A stretch of DNA of 64,000 nt. Origin: an uncultured Chloroflexia bacterium (lineage in GTDB: Bacteria > Chloroflexota > Anaerolineae > JAAYZQ01). Where the stretch lies: NCBI GenBank assembly GCA_963700285.1, contig CAVOXA010000001.1, forward strand, positions 1,504,001 through 1,568,000, read 5' to 3'. The translations under genes and the position numbers were made by a program. The notes below the pieces were generated by a model that was not told the DNA's origin, made no database searches, and saw only the letters and a list, made by a program, of their open reading frames with translations. Numbering within the stretch: position 1 is the stretch's first letter; each line of letters opens with the position of its first letter. Positions 1-64,000 of the stretch are shown piece by piece.

Positions 1-803
1 TTCCATAGGTGTAGCCGCTAAAGAGCAACAGGCTGCCCCCAGGCCGTACCAACTCTACCGCCTTGGCCGTGATCTCGATGTTGGAGGTAGCGACAACGAC
101 TTTGTCCAGAGACTGGCTGAATCGCTTGCTCAGGTCCACGGTTGTGGCATCCAGCGCCTCGTCCGCGCCCAGCGCTAGGGCAAGTTCGCGGCGCCTGGGC
201 CGCCGTCCGCTGGTGGCCACGTAGCCGAGCCCCCATAAGCTTGGCCAATTGCAGGAAAGTCAGCCCAATGGGCCCGTCACCGATGATCAGCACCCGATCT
301 CCTGGCCCCACGCCACCGGCTCCCTCCAGGGCGTGCAGGGCACAACCTACCAACTCGGTCAGGGCCCCTGCCTTGAGGTCCACCTCCCCTGGCAGGTGGA
401 TCACGCCACCGGCCAATACCATCTGGCTGGGAATCGTCATGTATTCGGCCATGCCGCCGTGAACGGTACAGCCGATGACCTGGGCCCGCTGGCATAGGTT
501 GTCGTAGCCACGAGAACAGGCGGGGCAGATCATGCAGGGGATGAGGGGCGCCAGCGTCACAATGTCACCCGGTGAGTAGCCCTTCACCAGCTTGCCCACC
601 TCGGTGACCACGGCGGCGATCTCGTGGCCCAGGATCACGGGGTTGATGTAGCGTGGCGTCGGCCCGGTGAAAAACATGCGCTGGTCGGAGCCGCAGATGC
701 CGCAGGTCAAGATCCGGATGCGTAGACCAAAGGGCTCTAGGGGCGGCATCTCTATCTCTTCCAACCTCAGATCCTCCTGGCCATAGAGTAGGGCTGCCTT
801 CAT
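1..803 (-). CDS. Zn-dependent sugar-alcohol (MDR family) dehydrogenase; runs off window, one frameshift near 227
   Basis: Start MKAALLYG at 803; CGICGSD, GHE, CxxCxxCx7C and GDGPIG motifs. After MGA a shifted frame continues YVATSGRRPRRRELALALGADEALDA to the window edge. Confidence 0.85.
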
Positions 804-1435
804 GATCCATTCTCCCTTTTCGTATCCGCGACTGGGGACAAGGCCTGGCCGACAGCTCCGCCAGGATGGGCCTGGCCGAGATGCTCCAGCGTGTAGCCCT
901 TGGCCTCCAATACAACGGCGCTCAAAGCATCGCACATGGCCGAATAGGCGATGGTACTGGTCGTCGCTACAAAGCCCATCAACTCGAACTCGGCCCGGCT
1001 TTGAATGGGCAAGACGTGGCGGCAGATGCGAGCCAGCGTCGAGTCGACGTTGTGGACAAAAGCGATGGTGGTGACCTGGCGCTGGTTGGCAACCTCGGCC
1101 ATCCCTATCACCTCGCCGCTCTCGCCGCCCCGCGACATGGTTACCAGTACGTCATCCGGCGTCATGACCGCCGAGTGGCCGTGCAGGCCATCGGAGGGAG
1201 GTAGGAACATGGATCGCGCGCCGCAGTCGGTCAGGATGTGGGCAAAGCGAGAGCCCACCGCCGCCGACGTGCCGACACCGGTGACCCAGATCAAGCCCGG
1301 GCAATCGGCCAGAAGCTGGACGCAGGTCCAAAAGGCATCGCCCAGCCCTTCGGACAAGGCTTCAATGGCAGCAACATGCTGGGCCATGGTTTGCCGGCCA
1401 AGTCGTAGCATCGTGCTGCGATCCAAATCCGTCAA
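800..1435 (-). CDS. SIS-domain sugar-phosphate isomerase (KpsF/GutQ-like, no CBS domains)
   Basis: VTGVGTSAAVG, HG, MSRGGES, ATTSTIA..DAL, HPGGAVG motifs; overlaps the dehydrogenase start. Confidence 0.85.
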   Translation of the reverse strand: MTDLDRSTMLRLGRQTMAQHVAAIEALSEGLGDAFWTCVQLLADCPGLIWVTGVGTSAAVGSRFAHILTDCGARSMFLPPSDGLHGHSAVMTPDDVLVTMSRGGESGEVIGMAEVANQRQVTTIAFVHNVDSTLARICRHVLPIQSRAEFELMGFVATTSTIAYSAMCDALSAVVLEAKGYTLEHLGQAHPGGAVGQALSPVADTKRENGS

Positions 1436-1570
1436 ATCCTATGCCTCCAGACTCTTGTCGTTGTACGTTCCTCAGCGCTTCTCAATGATGCCGCGATGGG
1501 TCCAGTACTCGTGAAAGGCCAGCCAAAGGACCTTCACCCCGAAACCCTGGGCGCTCTTCACACAGGTCCC

Positions 1571-2350
1571 TCATACCAGAATGACCTCTACACCTTGCTT
1601 GCGCAGGGTATGCACAAAATCGGCTGGAGCCTGGCTGTCTGTGACTAGCTTGTCGATGCGATTCAGAGGAAGGATGGTAGTCAGGCCGATCACGCCGATC
1701 TTGCTCGAGTCGCCCACGACGATGATCTCTGATGAAACGTTGACCATGACCCGGTCCACTTCGGCTTCCAGTAGATTGGCCGTGGTCACTCCATTGGAAA
1801 AGGTCAGGCCGTCTGTGCCCAAGAATACCCTGTCGGCGTGTAGAGCCTCCAGGTTGGCGATGGTCTGTGGACCCACGACAATCTCATAGTCGGGCAGAAA
1901 GATACCACCCAACAGGATGAGGTGGACACCTTTCCAGGAACCCAGAGCGCTCACGATGGGCAATGAGGCTGTGATGGCGGTCAGGCCACCATCATTGAGC
2001 AGGTCGCCAGGGATCTTGTGGGCAACCTGCGCCACTGTCGTCCCTGAATCAAAGATAAGGCGGTCGCCAGCCTGGATCATCTGGGCGGCAGCCTGCCCAA
2101 TACGTTCTTTCACCTCCATGTGGCTGCGCATCTTGGACAGGTGCGAAGAACCAAGGGAGACCTGCGGCACTGCCACGGCGCCGCCATGCACCCGCTTGAG
2201 CAGTCCATGGTCCTCCAAGCGGTCCAGGTCCCGCCGGATCGATACTTCCGAAATGCCAAAGCGCTCGCTGAGTTCCGAGACCCTGACGATCTGGCTGTCA
2301 GAAATCTCCTGGACGATCAACTCACGCCGCTTTCCTGCATTCAGGCTCAT
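1571..2350 (-). CDS. DeoR/GlpR family transcriptional regulator
   Basis: HTH SEVSIRRDL..RVHGGA; DSGTT; DSSKIG. Confidence 0.95.
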   Translation of the reverse strand: MSLNAGKRRELIVQEISDSQIVRVSELSERFGISEVSIRRDLDRLEDHGLLKRVHGGAVAVPQVSLGSSHLSKMRSHMEVKERIGQAAAQMIQAGDRLIFDSGTTVAQVAHKIPGDLLNDGGLTAITASLPIVSALGSWKGVHLILLGGIFLPDYEIVVGPQTIANLEALHADRVFLGTDGLTFSNGVTTANLLEAEVDRVMVNVSSEIIVVGDSSKIGVIGLTTILPLNRIDKLVTDSQAPADFVHTLRKQGVEVILV

Positions 2351-2452
2351 GGCTTTGGCCTACCTTGCATATCATGCCAGGGAACGCTCTGCCCAACTAT
2401 CAGCGCATTGTTTCAAAGTGCGCGACTCGATGTTTCGTTTTAGGACGAAGGT

Positions 2453-2481
2453 ATTATACTTTATTTTCGTTTTGTTGTCAA
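2453..2481 (-). promoter_or_regulatory. sigma70-type promoter for the DeoR operon
   Basis: Exact TTGACA-17-TATAAT on the minus strand. Confidence 0.8.
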
Positions 2482-2585
2482 GTCCCTAGCCGAATGTTTC
2501 GGATATTCGACCAGGACTTTCGTTTGGGGATATGATGGGAGGGGATGCAGCCGTTCTTTGAAGGCAGGCGGGGGTTCCTGCCCTA

Positions 2586-3686
2586 CTACCGGTAGTGGTC
2601 GACAATGCGCAGCATCCGGTCGAATTGTGACTCCATCTCCTGAACCAGCTTGAACTGAGTGCGGCAGCGATCCAGGTTATGGTTCTGCCTGTGGATCTTG
2701 AAGTAGATGTCTCCGTCCAGATGATCGGCCAAAAAGCGCATGCCACATTCAAAGGTCATCAGCCTGGCCGAAAAGGCGAGATAGTCCAGTTCCGTCTGCG
2801 TCAGAAACTCTCTGGAGGTATCCAGGTAGCCGTGGCTCAGGTACTCAAAGATCTCCATGTCAAAGGCCACCTTTGCCAGATCCTGCTCATCCTCGGCGGC
2901 GGTGTTGGCAGCGGCTCGTACCGCGTCGCCAAAGTCATAGAGCGCCGAACCGGGCATGACGGTGTCCAGGTCGATGACACAGACAGCCTCGCCTGTTTCG
3001 TCGTCGATCATAACATTGTTGAATTTGGTATCGTTGTGCGTGACCCGTTCTGGCAGCAGGCCCTGCGCCAAGAGGTCGACCAAGATGGGCATTTCTCCTA
3101 CCCGCTGCTCCACAAAGTCGATCTCGGGCCGTACTGTACTTGCACGGTTGGCCGCGTCCCGTTCCACTGCGCTGACAAAAGCTTCGTAGCGCCGTTGCGT
3201 ATGGTGAAAGTTTGGGATGGTCTCATGCAGGCGGTCCGCTGGAAAATCGGCCAGCATTTTCTGAAAACTACCGAATGCTCTTGCGGCGTGGTAGACGTGT
3301 TGTGGGCTCTCTGCCACTTCGTAGGCCTGAGCCTTTTCGATCAGGATGAAGGCTCGCCAATAGTTGCCGTCAGCGGTCCTGCAGTAGGTGCCGCCGGAAA
3401 AGGTAGGAATCAAAGAGAGTGCTTCACGCTGCGGGTCGCCGCCAGCATTCTTGATCTTTTCCTGGAGGTGACGGATCACGCACTCGATATTCGCCATAAG
3501 CTCTTCTGGTCGCTGGAAAACATCGTGATTGATGCGCTGGAGAAGGTAGCGGTGCTTGGCGCCGTTTTGCCTCTTGAATTCGGCTGCGTAGGTGTCATTG
3601 ATATGTCCAGTTCCGTAGGCATAGGCTCTCAGAAACTCGCCTTCAAAGCGAAAGCACTGGACAATGTCCGGGAAATCGGGTGTCAT
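2586..3686 (-). CDS. APH-family phosphotransferase, N-acetylhexosamine 1-kinase-like
   Basis: GTGHINDTY, LQRIN, HNDTKFNN, VIDLDT motifs; start taken at MTPDF. Confidence 0.85.
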   Translation of the reverse strand: MTPDFPDIVQCFRFEGEFLRAYAYGTGHINDTYAAEFKRQNGAKHRYLLQRINHDVFQRPEELMANIECVIRHLQEKIKNAGGDPQREALSLIPTFSGGTYCRTADGNYWRAFILIEKAQAYEVAESPQHVYHAARAFGSFQKMLADFPADRLHETIPNFHHTQRRYEAFVSAVERDAANRASTVRPEIDFVEQRVGEMPILVDLLAQGLLPERVTHNDTKFNNVMIDDETGEAVCVIDLDTVMPGSALYDFGDAVRAAANTAAEDEQDLAKVAFDMEIFEYLSHGYLDTSREFLTQTELDYLAFSARLMTFECGMRFLADHLDGDIYFKIHRQNHNLDRCRTQFKLVQEMESQFDRMLRIVDHYR

Positions 3687-3897
3687 GAGTCTTCTGTCAC
3701 CTTCAATTGGCTGGGTTGGCGAAACCATTCTGTACCACCGTGCACTCCTCGTCGGCGAGTCTCTTGCAAGGCAGGTACGTTCCTTGCCCTGAGCACGGGT
3801 GGTCTGCGTCCCCAGTTTACCACAAGAGCAGAACTGGGCCAAATCTTGCCCTATCCTGGAGAAGGGAGTATACTGGGGCCACCATCTGGAGGCAAAG

Positions 3898-4416
3898 ATG
3901 AACATCCCAACGATCACAACGCAAAGACTGATGCTCCGCGCTTTTACGGCGGAGGACGCCGATCCCCTCCACCGCATCATGGGCGAGAAGGGGGTTCTTG
4001 CTTACTTTCCCAACCAGGACCCTCCATCGCTGCAGAGAACACAGAAGCTGGTCTGTGGCCAGCTTGCGCATTGGACAGAGCATGGCTATGGCTGGTGGGC
4101 TGTTGAGCTGCGCACGGAGTCGGGGCTGGTCGGCTGGGCCGGGCTGCAGTACCTGCCAGACACCGACGAGACAGAAGTTGCCTATTTCCTGGAAAAGAAG
4201 TACTGGGGGCAGGGGTTGGGTACCGAGGCTGCCCAGGCCGGACTGCAGTTTGGCTTTGGGGAGTTGGGCCTGGCGCGCATCGTGGGCATTGTGCATCCAG
4301 ACAACATCGCCTCCCAGCGTGTGCTGGAAAAGGCGGGAATGCAGTTTGTCGAGCGGACCCGATACTTTGGGATGGATTGCTACCGCTACCTGATTACCGA
4401 AAACCACGAGGAGTGA
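3898..4416 (+). CDS. RimJ/RimL-type GNAT acetyltransferase
   Basis: TQRLMLR, WGQGLGTEA, NIASQRVLEKAG; GGAGG RBS before ATG 3898. Confidence 0.9.
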   Translation: MNIPTITTQRLMLRAFTAEDADPLHRIMGEKGVLAYFPNQDPPSLQRTQKLVCGQLAHWTEHGYGWWAVELRTESGLVGWAGLQYLPDTDETEVAYFLEKKYWGQGLGTEAAQAGLQFGFGELGLARIVGIVHPDNIASQRVLEKAGMQFVERTRYFGMDCYRYLITENHEE

Positions 4417-4475
4417 GTCTGCTCAAATGCAAAAGAAAACGTTCGCTATTTGAGCAGGTCTCACTCCCAAGGTGT

Positions 4476-5579
4476 TTACGTGCTGGACTTGCCGAACCAG
4501 CCGCCGACCTCGGAGCGGATCCCCACCGCTTGCTCGCTGGGGCCGGCTACCCAGGCCCCGAGGGCTACCAGTAAGCCCAGGATCCCCAACAGTACCGTCT
4601 GCCAGATGAGTCCGTTCAAGACCACGTCCCAGATTTCGTCGGCCAGCGCCCGGATCAGGGGATCAAGGATCCCTGCCAGAACGGCAGGCTGGGCGATGGC
4701 AATCACTACCAAGCTCAGTGCCGCGGTGATGACGACCCCAATACCGATCCACATGAGCGTGCGGCGGCGCCACAATGATAGGAGCCAGGCCACCACAAAC
4801 GTGACCAGTGCCAGCAGAGGCAGCAGGGTGCCCACCGTGTCGATGGCGGCCAGCACCTGCTGGACGAGGGCAACCTGCTGGCTCGTAAAGAGTACAATCT
4901 TGCCGGGGGCCTCCTCGCCAGTGAACAGTCCCAGATTCTGAAGGCCTAGAGTGTTCTCAATCGATGCAAATACGTCGCTGAGGTCGAAAGTGAGCGCGCC
5001 GTCCTCGAGGTAGAGGAGCGACCGGTCGCCGCGTAGTGCTTCCATGGCTACAGCGTGGGCCGCGCGGTTGGCGGTGACCCAGACGGCGTTGAACTGGTCG
5101 CTCTGGATCAGTTTGGTCACCGAATCGCCGGCCAGATCCCGCAGTACCCCGACCAGAGGACCGCTCAATACGGCGAATTCCTCAGGCAGCGCCTCCTGCG
5201 CCGCACCTTCGACGTCAACTGCGTGAAAGATCTCGCCGACCACGTAGACGCTCAGCGTGCCGGCTACGACCTCGCTCCGGGGCAACGGTGCCACGGTGGA
5301 CACCCACGTGTCGGTGTCCAGCACCACATCCCTTACCCATAGCGCGGCATTGCCGCCGGCCAAAAGGACGCAGCCAAGGAGGATCAATAGACCAACTACC
5401 CAGCGACGGCCGGTATGCTTTGGGGCCTTTTGCTTTGCTTCACCTTCGGCCACCTGTCGCTGTAGATCTGCGACTTGGGCATGGAGCGCTTCGACGTCCA
5501 CTGGTTCAGCCGTTGCCGGCTGTTCCTCTGGGGCGCCTGCCGCTTCCGACGATTCGGGAAACATCTGTTTGTTTGACAT
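4476..5579 (-). CDS. Hypothetical integral membrane protein (1 TM + extracellular domain + 3 TM)
   Basis: Hydrophobic segments; purine-rich RBS before MSNKQ. Confidence 0.75.
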   Translation of the reverse strand: MSNKQMFPESSEAAGAPEEQPATAEPVDVEALHAQVADLQRQVAEGEAKQKAPKHTGRRWVVGLLILLGCVLLAGGNAALWVRDVVLDTDTWVSTVAPLPRSEVVAGTLSVYVVGEIFHAVDVEGAAQEALPEEFAVLSGPLVGVLRDLAGDSVTKLIQSDQFNAVWVTANRAAHAVAMEALRGDRSLLYLEDGALTFDLSDVFASIENTLGLQNLGLFTGEEAPGKIVLFTSQQVALVQQVLAAIDTVGTLLPLLALVTFVVAWLLSLWRRRTLMWIGIGVVITAALSLVVIAIAQPAVLAGILDPLIRALADEIWDVVLNGLIWQTVLLGILGLLVALGAWVAGPSEQAVGIRSEVGGWFGKSST

Positions 5580-5643
5580 AATCTCTTCTCCTCTCGTGGT
5601 GATACTCTGCCTTACGTGACACCTCAGAGCCGGGGCTCGCCTT

Positions 5644-5684
5644 GTGTTTGGGCTGGGAAGGCTCAACCTTCCCAGCCCAAACAC
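5644..5684. terminator. Perfect 18-bp hairpin after the first SBP fusion gene
   Basis: GTGTTTGGGCTGGGAAGG-ctcaa-CCTTCCCAGCCCAAACAC; no clear U-tract. Confidence 0.6.
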
Positions 5685-5689
5685 TGCTT

Positions 5690-8215
5690 CTAGCGCTGAA
5701 CGAACTCGATTGTGACTTGGCCGCCAGATTTTAGGTACAACTGGCCGGCTTCCAGTGTGTAACTATCGGCTGACTCCAGATTGTTCAGGAATGCCTCTTC
5801 CTGCTCCATGATCCCCTTGGGTGACTCACACATCGAACGAGATGCCGAAAGCTTCTTGATGCGCAGGTCGTTGCCATCGATCTCGTAGCGAGCGCTATAG
5901 CTGTTGCAGCCACCAGAACCACTGAGATCGCTGCCCTCGCCAAAAACCGCCGTCAGGCTCGTCCCCGGTAGGGGCTGCTCCATCCCATTGGTGGCGGGAT
6001 TGTAGTAAAAAGTGGCCGCCCATGATGTTCCGGCCAGCGGATTGGTGGGCTGGTCCTCGCTGACAGTGACCGTCTGCTCCTGCCTGTCGCGCTTGTCGTT
6101 GGCGTTGTAGGCGATGACGGCGTAGACCGGCTCGCCGGCATCGGTGGGACAGTCCTGAAGGCTGCCGCTGAGAGGGGCATTGTCTTCTAGCTCGGTGTCA
6201 TCGCGGAGGATGGAGACCCAGGTCGTACCGCCGCTTGTGCTCCAGGAGATGGTAACGCACTCACCGACCGTGATCTCGCCCGGCTGTACGCCAAAGGAGT
6301 CGATCACAGGGTCTGAGGGCACGGCTGTCGGCTCCACAGTAGGCTGCGGTGTAGGAACTGGCGTTGCCGTAGGCTGATCAGGCTGCACGACGTTGATCGC
6401 CTGCTGCTGGCCTGTGCTGCCGCCAGGCCCTACGGCCTCGATACGATAGGTTACCGTGCCGGTCCCGGGCGGGCAGTCTTCCAGGTCTCCGCGAAGGGGG
6501 GCGCCCTCCCACAGTGGGGCATTGTTCGCATAGACGGAAACCTTGTCCACGTCACCCTCCACATTCCAGGTGATGTCAACGCACTGGCCAATGTTGATCT
6601 GCCTGGGAGGCGTGACGCTGAACTCCTTGATGACAGGGGCTCCGGCGGCTGGCTTCACCGTGATGGCGATCTGCTGTACCTCCACTGAGCCATCATGGTG
6701 GACGATTCTCAGATAGTAGGTGGTGGTTTCGGCTGGGCACTCTTGCCGGCGATCCTCGCCGGCCACGCCATTGTTCTGCCAGTCCTGGCCCTCAGCATAG
6801 AAATAGACTGCCTGGACGTTGTCGACTGCCCAGGAGAACACCACGCACTCGCCCGCCGTGATCTCTGTCCGGTCAACCGTGAACATAACTCCGGGTGCTG
6901 GCGTCTGAGTTGGGATTGCCGTGGCTGCCGGAACCACCTTGATGGCCACGGGCAGGCGTTCACCAAATGCCTGTCCGCTCCCATTCTCCATCTGCCAGTA
7001 GCCCACATAGGTATCTGGCTTCTGCGGCGCGACCAGGTTCACCTGGATGTCGTAAATCCCTCCGGGAGTCACCTTTCCCTTCACGGCTACTGGCTGGCCG
7101 CCCATGATTGCCGCTGGTTTGTTGCCGTTGGAATAGACAAGCCTGTAGGAGCTATCCCAGGTACAGGTGCCGGTGTTCTTGACCCTCCAGGTCTTGGTAA
7201 AGGCCTGTCCGGGGTTCTTCAAAGGTGGATCTGCGACAGGGTCGCCCTGCGTGTCGATGTGCTGCAGGAATTCCAGGGCATCGACACATGCCGGTACAGG
7301 TCCCGGTGTGCTGGTGGCAGCCGGCGTCGGCGTGGGCAAGAGCTGACCCAGGTCCAGGTTCAAGTACAGTTTGGCCAGTTGCTCCACGACGCCCTCTTCG
7401 AACATTCCTGCCATAACGCGATCCAGCTCTGCCTTCAGTGATTGGGCTCCCTTGGGCAGGGCCACAGCATAGTGCTGAACGTCTAGGCCTTTGCCGACGA
7501 GCGTTACGCCGCCCTGCTCCACGGCAGCCCCGGCTGGTTGTAGGTCCATGACCACCAGATCCACGCGTCCCTGCTCCAGGTCCCGTACGGCGTCACTGGC
7601 CTTCGCATAGGTTTTCAGATTGTCCTGGGGCATCTGGCCCGTGTCCACAAGAACGGTCTGCAGCCAGTTTTCGTATACGCTGGCGCGCTGAACGCCGACA
7701 AGGTAACCGGCCATCTCTCCGACCGAGTTGATGGCAGTGATGGGTGATCCCTTGGCTGCCAGGATGCCGTCCTGACCAACCAGGTAAACGGTCGTAAAAT
7801 CCACCATGGCCTCTCGCTCCGGCGTGATGGAAATGGCGGCAATAACGGCGTCGACCTGCCCAACCTGTAGGGCGCCGACGAGCCCGTCGAAGGCAAAGTT
7901 GCGATACTCAACCTCAATCCCTAGCCGGCGGCCCATCTCATCCATCAGGGCGATGTCAAAACCGTCGATCTGGGTGTCGTTGGCCATATATTCGTATGGC
8001 GGATAGTCGGCCGAGGTGCCGACGACGATCTTGCCCGCGTCCTGGACCCGCTGCCAGGACGTATCTTCGTCCGGAGACGGAGGGCCGGCCGTCGGCGTCG
8101 CCTGGCCGTTGCCCCCGATCAGTGAGTTTACAATGAAATAACCTGCGAGACAGCCCACGACCACGACCACCAGGGCCAAGACGGCTATGAGCACGATCTG
8201 CATTGTTCTAGACAT
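5690..8215 (-). CDS. Membrane-anchored family-3 solute-binding domain + NBR1-Ig-like + three Cys-paired Ig-like modules + META domain (paralog 1)
   Basis: ADYPPYEY, GFDI, ISITPER; FTKTWRVKNTGTCTW; C-V-x3-W...E/DCP x3; GSGGCNSY..SRSMC..MEQE. Confidence 0.85.
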   Translation of the reverse strand: MSRTMQIVLIAVLALVVVVVGCLAGYFIVNSLIGGNGQATPTAGPPSPDEDTSWQRVQDAGKIVVGTSADYPPYEYMANDTQIDGFDIALMDEMGRRLGIEVEYRNFAFDGLVGALQVGQVDAVIAAISITPEREAMVDFTTVYLVGQDGILAAKGSPITAINSVGEMAGYLVGVQRASVYENWLQTVLVDTGQMPQDNLKTYAKASDAVRDLEQGRVDLVVMDLQPAGAAVEQGGVTLVGKGLDVQHYAVALPKGAQSLKAELDRVMAGMFEEGVVEQLAKLYLNLDLGQLLPTPTPAATSTPGPVPACVDALEFLQHIDTQGDPVADPPLKNPGQAFTKTWRVKNTGTCTWDSSYRLVYSNGNKPAAIMGGQPVAVKGKVTPGGIYDIQVNLVAPQKPDTYVGYWQMENGSGQAFGERLPVAIKVVPAATAIPTQTPAPGVMFTVDRTEITAGECVVFSWAVDNVQAVYFYAEGQDWQNNGVAGEDRRQECPAETTTYYLRIVHHDGSVEVQQIAITVKPAAGAPVIKEFSVTPPRQINIGQCVDITWNVEGDVDKVSVYANNAPLWEGAPLRGDLEDCPPGTGTVTYRIEAVGPGGSTGQQQAINVVQPDQPTATPVPTPQPTVEPTAVPSDPVIDSFGVQPGEITVGECVTISWSTSGGTTWVSILRDDTELEDNAPLSGSLQDCPTDAGEPVYAVIAYNANDKRDRQEQTVTVSEDQPTNPLAGTSWAATFYYNPATNGMEQPLPGTSLTAVFGEGSDLSGSGGCNSYSARYEIDGNDLRIKKLSASRSMCESPKGIMEQEEAFLNNLESADSYTLEAGQLYLKSGGQVTIEFVQR

Positions 8216-8283
8216 TTCGATTTTCTCCTTGTAGGTAGTTGCCTGACGGGCATGGCATCGCCGTGCCAGTTAGCTCGCTGCGC

Positions 8284-10161
8284 CTACTGGGCCGGGACAA
8301 AGGACATCGTACCGCTGTCTGCAGGCAGGTCCAGGTACAGGTTTTCGCCATCAAAGAAGTAGATGACGGCCTCGTTCAGGTACTGAACGAACTTGTCGCT
8401 CAGCGATTCTGGCGGGCACATGGCCCTGGTCATGGCCATGATCTCGATATCGATGCTCCCGCTGGATCCCTTTCCGGCGTTCTCAGAGGTATAAGAGCCG
8501 TTGCCCTGGTTGCAGTCGGCCTTGGCGCTGACACTGCCGTCGTTCCTGAATTCGACCGTGTACTGCGTCGGGTCGTCCACCGTGAGCTTGCTCAAGGGGT
8601 CCGAAAAAGCGATCCATTGCCAGACCACGCCGGTGAGCGCCGGCTCAGCACTCGCGCCTGTTCCCGAGGTCTCTACGAGCTGGTCGCCTTCTAGGGCATA
8701 GGTCTGTACCATCTGTTGCGTGGGGCAGCACATCGGGTCATCTGGCCCGTGGGTGACCATGTCGACCACGATTTCGTTATTCTCAATGACCACGGAGTTG
8801 ATCTGGACGCGGTCGCCCAGCGACGTGGTAGCTACATTCACTGGCTCGCCGTTCTGCTCCACGACAGCGGCCAGATCCATGTAGGTTCCACTGCCGCCAC
8901 CAGAGCTGGCCAGTACCACCGCCGCGGCCGGCTGGCCATTCAGCTCTCCATAGGCGATGGGGTCCACCACTTGGACGACGATCTCCGAGGCCGAGTCTGG
9001 TGCGGCCGGCGCACGGTACTCGCCGTCGGTCAGTTCGACCGTGCCCGATTCGGTCCATTCCGACTGGTAGGTCATGTTCTTCAGGGTACTCTCGTCCAGT
9101 CCGGCGGCCTCAGCCTTAGCTACCAGGGTCACAACCCGCGTGCCCTCCGAATCCTTAATCTCCAGCTCATTGCCCTTGATCTCGTAGGTTGCGGCTGACT
9201 CCAACGCCTGCAAGTAGGCAGCCTCCTGTTCCATGGTACCCTCAGGCTCGCCGCAGAACATGCGTGTGGTCACTGCGGGGCCGATAGAGATGCCGCCGCG
9301 CGCTGCATTGCCACTGCTGTCGAGTTCGTAGGAGGTTGTATAGTTGTTACAGCCCGCCGAGCCGGTCAGGCTTCCGTCCTCGCCAAACGTGGCCGTGATC
9401 GCGGTACCTAGAAGGACCGATGTATAACCACCCTTGCCATTGTTGTACATGAGCACATCCCAATCCGTACCCACGAGGGGGGTGGTTTGCTGGACCCGAT
9501 ACTGGAGGATTGTGTCACCGGTTGCATTCGCGATCCGGAGCTCGTCTCCTTCGATGTAGTAATATGCCGAACTGCCCAGAGCCGCCATGTACTCCTGCTC
9601 CTGCTCCATGACCTCTTCGGGGCCGCAATACATCATGGTCATAGCGCCAACACCGATAGCGATCTTGGCTCCGTCTATTGTGTACTGGCCTGTGTACGAG
9701 TTGCAGCCCGCATTCCCGCCCAACTGCCCATCCGCAAAGAGGACGGTGATCTGTGTATCGGGCTGCAGAGCGGTTGGCTGGCCGGCACTATTGACGTACA
9801 GTTCCAGAACCCAGGTCGTACCCTCCAGATCTCTCTGCTTGCTCACGATTTCGAGCAGGATCCAGCGGATGGAAGAGGCGTCAGCAGGTGGATTCTCTAC
9901 TTTCTGTTTCTGCACCAGCAGCTCGTATTCGAAGCCCGGCTCGTACTCGAAGCCCTGGATCTGGTCGTAGAACAGCGTCCAGTCGTCCTTGGGGTCTTCT
10001 CTGACCAACATGCACATCTGTGGAGCGACGCCTGTGCACGGGACCTGGTGGGACCCGACATAGACCGTCGTACCGGTAGACCTCCCCACGGCGGGGGCGC
10101 ATGCTGCCAGAACTGTGGCTGCCAGGAGCAGCATGCTGACCATCAGTTGAACTCTTTTCAT
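8284..10161 (-). CDS. Lipoprotein with DUF4377-like and three META (HslJ-like) domains
   Basis: Lipobox LAAC; CTGVAPQMC..IQGFEYEPGFEY; GCN/DCN..TxMxC META repeats. Confidence 0.85.
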   Translation of the reverse strand: MKRVQLMVSMLLLAATVLAACAPAVGRSTGTTVYVGSHQVPCTGVAPQMCMLVREDPKDDWTLFYDQIQGFEYEPGFEYELLVQKQKVENPPADASSIRWILLEIVSKQRDLEGTTWVLELYVNSAGQPTALQPDTQITVLFADGQLGGNAGCNSYTGQYTIDGAKIAIGVGAMTMMYCGPEEVMEQEQEYMAALGSSAYYYIEGDELRIANATGDTILQYRVQQTTPLVGTDWDVLMYNNGKGGYTSVLLGTAITATFGEDGSLTGSAGCNNYTTSYELDSSGNAARGGISIGPAVTTRMFCGEPEGTMEQEAAYLQALESAATYEIKGNELEIKDSEGTRVVTLVAKAEAAGLDESTLKNMTYQSEWTESGTVELTDGEYRAPAAPDSASEIVVQVVDPIAYGELNGQPAAAVVLASSGGGSGTYMDLAAVVEQNGEPVNVATTSLGDRVQINSVVIENNEIVVDMVTHGPDDPMCCPTQQMVQTYALEGDQLVETSGTGASAEPALTGVVWQWIAFSDPLSKLTVDDPTQYTVEFRNDGSVSAKADCNQGNGSYTSENAGKGSSGSIDIEIMAMTRAMCPPESLSDKFVQYLNEAVIYFFDGENLYLDLPADSGTMSFVPAQ

Positions 10162-10331
10162 AACAATTCTCCTTTGTTTATGGTAAAACAGCGTTTCCGC
10201 TGCAATCAAACAGCTCTCGTCCACTGAACCCGGACGAGCTTGGCCCGGTGAGCCATGGCAGAAGCCGCTGAGTCACCAGTCAGTACGGACGCAATTGGGC
10301 GTGGAAACGTTCCGCGTGGCTCCTAACGGTC

Positions 10332-10865
10332 TCATGGACCGCGCCGCCGATCTGCCGGCAGCACCTGGGCCAGCTCTTTTGGCTTTTGGGAGCCAATCAA
10401 GATCTCTTTGCCGCTTCGCAGCGTTAGATCCACCCCTTGATTGCCGCTAACGTTATAGGCCCGTTTGCCACCGCCCCACCCGCGAATGCCCCAGCCTCCG
10501 TACTCGCGTATCGGATTGTACTTGCGCACCGCATAACTTTCAATCTCCTCAAAGGGAATGGTACGCGTAAGCACCGGCACGTAGCGGATGTAGATGTGGT
10601 CTTCCCGTACTTCTGTGACGAGCTTTAAGGCGTGGAAAAAGGCAGGGAGCCCAAAACCACAGGCCAGCCAGATGAGCCACATCATCCAATCGGGTGCGGG
10701 ATTGGTACCAAAGGGTTGGCCCAAGACGATCTGCTGGATAAAGCCGTACCAGGTTAGGGCGGCACAACCATAGACCAACAGCCAGACCCACCACTGGCGG
10801 AATCTCTGGACTTCGCGAAAGGCGACACTCCCAACCCGGCTCACTGGGCTCCAATCCTCCCTCAC
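10332..10865 (-). CDS. DUF6141-like membrane protein
   Basis: FREVQRFRQWW, YNPIREYGGWGIR, IGSQKPKEL. Confidence 0.75.
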   Translation of the reverse strand: MREDWSPVSRVGSVAFREVQRFRQWWVWLLVYGCAALTWYGFIQQIVLGQPFGTNPAPDWMMWLIWLACGFGLPAFFHALKLVTEVREDHIYIRYVPVLTRTIPFEEIESYAVRKYNPIREYGGWGIRGWGGGKRAYNVSGNQGVDLTLRSGKEILIGSQKPKELAQVLPADRRRGP

Positions 10866-10871
10866 TCAACC

Positions 10872-10961
10872 CTACGACTCGTCTGCTGCCTCCACTTCCT
10901 CGCCTGGAACTGGAAGGGACTCCCCGGTGACCGCGGGCTTCAGTGGGATAATGATCCACAA
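10872..10961 (-). pseudogene. Possible C-terminal remnant of a PspC-domain protein
   Basis: Frame reads LWIIIPLKPAVTGESLPVPGEEVEAADES-stop with no matching upstream part. Confidence 0.3.
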
Positions 10962-11328
10962 GGGGCAAACCCGCCAGTCTGTGTAGGCGCCATCAGCTCG
11001 CCTGCGACTGGATTGGAGATCCTCAATCTTATCTACGGGTCCGGGTCCGCTAAGCGGTGGAATCGGAGTGTTGCGTCGCTCCAGAACAGGGGATCGCCAT
11101 TGACGCCATGTACGCGGCCAGATGCCTTTCGCTCACGCTGACACACTTCCGGGTGTGCTGTGCACCATTATACTGGGGTTGGACCAATCTGTAAACTGTG
11201 CGGACCCCTGGGTCCACCAAATCTGGCCGTGCAGGCTGATCTGGCTCAGTTTGCCTAGTCCTTCCCTTGATGGCCTTTGGCCCCGGGAGCCCGTTTCGCC
11301 TGAAGATGATGGGGGCCCATTCTCGTTC

Positions 11329-11427
11329 AGACCTCGGAGATTCTGCCCAGGCCGCAGTCCATTTCCGCCTCTGCAGAGTCCTCAGTGGCAGACATGAACC
11401 TGAGGCGAAGAAAAACCTCCGAGGTCT
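11329..11427. repeat. Inverted REP-like doublet
   Basis: AGACCTCGGAGATTCT ... AAAACCTCCGAGGTCT, 67-bp spacer. Confidence 0.6.
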
Positions 11428-11483
11428 TGGTTACTCGGGCTTGTGAGCGAATTTCCACCGAATCGGGCCAGGTCGCTGCGAGC

Positions 11484-13219
11484 TTACCATAGGTCTTGCC
11501 TGAAAATCGTTGGAAGATAGCCCTGGGGCACAACGTGCGGTGGATGCCGGTCGACGATTATCGCCGCCTCTGACCTGCTGGCGAAGGGCTCCACTCCTCC
11601 GGCGCTGTCTGTAGCCCGCACCTCGAACCTGTAGATTCCATCCTGAGGGGCCAGATCTGTGAACTCTGCGCTGGTGAGCTTGGTTCCCGTGAGCCAGGCA
11701 ATCCAAGGGCCATCGGCAAAGCTGTAGCGCAAGTCAAAGGAAGCAATGGTCAGCCCAGGTGCAGCGGATGAGGTCCACGATACCAAAAAGCTGTGGTCTG
11801 GGGTGAGTGCTGGGTCAAAGGGTATGATGTGCGAATGGGGCCCGCTGGTGTCCACACGCGTGGCCGCCTGGGCGCTAGCGCTCCAAGGTTGGACGTTGCC
11901 GGCGTTGTCTGTGCCCCGTGCCCGGAAGCCATAGATCCCGTCGGTGTGGGCACCGGTGAACTGGGCGGAGGTGAGTGTCGTATTCTGCAGCCAGACCTGC
12001 CACGGACCGCCGTCCTCCTGGAACTGGACGTCCATGGATTTGATGCCCGACCCGCCCGGATCGTCCGAGCCGCTCCAGTAGACCCAGAACGCGGACACAT
12101 GCGTGTAACCAGGCAGGGGGTCGACTGAGATGCTGGGGGGAACTGAATCCACCGTCGTCTGGGCCTGGGATGCTCCCCATGCCTGGATGTTGCCGGCATT
12201 GTCCACGGCGCGGGCGCGATACTGGTAGGTCGTCCCACTGCGGCCGCCCACCCATTCTGCCGAGCGGTCGGTGGTGTGCATGCGCCAATCAATCCACTGT
12301 CCGCCATTGGTGTTATACTGGACGTCAAAGTAGGCGATGCCGCTACCCCCGTCATCGTGGCCGTGCCAGTGAACAAAGAACCTCTGGGGCGACCAGGTGG
12401 GCAAGGGCTTGACCGAGGCGACGGGGGGCGTCGGGTCGGTGTGCTGGGTATAGTCGACAACCAGCCGGGGGTAGAGCCCGTTGTTGGCGTTGAGCGAATA
12501 GTACATCCTCTGACGGTTCTGTACTCGCTCGTCACCGATAAAGATGAGGCCATAGTTGGCGTGGGACCCGCTGTACCAGTCCTTGACCAGGTCCGTCACA
12601 TCTGTGTAGCCCCAGCCCAATTGGGATCCTACCTGACCCATGCCAGCAACGGTGCCCCAGTGCGGCTGGTGGCTGGCCCAGGTTACCAGATTCTCATCCC
12701 AGGGGGTCAACAGGTGTCGGGCCTCGACGCCCATGGGCGAATCGTTCGCCGGCGAAGCGGCAAAGAGATAGGTTTGCAGCGTGGCGCTGTTGATCACCGC
12801 CTGGGTCGGCACGTAGCGATTCACGTCAAACTGCATGAAGGGTCGCAGGGCGCCATCGTTGCTCCCCCCAAACTGTACCCGAGGCGCAAATCTGGAGCGG
12901 AGCCATAGTTCTGGTTGGGTTTGTTGGAGGTGATATAGGTATCCTGTTGTACCGGGATCTGGACCACGGTGTTCACCGCATTTGGCAACACCGTCTCCTC
13001 AAGGATCACAGCTTCCAGTCGCGCTGCGAGTTCCTCATCACTGGGTCCTTCAGCCGGCAAGGCCTCATCCCCTGGCCCCTGGGCCACCGGCGCCTCTTCG
13101 CTGGGCTGCTGGGCGGCCGGAGTGACCACCACAAGCGCCAGGGACAGCATCAGGACCAGGGCCACAAGCGCCGCTCTCTTGGTCAGCAAAGAACTCGACC
13201 TCTGCAATAGCTCTGCCAT
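11484..13219 (-). CDS. Secreted DNRLRE-like domain + three fibronectin-III-like repeats; frameshift in G-run near 12865
   Basis: Signal peptide, QDTYI..NYG..LRLG joins to GALRPFMQFD; three YxFRARAxDxAG repeats; tail YLPTIFR. Confidence 0.8.
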
Positions 13220-13258
13220 TTTGCTTCCTCCTGTGAGTTAGGTTATTCGGCTTTTACT

Positions 13259-14893
13259 CTAGCGGCAAGGATCATAGTCCTCGCCCAGTATGATGAGAAG
13301 ATCTGCCTGCACGTCAGCGCTCGCCTGGCCAGGCGGGGGCTGGTGGACTATGTTCTTGGATTTGATCTTTAGCAGGCGCACGAGAGAGTCGAGGGCCTGA
13401 GGTTTGTCATCAAAGACGAGGATCTGGGTCTGCTGATGGTCGCGTTCTTGGGCCAGACCCGTGCCTACGGCGTTGAGTCCCTGCCAGCGCAACTGATCAG
13501 CCGCGATGAGGGCCAACTGCGGGCGCTGCGTGCCGTTCAGCACCTGGATGCGAGCGTCCTCGCCGGCAACCTGTTCTCTATATGCTGAAGGTGGTGCGTA
13601 GAGGCTGGCCACCTGTTGCTGGATCTTTTCGGGCTGGGGAAGCTGGACCCGTGCTCCGCCCTCGGTCGTCCAGCCCAGGACCTGGCCGTAACCAATGTAG
13701 CGGCCCTGGATTCGCTCAGGCCTGAGGTCCAGCGCCAGAGGAGCCAGGGACAAGACATCGCCCAGGCTCAGATCGGTGTGGAAGCTGTCCTTCATTGCCG
13801 ACCAGAGACCCGGGATCCTGGCGATGAGGCCCGGACCCCTGGCCTGATCCCACACCGCTCTGAGAAACTGCTGCTGGCGCGGGGCGCGCTGAAAATCGTC
13901 GCTGCCCCGGCGAGTACGGACGTAGCGCAGCGCTGTAGCGCCATCCATGCGATATACGCCGGGTGCGAGCCACATCTCTTCCTCTTGATCCGAGGTAGGA
14001 GGCCGGTAGCGCAGGTTGACGGGACAGGCCACCGTCATCTCCACGCCGCCCAACTCATCCACGGCGCGGGCAAAGCCCTGAAAGTCGACGCGTACCCAGT
14101 GGTCGATGGGGATGCCCAAGTTGTGCTTGATGGTGTCCATCAACAATCCAGGCCCCTGACCTGGATAGTCCCGCTGGTGTCCGATCCTGTGGGCGATGTT
14201 GATCCGTCCCCAGCCGTAAGTAGGGATATAGACCCACAGGTCGCGGGGGATGGACAGCATGGATACCAGTTTTGCCGTCCTGTTCACCACGGCGACGATC
14301 AAGACGTCTGTGTTTTGGTCCTTGACATATTTGCTGCCGTCTGCCCCGATGAGCAGGATATGCAGGAACTCGGGTGGCGCGGCCGCCATGGGTACCGGAG
14401 TGGTCCAAAGCGGTAGCCCGACACGTGGGGTAATGGTCTGCGTCGCTGTGATCGTCGGTCTGGCTGGCAGGGGCATGTTGGTCCAGGTCGGGATGGCCGA
14501 GGGCGTGGGCGTCGGCGAAGGAACAGGGCTCAGGGTGGGTGTTGGCGTCAGGGTCGGCAGTTCTGCTGGGGGCGACGTACTGGTCAAGGTGGGTGGCAGT
14601 GTTGGGCTCTGGGGCCGGATCGGCGGGCTTGAGGTCGAGGCAGCCGGTACAGATGGCAAAGGGACGGCTGTCGGGAGGGGAGTCTGAGACGGCGCTGGTG
14701 TGAATGTAGGCCTGCTTGTGGCCATAGCGAGGGTAGGTGTGATCGCCAGAGCTGCCGCGGGCATCGATCCACTGGCACAAGCGCCCAAGTTGTTGGCGAC
14801 GATGGCCAGGAGCAGGAGAGTAACCAGAGTGGCTACCCCACTCCTGCCCCTGGCACCTTTTTCGCAGTAGACGTCTTTCTCTCGTCTGGGCAC
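13259..14893 (-). CDS. LCP (LytR-CpsA-Psr) family protein with PT-rich linker and LytR_C domain
   Basis: ILLIGAD, NTDVLIV, SIPRDL, YVRTR..DDFQR..RQQ; VLNGT..IILGED. Start uncertain. Confidence 0.9.
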   Translation of the reverse strand: MPRREKDVYCEKGARGRSGVATLVTLLLLAIVANNLGACASGSMPAAALAITPTLAMATSRPTFTPAPSQTPLPTAVPLPSVPAASTSSPPIRPQSPTLPPTLTSTSPPAELPTLTPTPTLSPVPSPTPTPSAIPTWTNMPLPARPTITATQTITPRVGLPLWTTPVPMAAAPPEFLHILLIGADGSKYVKDQNTDVLIVAVVNRTAKLVSMLSIPRDLWVYIPTYGWGRINIAHRIGHQRDYPGQGPGLLMDTIKHNLGIPIDHWVRVDFQGFARAVDELGGVEMTVACPVNLRYRPPTSDQEEEMWLAPGVYRMDGATALRYVRTRRGSDDFQRAPRQQQFLRAVWDQARGPGLIARIPGLWSAMKDSFHTDLSLGDVLSLAPLALDLRPERIQGRYIGYGQVLGWTTEGGARVQLPQPEKIQQQVASLYAPPSAYREQVAGEDARIQVLNGTQRPQLALIAADQLRWQGLNAVGTGLAQERDHQQTQILVFDDKPQALDSLVRLLKIKSKNIVHQPPPGQASADVQADLLIILGEDYDPCR

Positions 14894-14929
14894 GTGTCCT
14901 GGCCTATTGCCGCGAACCCTTGGTATGTG

Positions 14930-15826
14930 CTATTCGCTTACGGTGACCGTCACGTCCTCGTGGACATGCTTACCCTCGGCATTGTAGGCGACAAGGCGGT
15001 AGTCGACCGCGCCCGCTTCGTCGGGGCAGTCCTGCACCGAACCCTGCAGTGGGGCGTTGTCCCAGACCTCATATTCGCCGCGAAAGACGTCGACCTCAGT
15101 AGTGCCGCCGCTGGTACTCCAACTGAGTTCCACGCACTGGCTCAGCGAGATCTCTTCCGGGTCAACCTCGAAAGAGTCGATCTCTGGCTTCAAGACGGGA
15201 GGCAGCGTCGGCTCGGGCGTGGCCGTGGGCTCGGCCGTGGCCGACGAGATGATTTCGATCTGCGCTGGTGCGGTGTCGGTCAGCCCATCCTGGTCGGTGA
15301 TGGTCAGCGTGACCATATAGTCCCCGGGGTTTCTGTAGACGTAGCGAACGACCGCTCCGCTACCCTTGTTCCCATCGCCAAAGTCCCAGTCGTAGCGCGC
15401 GATGGGGCTGGTTCCGGGTTGGGATTGACTGCCGTCAAAACTCACCTGCTCGCCGGTCATGGCCTGGGCCGGAGCACTGACAATCGCGTTGGGTCCCACG
15501 GCTGAGGTTGGCGTTGGCTGGGGCTCATCGCCTGGGGTCGGTGTCGGAACATCCGGGGCCGGCGCAGCCGGCGTGTTTGTGGGAAGGTTGATGGGCGGCA
15601 GGGTGGGAACGGTATCGCCTCCGCCTCCCCGGCTGATCAGGACGGCGGCCACGATCGCGAGGCAGCAGGTGACAGCAACCAGGGCGGCAATGACGACTCC
15701 ACCCGCGATCAATGGCGTCCGGTTGTCCTTCTGCGGTGACTCTGGTTCCGCTGGGTAAGTATCGCCACCCTCAGCCGCATAGCCGTCCTCGGGCCCTGGC
15801 TCAAAGGTATTCTCTTCGGTTGACAT
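14930..15826 (-). CDS. Membrane-anchored PKD-domain protein with Cys-paired Ig module
   Basis: TM helix, YDWDFGDG, then CVELSWSTSGGT..WDNAPLQGSVQDCP shared with the SBP paralogs. Confidence 0.85.
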   Translation of the reverse strand: MSTEENTFEPGPEDGYAAEGGDTYPAEPESPQKDNRTPLIAGGVVIAALVAVTCCLAIVAAVLISRGGGGDTVPTLPPINLPTNTPAAPAPDVPTPTPGDEPQPTPTSAVGPNAIVSAPAQAMTGEQVSFDGSQSQPGTSPIARYDWDFGDGNKGSGAVVRYVYRNPGDYMVTLTITDQDGLTDTAPAQIEIISSATAEPTATPEPTLPPVLKPEIDSFEVDPEEISLSQCVELSWSTSGGTTEVDVFRGEYEVWDNAPLQGSVQDCPDEAGAVDYRLVAYNAEGKHVHEDVTVTVSE

Positions 15827-15913
15827 TTTTCACTCCTTTACGGTTTTGTCCCGCATTTTTGTATGGGGCCGCACCCTTGGATCGGCGATCCAGAGAAAGG
15901 CTACCAGTCCCGG

Positions 15914-18124
15914 CTACTGGACAGTAACAAACTGATCCTGGTGTACGCGCTTGTCCTGGGGATTGTAGGCGATGAGCCGGTACTGGAGCGTCCCCAACCC
16001 TTTGGGGCAGTCCTGGACCTGCCCGCCAAGTGGTGCGTTCTCCCAAACCATATCATCATCGCGCCAGAGATTGATCCAGGAGGTGCCGCCACCCGTCTGC
16101 CATCGGAGGTCCACACAGCTTCCCGCCGCAATCTGATCAGGTTGGGCGGAGAAGGAGTGGATCACGGGCTGGTCGGATGGGGGTGGAGGAGCGGGCGTAG
16201 CGGTGGCTTGCCCTACAACGTTGACATTCTGGTGCCCACGGCTGACGCCGCCGGAACCCCGGGCCTCTATGCCATAGGCCATGTTGCCGGGCGAGGATGG
16301 GCAGTCCTGGATCTGACCCTTGACTGGCGCAGCGTCCCACAAACTGTTGCCGTTGGCTGTGATCTGCACACGGTTTACGTCACCGGATACCTCCCAGCGG
16401 ACATCCACACATTGACCCAGTGTGATCTGGTTGTGCGGGTCGACGGTGAAGCGATCGATGGCCGGCGCCTGGGGAGCGGCTTCGACATTGATGGTGATCT
16501 GGCGCGTATCGACAGAGCCATCGCCCTTGACCACACGCAGGTAGTAGGTCGTCGTGTAGGGCGGGCACTCCCGTTGTTGTCCCTCGCCAACTATGCCATT
16601 GTCCTGCCATCGTTCCCCTTCGGCGTAAAAGTAGACTTCTCGAACGTTTTCTACCTTCCAGCCAAAGACGACACACTCACCCGACTTGATGTTCGTCCGG
16701 TCCGCGGTGAAGATGATACCGGGTACGGGTGTCTGGGTGGGAGCCGGCGTGGGTTTGGGTGGAGCAGGCACCCGGATGCCCACCGGGAGCCGTTCGCCAA
16801 AAGCCTGTTTTTCACCGCTTTCTATCTGCCAGAATGCCTGGTAGGTACCTGGCTTGAGAGGAGCAACGAGATCAACTTGGAGGTCGTAGGTCTCACCGGG
16901 TGCTACCTTGCCCTGGATGGCCACTGGCTCGCCCCCCATGCGGGCTGCCGAGTCGTTGCCGCCGCCGTAGACCAGGCGGTAGCCGCCATCCCACGTGCAG
17001 GTCCCGGTGTTCTGGACCCGCCACGCCTTGGTAAAGGGCGTCCCCGGCTGCATGATCTGCGGAGTGGTCATGTTCTGATCGTTGTAGTTCAGATGCTTGA
17101 CAAGGGCCAGGCCATCCAGACAGGGTGGCGGGGGCAGCGGTGTCCTCGTTGGCTGCGGAGTCCCCGTAGCCCGCGGCGTGGGGGTAACAGTTGGCGTGGC
17201 TTGGATGGGTTCTGGCTGCAGATCCAGGTACTCTTTTGCCAGCAGCGCGACAAAGCCCTCGTTCTGCAGCTCGACCAGGGTCTGGTCCAGCTCAGCTTTC
17301 AGGGATTCGGCGCCCTGGGGCAGGGCGATGGCCAGTCTCTGCTGGTTCAGACCCTGGCCAACCACCTCTACCCCGCCTTCAGCGGCAAAGGCCTGGGCCG
17401 GCTGGGCATCAAGCATCACGAGGTCGAGGCGATCCTGGCGCAGGTCGCGTACGGCGTCTTCGGCCCGTTCATAGACAAACAACTGGTCGTTTTGCAGCTC
17501 GCCTGTGTCTACCAGGTTGGTCTGCAGCCAATCATCGTAGACACTGCTGCGCTGGGCGCCGATGCGGAGACCGGTCAGGTCATCGATGCTATCGATCGAG
17601 TTGATGCCCGAGCCCTTGCGGGCCAGCAGCCCATCCTGGCCAACATAGTAGACGTTGGTAAAGTCCACATAGTCCTCGCGCTCTGGCGTGATCGACACGG
17701 CGGCGATGGCCGCATTGATCTGGCCCAGCATCACCGCGGCGCCAAGACCGTCAAAGGCAAAGTCGCGGTACTCGACCTCGAGACCCAGGCGGCGACCGAT
17801 CTCGTTCATCAGCTCGATGTCAAATCCCACGAGCTGCGGTGGGCCTTCCCGATCGACACCGGTGTAATACTCAAAGGGCGGGTAGTCGGCCGCCGTACCA
17901 ACGATGATTTTGCCGGCTGCCTTGACCTGCGACCAGGAGTCATCCGCGGCTGCTTCACGAGTGGCTGTGGAGGATGGCTGGGCCGGTGGCGGGGAGGGTA
18001 GCGTGGGCGGGGAGGGCTGGCTAGGTTCCGGTGGCTGGGTAGGCTCTGGGCCCGAGGGGCCGCAGGCCGTCAACACCAGGATGGCCACCAGGCCCAGGGT
18101 CACGACAATCGACTTCTTGGGCAT
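15914..18124 (-). CDS. Lipoprotein family-3 solute-binding domain + NBR1-Ig + three Ig modules (paralog 2)
   Basis: Lipobox LTAC; ADYPPFEY, VSITPER; FTKAWRVQNTGTCTW. Confidence 0.85.
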   Translation of the reverse strand: MPKKSIVVTLGLVAILVLTACGPSGPEPTQPPEPSQPSPPTLPSPPPAQPSSTATREAAADDSWSQVKAAGKIIVGTAADYPPFEYYTGVDREGPPQLVGFDIELMNEIGRRLGLEVEYRDFAFDGLGAAVMLGQINAAIAAVSITPEREDYVDFTNVYYVGQDGLLARKGSGINSIDSIDDLTGLRIGAQRSSVYDDWLQTNLVDTGELQNDQLFVYERAEDAVRDLRQDRLDLVMLDAQPAQAFAAEGGVEVVGQGLNQQRLAIALPQGAESLKAELDQTLVELQNEGFVALLAKEYLDLQPEPIQATPTVTPTPRATGTPQPTRTPLPPPPCLDGLALVKHLNYNDQNMTTPQIMQPGTPFTKAWRVQNTGTCTWDGGYRLVYGGGNDSAARMGGEPVAIQGKVAPGETYDLQVDLVAPLKPGTYQAFWQIESGEKQAFGERLPVGIRVPAPPKPTPAPTQTPVPGIIFTADRTNIKSGECVVFGWKVENVREVYFYAEGERWQDNGIVGEGQQRECPPYTTTYYLRVVKGDGSVDTRQITINVEAAPQAPAIDRFTVDPHNQITLGQCVDVRWEVSGDVNRVQITANGNSLWDAAPVKGQIQDCPSSPGNMAYGIEARGSGGVSRGHQNVNVVGQATATPAPPPPSDQPVIHSFSAQPDQIAAGSCVDLRWQTGGGTSWINLWRDDDMVWENAPLGGQVQDCPKGLGTLQYRLIAYNPQDKRVHQDQFVTVQ

Positions 18125-18173
18125 TATTCTTCTCCCTTCTGCGAGCTTGGCCAGCACGGGTGCGGCCAGTGTA

Positions 18174-18202
18174 AGCCTACCAAACAGTTGGCCGCTTGTC
18201 AA
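18174..18202 (-). promoter_or_regulatory. Probable promoter for paralog 2
   Basis: TTGACA-17-TAGGCT. Confidence 0.55.
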
Positions 18203-18248
18203 GTACAGTGGTACTGCCCACCAGGGTTGGCACAAAGTCCCGCTCGGC

Positions 18249-18343
18249 ATCCTTCCGAAGGTTTCTGCCTTGTTCTCGTGCCCCACCGCATGGTAGAATC
18301 AAGCAGTAGCAGGGCAGTGGCCAGCGCAAACCTTCGGGAGGAT
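18249..18343. repeat. Inverted REP-like doublet
   Basis: ATCCTTCCGAAGGTTT ... AAACCTTCGGGAGGAT (15/16 inverted match), 63-bp spacer. Confidence 0.6.
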
Positions 18344-18460
18344 CGCCCTGTCAAGGTACTTTGCAGCAACCCTGCACGGCTCACCGTGTCCGGCAAGGCA
18401 CCGCGCTCGGGGGCGGTGCGACCACCGCCCCCTTGAACGAGCGTGTTTCTCGGCCGTCAA

Positions 18461-20610
18461 CTACTGGACAGTGACGGTCCGGTCTGCATTAACCCGCCTA
18501 TCCTGTGGGTTATAGGCGATGAGGCGATAGTTCAGTACGCCCGTTGCTGTGGGGCAGTCCTGCACCGAGCCCTGCAGCGGGGCGTTCTCCCAGACCGTAT
18601 CGTCGCCGCGGTAGATGTTTACCCACGAAGTGCCGCCCCCTGTTTTCCAACTGAGTGTTACGCAGGCGCCGGCCGGGATCTGTTCCGGGTTCACCGAGAA
18701 GGCTTGGATGACGGGATCGTTGGGGGAGGTGGGGGCGCCGGTGTGGCCGTGGCCTCGCCCACGACGTATACCGTGTGATGTCCCTCGCTGTTGCCGCCGG
18801 GGCCCGAAGCCTCGACGCCATAGGCGACGTTGCCGGTGCTGGTGGGGCAGTCCTGCATCTGGCCCTGCACTGGTGCGGCATCCCACAAGCTATTGCCGTT
18901 GCTGCTGATCCTGACCGAACTGACGTCCCCGGTCACTGACCAACGGATGTCGACGCACTGGCCGAGGGTGATCTGATTGGCGGGGTCCACGGTAAAGCGC
19001 TCAATGACCGGCGCATTGGTGGACGGGGTGACGTTGATGGTGATCTGACTGGACTGCACAGAACCATCGGGCATGACCACCCGCAGATGGTAGGTCATGG
19101 TGTGAGGCGGGCATTCCTTCTGGCTGCCCTGGCCGGCGACGCCGTTGTCCTGCCAATTCTCGCCCTCGGCATAAAAGTAGACCGCCTGGACGTTCTGGAC
19201 GTTCCAGGAAAAGACAACACACTCACCCGCATTGATGCTGGTCCGGTCCACGGTAAAGCTGATACCCGGCACAGGCGTCTGTGTTGGTACCGGTGTGGGG
19301 TTCGGGGGCGCGGGGACCTGGATGCCGACCGGCAGGCGCTCGCCAAAGGCTTGATTCCGGCCGTTCTCCATCTGCCAGAAAGCCTGGTAAGTCCCAGGGT
19401 TGAGGGGGGCGACGAGGGCGATCTCGATGTCATAGGTTGCACCCGGTTGCACCGTGCCCACAATGGCCACAGGCTGGCCGCCCATGCTAGCCGCTGGGTG
19501 GTTGCCCCCACCATAGACCAGATGGTAGCTGCTGTCCCAGGTACAGGTGCCTGTATTCTGCACCCGCCAGCCTTTGGTGAAGGGCTGGCCCGGCTGCATG
19601 ACGGCCGGTGAAGACATGTTCTGGTCGTCAAAGTTCAAGTGCTGGATCAAGGCCAGGCCGTCCAGGCAGGCCGGTGGTGGACCCGGTGTGCTGGTTGAAA
19701 CAGGCGTCGGGCCGGGGGTGGGTGTGGGCAGATTGGGATCCACGTTCAGGTACTCTTGGGCCAGGTTGGCGACATAGCCCTCGTTCTGCAGTTGGGTCAG
19801 GACATCGTTAATCTTTGTCCTGAGGGATTCGGCTCCCTTGGGCAGCGCGATGGCGTAACGCTGCAGGTATAGACCTCCTCCGACGATTCTGACCCCTCCT
19901 TGGCTCTGGAAGACTTCGGCAGGCTGGGCGTCCAGCACCACCAGATCGACGCGACCATCCCGCAGGTCTCGAACGGCGTCATCCGCCCTCTGGTAGACCA
20001 ACAGTTGGTCAGCCGGCAATTGGCCAGTGTCCACCAGGTTCGTCTCCAGCCATTCGTCATAGACGGTGCTGCGTTGGGTGCCGATTTTGAGCTGGGCCAG
20101 ATCGCTGGTGCCGTCGATGGTGGTGATGCCCGAGGCGTCGCTGGCCAAGATGCCGTCCTGGCCTACAAAGTAAACGTTGGAAAAATCGACATAAGACTCG
20201 CGCTCGGAGGTGACCGAGACGGCAGCAATGGCAGCGTCGATCTGGCCCAGTTGCAGGGCGCCGCCAAGCCCGTCGAAGGCAAAGTCGTGATACTCGACCT
20301 GAATACCCAGACGCCGGCCGATCTCGTCCATCAGGGCGATGTCAAAGCCGTCAATCCTGGCATCGGCGGTATAGTACTCAAAGGGCGCATAGTCGGCGGC
20401 CGTGCCGACGATGATCTTGCCGGCCGCCTGGACCTTGTCCCACGATCCATCTGTTCCGGGCTGGGGCACACCGGTGAAAGTAGGCTCTGCCACCGCGGTG
20501 GGTGTGGGCTCCCCGCCGGGCTGGACGATCACGACAATCGCGATGGCGCAAGCAGCCAACACGATGAGGGACAGCAGGGCAATGATCACGATTTGAGCGG
20601 TTCTCGACAT
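18461..20610 (-). CDS. Membrane-anchored family-3 solute-binding domain + NBR1-Ig + three Ig modules (paralog 3); frameshift in C-run near 18724
   Basis: ADYAPFEY, VSVTSER, FTKGWRVQNTGTCTW; last Ig module NDPVIQAFSV..DCP lies in ORF 18461..18886. Confidence 0.85.
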
Positions 20611-20839
20611 TCTATTCTCCTCTTCCTGGTCCGATTCCAGGCAGCAAGCCATGGCTTCAGACCGTAGGGTGATAGTGCGATTTTCAGCACGCCTGGGTGG
20701 GCGATGCCCCGGGGTTTCCCGCTGCGAATCGCTACCGGTCTATCATACCACAGATTTGCTCAGCGCGCAATGGTCATTCGTACAGTCTCTGGCCTGTACG
20801 AATGTACAGGTTTGGTTGAGGGATCTGTGAGGCCTGAAG

Positions 20840-20874
20840 GTGGGACAAGCTGGCCGCCCACCAGCCTGTCCCAC
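20840..20874. terminator. Hairpin (terminator or REP) downstream of MscS
   Basis: GTGGGACAAGCTGG ... CCAGCCTGTCCCAC. Confidence 0.45.
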
Positions 20875-20931
20875 GCAAAGCAGTCCGGCGCCGAATTTCG
20901 CCGTCAGACTGGCTGATCCGTGTTACCAATC

Positions 20932-22386
20932 CTACCGGGCTGGCAGTCTCGACCCAAGGGGCCCGGGTATCTGCTCGGCTGTTCCCGGCCCTACGTTCAA
21001 GTTGACCGTCTGAGTCGGGAAAGGCATATCGATGTGAGCCGCGTCGAGCGCTTGCTGCAGCGCGGTGTGCACCCGGTCGTAAATGCGGATTGTATCCTCG
21101 TACGACTCGATCCACCACCGCACGCGAAAGATCATGGCCGATTCGCCCATCTGGTTGTACAGGGCGTCCACAGGCCGGCCCGGCAGTACATCGGGTACCT
21201 GGCGGACCGTATCGATGATGATGCGACGGGCCTCTTCGATGTCGGTCCCGTAGCCGATACCAATGTCGCTCTGGACCCGGTATTCAGGATCGGGGAAGGT
21301 ATAGTTGACCACCTGGCCTTTGCTGATGGTCGAGTTGGGAACGATCACCATCCGGTTGTCGCGGGTGCGGATGCGGGTGGTACGGGTCCCGATCGCGACC
21401 ACGTCGCCCCAGGTATTCTCCTCCGAGATCTCGATCCGGTCCCCAATGCGGAAAGGCTGGTCTATCAAGATAATGAAACCGCTGATGGCATCGGAGAGCG
21501 TGTCCTGAGCGGCCAGGGAAAGGGCCAGGCCAGCAATGCCCAGCGAGGCGGTCAGAGCCGTGACGTTGACGCCAAAATGGGACAGAATGACGATGGCCCC
21601 TGTGGCGACCACAAAGACGATGGTAATGCGTCGGACCAGGGTCAGGATGGGATTCAATCGCTCCCGGTCTTCCTCCGGGACCACGCGCTGGCTGTATTGC
21701 TCGAAGCCAAGGTTGATGAGACGGAAGGCGATCACGATCAGGAGAACCCCTCCCGCAAGAAAGTAGATATCCCTCAGAGCCTGCTTTACCTCAGCCGATA
21801 CGAACCCCAGGCGCTGGGTGGCAAAGGATAGGGCCAAGATCACGATCAGCCACCTGATGTGCGGGCCGGCGGCGGCCAGGGCCTGGTTGTCAAACTCGGA
21901 TGGACTGCGCCGTACCAGGCGCCGGAGAGCAACCCACAGCAGCCATGAGGCCAGCAGATAGGCGCCCATCACAATCAAGATCGAGACCGCAAGGTTGATC
22001 CACTCTTCGCCGGTCAGGCCCAGAAACTCCACCCTGTTGAGGCCTGTTGCCTCGGCGATCTGTGCTACCCCTGTCTCGAGGGCGCCCTCAGTCGCCGTTG
22101 GGACCGGCGTTCGCTCCTCAATGATCCCGGGTCCCCCACCGTTTGAGGACCCTTCTGCGGTGGGTTCCACCGTGCCATCATCACTTGAGGGCTCTATCTC
22201 CTGCGCGAAGGCGACGTTTCCGCCGGCACGAGACGGCTGCTCCGCTGGCGCTGAGGCCTGAGAGATGCTACCTACATCCGGCTCAGGGGGCGCTGTCGTC
22301 ACAGAGACTTGACCCACAAAGATGATGGGTACAAGCAGAAAAAGAGCTGCTGCCGCGGCCAAAAACCTAGCCAGTCTAGTCGCCAT
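20932..22386 (-). CDS. MscS family mechanosensitive channel
   Basis: GLALSLAAQDTLSD..DQPFRIGDRI..IVPNS..MPFP. Confidence 0.92.
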   Translation of the reverse strand: MATRLARFLAAAAALFLLVPIIFVGQVSVTTAPPEPDVGSISQASAPAEQPSRAGGNVAFAQEIEPSSDDGTVEPTAEGSSNGGGPGIIEERTPVPTATEGALETGVAQIAEATGLNRVEFLGLTGEEWINLAVSILIVMGAYLLASWLLWVALRRLVRRSPSEFDNQALAAAGPHIRWLIVILALSFATQRLGFVSAEVKQALRDIYFLAGGVLLIVIAFRLINLGFEQYSQRVVPEEDRERLNPILTLVRRITIVFVVATGAIVILSHFGVNVTALTASLGIAGLALSLAAQDTLSDAISGFIILIDQPFRIGDRIEISEENTWGDVVAIGTRTTRIRTRDNRMVIVPNSTISKGQVVNYTFPDPEYRVQSDIGIGYGTDIEEARRIIIDTVRQVPDVLPGRPVDALYNQMGESAMIFRVRWWIESYEDTIRIYDRVHTALQQALDAAHIDMPFPTQTVNLNVGPGTAEQIPGPLGSRLPAR

Positions 22387-22883
22387 TTAACACCTCCCCC
22401 TGAACTATGGTTGGTCGTGCACGCGGCGCCCACTCCCTGGATCTGGCGCACGCCTCTTGGCGACAGCAGCGGCTTTGACCCGTGCACTCTGGTGTAGCCG
22501 CTGTGCGTCAACCCACTGCTGCGTATGGGGAGTGTAGCACACCTCAGGGCAGGCTGTCAAGCCTCCGTCGATGACATCGCCTGCCCTTCCGAAACCCATT
22601 GGCGCCCAGGGATGGACTGAGGTCCGCACCAGTTGGGGGACGGGTGGCGCGGGGACACGGTCCGATGAGTGGGCTGAAGCGAAACGGTTCTACAGGGAAG
22701 AACCGATGAGCCCTGACTTGGCAAAATAGCCATGTTCCCTTATAATCGGGCTGTTCGTGGTGGCTGGCAGATTGCTGCCTGTCAAGGGCGATTCTGAATC
22801 ACTCTGCCGGACAAGTGCCGCAAATGCTGCTGCTGCTGCCAGATGTGGCCTGCGGCTTGCAGATAAACTCAACTGGGAGAATC

Positions 22884-23603
22884 ATGAACATGGAGCGGAA
22901 CGGAGTACCCGAATCAGCAATGGTTATCGTCGCCCATCCAGACGACGCCGAGTTCACAATGGCCGGTACCGTGGCCGCCTGGACCAACTCTGGCTGCTGC
23001 GTGACCTATGTCATCTGTACCGACGGCAATGCGGGCTCCCAGGAACCGGGCATGACCCGCGAGAGGTTGGCCGATATCCGTCGTGGCGAACAACGGGCGG
23101 CCTGCCAGGTCCTGGGCGTGCGCGACGTCGTTTTCCTGGGCTACGACGATGGGCTCCTGCAGCCAACGCTGGACCTCAGGCGCGATCTGGTGGCCGCCAT
23201 CCGGAAGTACAAGCCGGAAGTGGTTCTGACAGGAGACCCGACCAGAATGTACTCCGGCGTTCGCTACATCAACCATCCGGACCATCGCGCCGCCGCGCAG
23301 GCTGCCGTGGACGCCGTCTGGCCAACGAGTGGCATGCCCCTGTTGTGGCCTGAGCTTGGCCCCCCGCACCGGCCCATGCAGGTTTACATATCCGGTAATA
23401 GCGAGCCCAACGTCTGGGTGGACATCACAGAGACCATTGAGCAAAAGATCTCGGCCCTGCGGCAGCACGCCAGCCAGTTGGGGGACTGGGACCCTACAGA
23501 CCGGATCAAGGAGTGGAGCGCTGAAGCGGGCAAGGAGCAGGGTATGGCCCACGCCGAGGCATATTTGGTGATTACACTGCGGCAGCCGGAGGCGGGGGAT
23601 TAG
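22884..23603 (+). CDS. PIG-L/LmbE family deacetylase
   Basis: AHPDDAE, TDGNAG, HPDH, HASQ. Confidence 0.92.
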   Translation: MNMERNGVPESAMVIVAHPDDAEFTMAGTVAAWTNSGCCVTYVICTDGNAGSQEPGMTRERLADIRRGEQRAACQVLGVRDVVFLGYDDGLLQPTLDLRRDLVAAIRKYKPEVVLTGDPTRMYSGVRYINHPDHRAAAQAAVDAVWPTSGMPLLWPELGPPHRPMQVYISGNSEPNVWVDITETIEQKISALRQHASQLGDWDPTDRIKEWSAEAGKEQGMAHAEAYLVITLRQPEAGD

Positions 23604-23613
23604 CGCCACGCAC

Positions 23614-23647
23614 AGACCTGGCGGGTTGCGGAAAACCTGCCAGGTCG
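23614..23647. repeat. REP-like palindrome pair
   Basis: AGACCTGGCGGGTTGCGGAAAACCTGCCAGGTCG, same ACCT-N3-AGGT type as 11329. Confidence 0.55.
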
Positions 23648-23706
23648 AGATTGCGGACAGGGAGTCTGCCGGGGCAGGCTTTCGTCTGCCCCGGTCTTGG
23701 CTTTGG

Positions 23707-26028
23707 CTACTTGTAGTTTCTCGTCGCCAGCGGCAGCAGTGCGCGGTCCAGCATCAGCCACACCTCCCCGCCATTGGCCCAGTTCTGCGTGCCGATGTAG
23801 AGGTGGTTCTCGAAGGTGGTCAGGCTGTTGTTCCAGTACGGGCCGCCATTGTTGCTGTCACCGAAGCCGGCAGAGCCCATCTGCAGCCAGTTGGTCCCCT
23901 TGCCCTTGAATTCGAAGAGGTCGTTGATGCCCTCGTTGGCCTCGGAGCCAAAACCGCCGGTCATCACCGCCGTCCACTGGCTGCCGAAGCGCCACAGTTG
24001 GGCCCCCGCCCAGTTGTGGGTCCCGGCGTAGAGCTGCCAGCCAAAGGGAGCCAGGCTCAGAACACGGCTGTTTGCCAGCTCGCCAAAGCCATTGAGGTTG
24101 CTCTGGCGCCAGCCTGGCACACCGGGGGCGAACTTCTGGACGCGGTGGTTTTCCGAGTCGGCGATGTAGAGGCTGCCCGTGGCATCAAGCCCCACGCCGG
24201 TTGGATTTTGAGTCTCACCGCTTCGTTGCCCATAGCTGCCGCCGATGGTGGTCAGGTAAGCGCCCTTCTGGTCAAAGACCTGGATCCGCGCGTTCCACTC
24301 GTCGGCAACAAAGACGCGGCCCGCTTTGTCCACGGCGACGTCGGTCGGGTGGCGAAAGTGCCCAAAGTAATCGCCTTGCTCCCCGGTGACGCCGGCGAAG
24401 GTCGTACAGGCACCTGTCAGGCTGCATTTTTGCACGCGGAGGTTGTCGGTGTCGGCCACAAAGATGCTCCCCGCATCGTCCACGGCTACGCCCTGTGGCC
24501 CGTTGAAGTGCTGGTTATCCGAGCCCGCCACGCCGGTCATACCCAGGGTGGCTACGTAGAAGCGCTTGTCGTCGTAGACTTGCACGCGGTGGTTCCAGGT
24601 GTCAGCGACATAGATGTAGCCGTTCGCGCTGACAAAGACGCCCTGAGGGTCTTTGAACTGGTTGTTGCCGGTGCCCCATTCCCCTCCGACGGTAGCGAGG
24701 TAGGCGCCGGCGCTGCTGTAGATCTGGATGTGGTTGTTGCACCGGTCGGCTACGTAGATGCGACTTGCAGCGTCGGTGACGACGCCCTGCGGCCAGCAGA
24801 AACGGTCCTCACCCCAGCCATTATTACCAGGGCTGCCGATGGTGAACTGTGGAATCCCCTGGGGATTCAGCTTGATCACGCGCTGCCCGTTTGACTCGAC
24901 GATGATGATGTCTCCTGAGGGATCGATCGCCACATCACGCGGTTGTGTGTAGTGCAGGTTGTCGGTCAGGTAGGGCACGCTGGTGACGCCAAAGGTGCGC
25001 ACATAGGCGCGGTTGCTGTCGAACATCTGCACCCGGTGGCTGCCCGTGTCGGCCACGAAGAGATTTCCCTTCCGGTTCACAGCCACGGCCGTGGCCCAGC
25101 CAAAGTGATCGTTGTCGTCGCCCCACTCGTTGCTGACGCCCAGAGTGGCCTCATGGGAGAGAGTCGGGTAGGCGGAGAAGATCTGGACCCGGTGGTTCTC
25201 CTCGTCGGCCACATAGATGCGGCCCTTGTCGTCAACTGCAACGCCGCGTGGCGTGCAGAACTGGTTGTTGGCAGTTCCGCAGGAACCGGTCGTGCCCAGG
25301 GTCGCCGTGCAGCTACCATCGGTGTCAAAGACCTGAACCCGATGGTTTCCCGTGTCGCCCACAAAAAACGTACCTGCACCATCGGTGGCTATGCCCTGCG
25401 GCCAGCAGACGTGGTCGTTGTCCGAGTTGCAGTTCCAGGTTTCCCCCAACTGGCTGACATACTCCCCGCTGGAGTTCCAGGTGGAGACCCGGCTCGCGCT
25501 TTCGGCGATCCAGATGTTGCCGTCGCCATCCACCAGCAGGTGGTTAGGCCACCCTAGACGGCCGGACTCGTCGACGAGCGATAAACCAGCCTGCCCAATG
25601 GACATCAGAAACACCCCCTCTGGCCTGTACTTTATCATCCGTTGGCCATTGTTCTCGGTGATGTAGACGTTGCCCTTCGCGTCGGTGGCCACGCCGCCCG
25701 GGCGGAACAGGTGAGCGTTGTCGACCAGGTAGGGGACCAGGGGCTGGCCAAAGGTCCGTTCGTAGCGAAAGCTCAGGCCGGGCTCACCGAGGGGAACGGC
25801 CCTCATCCGTGAAGACTGTGCGCCTGGTTGGTCGGAATGGGCCGGACGCGGTAAGAACCAGTCAGGGTACGGATCCCAGCCAAATGCCGGCTGTGGTGGC
25901 TGCCCGGCGAAGGGTGGGGCCCCCGGCACCGGCAGCTCCTGGGGAGCGGCCAATGCGGATAGAAACGGTGTCAGCAGCAGGAGAAGGCTGGCCAGGATGG
26001 CCGCGGCAACGCGATTTCGTTTTTTCAT
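23707..26028 (-). CDS. Secreted NHL-repeat beta-propeller protein
   Basis: Signal peptide; ~12 P-x-G-V-A-V-D..YVAD..NHRVQ repeats; tail LLPLATR. Confidence 0.9.
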   Translation of the reverse strand: MKKRNRVAAAILASLLLLLTPFLSALAAPQELPVPGAPPFAGQPPQPAFGWDPYPDWFLPRPAHSDQPGAQSSRMRAVPLGEPGLSFRYERTFGQPLVPYLVDNAHLFRPGGVATDAKGNVYITENNGQRMIKYRPEGVFLMSIGQAGLSLVDESGRLGWPNHLLVDGDGNIWIAESASRVSTWNSSGEYVSQLGETWNCNSDNDHVCWPQGIATDGAGTFFVGDTGNHRVQVFDTDGSCTATLGTTGSCGTANNQFCTPRGVAVDDKGRIYVADEENHRVQIFSAYPTLSHEATLGVSNEWGDDNDHFGWATAVAVNRKGNLFVADTGSHRVQMFDSNRAYVRTFGVTSVPYLTDNLHYTQPRDVAIDPSGDIIIVESNGQRVIKLNPQGIPQFTIGSPGNNGWGEDRFCWPQGVVTDAASRIYVADRCNNHIQIYSSAGAYLATVGGEWGTGNNQFKDPQGVFVSANGYIYVADTWNHRVQVYDDKRFYVATLGMTGVAGSDNQHFNGPQGVAVDDAGSIFVADTDNLRVQKCSLTGACTTFAGVTGEQGDYFGHFRHPTDVAVDKAGRVFVADEWNARIQVFDQKGAYLTTIGGSYGQRSGETQNPTGVGLDATGSLYIADSENHRVQKFAPGVPGWRQSNLNGFGELANSRVLSLAPFGWQLYAGTHNWAGAQLWRFGSQWTAVMTGGFGSEANEGINDLFEFKGKGTNWLQMGSAGFGDSNNGGPYWNNSLTTFENHLYIGTQNWANGGEVWLMLDRALLPLATRNYK

Positions 26029-26454
26029 GTAGCACCTCCTTGTGAAGGAACTCGAGGGACCATCAGCTCGCAGATTCTTGGGTCAGGTGCTGCCCTGTGT
26101 GTGGTGTGTCACCTCCTTCCCCGTATGATCCAACTGTGGGCTTACGTTCAGACCGGAAGTTGGCTCTCACCAGGCCTAGCGAGGGCTGAACCAACCCTGC
26201 AAGGGATCCTGTCCAGGCAACGACGGATCGTCATTTCAAGCATCTCCGCCACCAGGGTTGTTGCCAGACCTCCTGGCGTCATGTGGCACGGGTCGGTGTA
26301 CCAGCGACCCGGACGGTGTTACGTAGGAATGAAGCATGTCTCTTGCCGTGAGGGCTGCAATGTGGGTGGATGAAATAGACTAGGCAGGGACACATCAATG
26401 CCGCGTCTGTGTTGAACCCCCCGAAGGCCCGATCACCCGGCAAATTGTCGTCGG

Positions 26455-27530
26455 TCAGCAGCAGCGTGTCGCGAATTGTCTCGAACTAGAATCGTAATCG
26501 AGCTGAGCGCTTAGCAGGCCATTGCTGGCCACAACATCGGTAACAGTGAAGGATGCGCGGATGTCGGCGCTATTACGCCAGGTGCCACCCCAGGACTTGC
26601 CCAGACCAGTTACATCCCACGTGGCCTGCCAGTCCATGTTGACGATAGCGGCTCGGTTATTCTCCAGATAGTCGTACCCATCACCGTACGACTGGACACC
26701 TGGGTCAACCCCCAGGGCCTTGTGCCTCGCGTAGCTAATGTAGCCCAGTTTGTCGCTGTGCCCGTGGCCGCCACCGTGGGGCCGAAAGTCGAAGGCCAAG
26801 TAGCGAGGATTTTCTGGCGGTCCAGCGCGAAGCACCGCGAACCCCGCCTCTGGGAGCAGAATACTCTCCGTTGGGGCCGCGATGCTGCCGACCGGCAAGG
26901 ATTCGGCTCCCCAGAGCAGAGCCTGCCAGGGTCTTCTGATCCATGACCAAGGCGGCATCAGTTTTACGTCTTGGTAGCGCCTGTATCCGATCTCGTAACA
27001 CCAGTTGCTGTAGCCCTCGCCTGCCATCCCACCCCATGAGTGATCGTTGAACTGAGATAGAGTGCGGTCTGGGTCTGGAGCGACTACCTCCAGGAGGTTG
27101 CGAACATGGCACGCAGCGTAGGATGAAAGTAGGTATTCAGTCCAGCGCGCTGTCCTAACTCGGCCAGATACAGCAACGAACTCAGTGCGATCAAGTGGTA
27201 CCCCCAGGTACCCTCCGACCAGAAACCGTCGGGAGCGCCTTGGGCAAAATGGGTAAAGAAGCCACCCTCTTCATCGTAAAAGGTATTGGACACAAGGCCA
27301 GGGTCCTCCAGGAGCCGGCCCGCAACTGCAAGAGCTACGTTGTGCTGAGCCTGCCAATTGCTCAATCCCCAATGCTGATCGGCGATTAGCTCCGCAGCCG
27401 GACGGAGCAGCCTGTCAGCGATGGCCCTCCGGTCGTCAGGCAAAAGCATGTCGCTGGAGGCGGCCAAATCATGAGCCCAGGCAATATCGACCAGCCATCT
27501 TGCTTCGTGAAAGGTGGTAGTCGTTCAGGT
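26455..27530 (-). pseudogene. Fragmented heparinase II/III / oligo-alginate lyase-like gene
   Basis: SNWQAQHN, DGFWSEGTWGYH, PHGGGHGHSDKL motifs spread over broken frames, far shorter than a full enzyme. Confidence 0.7.
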
Positions 27531-27629
27531 AGCGGTATAGTGCACCCGGTGACCGACTTTGCAGTAGTCCCATGCAGGCGCGGTCCAACGTTGTCATTCC
27601 ATTCCTAATATGGTATACTCTATTCTACA

Positions 27630-28040
27630 ATGGATGAATCAGAGAGCGCCATTGGCGAGGCGGTTCGAATATACCTGGACGGTGCCCGGAACGCCTTGCT
27701 GAGCGCAGAGTATAACCTGGATGGTGATTTCTACGGGGTTGCAGTCAACCGGGCGTACTATGCCTTCTTCTACGCCGCCACGGCCCTGCTCCTCACGTTA
27801 GACATCACTCGCAGCAGACACGCGGGCGTTCTGGCTGCCTTTCGAGAGTACTTTGTCAAGCCGGACATCTTTCCGACTCAGGATAGCCACGCATATGGGG
27901 AATCCTTTGAGCTACGAAACGTCACAGATTACGAGATGTTGGGGCATGCAGATCCTGCCCAGGCCCGAGCGGCAGTCGAGGGTGCGCGCCGGTTCATAGA
28001 GCGCTGTGAGGCGCATCTGACTGGAGAAGGCTCCCCATGA
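27630..28040 (+). CDS. HEPN domain protein (UPF0332 type)
   Basis: AVNRAYYAFFYAA, HAGV, RNVTDY. Confidence 0.88.
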   Translation: MDESESAIGEAVRIYLDGARNALLSAEYNLDGDFYGVAVNRAYYAFFYAATALLLTLDITRSRHAGVLAAFREYFVKPDIFPTQDSHAYGESFELRNVTDYEMLGHADPAQARAAVEGARRFIERCEAHLTGEGSP

Positions 28041-28408
28041 GAACAGAGTCCGTAGCCCTCCTGACACCAGGCGAGCGGGCAGCAGTAGCAGAGTACGTCG
28101 CCCAGGTTCAGCGTCGTTTCCCTGACCGTGTCCTGGCCGTGTCCCTCTTTGGCTCCAAAGCGCGTGGAGATGCTGGCTCAGAATCGGACATTGATCTTTT
28201 GGTCGTAGTGGACAAGGAGGACCGCAGGTTCACTTCTGACCTATGGCGTATCGCCTCCGACCTGTCTCTGGAATACAACGTCGTACTCTCGGTGCGCGTG
28301 TTTGCCCAGGCCCGCTGGGCAGAGGCCCGGCGGATTCGCTTGCCTCTGGCTCGTGCGTTCGAGGCTGACGGCATCCCCCTGACAGGGTGGCCTTCCCCTA
28401 CGACTTAG
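28037..28408 (+). CDS. Minimal nucleotidyltransferase (MNT)
   Basis: LFGSKARG..SDIDLLVV; ATGA overlap with HEPN. Confidence 0.88.
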   Translation: MRTESVALLTPGERAAVAEYVAQVQRRFPDRVLAVSLFGSKARGDAGSESDIDLLVVVDKEDRRFTSDLWRIASDLSLEYNVVLSVRVFAQARWAEARRIRLPLARAFEADGIPLTGWPSPTT

Positions 28409-28586
28409 CTGCTTTCGCCCTGCCTGCATCGCTCATTTCGCGGGAACTGCTTCAAGACATAGGAAAGGCTGTTTGTGCATGGTTGCCTCTGCCCACGACG
28501 TGTAGTACAGCCACCACCGACCAGATCTCAGCAAACGCGATATCGGCTCATTGCGCCTTTCGCCCTTCTCGTGCCCACAAGGAAAC

Positions 28587-28905
28587 CTGTCTGGCGGATT
28601 TCACGGTCGTATCCTGCGCGTCAATCTGACGGACAGCCAGATCAGCGTCGAGACCCCTGACGAGGCATTCTACCGGCGTTACCTGGGCGGCGCGGGCCTG
28701 GCCGCCTACTACCTGCTCAAGGCGGATGACCGGCTTTCCTGCGAATGGCCGAGCCACTGAGTCCTGACGGAGCGGGAGATCCCGTCGGCGCTCCTTTTGA
28801 TCCTGCTGCCCTTGAAGCAGCCCTGCCGTTCTATCATGAAATGGTGGACTGGGGCTCGGAAACGGGCGTGCCACGCCCTGCCAAGCTGTTCGAGCTGGGC
28901 GTTGG
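28587..28905 (+). pseudogene. Internally deleted aldehyde:ferredoxin oxidoreductase
   Basis: N-terminus GGFHGRILRVNLT..YLGGAGLA fused to C-terminus DDRL..FYHEMVDW..TGVPRPAKLFELGV. Confidence 0.8.
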
Positions 28906-29120
28906 AGCAACTGGAGACCTGACAGTCGTGGCCCCTGGCTGGCAGTGGCGCATGTTGCAGGCATTCAGTCACGGACAGAACTCGCGCCTGGTGGCTGCCA
29001 TCGGGGGTTTGACCTCTGGAGACCGCTGTACTGGTCAGATCGGTGAGAGCCTGAAGCGAAGGGCCAGTCTCGTGTTCCAGGCGGTGATCAACCGGCGGGC
29101 CAAGTGCGGCTAGCTTCCGC

Positions 29121-29837
29121 TTAGGCCTGGCATAGCACCTGCTGATCAAAGCTCTCCAGCAGGGCAGGCAACAATCCGATGTGCTCCAGTTCTACATAAT
29201 CGATTGACGGCTCGTGCTGCATCTCCACGCTCTCATGCGCCCAGGTGAGGGGATAGGGGATGTGGACAGCCTGTGCCCCCAGGGCGACGACGGGAAGCAC
29301 GTCGGAGCGGAGCGAGTTTCCTACCATCAGGAACCGCCCGGCAGGAATCTGATACTTTTGCAGGAGCGAGGCATAGACCTCGGTTGACTTGTCTGCCACG
29401 ATCTCGATGTGGCGAAAGTAGCCTCCCAAACCTGAGCGGGCAAGCTTGGTCTCCTGGTCCAGCAGGTCGCCCTTGGTGATGAGCATCAGCCGGTGCCTTG
29501 ACGCCAATTCCGGGATTACCTCCGCGACGTGGTCCAGGAGTTGAACGGGTGCGTTCAGCATCTCTTTGGCCAGGTTCAGGATCTCCTGAACCTCGCTGGC
29601 CAGGATGCGGCCCCCGGTGAGCTGGATGGCAGTCTCTATCATTGACAGGGTAAAGCTCTTGATACCGTAGCCGTAGAACTGTAGGTTCTGCATTTCGGTC
29701 TCATAGAGCGCCTGTTGGCTCCAAGTCCCCTGGTCGTAGCGGGCTAGCAGTTCCCGGAAGCGCTCTTGTGTGATGGAATAGAGGGTTTCGTTGTGCCACA
29801 GTGTGTCGTCAGCGTCAAGGGCGATGACGTCGATCAT
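29121..29837 (-). CDS. HAD family hydrolase
   Basis: DADDTLW, TKGD, MVGNSLRSD. Confidence 0.92.
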   Translation of the reverse strand: MIDVIALDADDTLWHNETLYSITQERFRELLARYDQGTWSQQALYETEMQNLQFYGYGIKSFTLSMIETAIQLTGGRILASEVQEILNLAKEMLNAPVQLLDHVAEVIPELASRHRLMLITKGDLLDQETKLARSGLGGYFRHIEIVADKSTEVYASLLQKYQIPAGRFLMVGNSLRSDVLPVVALGAQAVHIPYPLTWAHESVEMQHEPSIDYVELEHIGLLPALLESFDQQVLCQA

Positions 29838-29850
29838 GGATATCCCCCGG

Positions 29851-30282
29851 CTAGCTCTTCAGATTCATCATCACCAGGCCAGCAGCGCAGACCAGGATGC
29901 CAGCGACATTGAGCGGTGACAGCTTTTCCCTGAACAGCGACAGGCCGACGGGGATCAGCAGGAGGGTCATGGTCGCATTTACAAAGATGGCGGCTACGCT
30001 AATCCTCCAGCCGGACCGATAGGCCAGCAAATAGCCAGCCTCCAAACCCACCAGGGCGAGTGCCAAAACGTAGCTGGCCCAATTCAGTTGCTTGAATGCT
30101 TCCACGATCCCTGTTTTGAGTGGAAAGAAGGGCAGCAGGCACAGACTGAGGATCATCGCCAGCCCATAGGTAACGACCAGAGAGATGGCGGGGTTGACGT
30201 GGCCTGGCGTCACCTTCAGCACCACGTGGTACATGACCGAGGCGGCGATGGTTAAGACGATGGAGAAGTAAAAGAGGACCAT
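29851..30282 (-). CDS. EamA/DMT-like small transporter
   Basis: Five TM segments, FREKLS..GI. Confidence 0.8.
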   Translation of the reverse strand: MVLFYFSIVLTIAASVMYHVVLKVTPGHVNPAISLVVTYGLAMILSLCLLPFFPLKTGIVEAFKQLNWASYVLALALVGLEAGYLLAYRSGWRISVAAIFVNATMTLLLIPVGLSLFREKLSPLNVAGILVCAAGLVMMNLKS

Positions 30283-30439
30283 GGGTGAAGCTCCTTAGGC
30301 TTGCGGCGAATGCCAAAGCTGGCCTGGCTAGATGGCAAAAGTCCGGTGAAGGCCTGCAAAAGTCCAGACCACTCGTCGGGCTTGGGTAGGTCAAAGATGC
30401 TGCCGGCAAAGAGTCGGAATTGTCAGTGCGCCACCAGAC

Positions 30440-31897
30440 TCAGCCCGCGGCTATCTCTGCCTCTGCCTGCCGCTTGAGTCGACTCAGTGCGGCCAGGACG
30501 TCGCCAGGCAGAGGCGGGACCTGATGATTCTGGTCTATCTCTTCCAGCTTTTCCCGGATCCGCTGGTTGATGTCCTTGGCGCCGTCGGCCTGCCAGATAG
30601 AGTAGTCATGTCGGGCCAACAGGCTGGGACGCCACAGCTCCTGCCGGAACCGGCGATAAGTATGGTCTTCCTGCAAAAAGTGACCTCCCGGGCCGACCTT
30701 TTCCACGACATCCACAGCCAGGGTACCGGCATCGACTTCGATCCCCCGGCAGAAGCGTTTGGCCATGCCAATCGCTTCGTTGCCCAGGACCAGCATCTCT
30801 GTGGAGCAGACCATAGCCGAGTCCATGTAGCCTACATCGTGGATCAGGTTCAGGCCAGCCAGACCCTGGGCCAAAATGGAAAAAGCGCTCTCCATCCCGG
30901 CCTGAGGATCCAAAACCTTGGAATCAGTCGCACCCGCCAGTCCCCAGGTGGGCAGGCCCATGGACCGAGCAACCTCTGCCTGCCCGGCAAGGGCCAGGCT
31001 CATTTCTGGCGCAGCTACCGTCAACTGAGTGGTAGACATGTCAAACACCGACATGTTGGCGCCCAAGACACAGGGTGCACCAGGCCTGCGCAATTGGGCC
31101 AGAACCACGCCCATGAGCGATTCAGCCACAACCTGGGCGATGGCTCCGGCCAGGGTCACTGGACCGGTGGCGCCGAACTGGACCGACGGTCCTGGGATCT
31201 GGGGCATGAACAGATCGGCCGAAATAAAGATCCGTTCAACGACCTCGTCAGGGTATACCAGGGGGGAGATGGGTTCCGGATAGGCTAGCAGGAAGGGCCG
31301 CTCCCTTAGTTCATCCAGGCCGCCGGCAATTTCAGCCGCCATCTCGTAGACCCGCTCCGAGCCACGAGCAGAGTAGCCGATGAATACGACGGGCTTGGTG
31401 GTGTTGGTGACGACGGCCTCGAATTCATAAACGTCAGCCGCCAGGGCAGGAACGTCCTGGGATGAGCCCATGGGCATCACCCAGTCGATATCTGGCAGTG
31501 CATCCGCGACCTTGGCCCCAAAGGCAATGTCCGCTACCAGGGTTCCGCGGATCTCACCTGTGAACGCGTCCCGGGTCCTGGGACTGGCCGTCGACGTGCC
31601 GTAGTAGCTTTTCCGCCCTTCAACTTCCATGGCCCGGTTGCCATCGCGGTCAAAGATCACAAAGCCCTTGGGGGCTGTCCGGATACACTCCTCAACGATG
31701 TGCTGTGGTACCTTCACCCGTTCCTCCTTGACCAGGGCGCCGGCCTGCTTGAGCAGTGCCCTGGCCCCTTGGTGAAGGACGGTGCAACCGGTGTGTTCCA
31801 GGATGTCCAGAGCGGCTCGCTTGATCGCCCAGACCTGTGCGTCGTCCAAGACACGAAAGTGTACCGAACTCGATCGAGGGAATGCGGTTTGAATCAT
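30440..31897 (-). CDS. Trimethylamine methyltransferase (MttB) superfamily, non-pyrrolysine
   Basis: ISPL, GATGPVTLAG, GATDSK..D.QAG.E, IHDVG, GPGGHFL; no internal TAG. Confidence 0.92.
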   Translation of the reverse strand: MIQTAFPRSSSVHFRVLDDAQVWAIKRAALDILEHTGCTVLHQGARALLKQAGALVKEERVKVPQHIVEECIRTAPKGFVIFDRDGNRAMEVEGRKSYYGTSTASPRTRDAFTGEIRGTLVADIAFGAKVADALPDIDWVMPMGSSQDVPALAADVYEFEAVVTNTTKPVVFIGYSARGSERVYEMAAEIAGGLDELRERPFLLAYPEPISPLVYPDEVVERIFISADLFMPQIPGPSVQFGATGPVTLAGAIAQVVAESLMGVVLAQLRRPGAPCVLGANMSVFDMSTTQLTVAAPEMSLALAGQAEVARSMGLPTWGLAGATDSKVLDPQAGMESAFSILAQGLAGLNLIHDVGYMDSAMVCSTEMLVLGNEAIGMAKRFCRGIEVDAGTLAVDVVEKVGPGGHFLQEDHTYRRFRQELWRPSLLARHDYSIWQADGAKDINQRIREKLEEIDQNHQVPPLPGDVLAALSRLKRQAEAEIAAG

Positions 31898-32070
31898 GAC
31901 AGTCGACTCCTTATGATAGGCTCCAGTTCGCTGATTATATCACAAGTGGCAGCCGTAGCACAATCAGTTGTACGCGGATTCGACGGGGACTGCCCACCTT
32001 TTGCGGCGGGCCGGCCGAGCACTCTGCGCAACCCGCGTATGGTGGCGGCGAGAAATATCGAGATGTGAGC

Positions 32071-32523
32071 TTAGGGGACCTGGGCCGAAGACTTGTGGTC
32101 CGCTAGACCCGCAATCCCTTGGATCCGCTTGACCATGTGAACTGTGTTTCCGTCCTCAGCACTGAAATGATACTGCACGTCATCCATCATCCGGTGCATA
32201 AGGTATACACCCAGGCCTCCCAGAGGCCGCTCCTCCAGGGGGGCCGTCACATCTGGAATGGGCACCTCGGCTGGATCAAAGGCGGTGCCCCAATCACGGA
32301 TGGTGACCTGGACGCAGTCAGCCTGTGTTTCGAGATGGATCTCCATCGGCCCGCCTTGACCATGATAGGCATGCTCGATCACGTTGGTGCAGGCTTCTCC
32401 CACGACTGTGTGCAGGGTGGACAGGGTCTGGTCATCCAGACCTTGGTCATGGCCTACCTGATCCACAAAGGCATGGATGGTTGCCATCTGGGAGAGATCG
32501 GCAGAGAGGCTCAGCGAGGACAT
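32071..32523 (-). CDS. Anti-sigma factor / Ser kinase (RsbW-like)
   Basis: EACTNVIEHAY, DWGTAFDP, GGLGVYLM. Confidence 0.9.
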   Translation of the reverse strand: MSSLSLSADLSQMATIHAFVDQVGHDQGLDDQTLSTLHTVVGEACTNVIEHAYHGQGGPMEIHLETQADCVQVTIRDWGTAFDPAEVPIPDVTAPLEERPLGGLGVYLMHRMMDDVQYHFSAEDGNTVHMVKRIQGIAGLADHKSSAQVP

Positions 32524-32651
32524 GGTGTCAGGTCTCCTGTTCGGGCATCATCGACGGGGATTCATCGTTCGTCCCCTGAGGAATGGTGCAGCCCGGGGCA
32601 TCGAGCCGCCAAGTCTGGCCGGCGGCTGCGGCTATTGCCCCCCTGAACGCA

Positions 32652-34457
32652 TCAGGTGTCCGAGGGAACTCGGCGGACCACAAACAGGGTGAGATCATCC
32701 GACTGGGGGATGTCCCCGGTAAAGGCGCGGATGGCCCTGACGATGGCCTCCTGGAGTTGCTGCGCGCTGGCTCCGTTGCTTGCTCTTATCGCCTCCTCGA
32801 GCCGGTCTTGACCAAAGAGCACATGGTTGATGTCCATCGCCTCGGTCACACCATCGGTATAAAAGATCAAATAATCGTCAGGTTCCACGGAGACTTCCAC
32901 GTCCTCAAGTTCTATCTTGCCAAAGATACCCAGCACGATACCCTGGGCACGCAGCTCCTGAATCTCACCCGAGCCGGGGCGGAACCAAAGGGGCGGGTTG
33001 TGACCGGCATTGGTATAGGTAATCTGGCCCGTTCCAATGTCGAGTACAGCGTAGAAGGCGGTCAAGAACAGGTCAGCTCTCCTGCCCTGCAGCATCAAGC
33101 TGTTGGCCAGCGATAGGGCGGCTTTTGGGCTGCGTCTGGCCAGGGCCGTGGTACGGATTATGGTCGACCCTCGGGCCATGAACAGGGCCGCGGGCACGCC
33201 CTTGCCCGCTACATCGGCAATGACCATTCCCAGACGCTGAGGCTCTCCAGGCAGCTCAATAAAGTCATAGAAGTCGCCGCCGACTTCGCGCGCAGCCTGG
33301 TAGAATGCGGCGAACTCCCAGCCTGGTACCGACGGACAGCTCTCTGGCAACAGGCCAATCTGGATCTGCTGGCCCAAGGCAAGATCTCTTTCCAGCGCCA
33401 GCATCTTGACCTCTTCTTCGTGTAGGCGAGCCTTGTCGATGGCCAAAGCTGCCTGGTTGGCCATCAGGTACAGGAAACGGACTTCGCCAGCCTGTGGGGA
33501 CCGGGGTTCCCGCTGATTCAGCATCAGGACCCCCAACGCGTCGCCATTCAACAGCAGGGGCACTATCGCATACGCGACAAAGCCTTCCTCCTGCAGCCAG
33601 TCGGGCACCCAGGTAGGATCTTGGTCATGGATATCCGCTACCAGGAGGGTTTGCCGGGTGTGCATCACCTGTCCAGGGCCGCTTCGGTTGTCAGCAGGCA
33701 GCTGCCGCCGCTCTTTGCCCGGATCGTGGCGCCAGCCACTCGTGGCCCGATACTCGAGACAGCCAGGCACTTCGCTGGGCAGCAGCAGGGCAGCGGCATC
33801 GGCGGAGAGCAGTCTTCGGACTTCTTGGACAAGGTGTTCGATGAGTTCGGACAGATCTAGATGGCTCAACAGTTGGCGCGAGAGGCTGAGCAACGCCTCC
33901 TGCTCGTGCCAACGCTGATCCCGCAACAGGTCAAAGAACTGTGCCCGCTCCAGTGCGATCCCCATCTGGCTGCCGACATTCGTCAGCAGGCTCAGAGCCT
34001 GGGGACTAAAAGAGTCCCAGTCTGCTGCGGCCACATTGAGCATGCCCAGGACACGGTTTCCTGAGCGAAGTGGCGCCGATGCGTGTACGGCCAACCCCCG
34101 CCGATCTCCCCGGACTCGGCTGAGGCGGTTGCAGTATACTTCGTTGTATGCCTTGGTCAGATCACCTGACATCGCGAGTTCCCGGCAGGTGCAGCTTCCC
34201 TCCCAGGCAGCCGTGTTGTCAAGGGACAGAGCTGGGGGCAGGTTGTGGTGCGCGGCCAGGGCAAAGGTCCCATTTGCCCCGGCGCCTTGGTCTTGCGGGT
34301 CCATGAGGATGATCCAGCCGGTCTCCAGGCCCATCAACTCGACCAGATGTGCCAATGCGTCGTTGAGCACGCTGCGGACATCGACAGCCTGGTTCAGAGT
34401 ATCCGAAATGTGGTTCAGGGTTGTCAGTTTCTCGATCAGGTCGGTGTCTGTGGGCAT
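32652..34457 (-). CDS. GAF-GAF-PP2C (SpoIIE/RsbU-like) phosphatase
   Basis: VGGDFYD, DVAGKG, NAGH, YTDG, DDLT. Confidence 0.92.
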   Translation of the reverse strand: MPTDTDLIEKLTTLNHISDTLNQAVDVRSVLNDALAHLVELMGLETGWIILMDPQDQGAGANGTFALAAHHNLPPALSLDNTAAWEGSCTCRELAMSGDLTKAYNEVYCNRLSRVRGDRRGLAVHASAPLRSGNRVLGMLNVAAADWDSFSPQALSLLTNVGSQMGIALERAQFFDLLRDQRWHEQEALLSLSRQLLSHLDLSELIEHLVQEVRRLLSADAAALLLPSEVPGCLEYRATSGWRHDPGKERRQLPADNRSGPGQVMHTRQTLLVADIHDQDPTWVPDWLQEEGFVAYAIVPLLLNGDALGVLMLNQREPRSPQAGEVRFLYLMANQAALAIDKARLHEEEVKMLALERDLALGQQIQIGLLPESCPSVPGWEFAAFYQAAREVGGDFYDFIELPGEPQRLGMVIADVAGKGVPAALFMARGSTIIRTTALARRSPKAALSLANSLMLQGRRADLFLTAFYAVLDIGTGQITYTNAGHNPPLWFRPGSGEIQELRAQGIVLGIFGKIELEDVEVSVEPDDYLIFYTDGVTEAMDINHVLFGQDRLEEAIRASNGASAQQLQEAIVRAIRAFTGDIPQSDDLTLFVVRRVPSDT

Positions 34458-34518
34458 AGAAGGTGTTCCGTCTCAACGGACTGAAGCCAGGCCTACCAGC
34501 TCCAAAAAAGAAGTTCTG

Positions 34519-34917
34519 CTAGAATGAGGCCAAAGCCTTGCGCTGGTTGGAGTAGACATCCAGAAACATATCAAAACCCGTGGCCTTCAGTACCTGGAGA
34601 GCATCGGAACTGGGATTCAGCAACTTAAAGTGGGAGGAATGATAGGTCCCGGCCTTGATCCCATCTCGAATGGCCTCGTCATTCTGCTCGGGCGAATCTG
34701 TGCGCAGCAGCAAGAATATCTGGTGCATGGCTCTCAACCCAGCGCTGCTCAGAAAAGACACCTTGCTCAAGTCGAGCAGCAGATAGCGCATTCCGGCATC
34801 GAATGCATCCTGGGCCTGCTGGACCAACTGTCCCTCTGTTTCCGCCGTCAGCTCGCCCTTGATCTGGAAAATTGTCACGGGGACACGTGCTTCTTCCTCT
34901 GAGACAACTACCTCCAT
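34519..34917 (-). CDS. STAS anti-anti-sigma factor
   Basis: LLDLSKVSFLSSAGLR. Confidence 0.88.
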   Translation of the reverse strand: MEVVVSEEEARVPVTIFQIKGELTAETEGQLVQQAQDAFDAGMRYLLLDLSKVSFLSSAGLRAMHQIFLLLRTDSPEQNDEAIRDGIKAGTYHSSHFKLLNPSSDALQVLKATGFDMFLDVYSNQRKALASF

Positions 34918-35076
34918 GGCTTACCACCTCTTTCTGCATCCATGATGCGATCATAGCTGGAGATCAAGTTCTGGGGAGGCGTCCTTCTATCCCATCCACC
35001 GTGAGACTCGATACCCTGCAAGCTCTAGTCAGAACCATGCCCGGGCCGCACCTCATAGTGGTTCTGCTCGTGTCCA

Positions 35077-35155
35077 ATTATAGACTTGAACGGGTGACTT
35101 GTCAAGTTAGAGTAAGATAAAAATGATTATATTTACGATGATGAATGGACGTCAA
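35077..35155 (-). promoter_or_regulatory. Tandem sigma70-type promoters for the STAS operon
   Basis: TTGACA-17-TATAAT (35077-35105) and TTGACG-18-TATAAT (35126-35155). Confidence 0.7.
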
Positions 35156-35281
35156 GGTTGCGACAGTCCGGGCCCGCTGATCTAACAAGATGGCTAGTGC
35201 AGGGAGTTGCTCCCTCCCTGGCGTTAGATTATCCACCAGGGACGGGAGCCAAAGTCCATTTTTCACAGGTTTTCTGAAACG

Positions 35282-37252
35282 CTACTGGGTAGGAAGCTGG
35301 CCGACTACTTGGAATGAGCCGAGGATCCGGTCCAGCGCGTCCGCATCAGCATCGCTCACGATCATGACCTGGAGCCAGATCAGGTAAGATTGGTCCTGTG
35401 GTGCTGCAGCGAGGTTGATGAAGGTAGTGCCCTCCCCACCACAGTTGGTATAGTGATCGAAGAGACCTTCGTAGACCGAATCGCGATATTCTTTGCGTCC
35501 CTCGTACTGGCAGTCACCGGAGAAATCATGGTCCTCCATGTTCAGCAGGTCTTCACCAGTCATCGCCTGCAGCAGAGTGCTTGAGGCTCCAAAGAATACG
35601 CCAGGCTCCGTCCACGTCTCGTAGAAGCCGTCCAAATCCGCAGAGGCCACGATGGCGCTTCCGACGCTCTCGCCCTCCAAATTCCAGGACCTGCCGCTGA
35701 AATCGCTCCAGGCGACTGGGATCTCCATGGTCATTGCGCCCGAGTCGTCCTTGACAAAGGCATAGTCCGAGTAGCTTGAGGCGCCGCTGTCGCTGCCGGT
35801 GCCGGCTTCGCCGGTATCGACCTCCTGGGCAAAGGAGAACGCTTGCTCCAGGACCCGGCCGTTGATCTGGCCCTCCAGTACCTCTTCGGTCGAGAAGCGT
35901 ATGACTTTCAGGTCCAGCGTATCCCCTGGCTGGTGCGTGCGCAGGATGTCGCAATAGTCGGACTTTGTATAGTCGGTGGCCAGGACGAGGCCCTCCATTT
36001 CGGTGATGATGTCGCCACCTTTCACGCCAGCCCGGTCGGCGGGAGAACCCGACTCCACCGATGAGACCCAGATGCCGGACAGACCCTCGCCGGTATTCAC
36101 CGCCTCGCTGTTCACGCCGATTGAATTGACGTCCTGGCCTGCCTGCAGTTGCTCGATGATCGGCAGAGCCTCGGCCCGGGCGATGGCAAAATGCTGCTCC
36201 GTATCCGCGTTACCCGCATAGTGGATGGCCACTACCTTTCCATCCTCGGTGACCACGGGACCTCCGGAATTCCCCGGATTGGTCAGGGCACTGTGCTCAA
36301 TGACCGAGTCCACTGAAGCCCAGTTAGTCTCACCACCAGCTTTCTCCTTGGAGATGATGCCCTGCAGCAGGGTATACTCTGGGTCGCCCAGTGGGAAGCC
36401 AGCGGCATAGATCGGCAAGCCAACCGTTAGATCGCCGCCGTACCACTCCAGGTAAGGATAGCCATCACCCTCAATGTCGATCACTGCCAGGTCTGAGCAT
36501 TCGGAGACGCCCAGGATCTTGGCGTTGCGCGGCTCGGATTCGCCCCCAACAAGGACCCGCAACAAGGCTGCCCCTGTGACGACATGGTTGTTGGTGACGG
36601 CAATGCCCGAAGGGTCGATGATGAATCCTGAGCCAGCGCCGGCTACATTCTGCACCTGGCCGAACTCGGGGTGGACAAAGCTGCCAGCAGCTTCAATCTG
36701 GATGGTGGCACTTTTCACATCCTGTAGCCTGGACACGGCACCCCCCGAGGCCGTTTCTGGCGTCTGTGTTGGCTCTGGGGCTGGCGCCGCGGCGACGCCG
36801 CCCGGCCCGACGACCTTGAAGCCGTAGGTACCGGCAGGAGTCCCATTGACGTACAGCCGGGCCTCATACTCATCACCCACGGGGAATTGAGTGTCAGGCG
36901 TAAGGGTAAAGCCCACAAGGGTATTGCCTCCAACCAGGAATATAAGCCCTTCCTCTTCCCACAGCTCTGCCAGATCCAGACTTACTTCGGTTATCTCCTG
37001 GTCCCCATAGAAAAAGCGTGCGCCCACCACTCCCTCTTTCGGGTTGCCGTTGAGTGTCACCGAGAGGTAGACTGGCTCCTCGGGCTGAAACTCATCGCCC
37101 GGATCGACGGGCTCCATTTGCTCGCCGAGACCGTGGGCAAAGGTGGCCTCCACAATCTCAGGTGGCCCCGCTGGTTCATCAGCGCCGCCTCCACAGGCAG
37201 CGACCGTCAGCGCCAGAACGACAAACAGGAATACAAGCACGTGTGATTTCAT
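35282..37252 (-). CDS. Lipoprotein S1C (HtrA-like) serine protease with PDZ and extra N- and C-terminal domains
   Basis: Lipobox VAAC; TNNHV, DLAVI, PGNSGGP; SPADRAGVKGGDII. Confidence 0.9.
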   Translation of the reverse strand: MKSHVLVFLFVVLALTVAACGGGADEPAGPPEIVEATFAHGLGEQMEPVDPGDEFQPEEPVYLSVTLNGNPKEGVVGARFFYGDQEITEVSLDLAELWEEEGLIFLVGGNTLVGFTLTPDTQFPVGDEYEARLYVNGTPAGTYGFKVVGPGGVAAAPAPEPTQTPETASGGAVSRLQDVKSATIQIEAAGSFVHPEFGQVQNVAGAGSGFIIDPSGIAVTNNHVVTGAALLRVLVGGESEPRNAKILGVSECSDLAVIDIEGDGYPYLEWYGGDLTVGLPIYAAGFPLGDPEYTLLQGIISKEKAGGETNWASVDSVIEHSALTNPGNSGGPVVTEDGKVVAIHYAGNADTEQHFAIARAEALPIIEQLQAGQDVNSIGVNSEAVNTGEGLSGIWVSSVESGSPADRAGVKGGDIITEMEGLVLATDYTKSDYCDILRTHQPGDTLDLKVIRFSTEEVLEGQINGRVLEQAFSFAQEVDTGEAGTGSDSGASSYSDYAFVKDDSGAMTMEIPVAWSDFSGRSWNLEGESVGSAIVASADLDGFYETWTEPGVFFGASSTLLQAMTGEDLLNMEDHDFSGDCQYEGRKEYRDSVYEGLFDHYTNCGGEGTTFINLAAAPQDQSYLIWLQVMIVSDADADALDRILGSFQVVGQLPTQ

Positions 37253-37344
37253 GGATACCCTACCTTTTTATTCACTCTGTGACGAAAGTGGTGTCGGCCG
37301 AGTTCTGGCAGGAGATTCATTCCAATATCGTCCCTCCTGCCTCC

Positions 37345-37788
37345 TCAATTGCCCCCTGCTTCTAGAGGGTAGCCGGCGGCATCCCAGGCCGCCAGCCCGC
37401 CCTTTAGCGCGTAGACCTTGGCTGGATCCACTCCCTGGTCGATCACTGTCAGCGCCGCACGGGCGCTGGTCTCTTCAGCCGGTCAAGTTCAATAGAAGAC
37501 GAGCGATTTGTCGGCCGGAAGCTCACTGGAGCGCACGGCTGCCTCGCCTGCCGGGAAGGAGATGGCTCCGGCGGCGTGGGCCTGCAGGTAGGCGGCTGCG
37601 GACCGGGCATCGTAGATCAGGGCCTCGCCGCTGTCCAGCAGCGCCTTGGCATCCGCCGCTGTAATGCGCTGGATGTCGTCGGCACTCTCTACCACGATTT
37701 GCGGCTCCGCTGCGGGCGTCGCGCCGCCGCAAGCGACCAACATCAGCGTCAGACCGGCCAGAATGATCGTCGCCAACCATTTGTTCAT
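37345..37788 (-). CDS. Rhodanese-like lipoprotein, candidate selenoprotein with two Sec (U100, U102)
   Basis: Lipobox LVAC; DARS..HAAGA; frame continues FY-TGA-T-TGA-PAEETSARAA..VYALKGGLAAWDAAGYPLE to stop at 37345. Confidence 0.8.
37450..37468 (-). promoter_or_regulatory. Candidate bacterial SECIS hairpin
   Basis: CAGCGCC-CGUGC-GGCGCUG; loop begins 21 and 27 nt after the two UGAs, G at loop position 2. Confidence 0.6.
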
Positions 37789-37843
37789 CTGCAACTCCCT
37801 TCGAGGTTGTGGGGGCTGTTCTCCCGAGTGTACCCACTCGATC

Positions 37844-38902
37844 TCAGCCGATAGCAATCATTCGCTCTACGGCACGTGTTGCCCGTACCCGGATCTCGTC
37901 CGGAACCTCGATCACGTACCGCGTGTACTTGAGCGCATTAAGGGTATCTTCCATGGTGATCTCGTTCATGTGCGGGCATCGGACCCGGCAGAGCCGGAGC
38001 ATCTCCTTCGTAGGATTGGCCGCGGCGACGTTGTCACCCATGGCGCATTCCGTCAGCAAGAGATAGCGCGGCGCTGCCGTCGTTTCAACGTAGCCAATCA
38101 TCGCTGATGTGCTCCCCGAAAAGTCGGAGGCCGCAACCACCGCAGGACTACATTCGGGGTGGGCCAGGATGACGACGTCGGGGAACTGTGCCCTGACATC
38201 AGCGATATCCTGGACCGTGAACTTTTCATGGACCTCGCATTTCCCGTGCCAGCCCACCATCTGGTAATCGAGAGCAGGATCTTGGCTGCCAACCGGTGTG
38301 GGTGTCCGGGTAGGAAAAATGATGTGCTTGCCCGTTGTCTCGGCCACGTTGCGGGCGAGATATTCGTCGGGCAGGAATAGTACCGTATCGGTGCCCAGCG
38401 ACTCGATCACTGCCACCGCGTTGCCCGAGGTGCAGCAGATGTCGCTTTCTGCCTTTACGTCGGCATAAGTATTGACATAAGTCACCACGGGTATGCCAGG
38501 ATATCTCCTCTTGAGCTCCCGGACATCCTCGGCCGTGATACTCTCTGCCAGCGAACAGCCGGCCCGGGCTGCAGGGAGCAGGACTGTCTTGGTAGGATTG
38601 AGGATTTTGGCCGTCTCGGCCATGAAACGTACGCCACAGAAGATGATGATATCCCGATCTGTCTGTGCTGCCATTCGAGCCAAAGCCAGCGAGTCCCCGG
38701 TATAGTCCGGGATCGAATGGAACAGCGCTGGCTCCATATAGTTGTGCCCAAGGATGACGGCGTTCCTCTCTTCCTTGAGCCGGAGGATCTCGTAGGCCAG
38801 GTCGGCCTTTATCCGTAACTCAAAGTCTGGAACGATGTCGGCAAGCTTGGCCTTCATTTCAAGATAGATCTTGTCGGCTGACAATCCAAGAGCCTCCTTC
38901 AC
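37844..38902 (-). CDS. nadA: Quinolinate synthase
   Basis: ILGHNYM, FCGVRFMAETAKIL, CSLA, CEVH, HPEC, CPHM. Confidence 0.96.
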   Translation of the reverse strand: MKEALGLSADKIYLEMKAKLADIVPDFELRIKADLAYEILRLKEERNAVILGHNYMEPALFHSIPDYTGDSLALARMAAQTDRDIIIFCGVRFMAETAKILNPTKTVLLPAARAGCSLAESITAEDVRELKRRYPGIPVVTYVNTYADVKAESDICCTSGNAVAVIESLGTDTVLFLPDEYLARNVAETTGKHIIFPTRTPTPVGSQDPALDYQMVGWHGKCEVHEKFTVQDIADVRAQFPDVVILAHPECSPAVVAASDFSGSTSAMIGYVETTAAPRYLLLTECAMGDNVAAANPTKEMLRLCRVRCPHMNEITMEDTLNALKYTRYVIEVPDEIRVRATRAVERMIAIG

Positions 38903-38925
38903 CGCTACTCCCGTAGCATAGCCTT

Positions 38926-39414
38926 CTAAAGGGTGGCGCAGGCCGCGATATGGCCGCCCATTGTGTCAGGTTCAGCATTTGCCCGTATCTCTTCCAGTTC
39001 CCGTGCCTGGTCGCAGATGTCTGCCAGGGTAATGGAATCCAAGAACTCTGCCATCGTTGCCGACAGATCCAACCACAGCCGGTGGGCTATGCAATGATCT
39101 AGCCGGTGGCATGGATCTTTATACATGGGCAAGACGCAATCTACGGCGGCAATGGGACCCTCCACGGCACGCACTATTTCCCCTATCCGGATGAGCTCAG
39201 GGTCCCGGGCCAGAAGATAGCCGCCACTCGGTCCCTTGACGCCTACGACCAGCCCATTGTTGCGTAGCTGCCGAAACAGTTGGGCCACATAGTCAGGCGA
39301 GAGTTCCTGCCGCTCTGCTATCTCGCGACGGAGTACTGGCCCCCCCGAATCGTGCAGCGCCAGGTCAAGCATGGCCCGCAGTGCGTATCGCCCTCGCGTG
39401 GTAACTTTCATCAT
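38926..39414 (-). CDS. Rrf2 family regulator, IscR-like
   Basis: TTRGRYALRAM, GPSGGY, C-x8-C-x5-C-x2-H. Confidence 0.9.
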   Translation of the reverse strand: MMKVTTRGRYALRAMLDLALHDSGGPVLRREIAERQELSPDYVAQLFRQLRNNGLVVGVKGPSGGYLLARDPELIRIGEIVRAVEGPIAAVDCVLPMYKDPCHRLDHCIAHRLWLDLSATMAEFLDSITLADICDQARELEEIRANAEPDTMGGHIAACATL

Positions 39415-39437
39415 GTGACTTGTTCTCCCTGGACCCC

Positions 39438-39470
39438 ATTATGCAATAGTTGAGGGATTTTGTCAAGTTC
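39438..39470 (-). promoter_or_regulatory. Promoter overlapped by an IscR type-1-like operator
   Basis: TTGACA-17-CATAAT; GAACTTGACAAAATCCCTCAACTAT matches ATASYYGACTRWWWYAGTCRRSTAT at 20 of 25 positions by hand. Confidence 0.65.
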
Positions 39471-39601
39471 TGACGCTCATGATTGAGCCCTTCTCGGGTA
39501 GGCGCGGAGCGAAAGGTCGATGGAACAGCGTCTGTCAGGGAAGAGTCCGTGTGGGTGTTGGATCCGCCTGGCAGCCCCATGGGGTAGGGTTTGGATCGGG
39601 G

Positions 39602-40735
39602 CTATGATCGACGCCGGGCGACGAGCACTGCCAGCCCGGTCGTGAGGGGTACGCCAGCCAGCAGCCCCAGGCTGCCCACCAGGGTGCGAACGATCTCCTC
39701 AGCAACAATCTCCCGGTTGAGGGTGATGCCCAGCGGCACAGCAAAGACGGTGAACAGAAGCAAAAGTGGCAGTGATGCCCCTACATAGGCCAGGAAAAGC
39801 GTGTTGACCATAGCCGCGATATGGTCTCGACCCACGATCATCCCGTGCGCAAACAGTGCCCGCCAGCCCAGGGCAGGGTTGGCTTTGTTCAGCTCAAAGA
39901 TGGTTGACGACTGGCCCACAGCGATGTCGTCCAGGGCGCCCAGCGTACCGATGATGATGCCGGCCAGCAGCAATCCCTGCGTATCAATCTGAAAGCCGGC
40001 TGCCTGGAGAAAGCTCGCCTCCTCGGCGCCAAACCCAGATAGCCGTGTCCAACTTACCGACCAGAAGGCCAGTAACCCGGTGAGGACAAGGGTGACGAAA
40101 AGCCCTGCCACGGCAACGTGCGTTTTTCCGTTCCAACCATAGACCAGGTACAGGCTGACGCCCATCATAACCACGGAGCCGGCGATGGCGACCACTACCG
40201 GATTCCACCCGGCCAGGATACGGGGTACGATGAAACCGACAATGACCAGGAGGCTAAAGCCCATGCCCAGGAGAGAACGTACGCCCTGCCGGCCACTGAG
40301 TACCACAGTAGCCACTGCGAATAGCAGGGTCAGCCACAGCAATGGCCCCGTGCGAACAAAGTCACCAACGAGAAAGACGTCCTCTCCATCCAGCGTAACA
40401 GCGTGGTCCACCAGTACCCGGTCACCCGCTCGGAACATGCGGCTTTCATTGGTAAAGCCCAGCAGACCATGCTCGATTTCTATTTCCTGGCCGGCCAGCG
40501 GACCGCCAGATAGCCGCAGCAGCAGTCGCTGGTAGGGCTGCGCGAACTCACCCTGGGCAATGGTTCTTTCTTCCAGCACCTTTATGACCGAGGCACGGAT
40601 TGTCTCGCTTTCACCGGGCGCCAGGCTGCTTGCGGGGTTGAGTCTTTGACGCCCAGCAACGGCGCCCAACAGCACAAGGATGGCGATGACAATCAGCGCC
40701 ACAACAAGCCACCAAATCCGGTTCGATCGCAGCAT
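39602..40735 (-). CDS. YibE/F family membrane protein
   Basis: GALDDIAV..Q, GRDHIAAMVNTLFLAYVG, EEIVRTLVGS. Confidence 0.9.
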   Translation of the reverse strand: MLRSNRIWWLVVALIVIAILVLLGAVAGRQRLNPASSLAPGESETIRASVIKVLEERTIAQGEFAQPYQRLLLRLSGGPLAGQEIEIEHGLLGFTNESRMFRAGDRVLVDHAVTLDGEDVFLVGDFVRTGPLLWLTLLFAVATVVLSGRQGVRSLLGMGFSLLVIVGFIVPRILAGWNPVVVAIAGSVVMMGVSLYLVYGWNGKTHVAVAGLFVTLVLTGLLAFWSVSWTRLSGFGAEEASFLQAAGFQIDTQGLLLAGIIIGTLGALDDIAVGQSSTIFELNKANPALGWRALFAHGMIVGRDHIAAMVNTLFLAYVGASLPLLLLFTVFAVPLGITLNREIVAEEIVRTLVGSLGLLAGVPLTTGLAVLVARRRS

Positions 40736-40967
40736 GTGGGTCAACCTACTTTGAAGGATGGCACTCTGCCAGAGTGTAGCACATGGCTGGAAACTGGCCA
40801 AGTTTCCCCTCGTGTAGCAACATGTGCTGCTTCCCTGTTCAGTATACCGTTGCCTGGCCACTCAAACTATGGTAAGATAGGGCTACTCAGGAGGTACGGA
40901 CAGGTACCGTTGGGGTAAGATAGGTTTAGATTCTAGGCGCCGTGCAGACGGGCCGCCGGAGGCCAGG

Positions 40968-43900
40968 ATGCAGTCAAGGCTTTTTCGCAGTCTTTGGTCT
41001 TTTGTCCTGCTCACAACCCTGCTCGTCGTTATGCTGTTGGTGGCAGCTTGCAGTAGCACGCCAACGCCCGCCACGCCTGTCGCCGGGGCTCCAGATGCCA
41101 CTCCCGGCGCCGTTCTCCGGTTGTCCGGCGAAGGGGGGCGCCGCCCCCCTCTGGGTACCTCCCTCAGGTTCGACCGCTACTCCATCGACGATGGCCTTTC
41201 TCAGAATTCGGGCAACAGTATTCTCCAGGATAGCATAGGATACATCTGGATTGGCACTGAGGATGGGTTGAATAGATTTGATGGGTACGAGTTTCAGGTC
41301 TTCAGGCATGACCCCGCTGACCCGGCCAGCCTGAGCAATAACCACATCAAGGCCATCGTTGAAGGTTCATCGGGCTCTCTCTGGATTGGGACCTATGGCG
41401 GTGGGCTCAATCTGCTGGATCCAGAGACGGATCAGTTCAAGCATTTCCGGAAAGTACCTGGTGATAGCAACAGTCTGAGCGACGATCAGATCCTGTCCAT
41501 GCTTCAGGACGATCGAGGTTTCTTGTGGATCGGCACCCGTGGAGGTGGGCTCAACCGTTTCGAGCCTGAGACAGGGGCGTGGCGCCGCTTTCAGCACCAC
41601 TCGCAGGATCCCGGCAGTCTGGCCAGCAACGACGTCACCGCGTTGTTCGAGGACTCGTCAGGGGTCCTCTGGGTTGGAACCAGCAGCGGACTTGACCGCC
41701 TTGACCGCGACGCCTCAACCTTCCAGCATCATTCGCATGACCCTGCAGATCCGACGAGTATCAGCGGCAATGTGATCGCCGCAATTGGCGAGGGCCAGGG
41801 AGGCGACCTGTGGGTCGGCACGGCTGGCGGAGGCTTGAACCGTCTGGATCGGGTGACGGCGTCCTTTGTACACTATCGGCACGACCCCGAGGACCCCTGG
41901 AGCTTGAGCAGCGACATTGTCAGTTCGCTGGTCATAGACAGATTCGGGGGACTCTGGGTTGGCACCGATGACGGGCTTTATCGCTATGATTCGGAATTGG
42001 ATGGATGGCGCCGCTACCAGTATGATCCCGGTGACCCTCACAGCCTGAGTGACAATGGCGTTGCAGCGATTCTACCGGACCGGTCTGGCGGGATATGGAT
42101 TGGTACCTCGGGCGGTGGCGTGAACCGCTACGATCTGCAGATGGACCAATTCGCTCTCTATCGCGCGAACTCGATACGCGGTGAAGGTCTGAGCGAAAGC
42201 ACCGTCTGGGGACTTGTTGAAGCGCAAGATGGAACGCTGTGGATAGGGACCGACGGTGGTGGGCTCAATCGCTTTGATAGGCGAGAGCAGAAATGGTCCC
42301 AATACCGGCATGACCCGAATGATCCTGAGAGCTTGAGCAGCGACGTGGTTGTTTCCGTCTATGAAGATCGGTCGGGCGTGCTGTGGCTAGGTACCTGGGG
42401 GGGCGGGCTCAATCGCTTTGACCCGAGTACTGAAGATGGGCCGATAGCTCGCTTCACCCGCTATCAATTCGACCCAGCCGACCGCAATAGCCTGAGCAGC
42501 AACGTTGTCTGGTCGATCCTTGAAGATCGGCGGGGTACGCTGTGGGTTGGCACGGCATTGGGGCTGAACGCTCTGGATCCAGAGACAGGGCAGTTCACCC
42601 GCTACTTTCACGACCCGGATGACCCGAACACGCTGAGCGATAATGACGTAGGTTCCATACTTGAGGACCAGAAAGGCAATGTGTGGTTTGGAACCCATTC
42701 CGGCCTGAGCCGGCTCGAGCCCGAAGCGGCAACCGGTGATGGCCCGCCCCAGTTTACCCGCTACCAGCATGATCCTGAGAATCCTAAAAGCTTGAGCCAC
42801 GACATTGTCTTCTCGATCTACGAGGACCGGGCGGGAAAGCTGTGGCTCGGAACCTGGGGCGGCGGACTCAACCGCTTTGATCCTGAGACTGAGAGTTTCG
42901 TCCACTACCGGGCAAAGGAAGGGCTGCCGAATGACGTGGTCTATGGGATTCTGGGGGATGCGGATCCCGCAGACTTGGGCGCTATTCCTAGGGACGGAGG
43001 CGGTTATCTGTGGCTGAGTACCAACCTTGGTATCACCAGGTTTGATCCTCTCACTGAGACGTTCCAGAACTATGACGCAGGCGATGGTCTTCAGAGTAAC
43101 GAGTTCAACTTTAACTCTTACGCTCGGAGCAGCCGCGGCGAACTCTTTTTCGGTGGGATCAATGGCTTCAACTCGCTCTTCCCCGAGGGCGTCCAGCCGA
43201 ATTCGTTTGTGCCGCCTGTGGTTCTGACATCGTTCACCCAGGGAGGAAATCGCGTTGTACCCGCCGTGGTTCCCGGGTCGCCGGCGGGTGTGACCCTGGA
43301 ATGGCAAAACAATGATTTTGAATTCTCTTTTTCCGGGCTGAGTTACTTCCAGCCGCAGAAGAACGAATTCGCCTATATGCTGGAGGGCTATGACGATGAC
43401 TGGAACTATGTGGGAAATAGGCGCTACGCCAGCTATACCAATCTCCCTGGCGGCGACTATACCCTCAGAGTAAAGGGCGCCAACAACGATGGACTCTGGA
43501 ACGAGGAAGGCGTTAGCCTGGCGGTCCGCATCGTGCCTCCGTTTTGGGCGACGTGGTGGTTCTGGGGTTTCGTCGTAGCAGCGCTCGTGCTGGCCGGCGT
43601 CGGTGCCTACCAGGTCCGGATCCGTGGCATCGAGGCGCGCAGTCGTGAGCTGGAAACCGAGGTGGCGACTCGAACCAAGGAACTGGCTGCCCTGAATGCA
43701 ATCGCGGCCGTGGTCAGCCGTTCGCTAGAACGGGATCAGATCCTGTCTGATGCATTGACAAAGACCCTGGAGGTTACAGGACTTGAGGCGGGCGGGATCT
43801 ATCTACTCCAGTGGAACAGCCGGTTGGAGGATCAGCCCAGTGCAGACGCGCGGGTGCTTAGAATCGTGGCCCACCAGGGTCTCGGCGCTGGGTTTGTGGC

Positions 43901-45871
43901 CGCCATCGACAATCTGATGGTTGGCGAAGGTTTTTCCGGCCGGGTGGTACAGAGCTGTGATCCCATGGTCGTCTCCGACCTGGACAAGGACCCCAGACTG
44001 ACGCGCTCGGTGGTCACGGCTGCCGGTTTTCGCTCTATCGCCATCGCGCCTCTTGTCTCACGGGCCGAGGTGCTCGGCTCACTGTTTGTTATGACGCGCG
44101 TACGCACCACCTTTTCTCATGAGGACGTGGACCTCTTGACCGCCATTGGCGGCCAGATAGGTGTGGCCATTGAGAACGCGCGGTTTTTTGAAGGAGAGCA
44201 GCGCCGCGCCGAACAGTTCCGCGTGATCAGCGAAGCAGGTCACCACCTCGCCTCCATCCTCGATGCTGAACAGCTCATGGCCGAGATTGTTGCGCTGATC
44301 CACGATACCTTTGGCTACTATGAGGTTGGCATCGGCCTCATTGAGGGTGATGATCTGGTGATCAAGACCTCGTCGGGAATTCGCTGGCAGGATCTGGAAG
44401 GGCCTCCGGTTCGGATCAAGGTCGGGGGCGAGGGATCCATGGACTGGGTGGCGGAAAAGGGCCGGCATCTGCTCATCCCCGATGTGCACGGCGACGCGCG
44501 CTCTTCTTTCTGGCCCCATACCGCCAGAACTCGTTCGAGCCTGGCCGTGCCACTGCGGGCCAAGTCCGGTGTCATTGGGGTATTGAATGTCGAGAGTGAC
44601 CAAGTGGGCGCCTTTGACGATAGCGATGTGATGGTCCTCCAGTCCCTGGCCGACCAGGCCGCCATAGCCATCGACAATGCCCGCTTCTTGGAGGCAGAGC
44701 AGCGCCGGGCCGAACAGTTCAGGATTCTCGCCGAGGCCGGGCGCCGGATGACCTTGACACTGGAGATCGACGAGGTACTACAGCAGATGGTCCGCCTGGT
44801 TCAGCAGTCCCTGGGCTACTACCACGTGGCCATCGGCCTGATCGAGGGGGATGAGGTAGTCTACCGTGTGGGAGCAGGCGTCCTATGGGACGATCCTGCC
44901 TTTGATTTCAAACCCTCCCGCCTCAAGGTGGGGGAGGAAGGCATCACCGGCTGGGTGGCTCTCAGGGGGGAATCGCTCATGGTATCGGATGTCGGCGAGG
45001 ACAGTCGCTACGTCTGGATGCGAGGCAGCAAAACCTCTTCAGAGCTGACGGTGCCCATTGTTGTCAAAGAGCGGGTCATCGGCGTGCTCGATGCCCAGAG
45101 CGACCAGCCCGGCGCCTTTGACGAGACCGATCTTGTCGGTGCTCCAATCGGTGGCCCATCAGGCTGGCGCCGCCATCGAGAACGCACGCCTCTACGAGCA
45201 GGCCCAGCAGGCAGCGGTGACTCGAGGAGCGGAGCCGTCTGGCCCGGGATCTGCACGACGCGGTGACCCAGACACTCTTCTCCGCCAGCCTCATCGCTGA
45301 GGCTGTTCCTGCCACCCTGGCGATGGATGAGGAGGAGGGGCGCGAGCTGCTTCGCGAGTTGCAGCGGCTGACGCGAGGGGCGCTGGCCGAGATGCGCACC
45401 TTGCTGCTGGAGCTGCGTCCGGCGGCCCTCATGGAAACGAGTCTGAATGACCTCATCCGCCAACTGGCGGCGGCCATCGCCGGGAGGGCAGGCGCGCCTG
45501 TGGAAATGACCGCAGAGGGTGAATGCGTGGTGCCCCCGGAGGTGCACGTCGCCCTCTACCGCATTGCCCAGGAGGCGCTGAACAACGTGGTCAAGCACGC
45601 CCGGGCGACCCAGGTGACGGTGGACCTCCGCTGTGGTCCCCCGGGTGGTGGGCAGGCCCCGGGCCAGCAGCGTGTCGAGATCCGCATTCAGGATACCGGG
45701 CGCGGTTTTGATCCTGACGATGTGTCGCCCGAGCACCTGGGCCTGGGCATCATGCGCGAGCGGGCGCAGGCGATTGGGGCCAGGTTGACTGTAGAAAGCC
45801 AGCCAGGACAGGGGACTATGGTGGCCGTCGCATGGGAGCCGGGAGGAGTACTACAAGGGGAGAAGGCCTGA
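40968..45871 (+). CDS. Sensor histidine kinase: beta-propeller + Y_Y_Y + TM + 3 GAF + HisKA_3/HATPase; frameshifts near 45135 and 45222
   Basis: LWIGT.GGGLNRFD repeats, YTNLPGGDY, GAFs; joined frames give EERSRLARDLHDAVTQ..QEALNNVVKHA..DTGRGF..GLGIMRER. Confidence 0.88.
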
Positions 45872-46048
45872 CGGATGCCCTGATCAGGTGCTCGTGCCTC
45901 TGCCCTGCGTCGGTTGGACGTCAGACCGGAGTCAAGTTGCGCCTGCCAATCCGTGCTACGATGCGAATCACAGCATCAATCCCTCGATTGGGATCGACCC
46001 TGATCATTGGGGTCCAGGGTCGGGTCAAGAAACGCAAGGAGGCGAATC

Positions 46049-47011
46049 GTGGACTATGGAAAGGTTTTGGGCCGCGCCTGGGAGATCACCTGGCGCTGGA
46101 AGGTGCTCTGGATCCTGGGTTTCCTGGTAAGCCTGGGAAGCGGCGGGTTTGGCGGGGGCGGCAACGTCTACAGCGGTGACAACGGCCAGGGCTATGACTT
46201 TGGCAGTTGGCCAGGGGAGGTACTGGGACCCGGTTTCTGGGTCGCCTTCGGCGGCATCATCCTGGCACTCCTGTGTCTGGGCCTGCTCATCGCCATTGCC
46301 CTGTGGGTGGTATCGATCATCGCCCGCGGCGGGCTCATCGCCGGCGTGCAGCAAGTTGAGGAGGAAGGCGATACGTCCTTCGGTCGGGCCTGGCGCGCGG
46401 GCGCCAGCCGGTTCTGGACGCTGTTGGGCATCGCTTTTCTGGCGGCGCTTCCCTTTCTTGTCCTGGGTCTGGGTCTGGCTCTTGTGGCGGCAGCGGGCAT
46501 CCTGGTGGCGATGAATAGTTCAAACGGTTTCAGCGATCCTGCCCCCGCCGGCATCCTGGCTGCCATCGCCTGCGGCACTGTATTCTGTTGCGGCCTGCTC
46601 ATCCTTGGCATCGTTCTCGATCAGATCAGGACCTATGCCGAGCGTGCGGCCATCCTGGAAGGACTGGGTTGGCTCGACGCCTTTAAGCGGGGTTGGGAGG
46701 TACTGAAGGTCCACCTGGGGCCAACCATCATTCTGTGGCTTATCTTTGTGGCCATTGGGTTTGTCCTGGTCATGGCGACCATCGCCGGGGTCGCGGCGGT
46801 CGCGCTGCCCCTGCTCGCAGTGACGGCTGCAGTCGAACCTGGGCCCTGGCTGATTGCACCGGCCTGTTGTGGAGGGTTGGTGGCCCTGATCGTCTTTGCT
46901 CTAGTTGCCGCAGTGATTGAGACCTTTACCTCGGCGTCCTGGACGCTGGCTTATCGCGAATTGACCGGTATTGCGCTGGAGGTGCCGGCAGAACCCGCGC
47001 TCGAGGGATAA
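46049..47011 (+). CDS. Multi-pass membrane protein of unknown function
   Basis: AAGGAGG RBS, GTG start, ~6 TM segments. Confidence 0.75.
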   Translation: MDYGKVLGRAWEITWRWKVLWILGFLVSLGSGGFGGGGNVYSGDNGQGYDFGSWPGEVLGPGFWVAFGGIILALLCLGLLIAIALWVVSIIARGGLIAGVQQVEEEGDTSFGRAWRAGASRFWTLLGIAFLAALPFLVLGLGLALVAAAGILVAMNSSNGFSDPAPAGILAAIACGTVFCCGLLILGIVLDQIRTYAERAAILEGLGWLDAFKRGWEVLKVHLGPTIILWLIFVAIGFVLVMATIAGVAAVALPLLAVTAAVEPGPWLIAPACCGGLVALIVFALVAAVIETFTSASWTLAYRELTGIALEVPAEPALEG

Positions 47012-47022
47012 CCGGGCTGAAG

Positions 47023-47056
47023 AGGACGGGCGATCCTTCTTTGGACCGCCCGTCCT
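47023..47056. terminator. Hairpin between convergent genes
   Basis: AGGACGGGCGATCC-ttcttt-GGACCGCCCGTCCT. Confidence 0.55.
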
Positions 47057-47077
47057 GGTCCTACGCCAGTGTGATGT

Positions 47078-48508
47078 TTATTCCCAGCCTTTGGTGAAGC
47101 CACGGTCGCCGGGCACGATGCCCAACTCCTCACGCAGCAGCAGGCATTCGCGTTCAAACTCGCGCACCTGCTCGCGCAATGCGGCGATCTCGGCCGGGGC
47201 TTTTTCCCCGGTGCTACCCAGTAGATTCTGGATCTCGGTGGGATCGGTTCGCAGATCATAGGCCTCGTCGCCATAATCTGGATCCTGCACGTAGGAGAGT
47301 TCCATCGTGCGGCCGCCCTGCAAAAGCCCTGGGTGCCGGCCAGCGGCGGGCATGCCGGTGGGGTAGGTAGTCCCCAGGTGGCCGTGGTAGTCGCCCACCT
47401 GGGCAAAGAGGCAGTCGCGCAGCGGCTCACACGCCCCTTCCTGCACCCAGTGGATCAAATCGTGCCCCTGGGCATAGTCCGGGACCGGGATGCCGGCAAT
47501 GCCCAGGAGCGTTGGAAACAGATCGATGGTATTGACCAGGCCGCGGACCAACTCGCCTCTCAGGGGCAGAGCGCCGGATCCTGCCGGTGGCACGATGATC
47601 AGGGGTACATGCAGCAGGCACTCGTAGAGCGATTCGGTTTTGGCAAACATCCCCTTTTCGCCCGCATAATCGCCGTGGTCCGAGCCGATAATGATCCAGG
47701 TATTCTCCAGCAGATCACGTTCGCGCAGCGCCTCGTAGATGCGGTGCATCTGGTCGTTGGCATTGGCGATCATGCCATAGTAGATGGCGATGAGCCGTCG
47801 CACGTCGTCCTCGCTGGCAAGATCGGTCCTGCCCTCCTGATGAACGGTGAGCTGCCAGTCCGGTTGCTCACCTGCCGCCGGTAGTTCTGGCAATTCGACG
47901 TCGGCCGGGTCAACCAGGGTGTCGTAGGGTGGCGGTACGAAATAGGGCGGGTGCGGGTCGTCAATGGCTACGTGGAGGAAAAAGGGGCCGTTGGTCTGCA
48001 GGGCCGCATCCAACATCTGGATGGCGCGGGTGGCAATCAGAGCGGAATTGCCCTCTTCCGCCGTGCTGTCGATGGCGCCGGATGACCAGGCATACTCCTG
48101 GCGGCCGGACGCGTACTTGGCCCGGAATGAGTGGTACAATGGACCCGCCTCCCTGAATGAGACCTGCTCGTGCCAGCCGCGGCTCAGGTTGCGTTGTTTT
48201 TCATAGTGGCCGATTACGGCTGTATAGTAGCCGGCACGCTGGAGTAGCTCAGAGAGCTGGGGTAGGTTGTACGGCGCGCGGTTCTGATGGCACGTTACCT
48301 GGTGGACCAGGGGATGGACACCGGTGAGAACTGAGGCCCGAGATGGGGTGCAGATAGAGCTGGCAGAGTAAGCGTGGGCAAACGCGACGCCCTGGCTCGC
48401 CATTTCTTCCTGGAAAGAACTTGGCACCACCCGGTTACCATGGATGCTACAGGCCGACGCTTTTTGTTGGTCCGTCATGAGATAGACGATGTTTGGACGG
48501 CGCTCCAT
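47078..48508 (-). CDS. Cys-type sulfatase (choline-sulfatase-like)
   Basis: PNIV..TDQ, CTPSRASVLTG, DPHPP, SDHG. Confidence 0.92.
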   Translation of the reverse strand: MERRPNIVYLMTDQQKASACSIHGNRVVPSSFQEEMASQGVAFAHAYSASSICTPSRASVLTGVHPLVHQVTCHQNRAPYNLPQLSELLQRAGYYTAVIGHYEKQRNLSRGWHEQVSFREAGPLYHSFRAKYASGRQEYAWSSGAIDSTAEEGNSALIATRAIQMLDAALQTNGPFFLHVAIDDPHPPYFVPPPYDTLVDPADVELPELPAAGEQPDWQLTVHQEGRTDLASEDDVRRLIAIYYGMIANANDQMHRIYEALRERDLLENTWIIIGSDHGDYAGEKGMFAKTESLYECLLHVPLIIVPPAGSGALPLRGELVRGLVNTIDLFPTLLGIAGIPVPDYAQGHDLIHWVQEGACEPLRDCLFAQVGDYHGHLGTTYPTGMPAAGRHPGLLQGGRTMELSYVQDPDYGDEAYDLRTDPTEIQNLLGSTGEKAPAEIAALREQVREFERECLLLREELGIVPGDRGFTKGWE

Positions 48509-48919
48509 TGCATGTCTCCTCTATGCTAGGTCTCCGGCCATGATACCACAGAATCTACCACCATCCAAGATGCCTTGGCGGAGTAGTGTTTCAACAATCG
48601 ATAGACCATTGTGCGGTGCATGGTTGGTCAACTTCCCGCAGGCTGTGGTTGGGCGAGGGTGGTTTGGATCCATTACATTTGACGGTAGCGGGTCAGGATA
48701 ACGGCCTGCGAAAAGCCTCCGGGAAGTGCTCCGCGTTCCGCTGAGCCCAAAGGGCGCGTTGTTGCAAGTGGTCCTGCCTCTGCACCTCGCCGCTAAGCGA
48801 AGCTGGCCTATTGCGTGCGACAGCGATCGTGCCAGCTATCTCGGCGGAGGGAGTTGTCAGTTTCGACCATGCATGCTACACTGAAGCCGTTCTTCAAAGC
48901 CTAGTTGGAGGTTGGGGCC

Positions 48920-50291
48920 ATGCCCGAGAAATCCATGGGGCTCAGCGTTGGACCGCCGGTCGCGACCGATCAGCCATCTGCGGTCGAAGGACGGATTCCT
49001 GGCCGGGAGCGGCGGCTATCAATCATATTTGACATCTCCAGGATCTTGGTCACAGAGGGCGATCAGGAATCTACTCTCTCCCGTGCCCTGCACAGCCTCA
49101 TCCAGGGGTTGGACGCCGCAGATGCGGGCAGCATCTGGCTCTACGAGCCCTCACAGGGCATACTGGCAGCGACAGGTGCCCTGGGCTATGATCTGGAGAT
49201 CCTCAAAAAGATCCGCCTGTCACCGGGCGAAGCGATCGCCGGCAGGGTCTGCGAGACCGGCCAGGCCCTGCTGTGCCTTACGCCTGAGGATACGGCTGCC
49301 GCCATGGCGAATATGACCACTCTGAACAGTGATCTGTTCGCTGCCGCAACGGCTGGCATCCGTGAGCCACTGAGTGCCATCGGGGTGCCCTTAATTGCTG
49401 ACCAGCACCCCATCGGCGTGTTGGTACTGCTAAGCTTGCGCCAACGGAAGGGCTTTACAGATGCCGACATGGACTTTCTTCAACGCGTGGCCGACCTTCT
49501 TACATTGGCCATCGAGAACATGCAACTGCGTGACGAGTTACACGCGGCGCAGGCCCTTGGCGAAGCTAACCGCCTCAAGGCGGAGCTGATCTCAACGCTG
49601 GCCCACGAGATGCGCACGCCCCTGACCTCCATCAAGGGCTACTCAACAGCGCTACTCCTACCCGAGTTGAGCTTTCGCCCGGAAGCCCAGCGCGAATTCC
49701 TCCAGATCATCGACGAAGAGTGCGACACGCTTGAGACCCTTATCCATGATCTGCTCGAATCTTCCATCATTGATGCCGGATTTCTCAAGCTCGAACTCCA
49801 ACCCGTGCTCATTCCCCGCCTGGTCCAGGTCGTAACGGATGAGATGGCACGCCGGACAAAAGAGCACCGGTTCTTGGTGGATTTTGCGGACCCCGTTCCC
49901 GATTGTGGAGGCCGATCCGGATCGGATCACACAGGTGTTGCGCAACCTCTTGGACAATGCTATCAAGTACTCGCCTAGTGGAGGCTTGATCATGGTGCGA
50001 GCTGAGGCCTTGCCTGACGAGGTCGTCGTCAGCATCGCGGACCAGGGCTTGGGTATCGCGCCAGAGCACCTGCATCAGCTGTTTGACAAGTACTTCCGGG
50101 CCAAAACGGGCCTGGCCCAGCATGTGGTTGGCTCGGGTTTGGGGTTGCCCATCTGCCACGCTATCGTGGAGAGTCATGGGGGCCGCATTTGGGCCGAAGC
50201 CTTCGCTGGAGAAGGCAGCACTTTCTACTTTACCTTGCCTTTGAGGAAACCAACCCAAGGTCGAGAAGAGCAGTCGCGAGGGGCCGAATGA
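48920..50291 (+). CDS. Cytoplasmic GAF-HisKA-HATPase sensor kinase; frameshift near 49892
   Basis: AHEMRTPLT; second frame NLLDNAIKYS, DQGLGI, GSGLGL. Confidence 0.88.
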
Positions 50292-50987
50292 ACGACAAGA
50301 TCTTGGTCGTCGAGGACCAGCCTCGGATAGTGCGGTTGGTAAGTGAGGTTCTCAAGGCTGTGGGGTACCAGGTTCTGACAGCCGCGGACGGACAGCACGC
50401 CCTAGAGATCGGTGTCGTTGGAACAGCCAGACCTGGTCTTGCTCGATATTTTGCTGCCCGGTTCCATGGATGGCTACGAGATCTGCCGGCGGCTCCGCGA
50501 GTTTTCCACAGTGCCGGTCATCATGCTCACCGCCAAGGCCCGTGATGCCGACATCCTGACGGGCTTTGACGCAGGCGCCGACGACTATTTGACCAAGCCT
50601 TTCAATGCCAAAGAGCTGCTGGCCCGGGTCAAGGCCGTGCTGCGGCGCAGCCAGCATCCGGAGGAGATGACTACGGCGACTTTTGCTTGTGGTGAGTTGG
50701 AGATTGACTATGCGCGGCATGCAGTCACACGTCGCGGCGAAACCGTGTCGCTGACGCGTACCGAGTACGCACTTTTGCGCGAGCTGGCCTTGAACGCCAA
50801 CCGGGTGTTGTCCCATCCCGATCTCTTGACTGCGGTCTGGGGGCCAGAATACCGGGATGATGTGGACTATTTGAGGGCCTACGTGCGCTACCTGCGCCGC
50901 AAGATCGAAGCCGATCCGTCGAACCCACGCTATATCGTGACCCTGCCAGGCATTGGCTACATGCTGTCTTGCCCCGATGACGAATAG
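50288..50987 (+). CDS. OmpR/KdpE-type response regulator; frameshift near 50410
   Basis: MNDKILVVED joins PDLVLLDILLP, GADDYLTKPF, winged-helix C-terminus; ATGA overlap with kinase. Confidence 0.88.
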
Positions 50988-51031
50988 ATAGGCGAAATCC
51001 GCACGACTGTGCCGGAGCGTGTTTCTTCCGG

Positions 51032-51067
51032 AGGGCGGCCCATTAGCGATGGGGCCGCCCTTTTTTC
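51032..51067 (+). terminator. Rho-independent terminator
   Basis: AGGGCGGCCC..GGGCCGCCC followed by T7. Confidence 0.85.
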
Positions 51068-51177
51068 ATGGATTTTTCAGGAGGCGACCGCCGCCTTTCT
51101 ATGAGTTTTTGGGGCACTTTGTGCTATGATGGGGGCGTACCAGCAATGAGAATACGAACATAAACAGGGAGGACAAA

Positions 51178-51748
51178 ATGAACGAGCTGTTTTGTAACAG
51201 GATCGAACCGAAGTACAGGATGCCACCATCGCGGTACCGCCTTTCCATCTGCCAGATGCTGCCAGCACCGATGCAGGGTGCGCTTGTCAGAGCGCTCGAC
51301 TATAGTGCCCGACAAATCGAACCTGCCGAGCCCGCAGGCGAGCCTGGAGAGAGCGCGTCAGGGCGACAGAGATGCACTGGAGTACTGCCACTATCAACTG
51401 GCGCAGCAGGTTGCCGAAGCGCTGGGCGCCCTCGATGACAACGTCCAGTCGGTTTCGCTCTACGAATTCGAGGCCACACCGGAGGATCGCGCCTTCGGCG
51501 AGAATCCTGACTCGTTGCCGATTCACCTGCTGGTGTGGGTCGACCGCAAGACAAGCGCCTTGAGTTCTCTTGTGGCAGCGCTGGACCGGGCTCTGGTCAA
51601 AGACTATGCCGAGATGGTCGGCCCGCGCCGACTGGGACATGTGCTGGATGTGCAGGTGATCGACGCTGATGACGTGGAGAGCCGTCGCGGCATTGCCGCC
51701 CTGCTCTACTCGCTGTACAACCGTCCCCTTCGGCTCTGGGAGCGCTAG
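51178..51748 (+). CDS. Hypothetical protein upstream of gdhA; 5' part apparently frameshifted
   Basis: GGAGG RBS at ATG 51178; protein-like frame 51278..51748 (IHLLVWV..LDVQVID). Confidence 0.6.
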
Positions 51749-51815
51749 ACGACTGACGGTTGAGAGCCGGGGGCCTCACCCCTGGCTCTCAACCGTGCCA
51801 ATCGTGGGAGAAATA

Positions 51816-53139
51816 ATGACTCAAACACTGAGCAAGTGAACAGAGTACCCAACGCCTGACCCAATTCGTGGTCGCCGAGCCGCCCAGGCAGACGCTGTGG
51901 GACACGGCCTTGCGGCAGCTCGATGACGTGGCAGAGCGCATCGCACTGGATCCCGGGATCCACCGCATCCTGCGCCGTCCAGAACGGGAACTGACGGTCT
52001 CTGTCCCAGTCATGATGGATGACGGGCGAATCGAGGTCTTTAATGGGTACCGGGTCCAGCATTCCAGCGCCCGGGGGCCGTGCAAGGGTGGTATCCGCTA
52101 CCATCCAGACGTCGATCTCAGCGAGGTAAGGGCGCTCGCCGCCCTGATGACCTGGAAGTGCGCGGTGGTGGGCATCCCCTATGGAGGGGCCAAGGGGGGA
52201 GTACAGTGTGACCCTCGGGTGATGTCAGAAGGAGAGCTGAGTCGTCTTACACGTCGGTTCACCTCGGCCATTCTGCCCATCCTGGGTCCCAAGCGCGACA
52301 TCCCGGCTCCTGACGTCAACACCAACGCTCAGGTCATGGCTTGGATGGCGGATACAGTGACGATGTTGGAAGGCAAAGCTGTCATGGAGATTGTGACCGG
52401 AAAGCCGATCCCGCTGGGTGGATCGCTGGGGCGCAAAGAAGCTACCGGCCGTGGGGTGGCCATCACCACCGCCGAGTTGATCAAGCGCAGGCAAGGCTGC
52501 CTCTCTGAGACAACGGTCGCGGTTCAGGGGTACGGCAATGTCGGCTCAGCGGCCGCGACCATCCTGCAGGAGATGGGATGCAAGATCCTGGCGGTGAGCG
52601 ACGTGAGCGGAGGGTTGTACAGTGCCCACGGTCTGGATATCGCGAGCCTCAACCACCATGTGGCCTGCCACCCCAATGGCCTGCTGGATGGCTACGAAGC
52701 GCCCGGGGTGGAGTCGATCACCAACGAGGAACTGCTGCGTACGGACGTGGACGTCTTGATCCCGGCCGCACTGGAACACGCGATTCGCGCCGACAATGCC
52801 TACTCTGTGCAGGCCAGAATGATCGTCGAGGGCGCCAATGGCCCGACCACCCCAGAAGCTGATGAGATTCTGAACGAGCATGGTATCGTCGTGGTACCAG
52901 ACATCCTGGCCAATGCCGGTGGCGTCATTGTGAGCTACTTTGAGTGGGTCCAGGACCTGCAGAACTTTTTCTGGGAAGAACAAGAGGTTAACAGCAGGCT
53001 GGAGCAAATCATGATCCGCAGCTTCCGTGAAGTGTGGGACTTTTGTCAGGAGAGGCGTGTGCCGTTGCGGCTGGGAGCGAACATGCTGGCGGTTAGCCGG
53101 GTGGCCAACGCGGTGCAGGCACGGGGGATCTTTCCCTAA
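51816..53139 (+). CDS. gdhA: Glu/Leu/Phe/Val dehydrogenase (glutamate dehydrogenase); start 51816 with frameshift, or 51868
   Basis: GPCKGGIRYHP, GGAKGG, DIPAPDV, GYGNVG, EGANGP, SYFEW. Confidence 0.92.
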
Positions 53140-53180
53140 GACCCAGCGCCCGTCGCCCAAACAGCAGATCCCACAATATG

Positions 53181-53211
53181 CCCTGCCAACCTTAGGTTGG
53201 CAGGGTTTTTT
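53181..53211 (+). terminator. Rho-independent terminator
   Basis: CCCTGCCAACC-tta-GGTTGGCAGGG-T6. Confidence 0.88.
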
Positions 53212-53238
53212 CCCTATCACGGCATCCCGCACGCTACG

Positions 53239-54447
53239 CTAGAGAGCTCGCGCCAGCGCAGTGAGTGCCTCTGCGACCTCGGCGAGCTTGTGACAGTCAA
53301 TGAGATCAGGTGTGTCCAAGGAGGTATGGGTCACCGTCTTCATCAATTTGGGCATGCACTCGGAGGTGAAAGCCACGGATGGAACCCCGTTCTGAACAAA
53401 GAGCATATGGTCGCCGTTGAACCACTGCTGCCCCCGAGCGAGGCCATCGAAACACCGGAATACACCCTCGGCTTTCTCTTCGAGTTGGGGAGGACATTCA
53501 TAGAAGGAATACGATGATCTTCCTTCCTTGTAGCCAACATCATCGACGTTCACGGCAAGCAGAATGCTGGGGAGGGCGTCTCCATAACGCTTGAGGTAGT
53601 CCATTTGGCCGCCCGCGCTGTAGTGGTCTTCGCCATTTAGAGCGGCAATCTCGATACAGTTCTCTCCCTGGTAGTCTGACAGCATCTCAGCGCAGAGGAG
53701 CAGGACGGCCGTGCCAGACGCATTGTCTGAGGCGCCCGGAGAATCTTCATAGGCGTCGATGTGGGCAGTGATGACGACCTTCTGTGGCGCACGCTGATTC
53801 AACCTGGCAATCACGTTTGTTGCGCTCGACGGCAGGCGGCTGGCATCTATTTTCAATCGAGCCCGGTGCCCCTGGTGCGCTGCGAGGCGATCGCCTTCAA
53901 AATCCTTGCAGTACACACTTGGGATGTCGAAATCACCATCTACAATCAAGGGAAAGGGGTACAGCGCCCCTACCTGCTCCGATCTTCTCTCTGTGGCCGT
54001 GACTATCGCCGCCGGCTTCCGGACCTCCAGAAGGGCGATGATCTCTTGGTGATGCTCAGGGTTGTAAAAGCCAAAGTTCTTTGGCATCAGCTGCTCTGAG
54101 CAGAGTGCCCTCCGCATCAGCAGAATCTTGCCCTCGCAGTCCGCGCTTTCCAGCCCCTTAACTGTCGAGATGGCCATCAGCTCCGCCGAGACATCGCATC
54201 CCAGAGAATAGGGGCTGGCATGTACCTTGAACTGCTCGTCATCGGTCGTCAACTCCGCGCCACGACAGAGATAATCCAGGCATTCAAAGGGTGTCGCATC
54301 AACATCGTAGCCAAAGCGGCGAACTGTGTTCGCAAAAAAGTCCGTCGCTTCCCTGTTTCCAGAGGAGCCCGTGCGCCTGTTTGGCTTGACATTGCACAAG
54401 GTGTCCAAGTACGATCGCGATTTTGTCAGACAGTCCAATGATTTCAT
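53239..54447 (-). CDS. M28 family metallopeptidase
   Basis: AHID, GASDNASG, GED, GDH, HTSLDT. Confidence 0.88.
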   Translation of the reverse strand: MKSLDCLTKSRSYLDTLCNVKPNRRTGSSGNREATDFFANTVRRFGYDVDATPFECLDYLCRGAELTTDDEQFKVHASPYSLGCDVSAELMAISTVKGLESADCEGKILLMRRALCSEQLMPKNFGFYNPEHHQEIIALLEVRKPAAIVTATERRSEQVGALYPFPLIVDGDFDIPSVYCKDFEGDRLAAHQGHRARLKIDASRLPSSATNVIARLNQRAPQKVVITAHIDAYEDSPGASDNASGTAVLLLCAEMLSDYQGENCIEIAALNGEDHYSAGGQMDYLKRYGDALPSILLAVNVDDVGYKEGRSSYSFYECPPQLEEKAEGVFRCFDGLARGQQWFNGDHMLFVQNGVPSVAFTSECMPKLMKTVTHTSLDTPDLIDCHKLAEVAEALTALARAL

Positions 54448-54478
54448 ACTCTGCTCCTCTGCCGGGCGACGCATGGGT

Positions 54479-55381
54479 TCACAAGCGCTTCCACTGTTCA
54501 GGTGTCAGAGGCCAGTGTAGCTGTGTACAAACCATCCGCCATCGCTCAAGCATATTGGGCGCATACAGGAAGGGGACATACCCCAGTGTCAGGTAGGTTT
54601 TGAGCGCTGCCAGCCGCCAGTCTTCGGTATAGAGATGAATGTGGCGGCAGCCTGTTTCGATGTGCCGTGCGGTAGCGGCAGCCGAGACGGCCAGCCCAAG
54701 TCCTTTACCCCAATGATCCGGATCCGCCACGATCCAGCCGATCTCGCCACCTGGCGGGCCAAATTCGCAACAGTCATGCAGCGCCATCGCCGATGCAGCA
54801 ACCTCATCGCTTCTTTCGTGGATCGCCATGGTCCAACCCTGGGGCAGAAGGCGCTCACGCCAGGGCTGTAGTTTCTTTTCGTTCCACCCGGGCCAGCCAG
54901 CCAGTTCCATGACCTCGAAGAAGCGGCTCTCGTCGCCGGGCAGGTAGGCACGCAGCGAATAGCCGGGCGGCAGCTGGATAGGTGGGGGCGAATCGAGCAG
55001 GTGCTCCGGCCAGACCAGGTGTAGCTGGTCGGCGTATTCAACTTTTCCCAAGTCGCTCATCTCAAGCATGCAGTAGAGCCCTACCAGATGTGCGGCGACA
55101 GACCGCCGTCCTGCCGCGGTCGAGTAGCCAGGATGCTGGGCCATGTAGGTGTCCACGATCAGATGGTGGACTTGAGGATAGCGGTACTCCCCATAGTCCC
55201 TGGCCAATACCTCGGTAACATGTACCGTGCACGCCACAGTATCTTGAATGGGGCAACATATGCCAATCTTTGCCATCCTGACCCTGGGCGCCGGCTGGCT
55301 TGCCATCTGGCTGAATGCTGGGACGGACCTTGCCAAAGCAGGCCCGAGGATGCTCTTGTGGCTGGCAACGCCGCACGTCAC
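54479..55381 (-). CDS. GNAT acetyltransferase carrying an N-terminal DUF5946-like fragment; start uncertain
   Basis: HHLIVDTYMAQHP..HLVGL then GEIGW..PDHWGKGLG..ALKTYLTLG. Confidence 0.65.
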   Translation of the reverse strand: MTCGVASHKSILGPALARSVPAFSQMASQPAPRVRMAKIGICCPIQDTVACTVHVTEVLARDYGEYRYPQVHHLIVDTYMAQHPGYSTAAGRRSVAAHLVGLYCMLEMSDLGKVEYADQLHLVWPEHLLDSPPPIQLPPGYSLRAYLPGDESRFFEVMELAGWPGWNEKKLQPWRERLLPQGWTMAIHERSDEVAASAMALHDCCEFGPPGGEIGWIVADPDHWGKGLGLAVSAAATARHIETGCRHIHLYTEDWRLAALKTYLTLGYVPFLYAPNMLERWRMVCTQLHWPLTPEQWKRL

Positions 55382-55450
55382 ATCTTCTCTGTTATGCGCC
55401 TTTGCGGGTGATGATCACCCCAGCCAAGTCCCAAGTCGTGCTACGTACGG

Positions 55451-56896
55451 CTAGGGAGTCCCGACGGAGGCTCCCGCGATGTCATCAAGTTGCTGTTGGA
55501 TGTCGTCGGGCAGCGGCTGCGGCTTGTGGTTTGCCAGGATGGACAACGCCTTCTCCCGGGCGCGCTGGCGCATGGTCTTGGCACCGTGGGCGAGCCAGGA
55601 CTCATAGTTGCGGCGATCGAATAGTTCGGGATACCAGTCCTCCCTGAAGTGGGCACGGGTGTGTTCGGTGCTTAAAAAGTCGCCGCCGGGGCCGACCTGG
55701 TGGATGATGTCCAAGGCCAGGGTCTCGGCGTTGATCTCCAGCCCCTGCATAAAACGCTTGGTATAGGCGATCAACTCGCTGCAAATGACAATCTGCTCCA
55801 CCGAGTTGGTCATGCCGCCATCCAGATAGCCTACGTCGTGGGCCATCTGGGCACCGGCCAGAGTCTCCAACAAGATGGAGAAGGCCGCTTCGGCAGCGGC
55901 CTGCTCATCAGGGAGCTTGGAATCGCTGCAGCCGGCCAGGCCAAAGATGGGCAGCCCGTAGCGATGGGCAAGCTCTACCAGCATGACGCGATTCGTGGGA
56001 TCGGCATAACAGTCGATGGTCGTGCGCATGTCCAGCATGCTATTGACCCCACCGGTGAGGATGATGGGCGCGCCTTCGCGCTTGAGCTGGGCAATGACCA
56101 GCCCTGCCAATTCCCCGGCGTTGGCCAGGGCGATGGCGCCGGCTGCTGTCACTGGACCGCTGGCTCCACGCAAGACAAGGGGTGTATAGGTGGTAGGCAG
56201 GCCCTTGCCTGCCAGGAAGAGCAGTTTCTGCATGGATTCCTGGTTGTGGAGCAGGGCGTTTGAAACGTTGATGTAGCAGGCACAGATGGGGTTGCGGCGC
56301 AACTCCTCGGCCCCGCCGGCGACGGCCTCTGCCATCCTGATCACGTCGACACAGCCCCCGAATGCGGTGGTCACAAAGAGGATGGGCTTGGTGCTGTTCA
56401 TCAGCATGGCCCGCATTTGGTGCCTGTCGGCGGTCTCCTGGACAAGGTCCCGGGCGAGGCAGAAGGACATGAGAAAGTCAATGTTGTCCAGCCCGTCACA
56501 GACGATGCTGGCCTCTACGATATCCTGCAAGGTACCCGGGCGGCGCTCGCCGGTGCGGATGTCGATCACATTGGGGCAATCAGACCCGGGTCCAAAGAAC
56601 ACATTGTTCCGCTCCAGGGGCATCACCCGCCGGCCGTTCCGGTCGCAGAGTACCGTTCGCTTGGGCGCCACGGACAGCGCCCACTCGATGATGCCGGGAG
56701 GGATACGCACCAGATTCCCCTCCTCAGCGGAGATTCCTTTCTTCTCAAGAAGGGCCAATGCCTCCGGCTCGTGAAGGCGTAGGCCAGTGCGATCGAGAAT
56801 CTCCAGGCTGGCGTGATGGAGGCGCTGGATCTGATCGTCGGAAAGTTTGCGAAACTGCGGTGTGTCAAAGGAGGCATAGTTGCTCTGCAAGACCAT
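55451..56896 (-). CDS. Trimethylamine methyltransferase (MttB) superfamily, non-pyrrolysine
   Basis: GASGPVTAAG, GCSDSKLPDEQA, HDVGYL, GPGGDFL; no internal TAG. Confidence 0.92.
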   Translation of the reverse strand: MVLQSNYASFDTPQFRKLSDDQIQRLHHASLEILDRTGLRLHEPEALALLEKKGISAEEGNLVRIPPGIIEWALSVAPKRTVLCDRNGRRVMPLERNNVFFGPGSDCPNVIDIRTGERRPGTLQDIVEASIVCDGLDNIDFLMSFCLARDLVQETADRHQMRAMLMNSTKPILFVTTAFGGCVDVIRMAEAVAGGAEELRRNPICACYINVSNALLHNQESMQKLLFLAGKGLPTTYTPLVLRGASGPVTAAGAIALANAGELAGLVIAQLKREGAPIILTGGVNSMLDMRTTIDCYADPTNRVMLVELAHRYGLPIFGLAGCSDSKLPDEQAAAEAAFSILLETLAGAQMAHDVGYLDGGMTNSVEQIVICSELIAYTKRFMQGLEINAETLALDIIHQVGPGGDFLSTEHTRAHFREDWYPELFDRRNYESWLAHGAKTMRQRAREKALSILANHKPQPLPDDIQQQLDDIAGASVGTP

Positions 56897-56951
56897 GGGT
56901 CCTTCTCCCTGTTGGACATCCGCGTGATAGCGCGGTCGAGTAGATGCCGGG

Positions 56952-57044
56952 TCAGTGTGCTCCTGCTAGGGTCAAAGTTGCTGCCATGTCATTGAAGGCA
57001 TCAAACTCAGTTTCAGTCATGGGTACAAGTACAAGTCGAATCAT
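56952..57044 (-). pseudogene. Possible N-terminal GNAT remnant or 30-aa small ORF
   Basis: RBS + MIRLVLVPMTETEFDAFNDMAATLTLAGAH-stop. Confidence 0.3.
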
Positions 57045-57422
57045 TGTTGTTCCCTCTTGTGAACTGAGTACACAACGCCTGCAGCGCATGAATTCAGTGG
57101 CGGAAACTGAGGTGAAGAAACCTAGGACTGCACGTCAAACGCAGGCCTGCTGCTGGATAGGTCAAGAGTTCGCCGCGTGAATGCATTATAGAGGAGAGTT
57201 CAGCGACAGTCAAGTTGTGCCGAGGGAGCCTGGATGGGGCCAGCCGAGGGGAGATCTACTCGCCTGGCGGTGTACTCTCCATGGTCGGCTGAACTGGAAT
57301 GCATGCGTCTGCTCCGAGTCCCAGCATTTGGCAGCCGCAACAAAATATGGTAGGATAGCCCAGGATCAACAGCCCGCAATCGTTCCAGCCAAACTGCTGG
57401 GAGACCAAACGGAGAGGGGAGA

Positions 57423-58247
57423 ATGCAGATCATCCTGATCGTCCTCGCGGGATTGCTGGGACTAGCCACCCTGTTGCTGGTCCTCGGTTGGCTGGGGCTG
57501 AAGGTGAGGCCCAGGCCTTTTCCCCCCTACCTCGAGCAGACGCCGGAACTCAAGACGATCCCCCTGCCAGAGGATCTTCCAGCGCCGGTCGCCCGCTTCT
57601 ACCGAGCTGCCGCCGGCGACCAAATCCCGATCATCGATTCGGCCGTGATCAGCGGCCGGGCCAAGCTGCGCTTCATGGGCATCCCCTTCCCGGGGCGCTA
57701 CCGCATCGTGCACGACTCCGGCCAGGGTTACCGGCACTATCTCGAGGCAACTCTCTTTGGTCTGCCGTTCCTAAAAGTCAACGAGGTTTATCTCGATGGC
57801 AAGAGCCGCCTCGAGTTGCCTTTCGGTGTGGTCGAGAACGAGCCCAAGGTGGACCGCTCTGCGAACCTGGGTCTTTGGGCGGAGTCAGTGTGGCTGCCCT
57901 CCATCTTTGTCACCGATCCCCGGGTTCGATGGGAAGCCGTTGACGATGTGACTGCCCTGCTCGTGGTGCCCTTTGGCGATGAGGTGGAGACGATTGTCGC
58001 CCGCTTCGACCCCAATACCGGCTTGCTGCATCTGCTTGAGGCCATGCGCTACAAGGAGGCCTCTGACGAGGACAGGATCTTGTGGATAAATGAAGTACTG
58101 GGCTGGCAGGCGTTCAACGGGGTTCTGGTCCCGTCGCCGGCCACCGTGACCTGGCTGGACGAGGGCACGCCCTGGTCGAGGTGGGAGCACGACGACGTGG
58201 TCTACAACGCCGATGTTTCGGAGTATATCCGGGCCAGGGGGCCCTGA
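57423..58247 (+). CDS. DUF6544-like membrane-anchored protein
   Basis: N-terminal [20 protein letters not shown]. Confidence 0.7.
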
Positions 58248-58364
58248 GCCTGTCCGACGCCAACCCCCGGTTCCAACCTTGGTTGGATGACGTGTCTGGC
58301 TCTTGTGTGGTATACTCGGCGTATGAACGAAAACACGGATCAGGCACGGAAGAGATACAATCGA

Positions 58365-59025
58365 ATGGTCAAAGTCAAATAGCTACCAACGCGGCAGAGG
58401 TTCCGGAAAGCACTGCTCTTACTCTCGCTGTTGCTCTTTCCGGTTACGCTCTACTACTTTTCTCCTGCCCTCATCCTGCAGGGGGCCGCGGAGGGCATCA
58501 TCAACGCCAGTTTTGTCGTATTTGGTTTGATGTTTCTGTCCTCCCTGTTTGTCGGCCAACTATGGTGCGGCTGGGCCTGTCCGGCGGGCGCCCTGCAGGA
58601 GTTCGGTGCGCCAATCAACAACAAGCGCACGCCGGGAGGCAAGTTCAATTGGGTCAAGTGGTTCATCTGGATCCCCTGGATTGGTCTCATCGTTGTCCTG
58701 GCCGTGGGCGCCGGTGGCTACCATAGCGTCGATCCCTTTTTCCAGCTTGAGGGCGGGCTACCACACCATTTGCTGGATGGCGCCCTTTATGATCATCGGC
58801 CGCAAGATCCGCAACATCGTGGGCTGGCCTTCTCTGCGACTCCAGGCTACGCCCAACAAATGCAGCGATTGCCTGACCTGCACCCGTAGCTGCCCGATGA
58901 GCTTGGATGTCAATGGGATGGTCAAGAGCGCGCAGATGGAGGACAGTGAGTGCATCCTGTGTGGCAACTGTGTGGACGGCTGCTCCAGGGATGCCATCCG
59001 TTTCTCTTTCAGCGCGGGCAGGTAG
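58365..59025 (+). pseudogene. Disrupted NapH/FixG-like 4Fe-4S membrane protein
   Basis: TAG at codon 6 (58380-58382); WCGWACP; frame break near 58757; two CxxCxxCxxxC motifs. Confidence 0.75.
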
Positions 59026-59186
59026 GCCCGGGTCCCACCCTCAACTACTCGATCGCCGGAGACTTGCGACCGAGGCGGATTGGACTCGGCCGGCGACCTG
59101 TGCCCATCATGGAGAGGAGATGTCGCCGTGCAGCGTGATGGCGAGGACCCGAACTTTCCTTCACCCTGGCCATGGCCCGGACAAGC

Positions 59187-60794
59187 TCAATCAAAGGCAC
59201 GATACGTGAACTTGCCGTTGACCATGGTTCCGGCTATGCTCACGGCCGGGTAGCTTTCTGGATCTAGGGCAAAGATGTCGCGGTCGAATAGGGCCAAGTC
59301 GGCGTACTTTTCCACGCTAATGCTGCCCTGTCGCTGCTCCTGTCCGCTGGTGATGGCGGCTGCCATGGTGAAGCCAAAGATCGCTTCCGCCAGGGTAAGG
59401 CGCTGGTCCGGATACCATGCCCGATTGAAGGGAGGCTCAGGGGCTTGCCGCATCACGGCTGCCATGATGCCCTGCCAGGGATCGACAGGAGCAAAGGGCG
59501 CATCTGAGCTAAAGACAACCAAGGTACCTGTCTCTAGTATGTCGCGGTAGGCATGGGTGGAACGGCCACGCTCACCCAGAATCTCATCCACAACGTCCCT
59601 GTCCGAGACCACGTGGACGGGGTTCATCGAGGCAACTATATTCAGTGGAGCCAGCCTTGCCCTGTCGGCGGGAGCGCAGATCTGGAGATGCTCAATGCGG
59701 TGCCGGAGTTGTTGTGGGGGAATGCCTCTCTTCGCCTCGTTGGCGCGTACGGTTTCCAGCACATCGAGTACATCATGGACCGCCTTGTCGCCGATAGCAT
59801 GGATGGCCAGGCTCAGGCCCTTCTCGCTCGCCAGGCAAGCCTGTTCTGCCATCAACGCTTTGTCCGTCACGGCGATTCCACGATTGCCAGGATCGTCTCC
59901 GTAGGGGGCGAACATCAGGGCAGAACGGGTCCCCAAGGCGCCGTCGGCGAATATCTTGATGCTGCCTATGCGCAAGAAACCATCGCCAAAGCCGCTCTGC
60001 AGGCCAAGGGCAATGGCATGGTCCATGAGGTCAACCGGCAGGTGCTTGACGATGCGTAGCCCCAGTTGGCCACGCCGGTGCAACCATTGCAGTGCACGGA
60101 AACATGCGGCGCCATCCAGGTCGTGCAGGCCGACCAGCCCTTTCTGCCAGCAAAGTTCCTGGGCCTTTCTCATGGCTTCTGCCAATTTGGGTGTGCTCAG
60201 GGCTGGGATGTGCCGGGAGACCAGGGTCACGGCCTCTTCAAAGAGAATGCCTGTGGGGTTCCCACTGTCATCTCGCTGGATCTTGCCCCCGGGGGGATCT
60301 GGCGTCTGGGCAGTGATGCCAGCAATTTCCAGCGCCCGGCTGTTCACCCATGCCTCGTGCAGGAATATCCTGTGATCGAGAAGGACAGGGCACTGTCCAG
60401 CAACACGGTCCAGGTCGGCTGCCGTTGGCGGCGATGGGTCTGGCCACAGGTCATGGGCCCATCCATAGCCGTGCACCCACTCGTCAGGTTCCTTGCTGGC
60501 CGCTGCCTGGGCCACTCGCTGGACGGCTTCTTCCAGCGAGGGAACATCGAGCAGGTCGGTGCGGATCAAGGTGGCCGCCAGTCTCTCAAAGTGGACGTGG
60601 GCATCGATCAGACCTGGCGTAACGCTCCTTCCGCCTAGATTGACAATCTCCGTACCCTGGCTTGCCAACGGCAAGATCTCGTAGTCACGGCCTACGGCCA
60701 CAAATTTCCCACGTTCTATGGCTACCGCTTCGGCTCTGGGTTTCTGTGGATCGACGGTGTATATACTGCCGTTATGCAAGATCGAGTCAGCCAT
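59187..60794 (-). CDS. Amidohydrolase family 3 (YtcJ-like)
   Basis: PGLIDAHVH, KIFADGALG, HAIGD, HRIEH, SSDAP. Confidence 0.92.
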   Translation of the reverse strand: MADSILHNGSIYTVDPQKPRAEAVAIERGKFVAVGRDYEILPLASQGTEIVNLGGRSVTPGLIDAHVHFERLAATLIRTDLLDVPSLEEAVQRVAQAAASKEPDEWVHGYGWAHDLWPDPSPPTAADLDRVAGQCPVLLDHRIFLHEAWVNSRALEIAGITAQTPDPPGGKIQRDDSGNPTGILFEEAVTLVSRHIPALSTPKLAEAMRKAQELCWQKGLVGLHDLDGAACFRALQWLHRRGQLGLRIVKHLPVDLMDHAIALGLQSGFGDGFLRIGSIKIFADGALGTRSALMFAPYGDDPGNRGIAVTDKALMAEQACLASEKGLSLAIHAIGDKAVHDVLDVLETVRANEAKRGIPPQQLRHRIEHLQICAPADRARLAPLNIVASMNPVHVVSDRDVVDEILGERGRSTHAYRDILETGTLVVFSSDAPFAPVDPWQGIMAAVMRQAPEPPFNRAWYPDQRLTLAEAIFGFTMAAAITSGQEQRQGSISVEKYADLALFDRDIFALDPESYPAVSIAGTMVNGKFTYRAFD

Positions 60795-61184
60795 AACAAC
60801 TCCCCCCCTTCTGCCCGCAAAGGCGCAGTTGAACACCATGCAGACGTCGACTGCCGTGTGGATCAGTGGAACAACGATTGTCCGAAGATACACTATACCA
60901 CAAGATAGAATAGTCGCAACTCGGGACGGCAGAGCATCACTGAGGAAGGTTGGTTGCTTGACAAGCCGGCTTGTGGTAAAATGAAAGTAGGGTAGTTCTG
61001 TCAACAGAGTGAGTGTCTTGAGGAGGAGCCCCCTCTGCCGGTCTGTACCCGGTGTGAGAGTAGCGTGCCCTGAGCGCCTTGGGCGTCGGGCGCGACCCGC
61101 AGTTAATATCTTCTTGGTGGCTCGGACTTTCTGAATGCTGAAGGCGCTTCTTCAGGCGCCCCTGGCAGGGGTCCAGACTGAAAG

Positions 61185-63509
61185 GTGAAACGAGTGATGG
61201 CCACTTCCGCAGGCCGGACCAGTAGCGCAAGTTGGGCACCGATGCTACTTGTGGTTGGGGCCTTGGTCCTGCTCCCTCTCCTTCTGGCCACGAGCCAGGT
61301 TCTCTGGGTGCGGTGGCTGGCGATCATGGTGCTTGCCTGGTGGCTGCCGGGGGCACTCCTGGTGGCGGTCTGGCGTCTCCCGGAGCTTGATCTGCCGACC
61401 GGCATCATCGTGGCATTCGGGCTCGGTCTGTGCTGGATGATCCTGCTAGGGCTTCTGGTACACTGGCTGCCGGGGCCGGTGGATCTCTGGCTTCTGATTG
61501 CTGCCTATGAGGTGGGTGCGATTGGCCTGCTGGCGGTTTTGCTGTGGCGACGGCCGCAACGGCTGGTGCCAGGAGTGCCAACCACCTGGGTGTGGTTGGT
61601 TGTGCTCCTTGTCCTGGTTTGTTTGCTGCGGATACCAGGGCTGGGCTACCACGACTTGCATATCGACGAGGTAGAGGTGTTGCGTCGCGCCAGGTGGGCC
61701 ATCGAGGGGGTCGACGAGATACTGGCCGTGCACACCAAAGGCCCGGGCGAAATCGCGGTCGCCATGGTTACCTACCGTGCCTTGGGCACGGCCACCGAAG
61801 CTACCGCGCGACTGCCCTTCGCGTTGATGAGCGTCGGTAGTGTGCTGGCCACCGCCCTGCTGGGTCGCCGGCTCTTTTCGGCAGCTACCGGCTTCTGGGG
61901 TGGGGTGCTGCTTGCTTTCAATGGCTTTGCCCTGGGCCTGTCGCGCATCGTTCAGTACCAGCCAGCCGTGCTCTTGCTCTCGGTGTTGGCAGTTCTGTCT
62001 GCCTGGGAATTCGCCCAGCGCAGCGAGGGACGCTGGCTGGCCTTGGCGGCTGTCTTTGGCGCCTGCGGCGTTGTCATGCACTACGAGTTTGCGCTCCTCG
62101 CACCAGTGCTGGCGGTACTGACCTGGGCTGGCTGGAAGCGCGCGCCCGATAGGGGAGCGCTTTTGCGCTTGCCGCTGTGGGCCACGATCTTGGGGGTGGT
62201 CTTCATAGCTGCGGCCTACCTCCCCCCCATCCTGAATCCGCACCTGGCCAAGACACAGAGGCAGCTCGGGGCGCGGATGGGTGGTTTGGGCACATTCAAT
62301 ATCCCGACGCTCGTCGAGCTGGGCACGTTCTACAATTCCAGCTACTTTTTCGGAGGGCTGATCCTTCTGGGGACAGCCGGGATCATCCTCGGCTGGCGTA
62401 GGGCACGACGGCAAACCCTCGTGCTCGTGCTGTGGTTCTTACCATTCTTGATCTTGCTTCTCTTCTTGATGCGCCTGCCTGGTACCCACTTTTACGTGCT
62501 CATGCCAAGCTGGTCGCTGTTGGCAGCACTGCCCCTCGCTGCCATGACAGAGTCAAAGGCGCTGCGGCCTCTTGTGCGCGGGGGTCTGCTTGGCCTGGCC
62601 GTCGTCTGGCTGACCTTGTCAGCTGGCTACCTGTACCTGGCCTTCTTCCGGCAGGCCCCCGAATACATTGTCAACTACGAGGAGGAGCGGCTGTCCGTCT
62701 ACGTGGCGCCATACGGCGAGGACGTGCCACTTGACCCCCGTTTCGGTTTTCCCGTCCAGGAAGGTTGGAAGACGTTGGGCCTGCTGGCCAAGTGGGGGTG
62801 CCTGCAGGGCACCTATAGCAGCAACGAAGCTTCTCGCATCCACCAGCGCTGGTACCTCAAAGACTTGGCCTACGTTGGCCCGGAGCGATCGCCCGACTAT
62901 GTCTTTGTGGCCAAGCATGTGCAAGTCCTCCACCGCAAGTACGACGATAGCTGGCTTCAGGGCTATCGGCAGGTAGGCGAAGTGCGGGTGCGGGATGAGC
63001 CGCGTATCGAGATCTGGGCCAGACAGCCTCTGCCGATGTCCTATGTGACCTATGCGTCGGAGGATTATGCCGGTGTTTTCGACAGCGTACAACCCAGCCT
63101 TGAGGGCCGGCCCGGGATGCCGGTTCAGGTACGCGGGGACAGGTTCGCTGAGGAGCTGACCCTGGAGGCCGCGGGCCTGGCCCAGACGACCTACAGGCGA
63201 GGGGATGTCCTCCACCTGCTGCTGGTGTGGCGCCCCGAGATGCCTCTGACCAGGGACTACAAGTTCTTTGTCCATGTGGCGGATGAAAGCGAGCGCCCCC
63301 TGACGCAGTGGGATGGTTTCCCTTGCTTGAACCTGGGTCGTACCAGTCAGTGGGCGGCTGGTGAATCGATCGCGGACCACGTGGTAATGCCCATCCCCGA
63401 CGATCTGCTGCCGGGCCACTACTCACTGCTGGTGGGCCTGTACGACGAGGCTAGCGGAGAGCGGCTGGGCGGCCAGGCTGTCAAGATCGCGACGATTACG
63501 ATACATTAA
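61185..63509 (+). CDS. GT-C glycosyltransferase (GT39/ArnT-like) with C-terminal extracellular domain
   Basis: Many TMs, HIDE, ARLPFAL, SRIVQY; YKFFVHV..GHYSLLVGLYD tail. Confidence 0.82.
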   Translation: MKRVMATSAGRTSSASWAPMLLVVGALVLLPLLLATSQVLWVRWLAIMVLAWWLPGALLVAVWRLPELDLPTGIIVAFGLGLCWMILLGLLVHWLPGPVDLWLLIAAYEVGAIGLLAVLLWRRPQRLVPGVPTTWVWLVVLLVLVCLLRIPGLGYHDLHIDEVEVLRRARWAIEGVDEILAVHTKGPGEIAVAMVTYRALGTATEATARLPFALMSVGSVLATALLGRRLFSAATGFWGGVLLAFNGFALGLSRIVQYQPAVLLLSVLAVLSAWEFAQRSEGRWLALAAVFGACGVVMHYEFALLAPVLAVLTWAGWKRAPDRGALLRLPLWATILGVVFIAAAYLPPILNPHLAKTQRQLGARMGGLGTFNIPTLVELGTFYNSSYFFGGLILLGTAGIILGWRRARRQTLVLVLWFLPFLILLLFLMRLPGTHFYVLMPSWSLLAALPLAAMTESKALRPLVRGGLLGLAVVWLTLSAGYLYLAFFRQAPEYIVNYEEERLSVYVAPYGEDVPLDPRFGFPVQEGWKTLGLLAKWGCLQGTYSSNEASRIHQRWYLKDLAYVGPERSPDYVFVAKHVQVLHRKYDDSWLQGYRQVGEVRVRDEPRIEIWARQPLPMSYVTYASEDYAGVFDSVQPSLEGRPGMPVQVRGDRFAEELTLEAAGLAQTTYRRGDVLHLLLVWRPEMPLTRDYKFFVHVADESERPLTQWDGFPCLNLGRTSQWAAGESIADHVVMPIPDDLLPGHYSLLVGLYDEASGERLGGQAVKIATITIH

Positions 63510-63530
63510 GTGACCCCTTCTGGATGCAAG

Positions 63531-63727
63531 GGTATTCGAAGCAGAAGCGAGGAGCAGACCGGGATGAAGGATTTCGGCAGGCAGTTTGGTCCTGAGAAGG
63601 CAGTTGAGAGGGCTGTGGGGCAAGTTTGCGGCTTGGGGAACTGCTTCTGAAAGGCAGAAAAGGGATGGGCAAGCAGGAGGCAGCACACCGGATTCATGGA
63701 ACACCTCCAATCTGCTTCGAAAGCCCC
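63531..63727. mobile_element. MITE-like / internally deleted IS
   Basis: Inverted TTCGAAGCAGA (63535-63545, 63711-63721) and flanking GCAAG direct repeats. Confidence 0.5.
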
Positions 63728-63866
63728 GCAAGCCCTGTGTTTGCCGCATGCCCCATCTCATGCTACAATAAAGCGATGGCCCGGTCTGCCGTGTTGGTAG
63801 GTTCCATGCGGGCGCCCACCTGACTAGGGGCGGGCCCATCCGACTGTTCTTCCTATGAGGCCATGA

Positions 63867-64000
63867 ATGAAGATAGAGGAGCAAGTAACTGCTTGGCTGG
63901 CCCAACAGGATACCGATATCTATGTGGTCGGTGGCACAGTGCGGGACCGGTTGCTGGGACGCCCAGTCTACGACCTGGACCTTGCCGTGGCCGGTGATGG
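63867..64000 (+). CDS. CCA-adding enzyme / poly(A) polymerase family, 5' partial
   Basis: MKIEEQVTAWLAQQDTDIYVVGGTVRDRLLGRPVYDLDLAV; absent from the ORF track. Confidence 0.88.
   Translation, partial: MKIEEQVTAWLAQQDTDIYVVGGTVRDRLLGRPVYDLDLAVAGD

Follow-up and report, generated by a model that had tools for sequence, protein, structure and literature searches.

The three paralogous proteins encoded in the window, by which we mean the whole 64,000-nucleotide stretch analyzed, belong to a family that we tentatively interpret, with a probability of roughly 0.4, as ligand-binding envelope receptors or adaptors uncoupled from their transporter. The family-3 amino-acid-binding (SBP) domain that they carry likely no longer serves its ancestral ABC permease. 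Family genes are never found beside a transporter gene, which therefore makes surface receptors a likelier role for them than ordinary uptake subunits. Among 301 genomes from the class, 35 carry at least one family gene.

All three paralogs lie on the minus strand. P1 (5690..8215, 841 aa) has an N-terminal membrane anchor, a family-3 SBP domain (aa 63-285) and a PT linker, followed by an NBR1/FW domain (334-427), three two-Cys Ig-like modules (439-719) and a META domain (726-838). P2 (15914..18124) comprises 736 aa from an RBS-backed ATG, with a lipobox-like signal (Cys21), the SBP (73-300), the PT linker, the NBR1/FW domain (355-452) and three two-Cys Ig-like modules. P3 (18461..20610) encodes a membrane anchor, SBP, NBR1/FW and three Ig-like modules, with a one-base frameshift near 18722. 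P2 and P3 share 53% and 58% identity with P1, respectively. Pfam SBP_bac_3 matched all three (E 2e-32, 2e-28 and 1e-30 for P1, P2 and P3) at 99-112 bits against a gathering cut-off of 26.4, placing them among the family-3 SBPs, and N_BRCA1_IG did likewise (E 8e-23, 2e-22 and 7e-22; 79-81 bits against 28), whereas META (E 7e-17) was confined to P1. The earlier note had proposed a common anchor–SBP–NBR1–triple-Ig architecture with META in one copy, and the Pfam and Ig models agree with it, except that P3 is not a single open reading frame and that a fourth paralog exists in the same genome (G000, contig C5:48917-51442). The third Ig module of P3 lies in a different frame, one base off in a C-run. 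This is probably a homopolymer assembly error, because both a relative's contig (~96% identity) and the same-genus genome G263 carry one more base there. Two transmembrane anchors and one lipobox had also been noted, in agreement with the strongly hydrophobic N-terminal segments of P1 and P3 and the LTAC motif of P2. The picture of an SBP borne on a stalk, however, must be reversed: the SBP is membrane-proximal in P1-P3, and the FW, Ig and META parts form the distal arm.

The binding pocket appears to be that of a basic amino-acid-binding protein. The SBP matched Thermotoga maritima ArgBP (TmArgBP, PDB 4prs) with E 6e-26, and the TmArgBP residues Asp37, Phe38, Glu42, Phe76, Arg101, Gln142 and Asp183 correspond to D70, Y71, E75, F109, R134, Q176 and D224 of P1. 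All seven mappable arginine contacts are thus kept in P1-P3, with one Phe→Tyr substitution. Retention of the Arg and hinge Asp in all three, as claimed earlier, holds for Arg134 and Asp224 (P1 numbering); together with the aromatic sandwich, the carboxyl-binding Arg and amine-binding Asp are kept in all four paralogs of this genome. Across 56 family rows, from which four insertion-type rows had been left out, both aromatics, the Arg and the Asp were kept in 52, and the Arg alone in all 56. Pocket columns are among the family's most conserved (Mann-Whitney p about 2e-5, uncorrected for kinship). The pocket is under purifying selection, and dN/dS is 0.11–0.19. The predicted ligand, judged from these residues, is arginine or another basic amino acid. 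A cystine-type pocket, raised by the PRK11260 score, was set aside since the TmArgBP contacts fit better. Degenerate-pocket copies persist as full open reading frames (L078, P0264). Compared with TmArgBP as described in PMC4022495, P1-P3 share the SBP_bac_3 domain and the seven contacts, but they lack a linked permease or ATPase and carry 450-600 extra residues (FW, Ig, META); at the position of Thr146 the family has Val, and most members no longer have the Asp56-Lys242 pair. NCBIfam SBP equivalog and subfamily models all scored far below their cut-offs (best 129.5 bits against 256.35).

As the earlier note had observed, the window gave no match to a HisM/GlnP permease or an ABC ATPase, and neither of this genome's two loci is linked to one. 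The earlier note had named homologs routinely sitting beside HisM/GlnP permeases as telling against its proposal. Among 47 family loci in the genomes of 30 relatives, not one held such a permease, whereas the same scan detected them in 16 of the 40 stretches used as controls; in this as in all counts of family loci, carriers and rows, the relatives are kin and thus not independent. The search for related loci contained 3 full-length relatives among 12 loci. Looking for cognate permeases elsewhere in the genome, as had been suggested, gave a divided answer. HisM permeases occurred in 34 of 34 carriers tested, but all 16 permease loci fetched from carriers had their own non-family SBP, placed outside the family's clade. 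The genome studied here has two HisM-type ABC operons (C1:508925-512229 and C10:1541020-1544048), each with its own SBP, and the 99% complete genome G216 has one permease with its own SBP, yet two family copies. A seemingly orphan permease in L085 was rejected owing to an SBP fragment upstream.

The family SBPs group with stand-alone SBPs of full SBP-permease-ATPase operons (SH-aLRT 98, both trees being quick searches without bootstrap, the second built after removal of six long or partial rows and with the family reduced to 24). The family SBP descends from an operonic ABC SBP clade. No ortholog of the sister-clade permease was found in any of the 35 carriers, the best matches reaching 32-39% against 49-100% in four operon controls; this permease is rare, occurring in 6 of 301 genomes, and its absence from 35 carriers is therefore statistically unsurprising. 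Pocket conservation is equal in the comparison of operonic sisters and family (0.84 vs 0.80). The segment 204-211 of P1, the most relaxed in the family, has a pairwise identity of 0.75 in operonic sisters and 0.31 in the family, a difference that favors uncoupling; in this segment P2 and P3 are still similar to the operonic sisters.

FW domains are protein-recognition modules in eukaryotes. The family FW domain scores above the Pfam cut-off, and its model matches the FW fold of human ILRUN (Z 16.4, rmsd 1.5, 107 aligned) and of NBR1 (Z 14.6), with 6vhi and 4ole as the matching structures. Modeling of P2 from a single sequence gave poor SBP and FW parts (mean pLDDT 44), and its Ig part alone was used. 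The modeled Ig-like modules (pLDDT 89) resembled PKD, FN3 and Ig domains with Z about 10-11. The anchor and tandem Ig/PKD/FN3-like beta-sandwiches fit the architecture of an Ig-repeat adhesin or surface-layer protein. A Foldseek search with the four-domain model yielded generic Ig-chain matches with rmsd near 30 and was uninformative, and for the Ig part the ESM Atlas listed unnamed Chloroflexota clusters and nothing else. Of the disulfide Ig stalks described in the earlier note, the three Ig-like modules are present in each protein; the disulfides themselves we infer because the Ig cysteines are kept or lost pairwise. This Ig module also makes up the ectodomain of other proteins, among them a Ser/Thr kinase, an FHA protein and proteins of the SH3, PA14 and giant repeat kinds. 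An insertion of ~340 residues of META (three domains) in SBP lobe II occurs in at least 12 homologs, of which two have kept the pocket intact, and four homologs have cytoplasmic Ig-like repeats ahead of the anchor.

Several neighboring genes also encode envelope proteins. Directly upstream of P1, across a gap of 68 bp, lies a lipoprotein with DUF4377 and three META domains (8284..10164, minus strand), and META-rich neighbors recur at family loci. Directly downstream of P2 is a membrane-anchored PKD protein whose C-terminal two-Cys Ig module is the same as the family's (14930..15826, minus strand), followed by a LytR-CpsA-Psr (LCP) gene (13259..14893, minus strand), a probable co-transcribed envelope gene. 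An LCP gene adjoins family genes here and in the genome of the same genus but nowhere else, so the linkage is not conserved beyond the genus. Tandem family pairs occur at 10 of 41 loci. Genes for asparaginases, glutaminase, ornithine carbamoyltransferase, ornithine cyclodeaminase and AbgT are scattered among the neighbors, but being sporadic, unconserved and often in the opposite orientation, they were discarded as a functional clue. No signaling gene was a conserved neighbor among 133 neighbor proteins scanned. A dispersed repeat of ~150 bp, with no assigned strand, separates P3 from P2 (18218..18375) and has seven other matches in the genome. Rfam gave no match within the window, promoter and terminator counts there were at chance level, and neither ArgR nor VKOR was found in this 89%-complete genome.

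The main rival, which we consider rather unlikely, is that of an accessory ABC SBP delivering arginine to a HisM/GlnP permease encoded elsewhere, with the FW-Ig-META arm serving only to tether or position it. An intact pocket, a membrane-proximal SBP on a lipid or transmembrane anchor and the HisM permeases of all 34 carriers tested accord with such a role, and the last of these makes use of a non-cognate permease possible; several SBPs reportedly share one permease in E. coli, namely ArtJ and ArtI. However, the two are adjacent at none of the 47 loci, the permeases that do occur are paired with SBPs of other clades, carriers lack the ancestral permease type, lobe II tolerates 340-residue insertions, and G216 has two family copies beside a single permease already paired with its own SBP. 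A passive trap, in which the anchored copies would keep amino acids at the cell surface within reach of secondary transporters or envelope enzymes and take part in neither signaling nor ABC docking, is quite improbable: multiple paralogs per genome, the tandem pairs and the amino-acid-metabolism neighbors would suit it, but those neighbors are unconserved and often face the other way, and the invariant FW domain would be left unexplained. Still less probable is a structural envelope or adhesion protein with the SBP fold as a spacer and ligand binding vestigial or incidental. Ig/PKD/FN3-like folds are typical of S-layer and adhesion proteins, some copies have degenerate pockets, and LCP and PKD genes lie next door in the window, yet the pocket residues form the family's most conserved columns, with the Arg invariant in the non-insertion set.

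Under the preferred reading of an uncoupled receptor or adaptor, the SBP would capture a free amino acid close to the outer face of the membrane, and its C-terminal helix would lead through the Pro/Thr linker to the FW domain. Beyond that domain, the Ig modules (at least three) and the optional META could extend an estimated 15-25 nm, at ~4 nm per domain, into the multilayered envelope of Chloroflexota. There the arm may bind partner proteins, for instance the META-rich proteins encoded nearby. Ligand state might tune these contacts, or a separate membrane partner might read it. This output step is the weakest part of the model; in 11 longer homologs, neither a kinase or cyclase nor any other output domain was found fused to the protein. 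The earlier proposal of a scaffold, adhesin or sensor rather than a plain transporter subunit is upheld in its non-transporter part, because of the 47 permease-free loci, the purifying selection on the pocket and the missing ancestral permease; no single one of the three jobs is singled out, because neither a conserved signaling neighbor nor a fused output domain is present. A more specific version, in which Anaerolineae-specific amino-acid-gated receptors combine a permease-less arginine-binding protein with FW and an Ig/META arm so that amino acids switch envelope protein contacts in filament cohesion or attachment, is unlikely as it stands. Other observations also weigh against an uncoupled receptor: the SBP occupies the position from which a lipoprotein SBP would feed a permease, every carrier examined has HisM permeases, P2 and P3 keep their likeness to the operonic sisters at the relaxed segment, the sister permease is rare in any case, and degenerate-pocket copies persist.

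The family-3 SBP fold has been placed in non-standard settings before, without or apart from a permease, as in MltF, the StpK7 kinase, orphan GrrP and the adhesin PEB1 (NCBIfam names), and, according to PMC8050422, in SBP-stimulated receptors. These comprise an enzyme or kinase domain, a short stand-alone protein or a known receptor, whereas the present family adds non-catalytic binding or spacer domains and has no linked receptor gene. FW domains have been reported in Chloroflexi, and the bacterial examples in PMC9582228 and PMC3357945 are XRE-FW proteins, in which FW lies close to the C-terminus; the family FW differs in being internal and extracytoplasmic, in bearing a conserved Cys pair and in following an SBP. 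As in META/HslJ proteins (PMC3270026), META occurs in P1 and the upstream lipoprotein, but in the family it may follow the SBP, precede it or interrupt it; the META papers found establish its ligand for no bacterium. No description of the SBP-FW-Ig architecture was found in the full-text literature searched, which excludes most subscription papers. Databases label the family proteins ordinary polar amino-acid transport SBPs, and such labels would lead to too many predicted transporters in sediment Chloroflexota, which are abundant and for the most part uncultured. If the proteins are receptors, they would represent a route from an ABC binding protein to a surface sensor or adhesin without enzyme fusion, and offer a tractable bacterial FW domain with a defined ligand prediction (arginine); were the amino-acid-gated reading true, an extracytoplasmic FW domain of bacteria would for the first time have a function assigned to it. 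The natural triple-META insertion also marks a tolerant site in a family-3 SBP, of use for biosensor design.

Three minus-strand genes of the window, P1 (5690-8215), P2 (15914-18124) and P3 (18461-20610), were described in the earlier note as paralogs joining a solute-binding domain (SBP) to an NBR1-like (FW) domain, one of them with META. Pfam profiles bear this out, with SBP_bac_3 and N_BRCA1_IG far over cut-off in all three and META additionally in P1, to which P2 is 53% and P3 58% identical. The claim of three genes holds for the domains of P3 but not for a single ORF: its frame stops at 18691, and the third Ig module runs on to 18461 in a different frame. The homopolymer at 18721 is one base longer in a relative's contig (1029 nt, 42 differences, one gap) and also in the same-genus genome G263. 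Because a second gene, encoding a secreted CBM96 and FN3 protein (11484-13219), is broken in the same manner by a frameshift near 12830, a probable homopolymer error, the P3 frameshift is likely an assembly error. Elsewhere, the source genome carries a fourth paralog, which has a lipobox-like signal (contig C5:48917-51442). The window also contains a probably MITE-like repeat of ~150 bp (18218-18375) with a GC hairpin nearby and seven further matches in the genome (78-85% identity), as well as two trimethylamine methyltransferase (MTTB family) genes (30440-31897 and 55451-56896).

Searching with P2 gave 580 matches among 7991 scored candidates, and every one of the best 120 of these contained SBP and NBR1 domains. 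The named organisms among these 120 are few and all Anaerolineae, which suggests that the family belongs to this class. Within the class, 35 of 301 genomes had matches at E ≤ 1e-60, and within the taxonomic family 8 of 23; in a phylum sample of 401 genomes, with two candidates scored per genome, the full architecture appeared solely in the source genome and one same-class genome. The Ig module by itself is widespread (2559 clusters), and SBP and FW domains accompany it in 49 of the best 149 new clusters, the rest including SH3, PA14, kinase and giant repeat proteins. Every single domain is already known, as is the recruitment of SBPs away from transport, and PMC3357945 already reports Chloroflexi FW domains. 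No paper on the SBP-FW-Ig architecture was found in the literature covered, which included parts of PMC7589609, PMC3270026 and PMC8050422, and a term search of the Litorilinea supplements returned no such protein. What is new is a real, conserved and undescribed protein family with a testable ligand prediction, rather than a demonstrated mechanism.

An alignment-based structure model of the C-terminal 401 residues of P2 (mean pLDDT 89) comprises four all-beta domains. The first resembles the FW domain of human ILRUN (Z 16.4, rmsd 1.5, 107 aligned) and that of NBR1 (Z 14.6). For the remaining three, PKD, FN3 and Ig domains score Z ~10-11, with no single best. Among 70 aligned sequences with three Ig cysteine pairs per protein, the two cysteines of a pair occurred together in 198 cases and were jointly missing in 12, with no lone cysteine, and the FW pair was present in 68; since the Ig cysteines are kept or lost pairwise and the FW pair is kept, these pairs probably form disulfides. 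The source genome has four DsbA-like matches, and contig C10:238264-239868 holds three (Thioredoxin_4) in tandem. A crude rule assigned an N-terminal TM anchor to 104 of the best 120 homologs and a lipobox to 6, leaving 10 that were partial or other; given the domain order, the SBP lies next to the membrane and the arm points away from it. The Ig module also occurs in a frameshifted gene consisting solely of three two-Cys modules, without SBP or FW domain (C22:101866-102787), and in an FHA-TM-Ig protein and its neighbor, both with CARDB-like domains (C10:912125-915839).

We tentatively favor, at a probability of about 0.4, an envelope receptor or adaptor that binds a ligand and is no longer coupled to the ancestral permease. 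As the earlier note had stated, no permease or ABC ATPase match lies within the window; the two HisM-type operons of the source genome each have their own SBP. The neighborhood check yielded no HisM-type permease at any of 41 family loci from 28 genomes (40 fetched stretches plus locus L003; 33 flanked by 3 kb or more on each side), nor at six further family loci inside 40 control stretches. The identical scan detected permeases in 16 of the 40 controls, all 16 with their own non-family SBP, although most stretches had been picked around SBP matches, a choice that biases this count. Comparative evidence argues well against a dedicated transporter. HisM permeases occur somewhere in all 34 relatives' carrier genomes, and service as an accessory SBP to a non-cognate permease is the least unlikely of the alternatives. 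In SBP-domain trees, the family forms its own group within a clade (SH-aLRT 98) shared with stand-alone SBPs, and all five of known context adjoin permease genes. None of 35 carriers has an ortholog of the sister-clade permease (best 32-39% identity vs 49-100% in controls); because this type occurs in just 6 of 301 class genomes, the suggested loss of the ancestral partner is without statistical force. Residues 204-211 of P1, which HisJ work would place on the permease-facing side (a role not found in the literature searched), are the family's most relaxed segment relative to operonic sisters (0.31 vs 0.75; overall 0.47 vs 0.56); P2 and P3 are still sister-like there. Among side observations, a family-1, family-3 and ribose-type SBP fusion, frameshifted in the source genome, precedes a sugar ABC system and a HisM permease, the latter fused to a WD40-like N-terminal region (C10:1535098-1544048); multi-SBP fusions in this setting also occur at L104 (1298-aa frame, with a family-5 SBP), L122, L083 and L112.

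Pocket conservation is unchanged between the family and operonic sisters. PMC4022495 names the residues through which T. maritima ArgBP contacts arginine; when these were mapped by alignment, seven of eight fell on D70, Y71, E75, F109, R134, Q176 and D224 of P1 (Ser131 was not mappable), and these seven are retained in P1-P3, with Phe replaced by Tyr. The pocket Arg and Asp that the note had reported in all three paralogs are R134 and D224; the C5 paralog has Glu for Gln. Across 56 family rows, seven contacts are kept in 24 and six in 28, and both aromatics, Arg and Asp are all kept in 52. With dN/dS against G263 of 0.11-0.16 for SBP, FW and Ig (META 0.19), this conservation leads us to predict arginine or another basic amino acid as ligand. 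A structural protein with a vestigial pocket is the least probable reading; only marginally less improbable is a passive amino-acid trap. In the favored receptor or adaptor, the SBP would close around a basic amino acid at the surface of the membrane; the FW domain and Ig/META arm may contact partners, with a putative output, within a multilayered envelope. Protein binding is described for the eukaryotic FW domain (PMC9582228), and such an envelope for Litorilinea (PMC13319060).

In some variants, about 340 residues comprising three META domains lie inside SBP lobe II at four genome loci (L078:5602-8916, L105, L110, L111) and in eight database proteins (P0242-P0249); the pocket is intact in P0242 and P0243 and degenerate in L078, with Arg and both aromatics gone. 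In P0105, P0109, P0241 and P0309, ~340 residues of Ig-like repeats precede the TM segment and are presumably cytoplasmic. A kinase or other output domain was absent from all 11 longer homologs. The family members L049:9622, L054:9943 and L068:4067 share an acidic N-terminal cytoplasmic tail whose short Thr-containing motif could, speculatively, be a phosphorylation site. META genes apart, no conserved neighbors emerged among the 133 of 163 selected neighbors scanned. META lies inside 19 of 51 family ORFs, a separate META gene lies within 3 kb of a family gene in 10 of 28 genomes, and 10 of 41 loci carry two or more family copies. The source genome has 24 META matches, and near-identical META-META-SH3-Ig-META lipoprotein genes occur at C1:291127, C14:67787-69499, C18:1152-2891 and C21:821-2534.

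Follow-up and report, generated by a model that had tools for sequence, protein, structure and literature searches.

A predicted rhodanese-like selenoprotein gene with two in-frame UGA codons in its active loop and one SECIS-type hairpin

Does the interrupted reading frame at 37345..37788 on the minus strand of the window, the 64,000-nucleotide stretch of Chloroflexia DNA that was analysed, encode one rhodanese-like protein with two closely spaced selenocysteine (Sec, U) residues? Standard translation ends after residue 99, and the gene is normally called as a 99-aa fragment. An earlier reading made from the letters alone (the sequence-only reading) had stated that the open reading frame ends at ...SLVFY while the frame goes on through two TGAs into a rhodanese C-terminus. 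Both the frame and a Pfam match confirmed this. Counted from the ATG at 37788, codons 99-103 of the minus strand are TAT TGA ACT TGA CCG, and the frame stays open for 45 codons beyond the second TGA. The read-through protein is MNKW...LVAC(20)...SLVFY-TGA-T-TGA-PAEETSARAA...LKGGLAAW...GYPLEAGGN-stop. The parts of the gene are as follows.

37345..37788 (-): predicted 147-aa rhodanese-like selenoprotein gene, from the ATG at 37788 to a TGA stop
37795..37802 (-): Shine-Dalgarno-like GAAGGGAG, 6 nt 5' of the ATG, read from the sequence, with a putative function
37729..37788 (-): residues 1-20, judged by eye to be a lipoprotein signal peptide that ends in LVA-C20 (predicted)
37378..37662 (-): rhodanese domain, residues 43-137, spanning both TGAs (Pfam PF00581, 45.9 bits against a cut-off of 22.2; NF041203, 79.6 bits)
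37489..37491 (-): in-frame TGA, residue 100, predicted Sec from the frame and the comparison with homologs
37483..37485 (-): in-frame TGA, residue 102, predicted Sec; the family's invariable Sec site, occupied by Cys in Cys-only relatives
37345..37347 (-): terminal TGA, a genuine stop, where the G001 ortholog ends too and which has no small-loop hairpin on its 3' side

The amino terminus (MNKW...LVA-C20) shows by eye a basic start, a hydrophobic stretch and a lipobox Cys, all retained in the ortholog of G001, a genome of the same genus. The proposal of an exported lipoprotein is upheld to the extent that this segment looks like a lipoprotein signal to the eye. A third read-through at the terminal TGA was ruled out, since the G001 ortholog stops there and the stem downstream has a 17-nt loop. 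This GC-rich stem (GGCAGGAG / CUCCUGCC) follows the stop codon directly at about 37309-37341 (-) and is possibly an RNA-processing or stability element.

The assembly is prone to indels, and the TGA codons therefore needed an independent check. Across 37433-37685, a contig from an independent Illumina library (run X3, record 13) departs from the assembly by four substitutions that all lie outside the TGAs, and over 37483-37491 it keeps both codons with no TGC or TGT. This contig derives from an RNA library, and contigs cannot show transcription. In the other three runs, no contig of this strain bridged the site, and just short pieces from relatives were recovered. In G001, the ortholog is 80% identical and both TGA codons are the same. 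The many indels of the assembly, which also affect selB and selD, could suggest that the TGAs are sequencing errors or the mark of a pseudogene. The same codons are present in the independent contig, however, and they recur with an intact downstream frame in G001 and in more than 100 other loci, which leaves this explanation a negligible probability.

A changed genetic code was ruled out as well, because both Trp codons of the rhodanese gene are TGG, the genome has a tRNA-Trp(CCA) and long frames end more often in TGA than in any other stop (2188 of the 4438 open frames of at least 300 codons). UGA is thus not globally recoded to Trp, and the earlier statement that TGA is a normal stop here and TGG the Trp codon was borne out.

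The homologs were then compared at the two positions. Within the genome's own family, 21 of 23 genomes gave 34 matches (13 UxU, 20 CxU and one ordinary rhodanese). All 33 subfamily homologs have TGA at position 102 and 13 of them also at position 100, with a UxU copy in 10 of the 23 genomes. Two UxU paralogs are held by the window's own genome. The second of them, G000:C1:436227-436547 (L054:5219-5545, -), has an N-terminal membrane anchor without a lipobox and the same downstream hairpin with U-A replacing C-G; in its relatives, the gene is placed downstream of an rpoD-type gene. From a sample of 401 genomes of the phylum we took the 29 best new loci, which are 10 UxU, 18 CxU and 1 CxS, and 20 weaker matches picked by hand, which gave 2 UxU, 5 CxU and 2 CxC, the remainder being other rhodaneses. 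Metagenomes were searched with an exact DNA pattern for Y-U-x-U-x-x-E-x-x-S-A, which fixes the 5' side of the hairpin stem. At least 120 loci were found; 109 listed loci (105 distinct) score above 30 bits against the family profile and 11 do not. In a 201-genome sample of another phylum, the 30 loci are ordinary rhodaneses save one CxC (L266), and the matches listed from a plasmid search carry ordinary rhodanese-domain annotation. Two rhodanese-like loci, L230 (G209:C111) and L233 (G233:C110), have the motif C-x-x-x-x-TGA (YCIGKT-TGA-GESY and YCSGST-TGA-GESY), another Sec spacing, reminiscent of UxxxxU in TsoB.

Among 58 distinct genome homologs, position 100 is Cys in 35 and TGA in 23, with no other stop codon or amino acid. 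Cys-only CxC relatives exist and have Cys at position 102. At both positions the in-frame UGA is therefore aligned with Cys in homologs, as is expected of a bacterial selenoprotein and of the CxC loop that the sequence-only reading had proposed. Its view that a UxU site is rare had to be given up, since 10 of 23 family genomes and many full-scoring members of NF041203 carry it. In protein databases, the family is kept as fragments ending ...FY or ...YCT, beside full-length CxC forms. A quick tree was built from 59 Sec-form and 23 CxC rows over 107 columns with the motif masked, and 37 of its 79 inner branches are unresolved. On the best tree, the distribution of UxU takes 11 changes, of which well-supported branches force at least 3, while position 102 stays TGA; a short tree of 107 columns cannot separate gain from loss of UxU. 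UxU is common in the relatives compared, and position 100, with TGA taken as predicted Sec, switches repeatedly between Cys and Sec.

All four genes of the Sec machinery, selA, selB, selC and selD, were found in the genome. selA is intact (E 8.5e-174), the tRNA-Sec (selC) scores 67.5 bits, and the selB and selD matches exceed their cut-offs, selD with an in-frame TGA at its own Sec position. In this assembly, selB (G000:C10:2126954-2128870) and selD (C9:56688-57628) are both frameshifted, and none of the four runs compared with selB gave a contig bridging its frameshifts. Because selB is an open 654-aa frame in G001, as it is in G022, and because single-base indels relative to G001 are scattered across the G000 locus outside selB as well, the selB frameshift is likely an assembly error; the same is likely for selD. 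In the phylum sample, selA is present in 33 of 34 genomes with a checked CxU or UxU gene versus 304 of 401 overall, counts in which kin are not independent. Two draft genomes deviate: G342 has a CxU gene with neither selA nor selB over the cut-off, and G002 has no selB over the cut-off. The loci L078 (G376), L219 (G206) and L236 (G302) are subfamily members with CxS or CxC whose genomes have selA; here Sec is apparently lost or absent from the protein despite the machinery. Judged from all these comparisons, 37345..37788 (-) is very probably a real double-UGA selenoprotein gene.

One candidate SECIS element follows the two codons.

37450..37468 (-): SECIS-type hairpin CAGCGCC-CGUGC-GGCGCUG with a 7-bp stem, encoding part of T-S-A-R-A-A-L

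The earlier description of a 7-bp hairpin with a 5-nt, G-containing loop at SECIS distance from both UGAs proved correct. The loop CGUGC at 37457-37461 has 5 nt with G at loop position 2, lies 27 and 21 nt 3' of the two UGAs, and the hairpin has -12.1 kcal/mol. The bSECIS model, as given in the accessible part of PMC13188914, has a loop of 3-9 nt, a stem of 4-16 bp, a G in the first two loop positions, a distance of 16-37 nt from the UGA and a minimum free energy of at most -7.5 kcal/mol. For both UGAs, the hairpin falls within all of these limits.

The hairpin was compared in 58 distinct genome segments (63 loci minus identical 60-nt segments) and 105 listed metagenome segments. Every segment of this set has the loop G and forms the three central pairs of the stem. 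The stem pair 26-38, formed in 58/58 genome and 105/105 listed metagenome segments, joins the third base of a Ser codon with the third base of an Ala codon and alternates synonymously between C-G and U-A. Among 161 rows there are 81 pairs of the C-G type, 76 U-A, 4 U-G and no C-A. On the tree of these rows each side changes 17 times, and 7 of 7 independent pairs are concordant in most draws (median sign-test p 0.016). Changes at either position leave the protein unaltered, which speaks for selection acting on the RNA structure. Folding energy by itself is weak as proof of a SECIS: a 27-nt piece trimmed to the hairpin has a z value of -2.9, whereas the 60 nt beginning with the first UGA reach just -0.6, and only about half of the isolated stems reach -7.5 kcal/mol (13/23 UxU, 19/35 CxU, 52/105 listed metagenome). 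The stem is also partly a by-product of the protein sequence; of four non-Sec controls with DNA, two pair all five core positions and two pair three, and four sequences are too few for a firm control.

A separate hairpin specific for UGA100 was searched for and was not found in the window gene and only rarely in homologs. Genes of the CxU and the UxU type have the hairpin at the same position, and UxU genes do not show a second candidate hairpin more often (3/23 genome, 9/105 listed metagenome) than CxU genes (2/35). For these reasons, one hairpin serving both UGAs is the simplest reading. SelB-GTP-Sec-tRNA would bind the hairpin loop twice, once with the ribosome at codon 100 and once with it at codon 102, each codon lying within the range of 16-37 nt, and we are highly confident of this step.

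The alternation at position 100 can also be read in another way. On the best tree, Cys and TGA replace each other at position 100 no fewer than 11 times, 3 or more of them forced, and 102 stays TGA, so that Sec100 would be dispensable. Only UGA102 would then be tuned, and a poorly read UGA100 would act as a selenium-dependent brake that yields mostly an inactive 99-aa fragment unless selenium is plentiful. We consider this very unlikely, since the 27 nt of UGA100 fall within the range of the bSECIS model, UxU is kept in 23/58 distinct genome homologs and in both paralogs of this genome, and the occurrence of nothing but Cys or TGA at position 100 fits selection for C or U.

If both codons are read as Sec, one of the two would take the position of the canonical catalytic Cys. 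The sequence-only reading had placed the canonical catalytic Cys directly after the beta strand. By the strand, residue 100 fits; by the spacing to the conserved Ser, residue 102 fits, and the assignment is ambiguous. Relative to GlpE-type enzymes, the loop has two additional residues, and a Glu (57/58) and a Ser in it are nearly invariant. As Sec102 is constant and residue 100 alternates, we propose that 102 is the nucleophile and that 100 is the residue which resolves. Sec102 would attack an S-S or S-Se bond (of a persulfide, a polysulfide or a protein disulfide) outside the cytoplasm, residue 100 would resolve the adduct, by way of a selenenylsulfide where the motif is CxU and of a diselenide where it is UxU, and a DsbA-like or multiheme partner would re-reduce the 100/102 bond. 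For these steps taken jointly, the chance is somewhat short of even.

Partners of this kind occur in the relatives. Eight of 33 family loci continue into a DsbA-like C/U-P-Y-C domain, four with CPYC and four with TGA-PYC and a hairpin of its own behind. Three Sec (UxU + UxxC) are predicted in L031 and L057 (genomes G021 and G002) and in the metagenome locus L133, and two (CxU + UxxC) in L047 and L048. Moreover, 14 of the 109 listed metagenome UxU loci (L106, L110, L111, L123, L149, L156, L176, L181, L190, L195, L196, L203, L207 and L213) are fused in frame to a CxxCH multiheme cytochrome c domain, with 2-4 CxxCH in the part that the locus still covers. For the heme portion of L106, the thresholds used gave no Pfam or NCBIfam name. 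The homologs inspected have, by eye, a lipoprotein-type signal or an N-terminal membrane anchor. The fusions to DsbA-like and multiheme domains suggest a role in electron transfer outside the cytoplasm. The window copy stands alone, between nadA and a gene for an HtrA-like lipoprotein and downstream of rrf2 and yibE/F, and its protein has neither a fused partner nor a conserved redox neighbour. Family-wide, no common operon was seen in 99 neighbour frames, and the neighbours vary by paralog group.

Both Sec could also be inserted into a plain sulfur or selenium carrier, a sulfurtransferase that would form a perselenide or selenosulfide at one residue and hand the atom on, with no bond between 100 and 102. 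This would suit the rhodanese fold, with GlpE, PspE and the thiosulfate sulfurtransferases as the nearest solved relatives, and the name sulfurtransferase that the family bears in the accessible text of PMC1976440 and PMC9312934. It would also suit the Rrf2 regulator and the Fe-S enzyme NadA encoded upstream on the same strand. However, nadA (window 37844-38902, -), which lies between rrf2 and the rhodanese gene, is missing from the syntenic G001 locus, and NadA is cytoplasmic. The loop is too long by two residues for the GlpE type, its near-invariant Glu (57/58) replaces the Gly/Arg pattern, and the second C/U is retained throughout the subfamily. In GlpE-type enzymes, the loop Arg has a role in binding thiosulfate. 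A mere carrier is therefore improbable, if the most serious of the alternatives.

Some homologs (L060, L061, L067, L069, L070, L079) adjoin heavy-metal P-type ATPases, a PCuAC copper chaperone, DtxR-type or MerR regulators or FTR1, which would fit a U-x-U that is not a catalyst but a site for soft metals or metalloids (Cu, Hg, As) at the cell surface. These are only 6 of more than 50 neighbour-scanned loci, whose commonest neighbours are rpoD and a WD40/TPR protein, and no metal gene adjoins the window copy. We regard a metal site as distinctly unlikely.

Taken together, our results favour, with a probability of roughly 0.8, a gene in which both UGAs are decoded as Sec via the single downstream hairpin, giving a predicted outward-facing lipoprotein that likely acts as a selenium-based redox relay. 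A more far-reaching version, which we find doubtful and put forward tentatively, would have one SECIS decode two UGAs six bases apart efficiently, with a loop that switches between selenenylsulfide and diselenide. In that case, the family would be widespread and act outside the cytoplasm as a diselenide oxidoreductase with a rhodanese fold. Its members would feed multiheme cytochromes and DsbA-like proteins of sediment anaerobes, and some DsbA-fused relatives would have three Sec.

That a UxU rhodanese selenoprotein exists has been known since 2007 (PMC1976440, accessible part). New here are that UxU is common, that residue 100 switches repeatedly between Cys and Sec, and that one hairpin apparently serves both codons. 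Because the gene is mis-called as a 99-aa fragment and the whole clade lies below the NCBIfam cut-off, the clade is probably under-annotated. With their one small hairpin, the matched CxC, CxU and UxU forms lend themselves to asking if two close UGAs can share a single bacterial SECIS, and what an active site gains from a second Sec. In the literature searched, with subscription papers outside its scope, we found neither a biochemical study of a CxU/UxU rhodanese nor a test of one SECIS serving two close UGAs. The earlier remark that no characterised UxU example is known thus holds for biochemistry and fails for the motif itself, which was reported in 2007 (PMC1976440, accessible part).

In that report, Zhang and Gladyshev described the UxU form of a rhodanese-related selenoprotein from an Olavius symbiont metagenome (Fig. 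3A), in which, as here, a second Sec gives the motif. Theirs is a single form from a deltaproteobacterial symbiont, and the accessible text has no mention of a shared SECIS, export or frequency. From the motif and later reviews, as far as their text is accessible, the subfamily of the window protein appears to be this family. PMC13510729, in its accessible part, concerns a different multiheme selenoenzyme and has no bearing on the rhodanese.

Sequence comparison places the window protein in the fold family of GlpE and PspE (the family profile matches GlpE 1gmx at E 3.8e-17). These enzymes have a six-residue loop with one Cys and no Sec, whereas the window protein has a loop longer by two residues with two C/U, and it reaches 34.3 bits against the GlpE cut-off of 102. 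Among the 60 PDB sequences listed, none is named as a CxU/UxU rhodanese. TsoB (NF045694; PMC13188914, accessible part) also has two Sec in a rhodanese-like domain and is a precedent for close UGAs. Unlike the window protein, it is rhodanese/DsbD fusion-like with UxxxxU in place of UxU, and against its 572-position model the window protein scores 21 bits, with a cut-off of 805.

The closest curated family is NF041203 (rhodanese_LYCAU), which corresponds to the rhodanese-like domain protein form 3 of PMC13188914 and to COG0607 form 2 of PMC9312934. Both papers, in their accessible parts, list it as CxU, PMC13188914 under NF041203 with one Sec and without 'UxU' in that text. The window protein shares its motif Y-C/U-x-U-x-x-E-x-x-S-A, and with C-x-U or U-x-U after the active-site strand it belongs to form 3 / COG0607 form 2 in the sense of this literature; it differs from the listed CxU in its UxU and its lipoprotein-type anchor. 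NF041203 is its best NCBIfam match with 79.6 bits, below the equivalog cut-off of 115 bits, and is also the best match for 16 of 16 relatives tested, at 61-98 bits and all below 115. In contrast, 20 of 24 hand-picked listed metagenome UxU proteins with the same hairpin pass the cut-off. UxU is thus established within the curated family, and the window protein represents a sister group with the same motif and hairpin.
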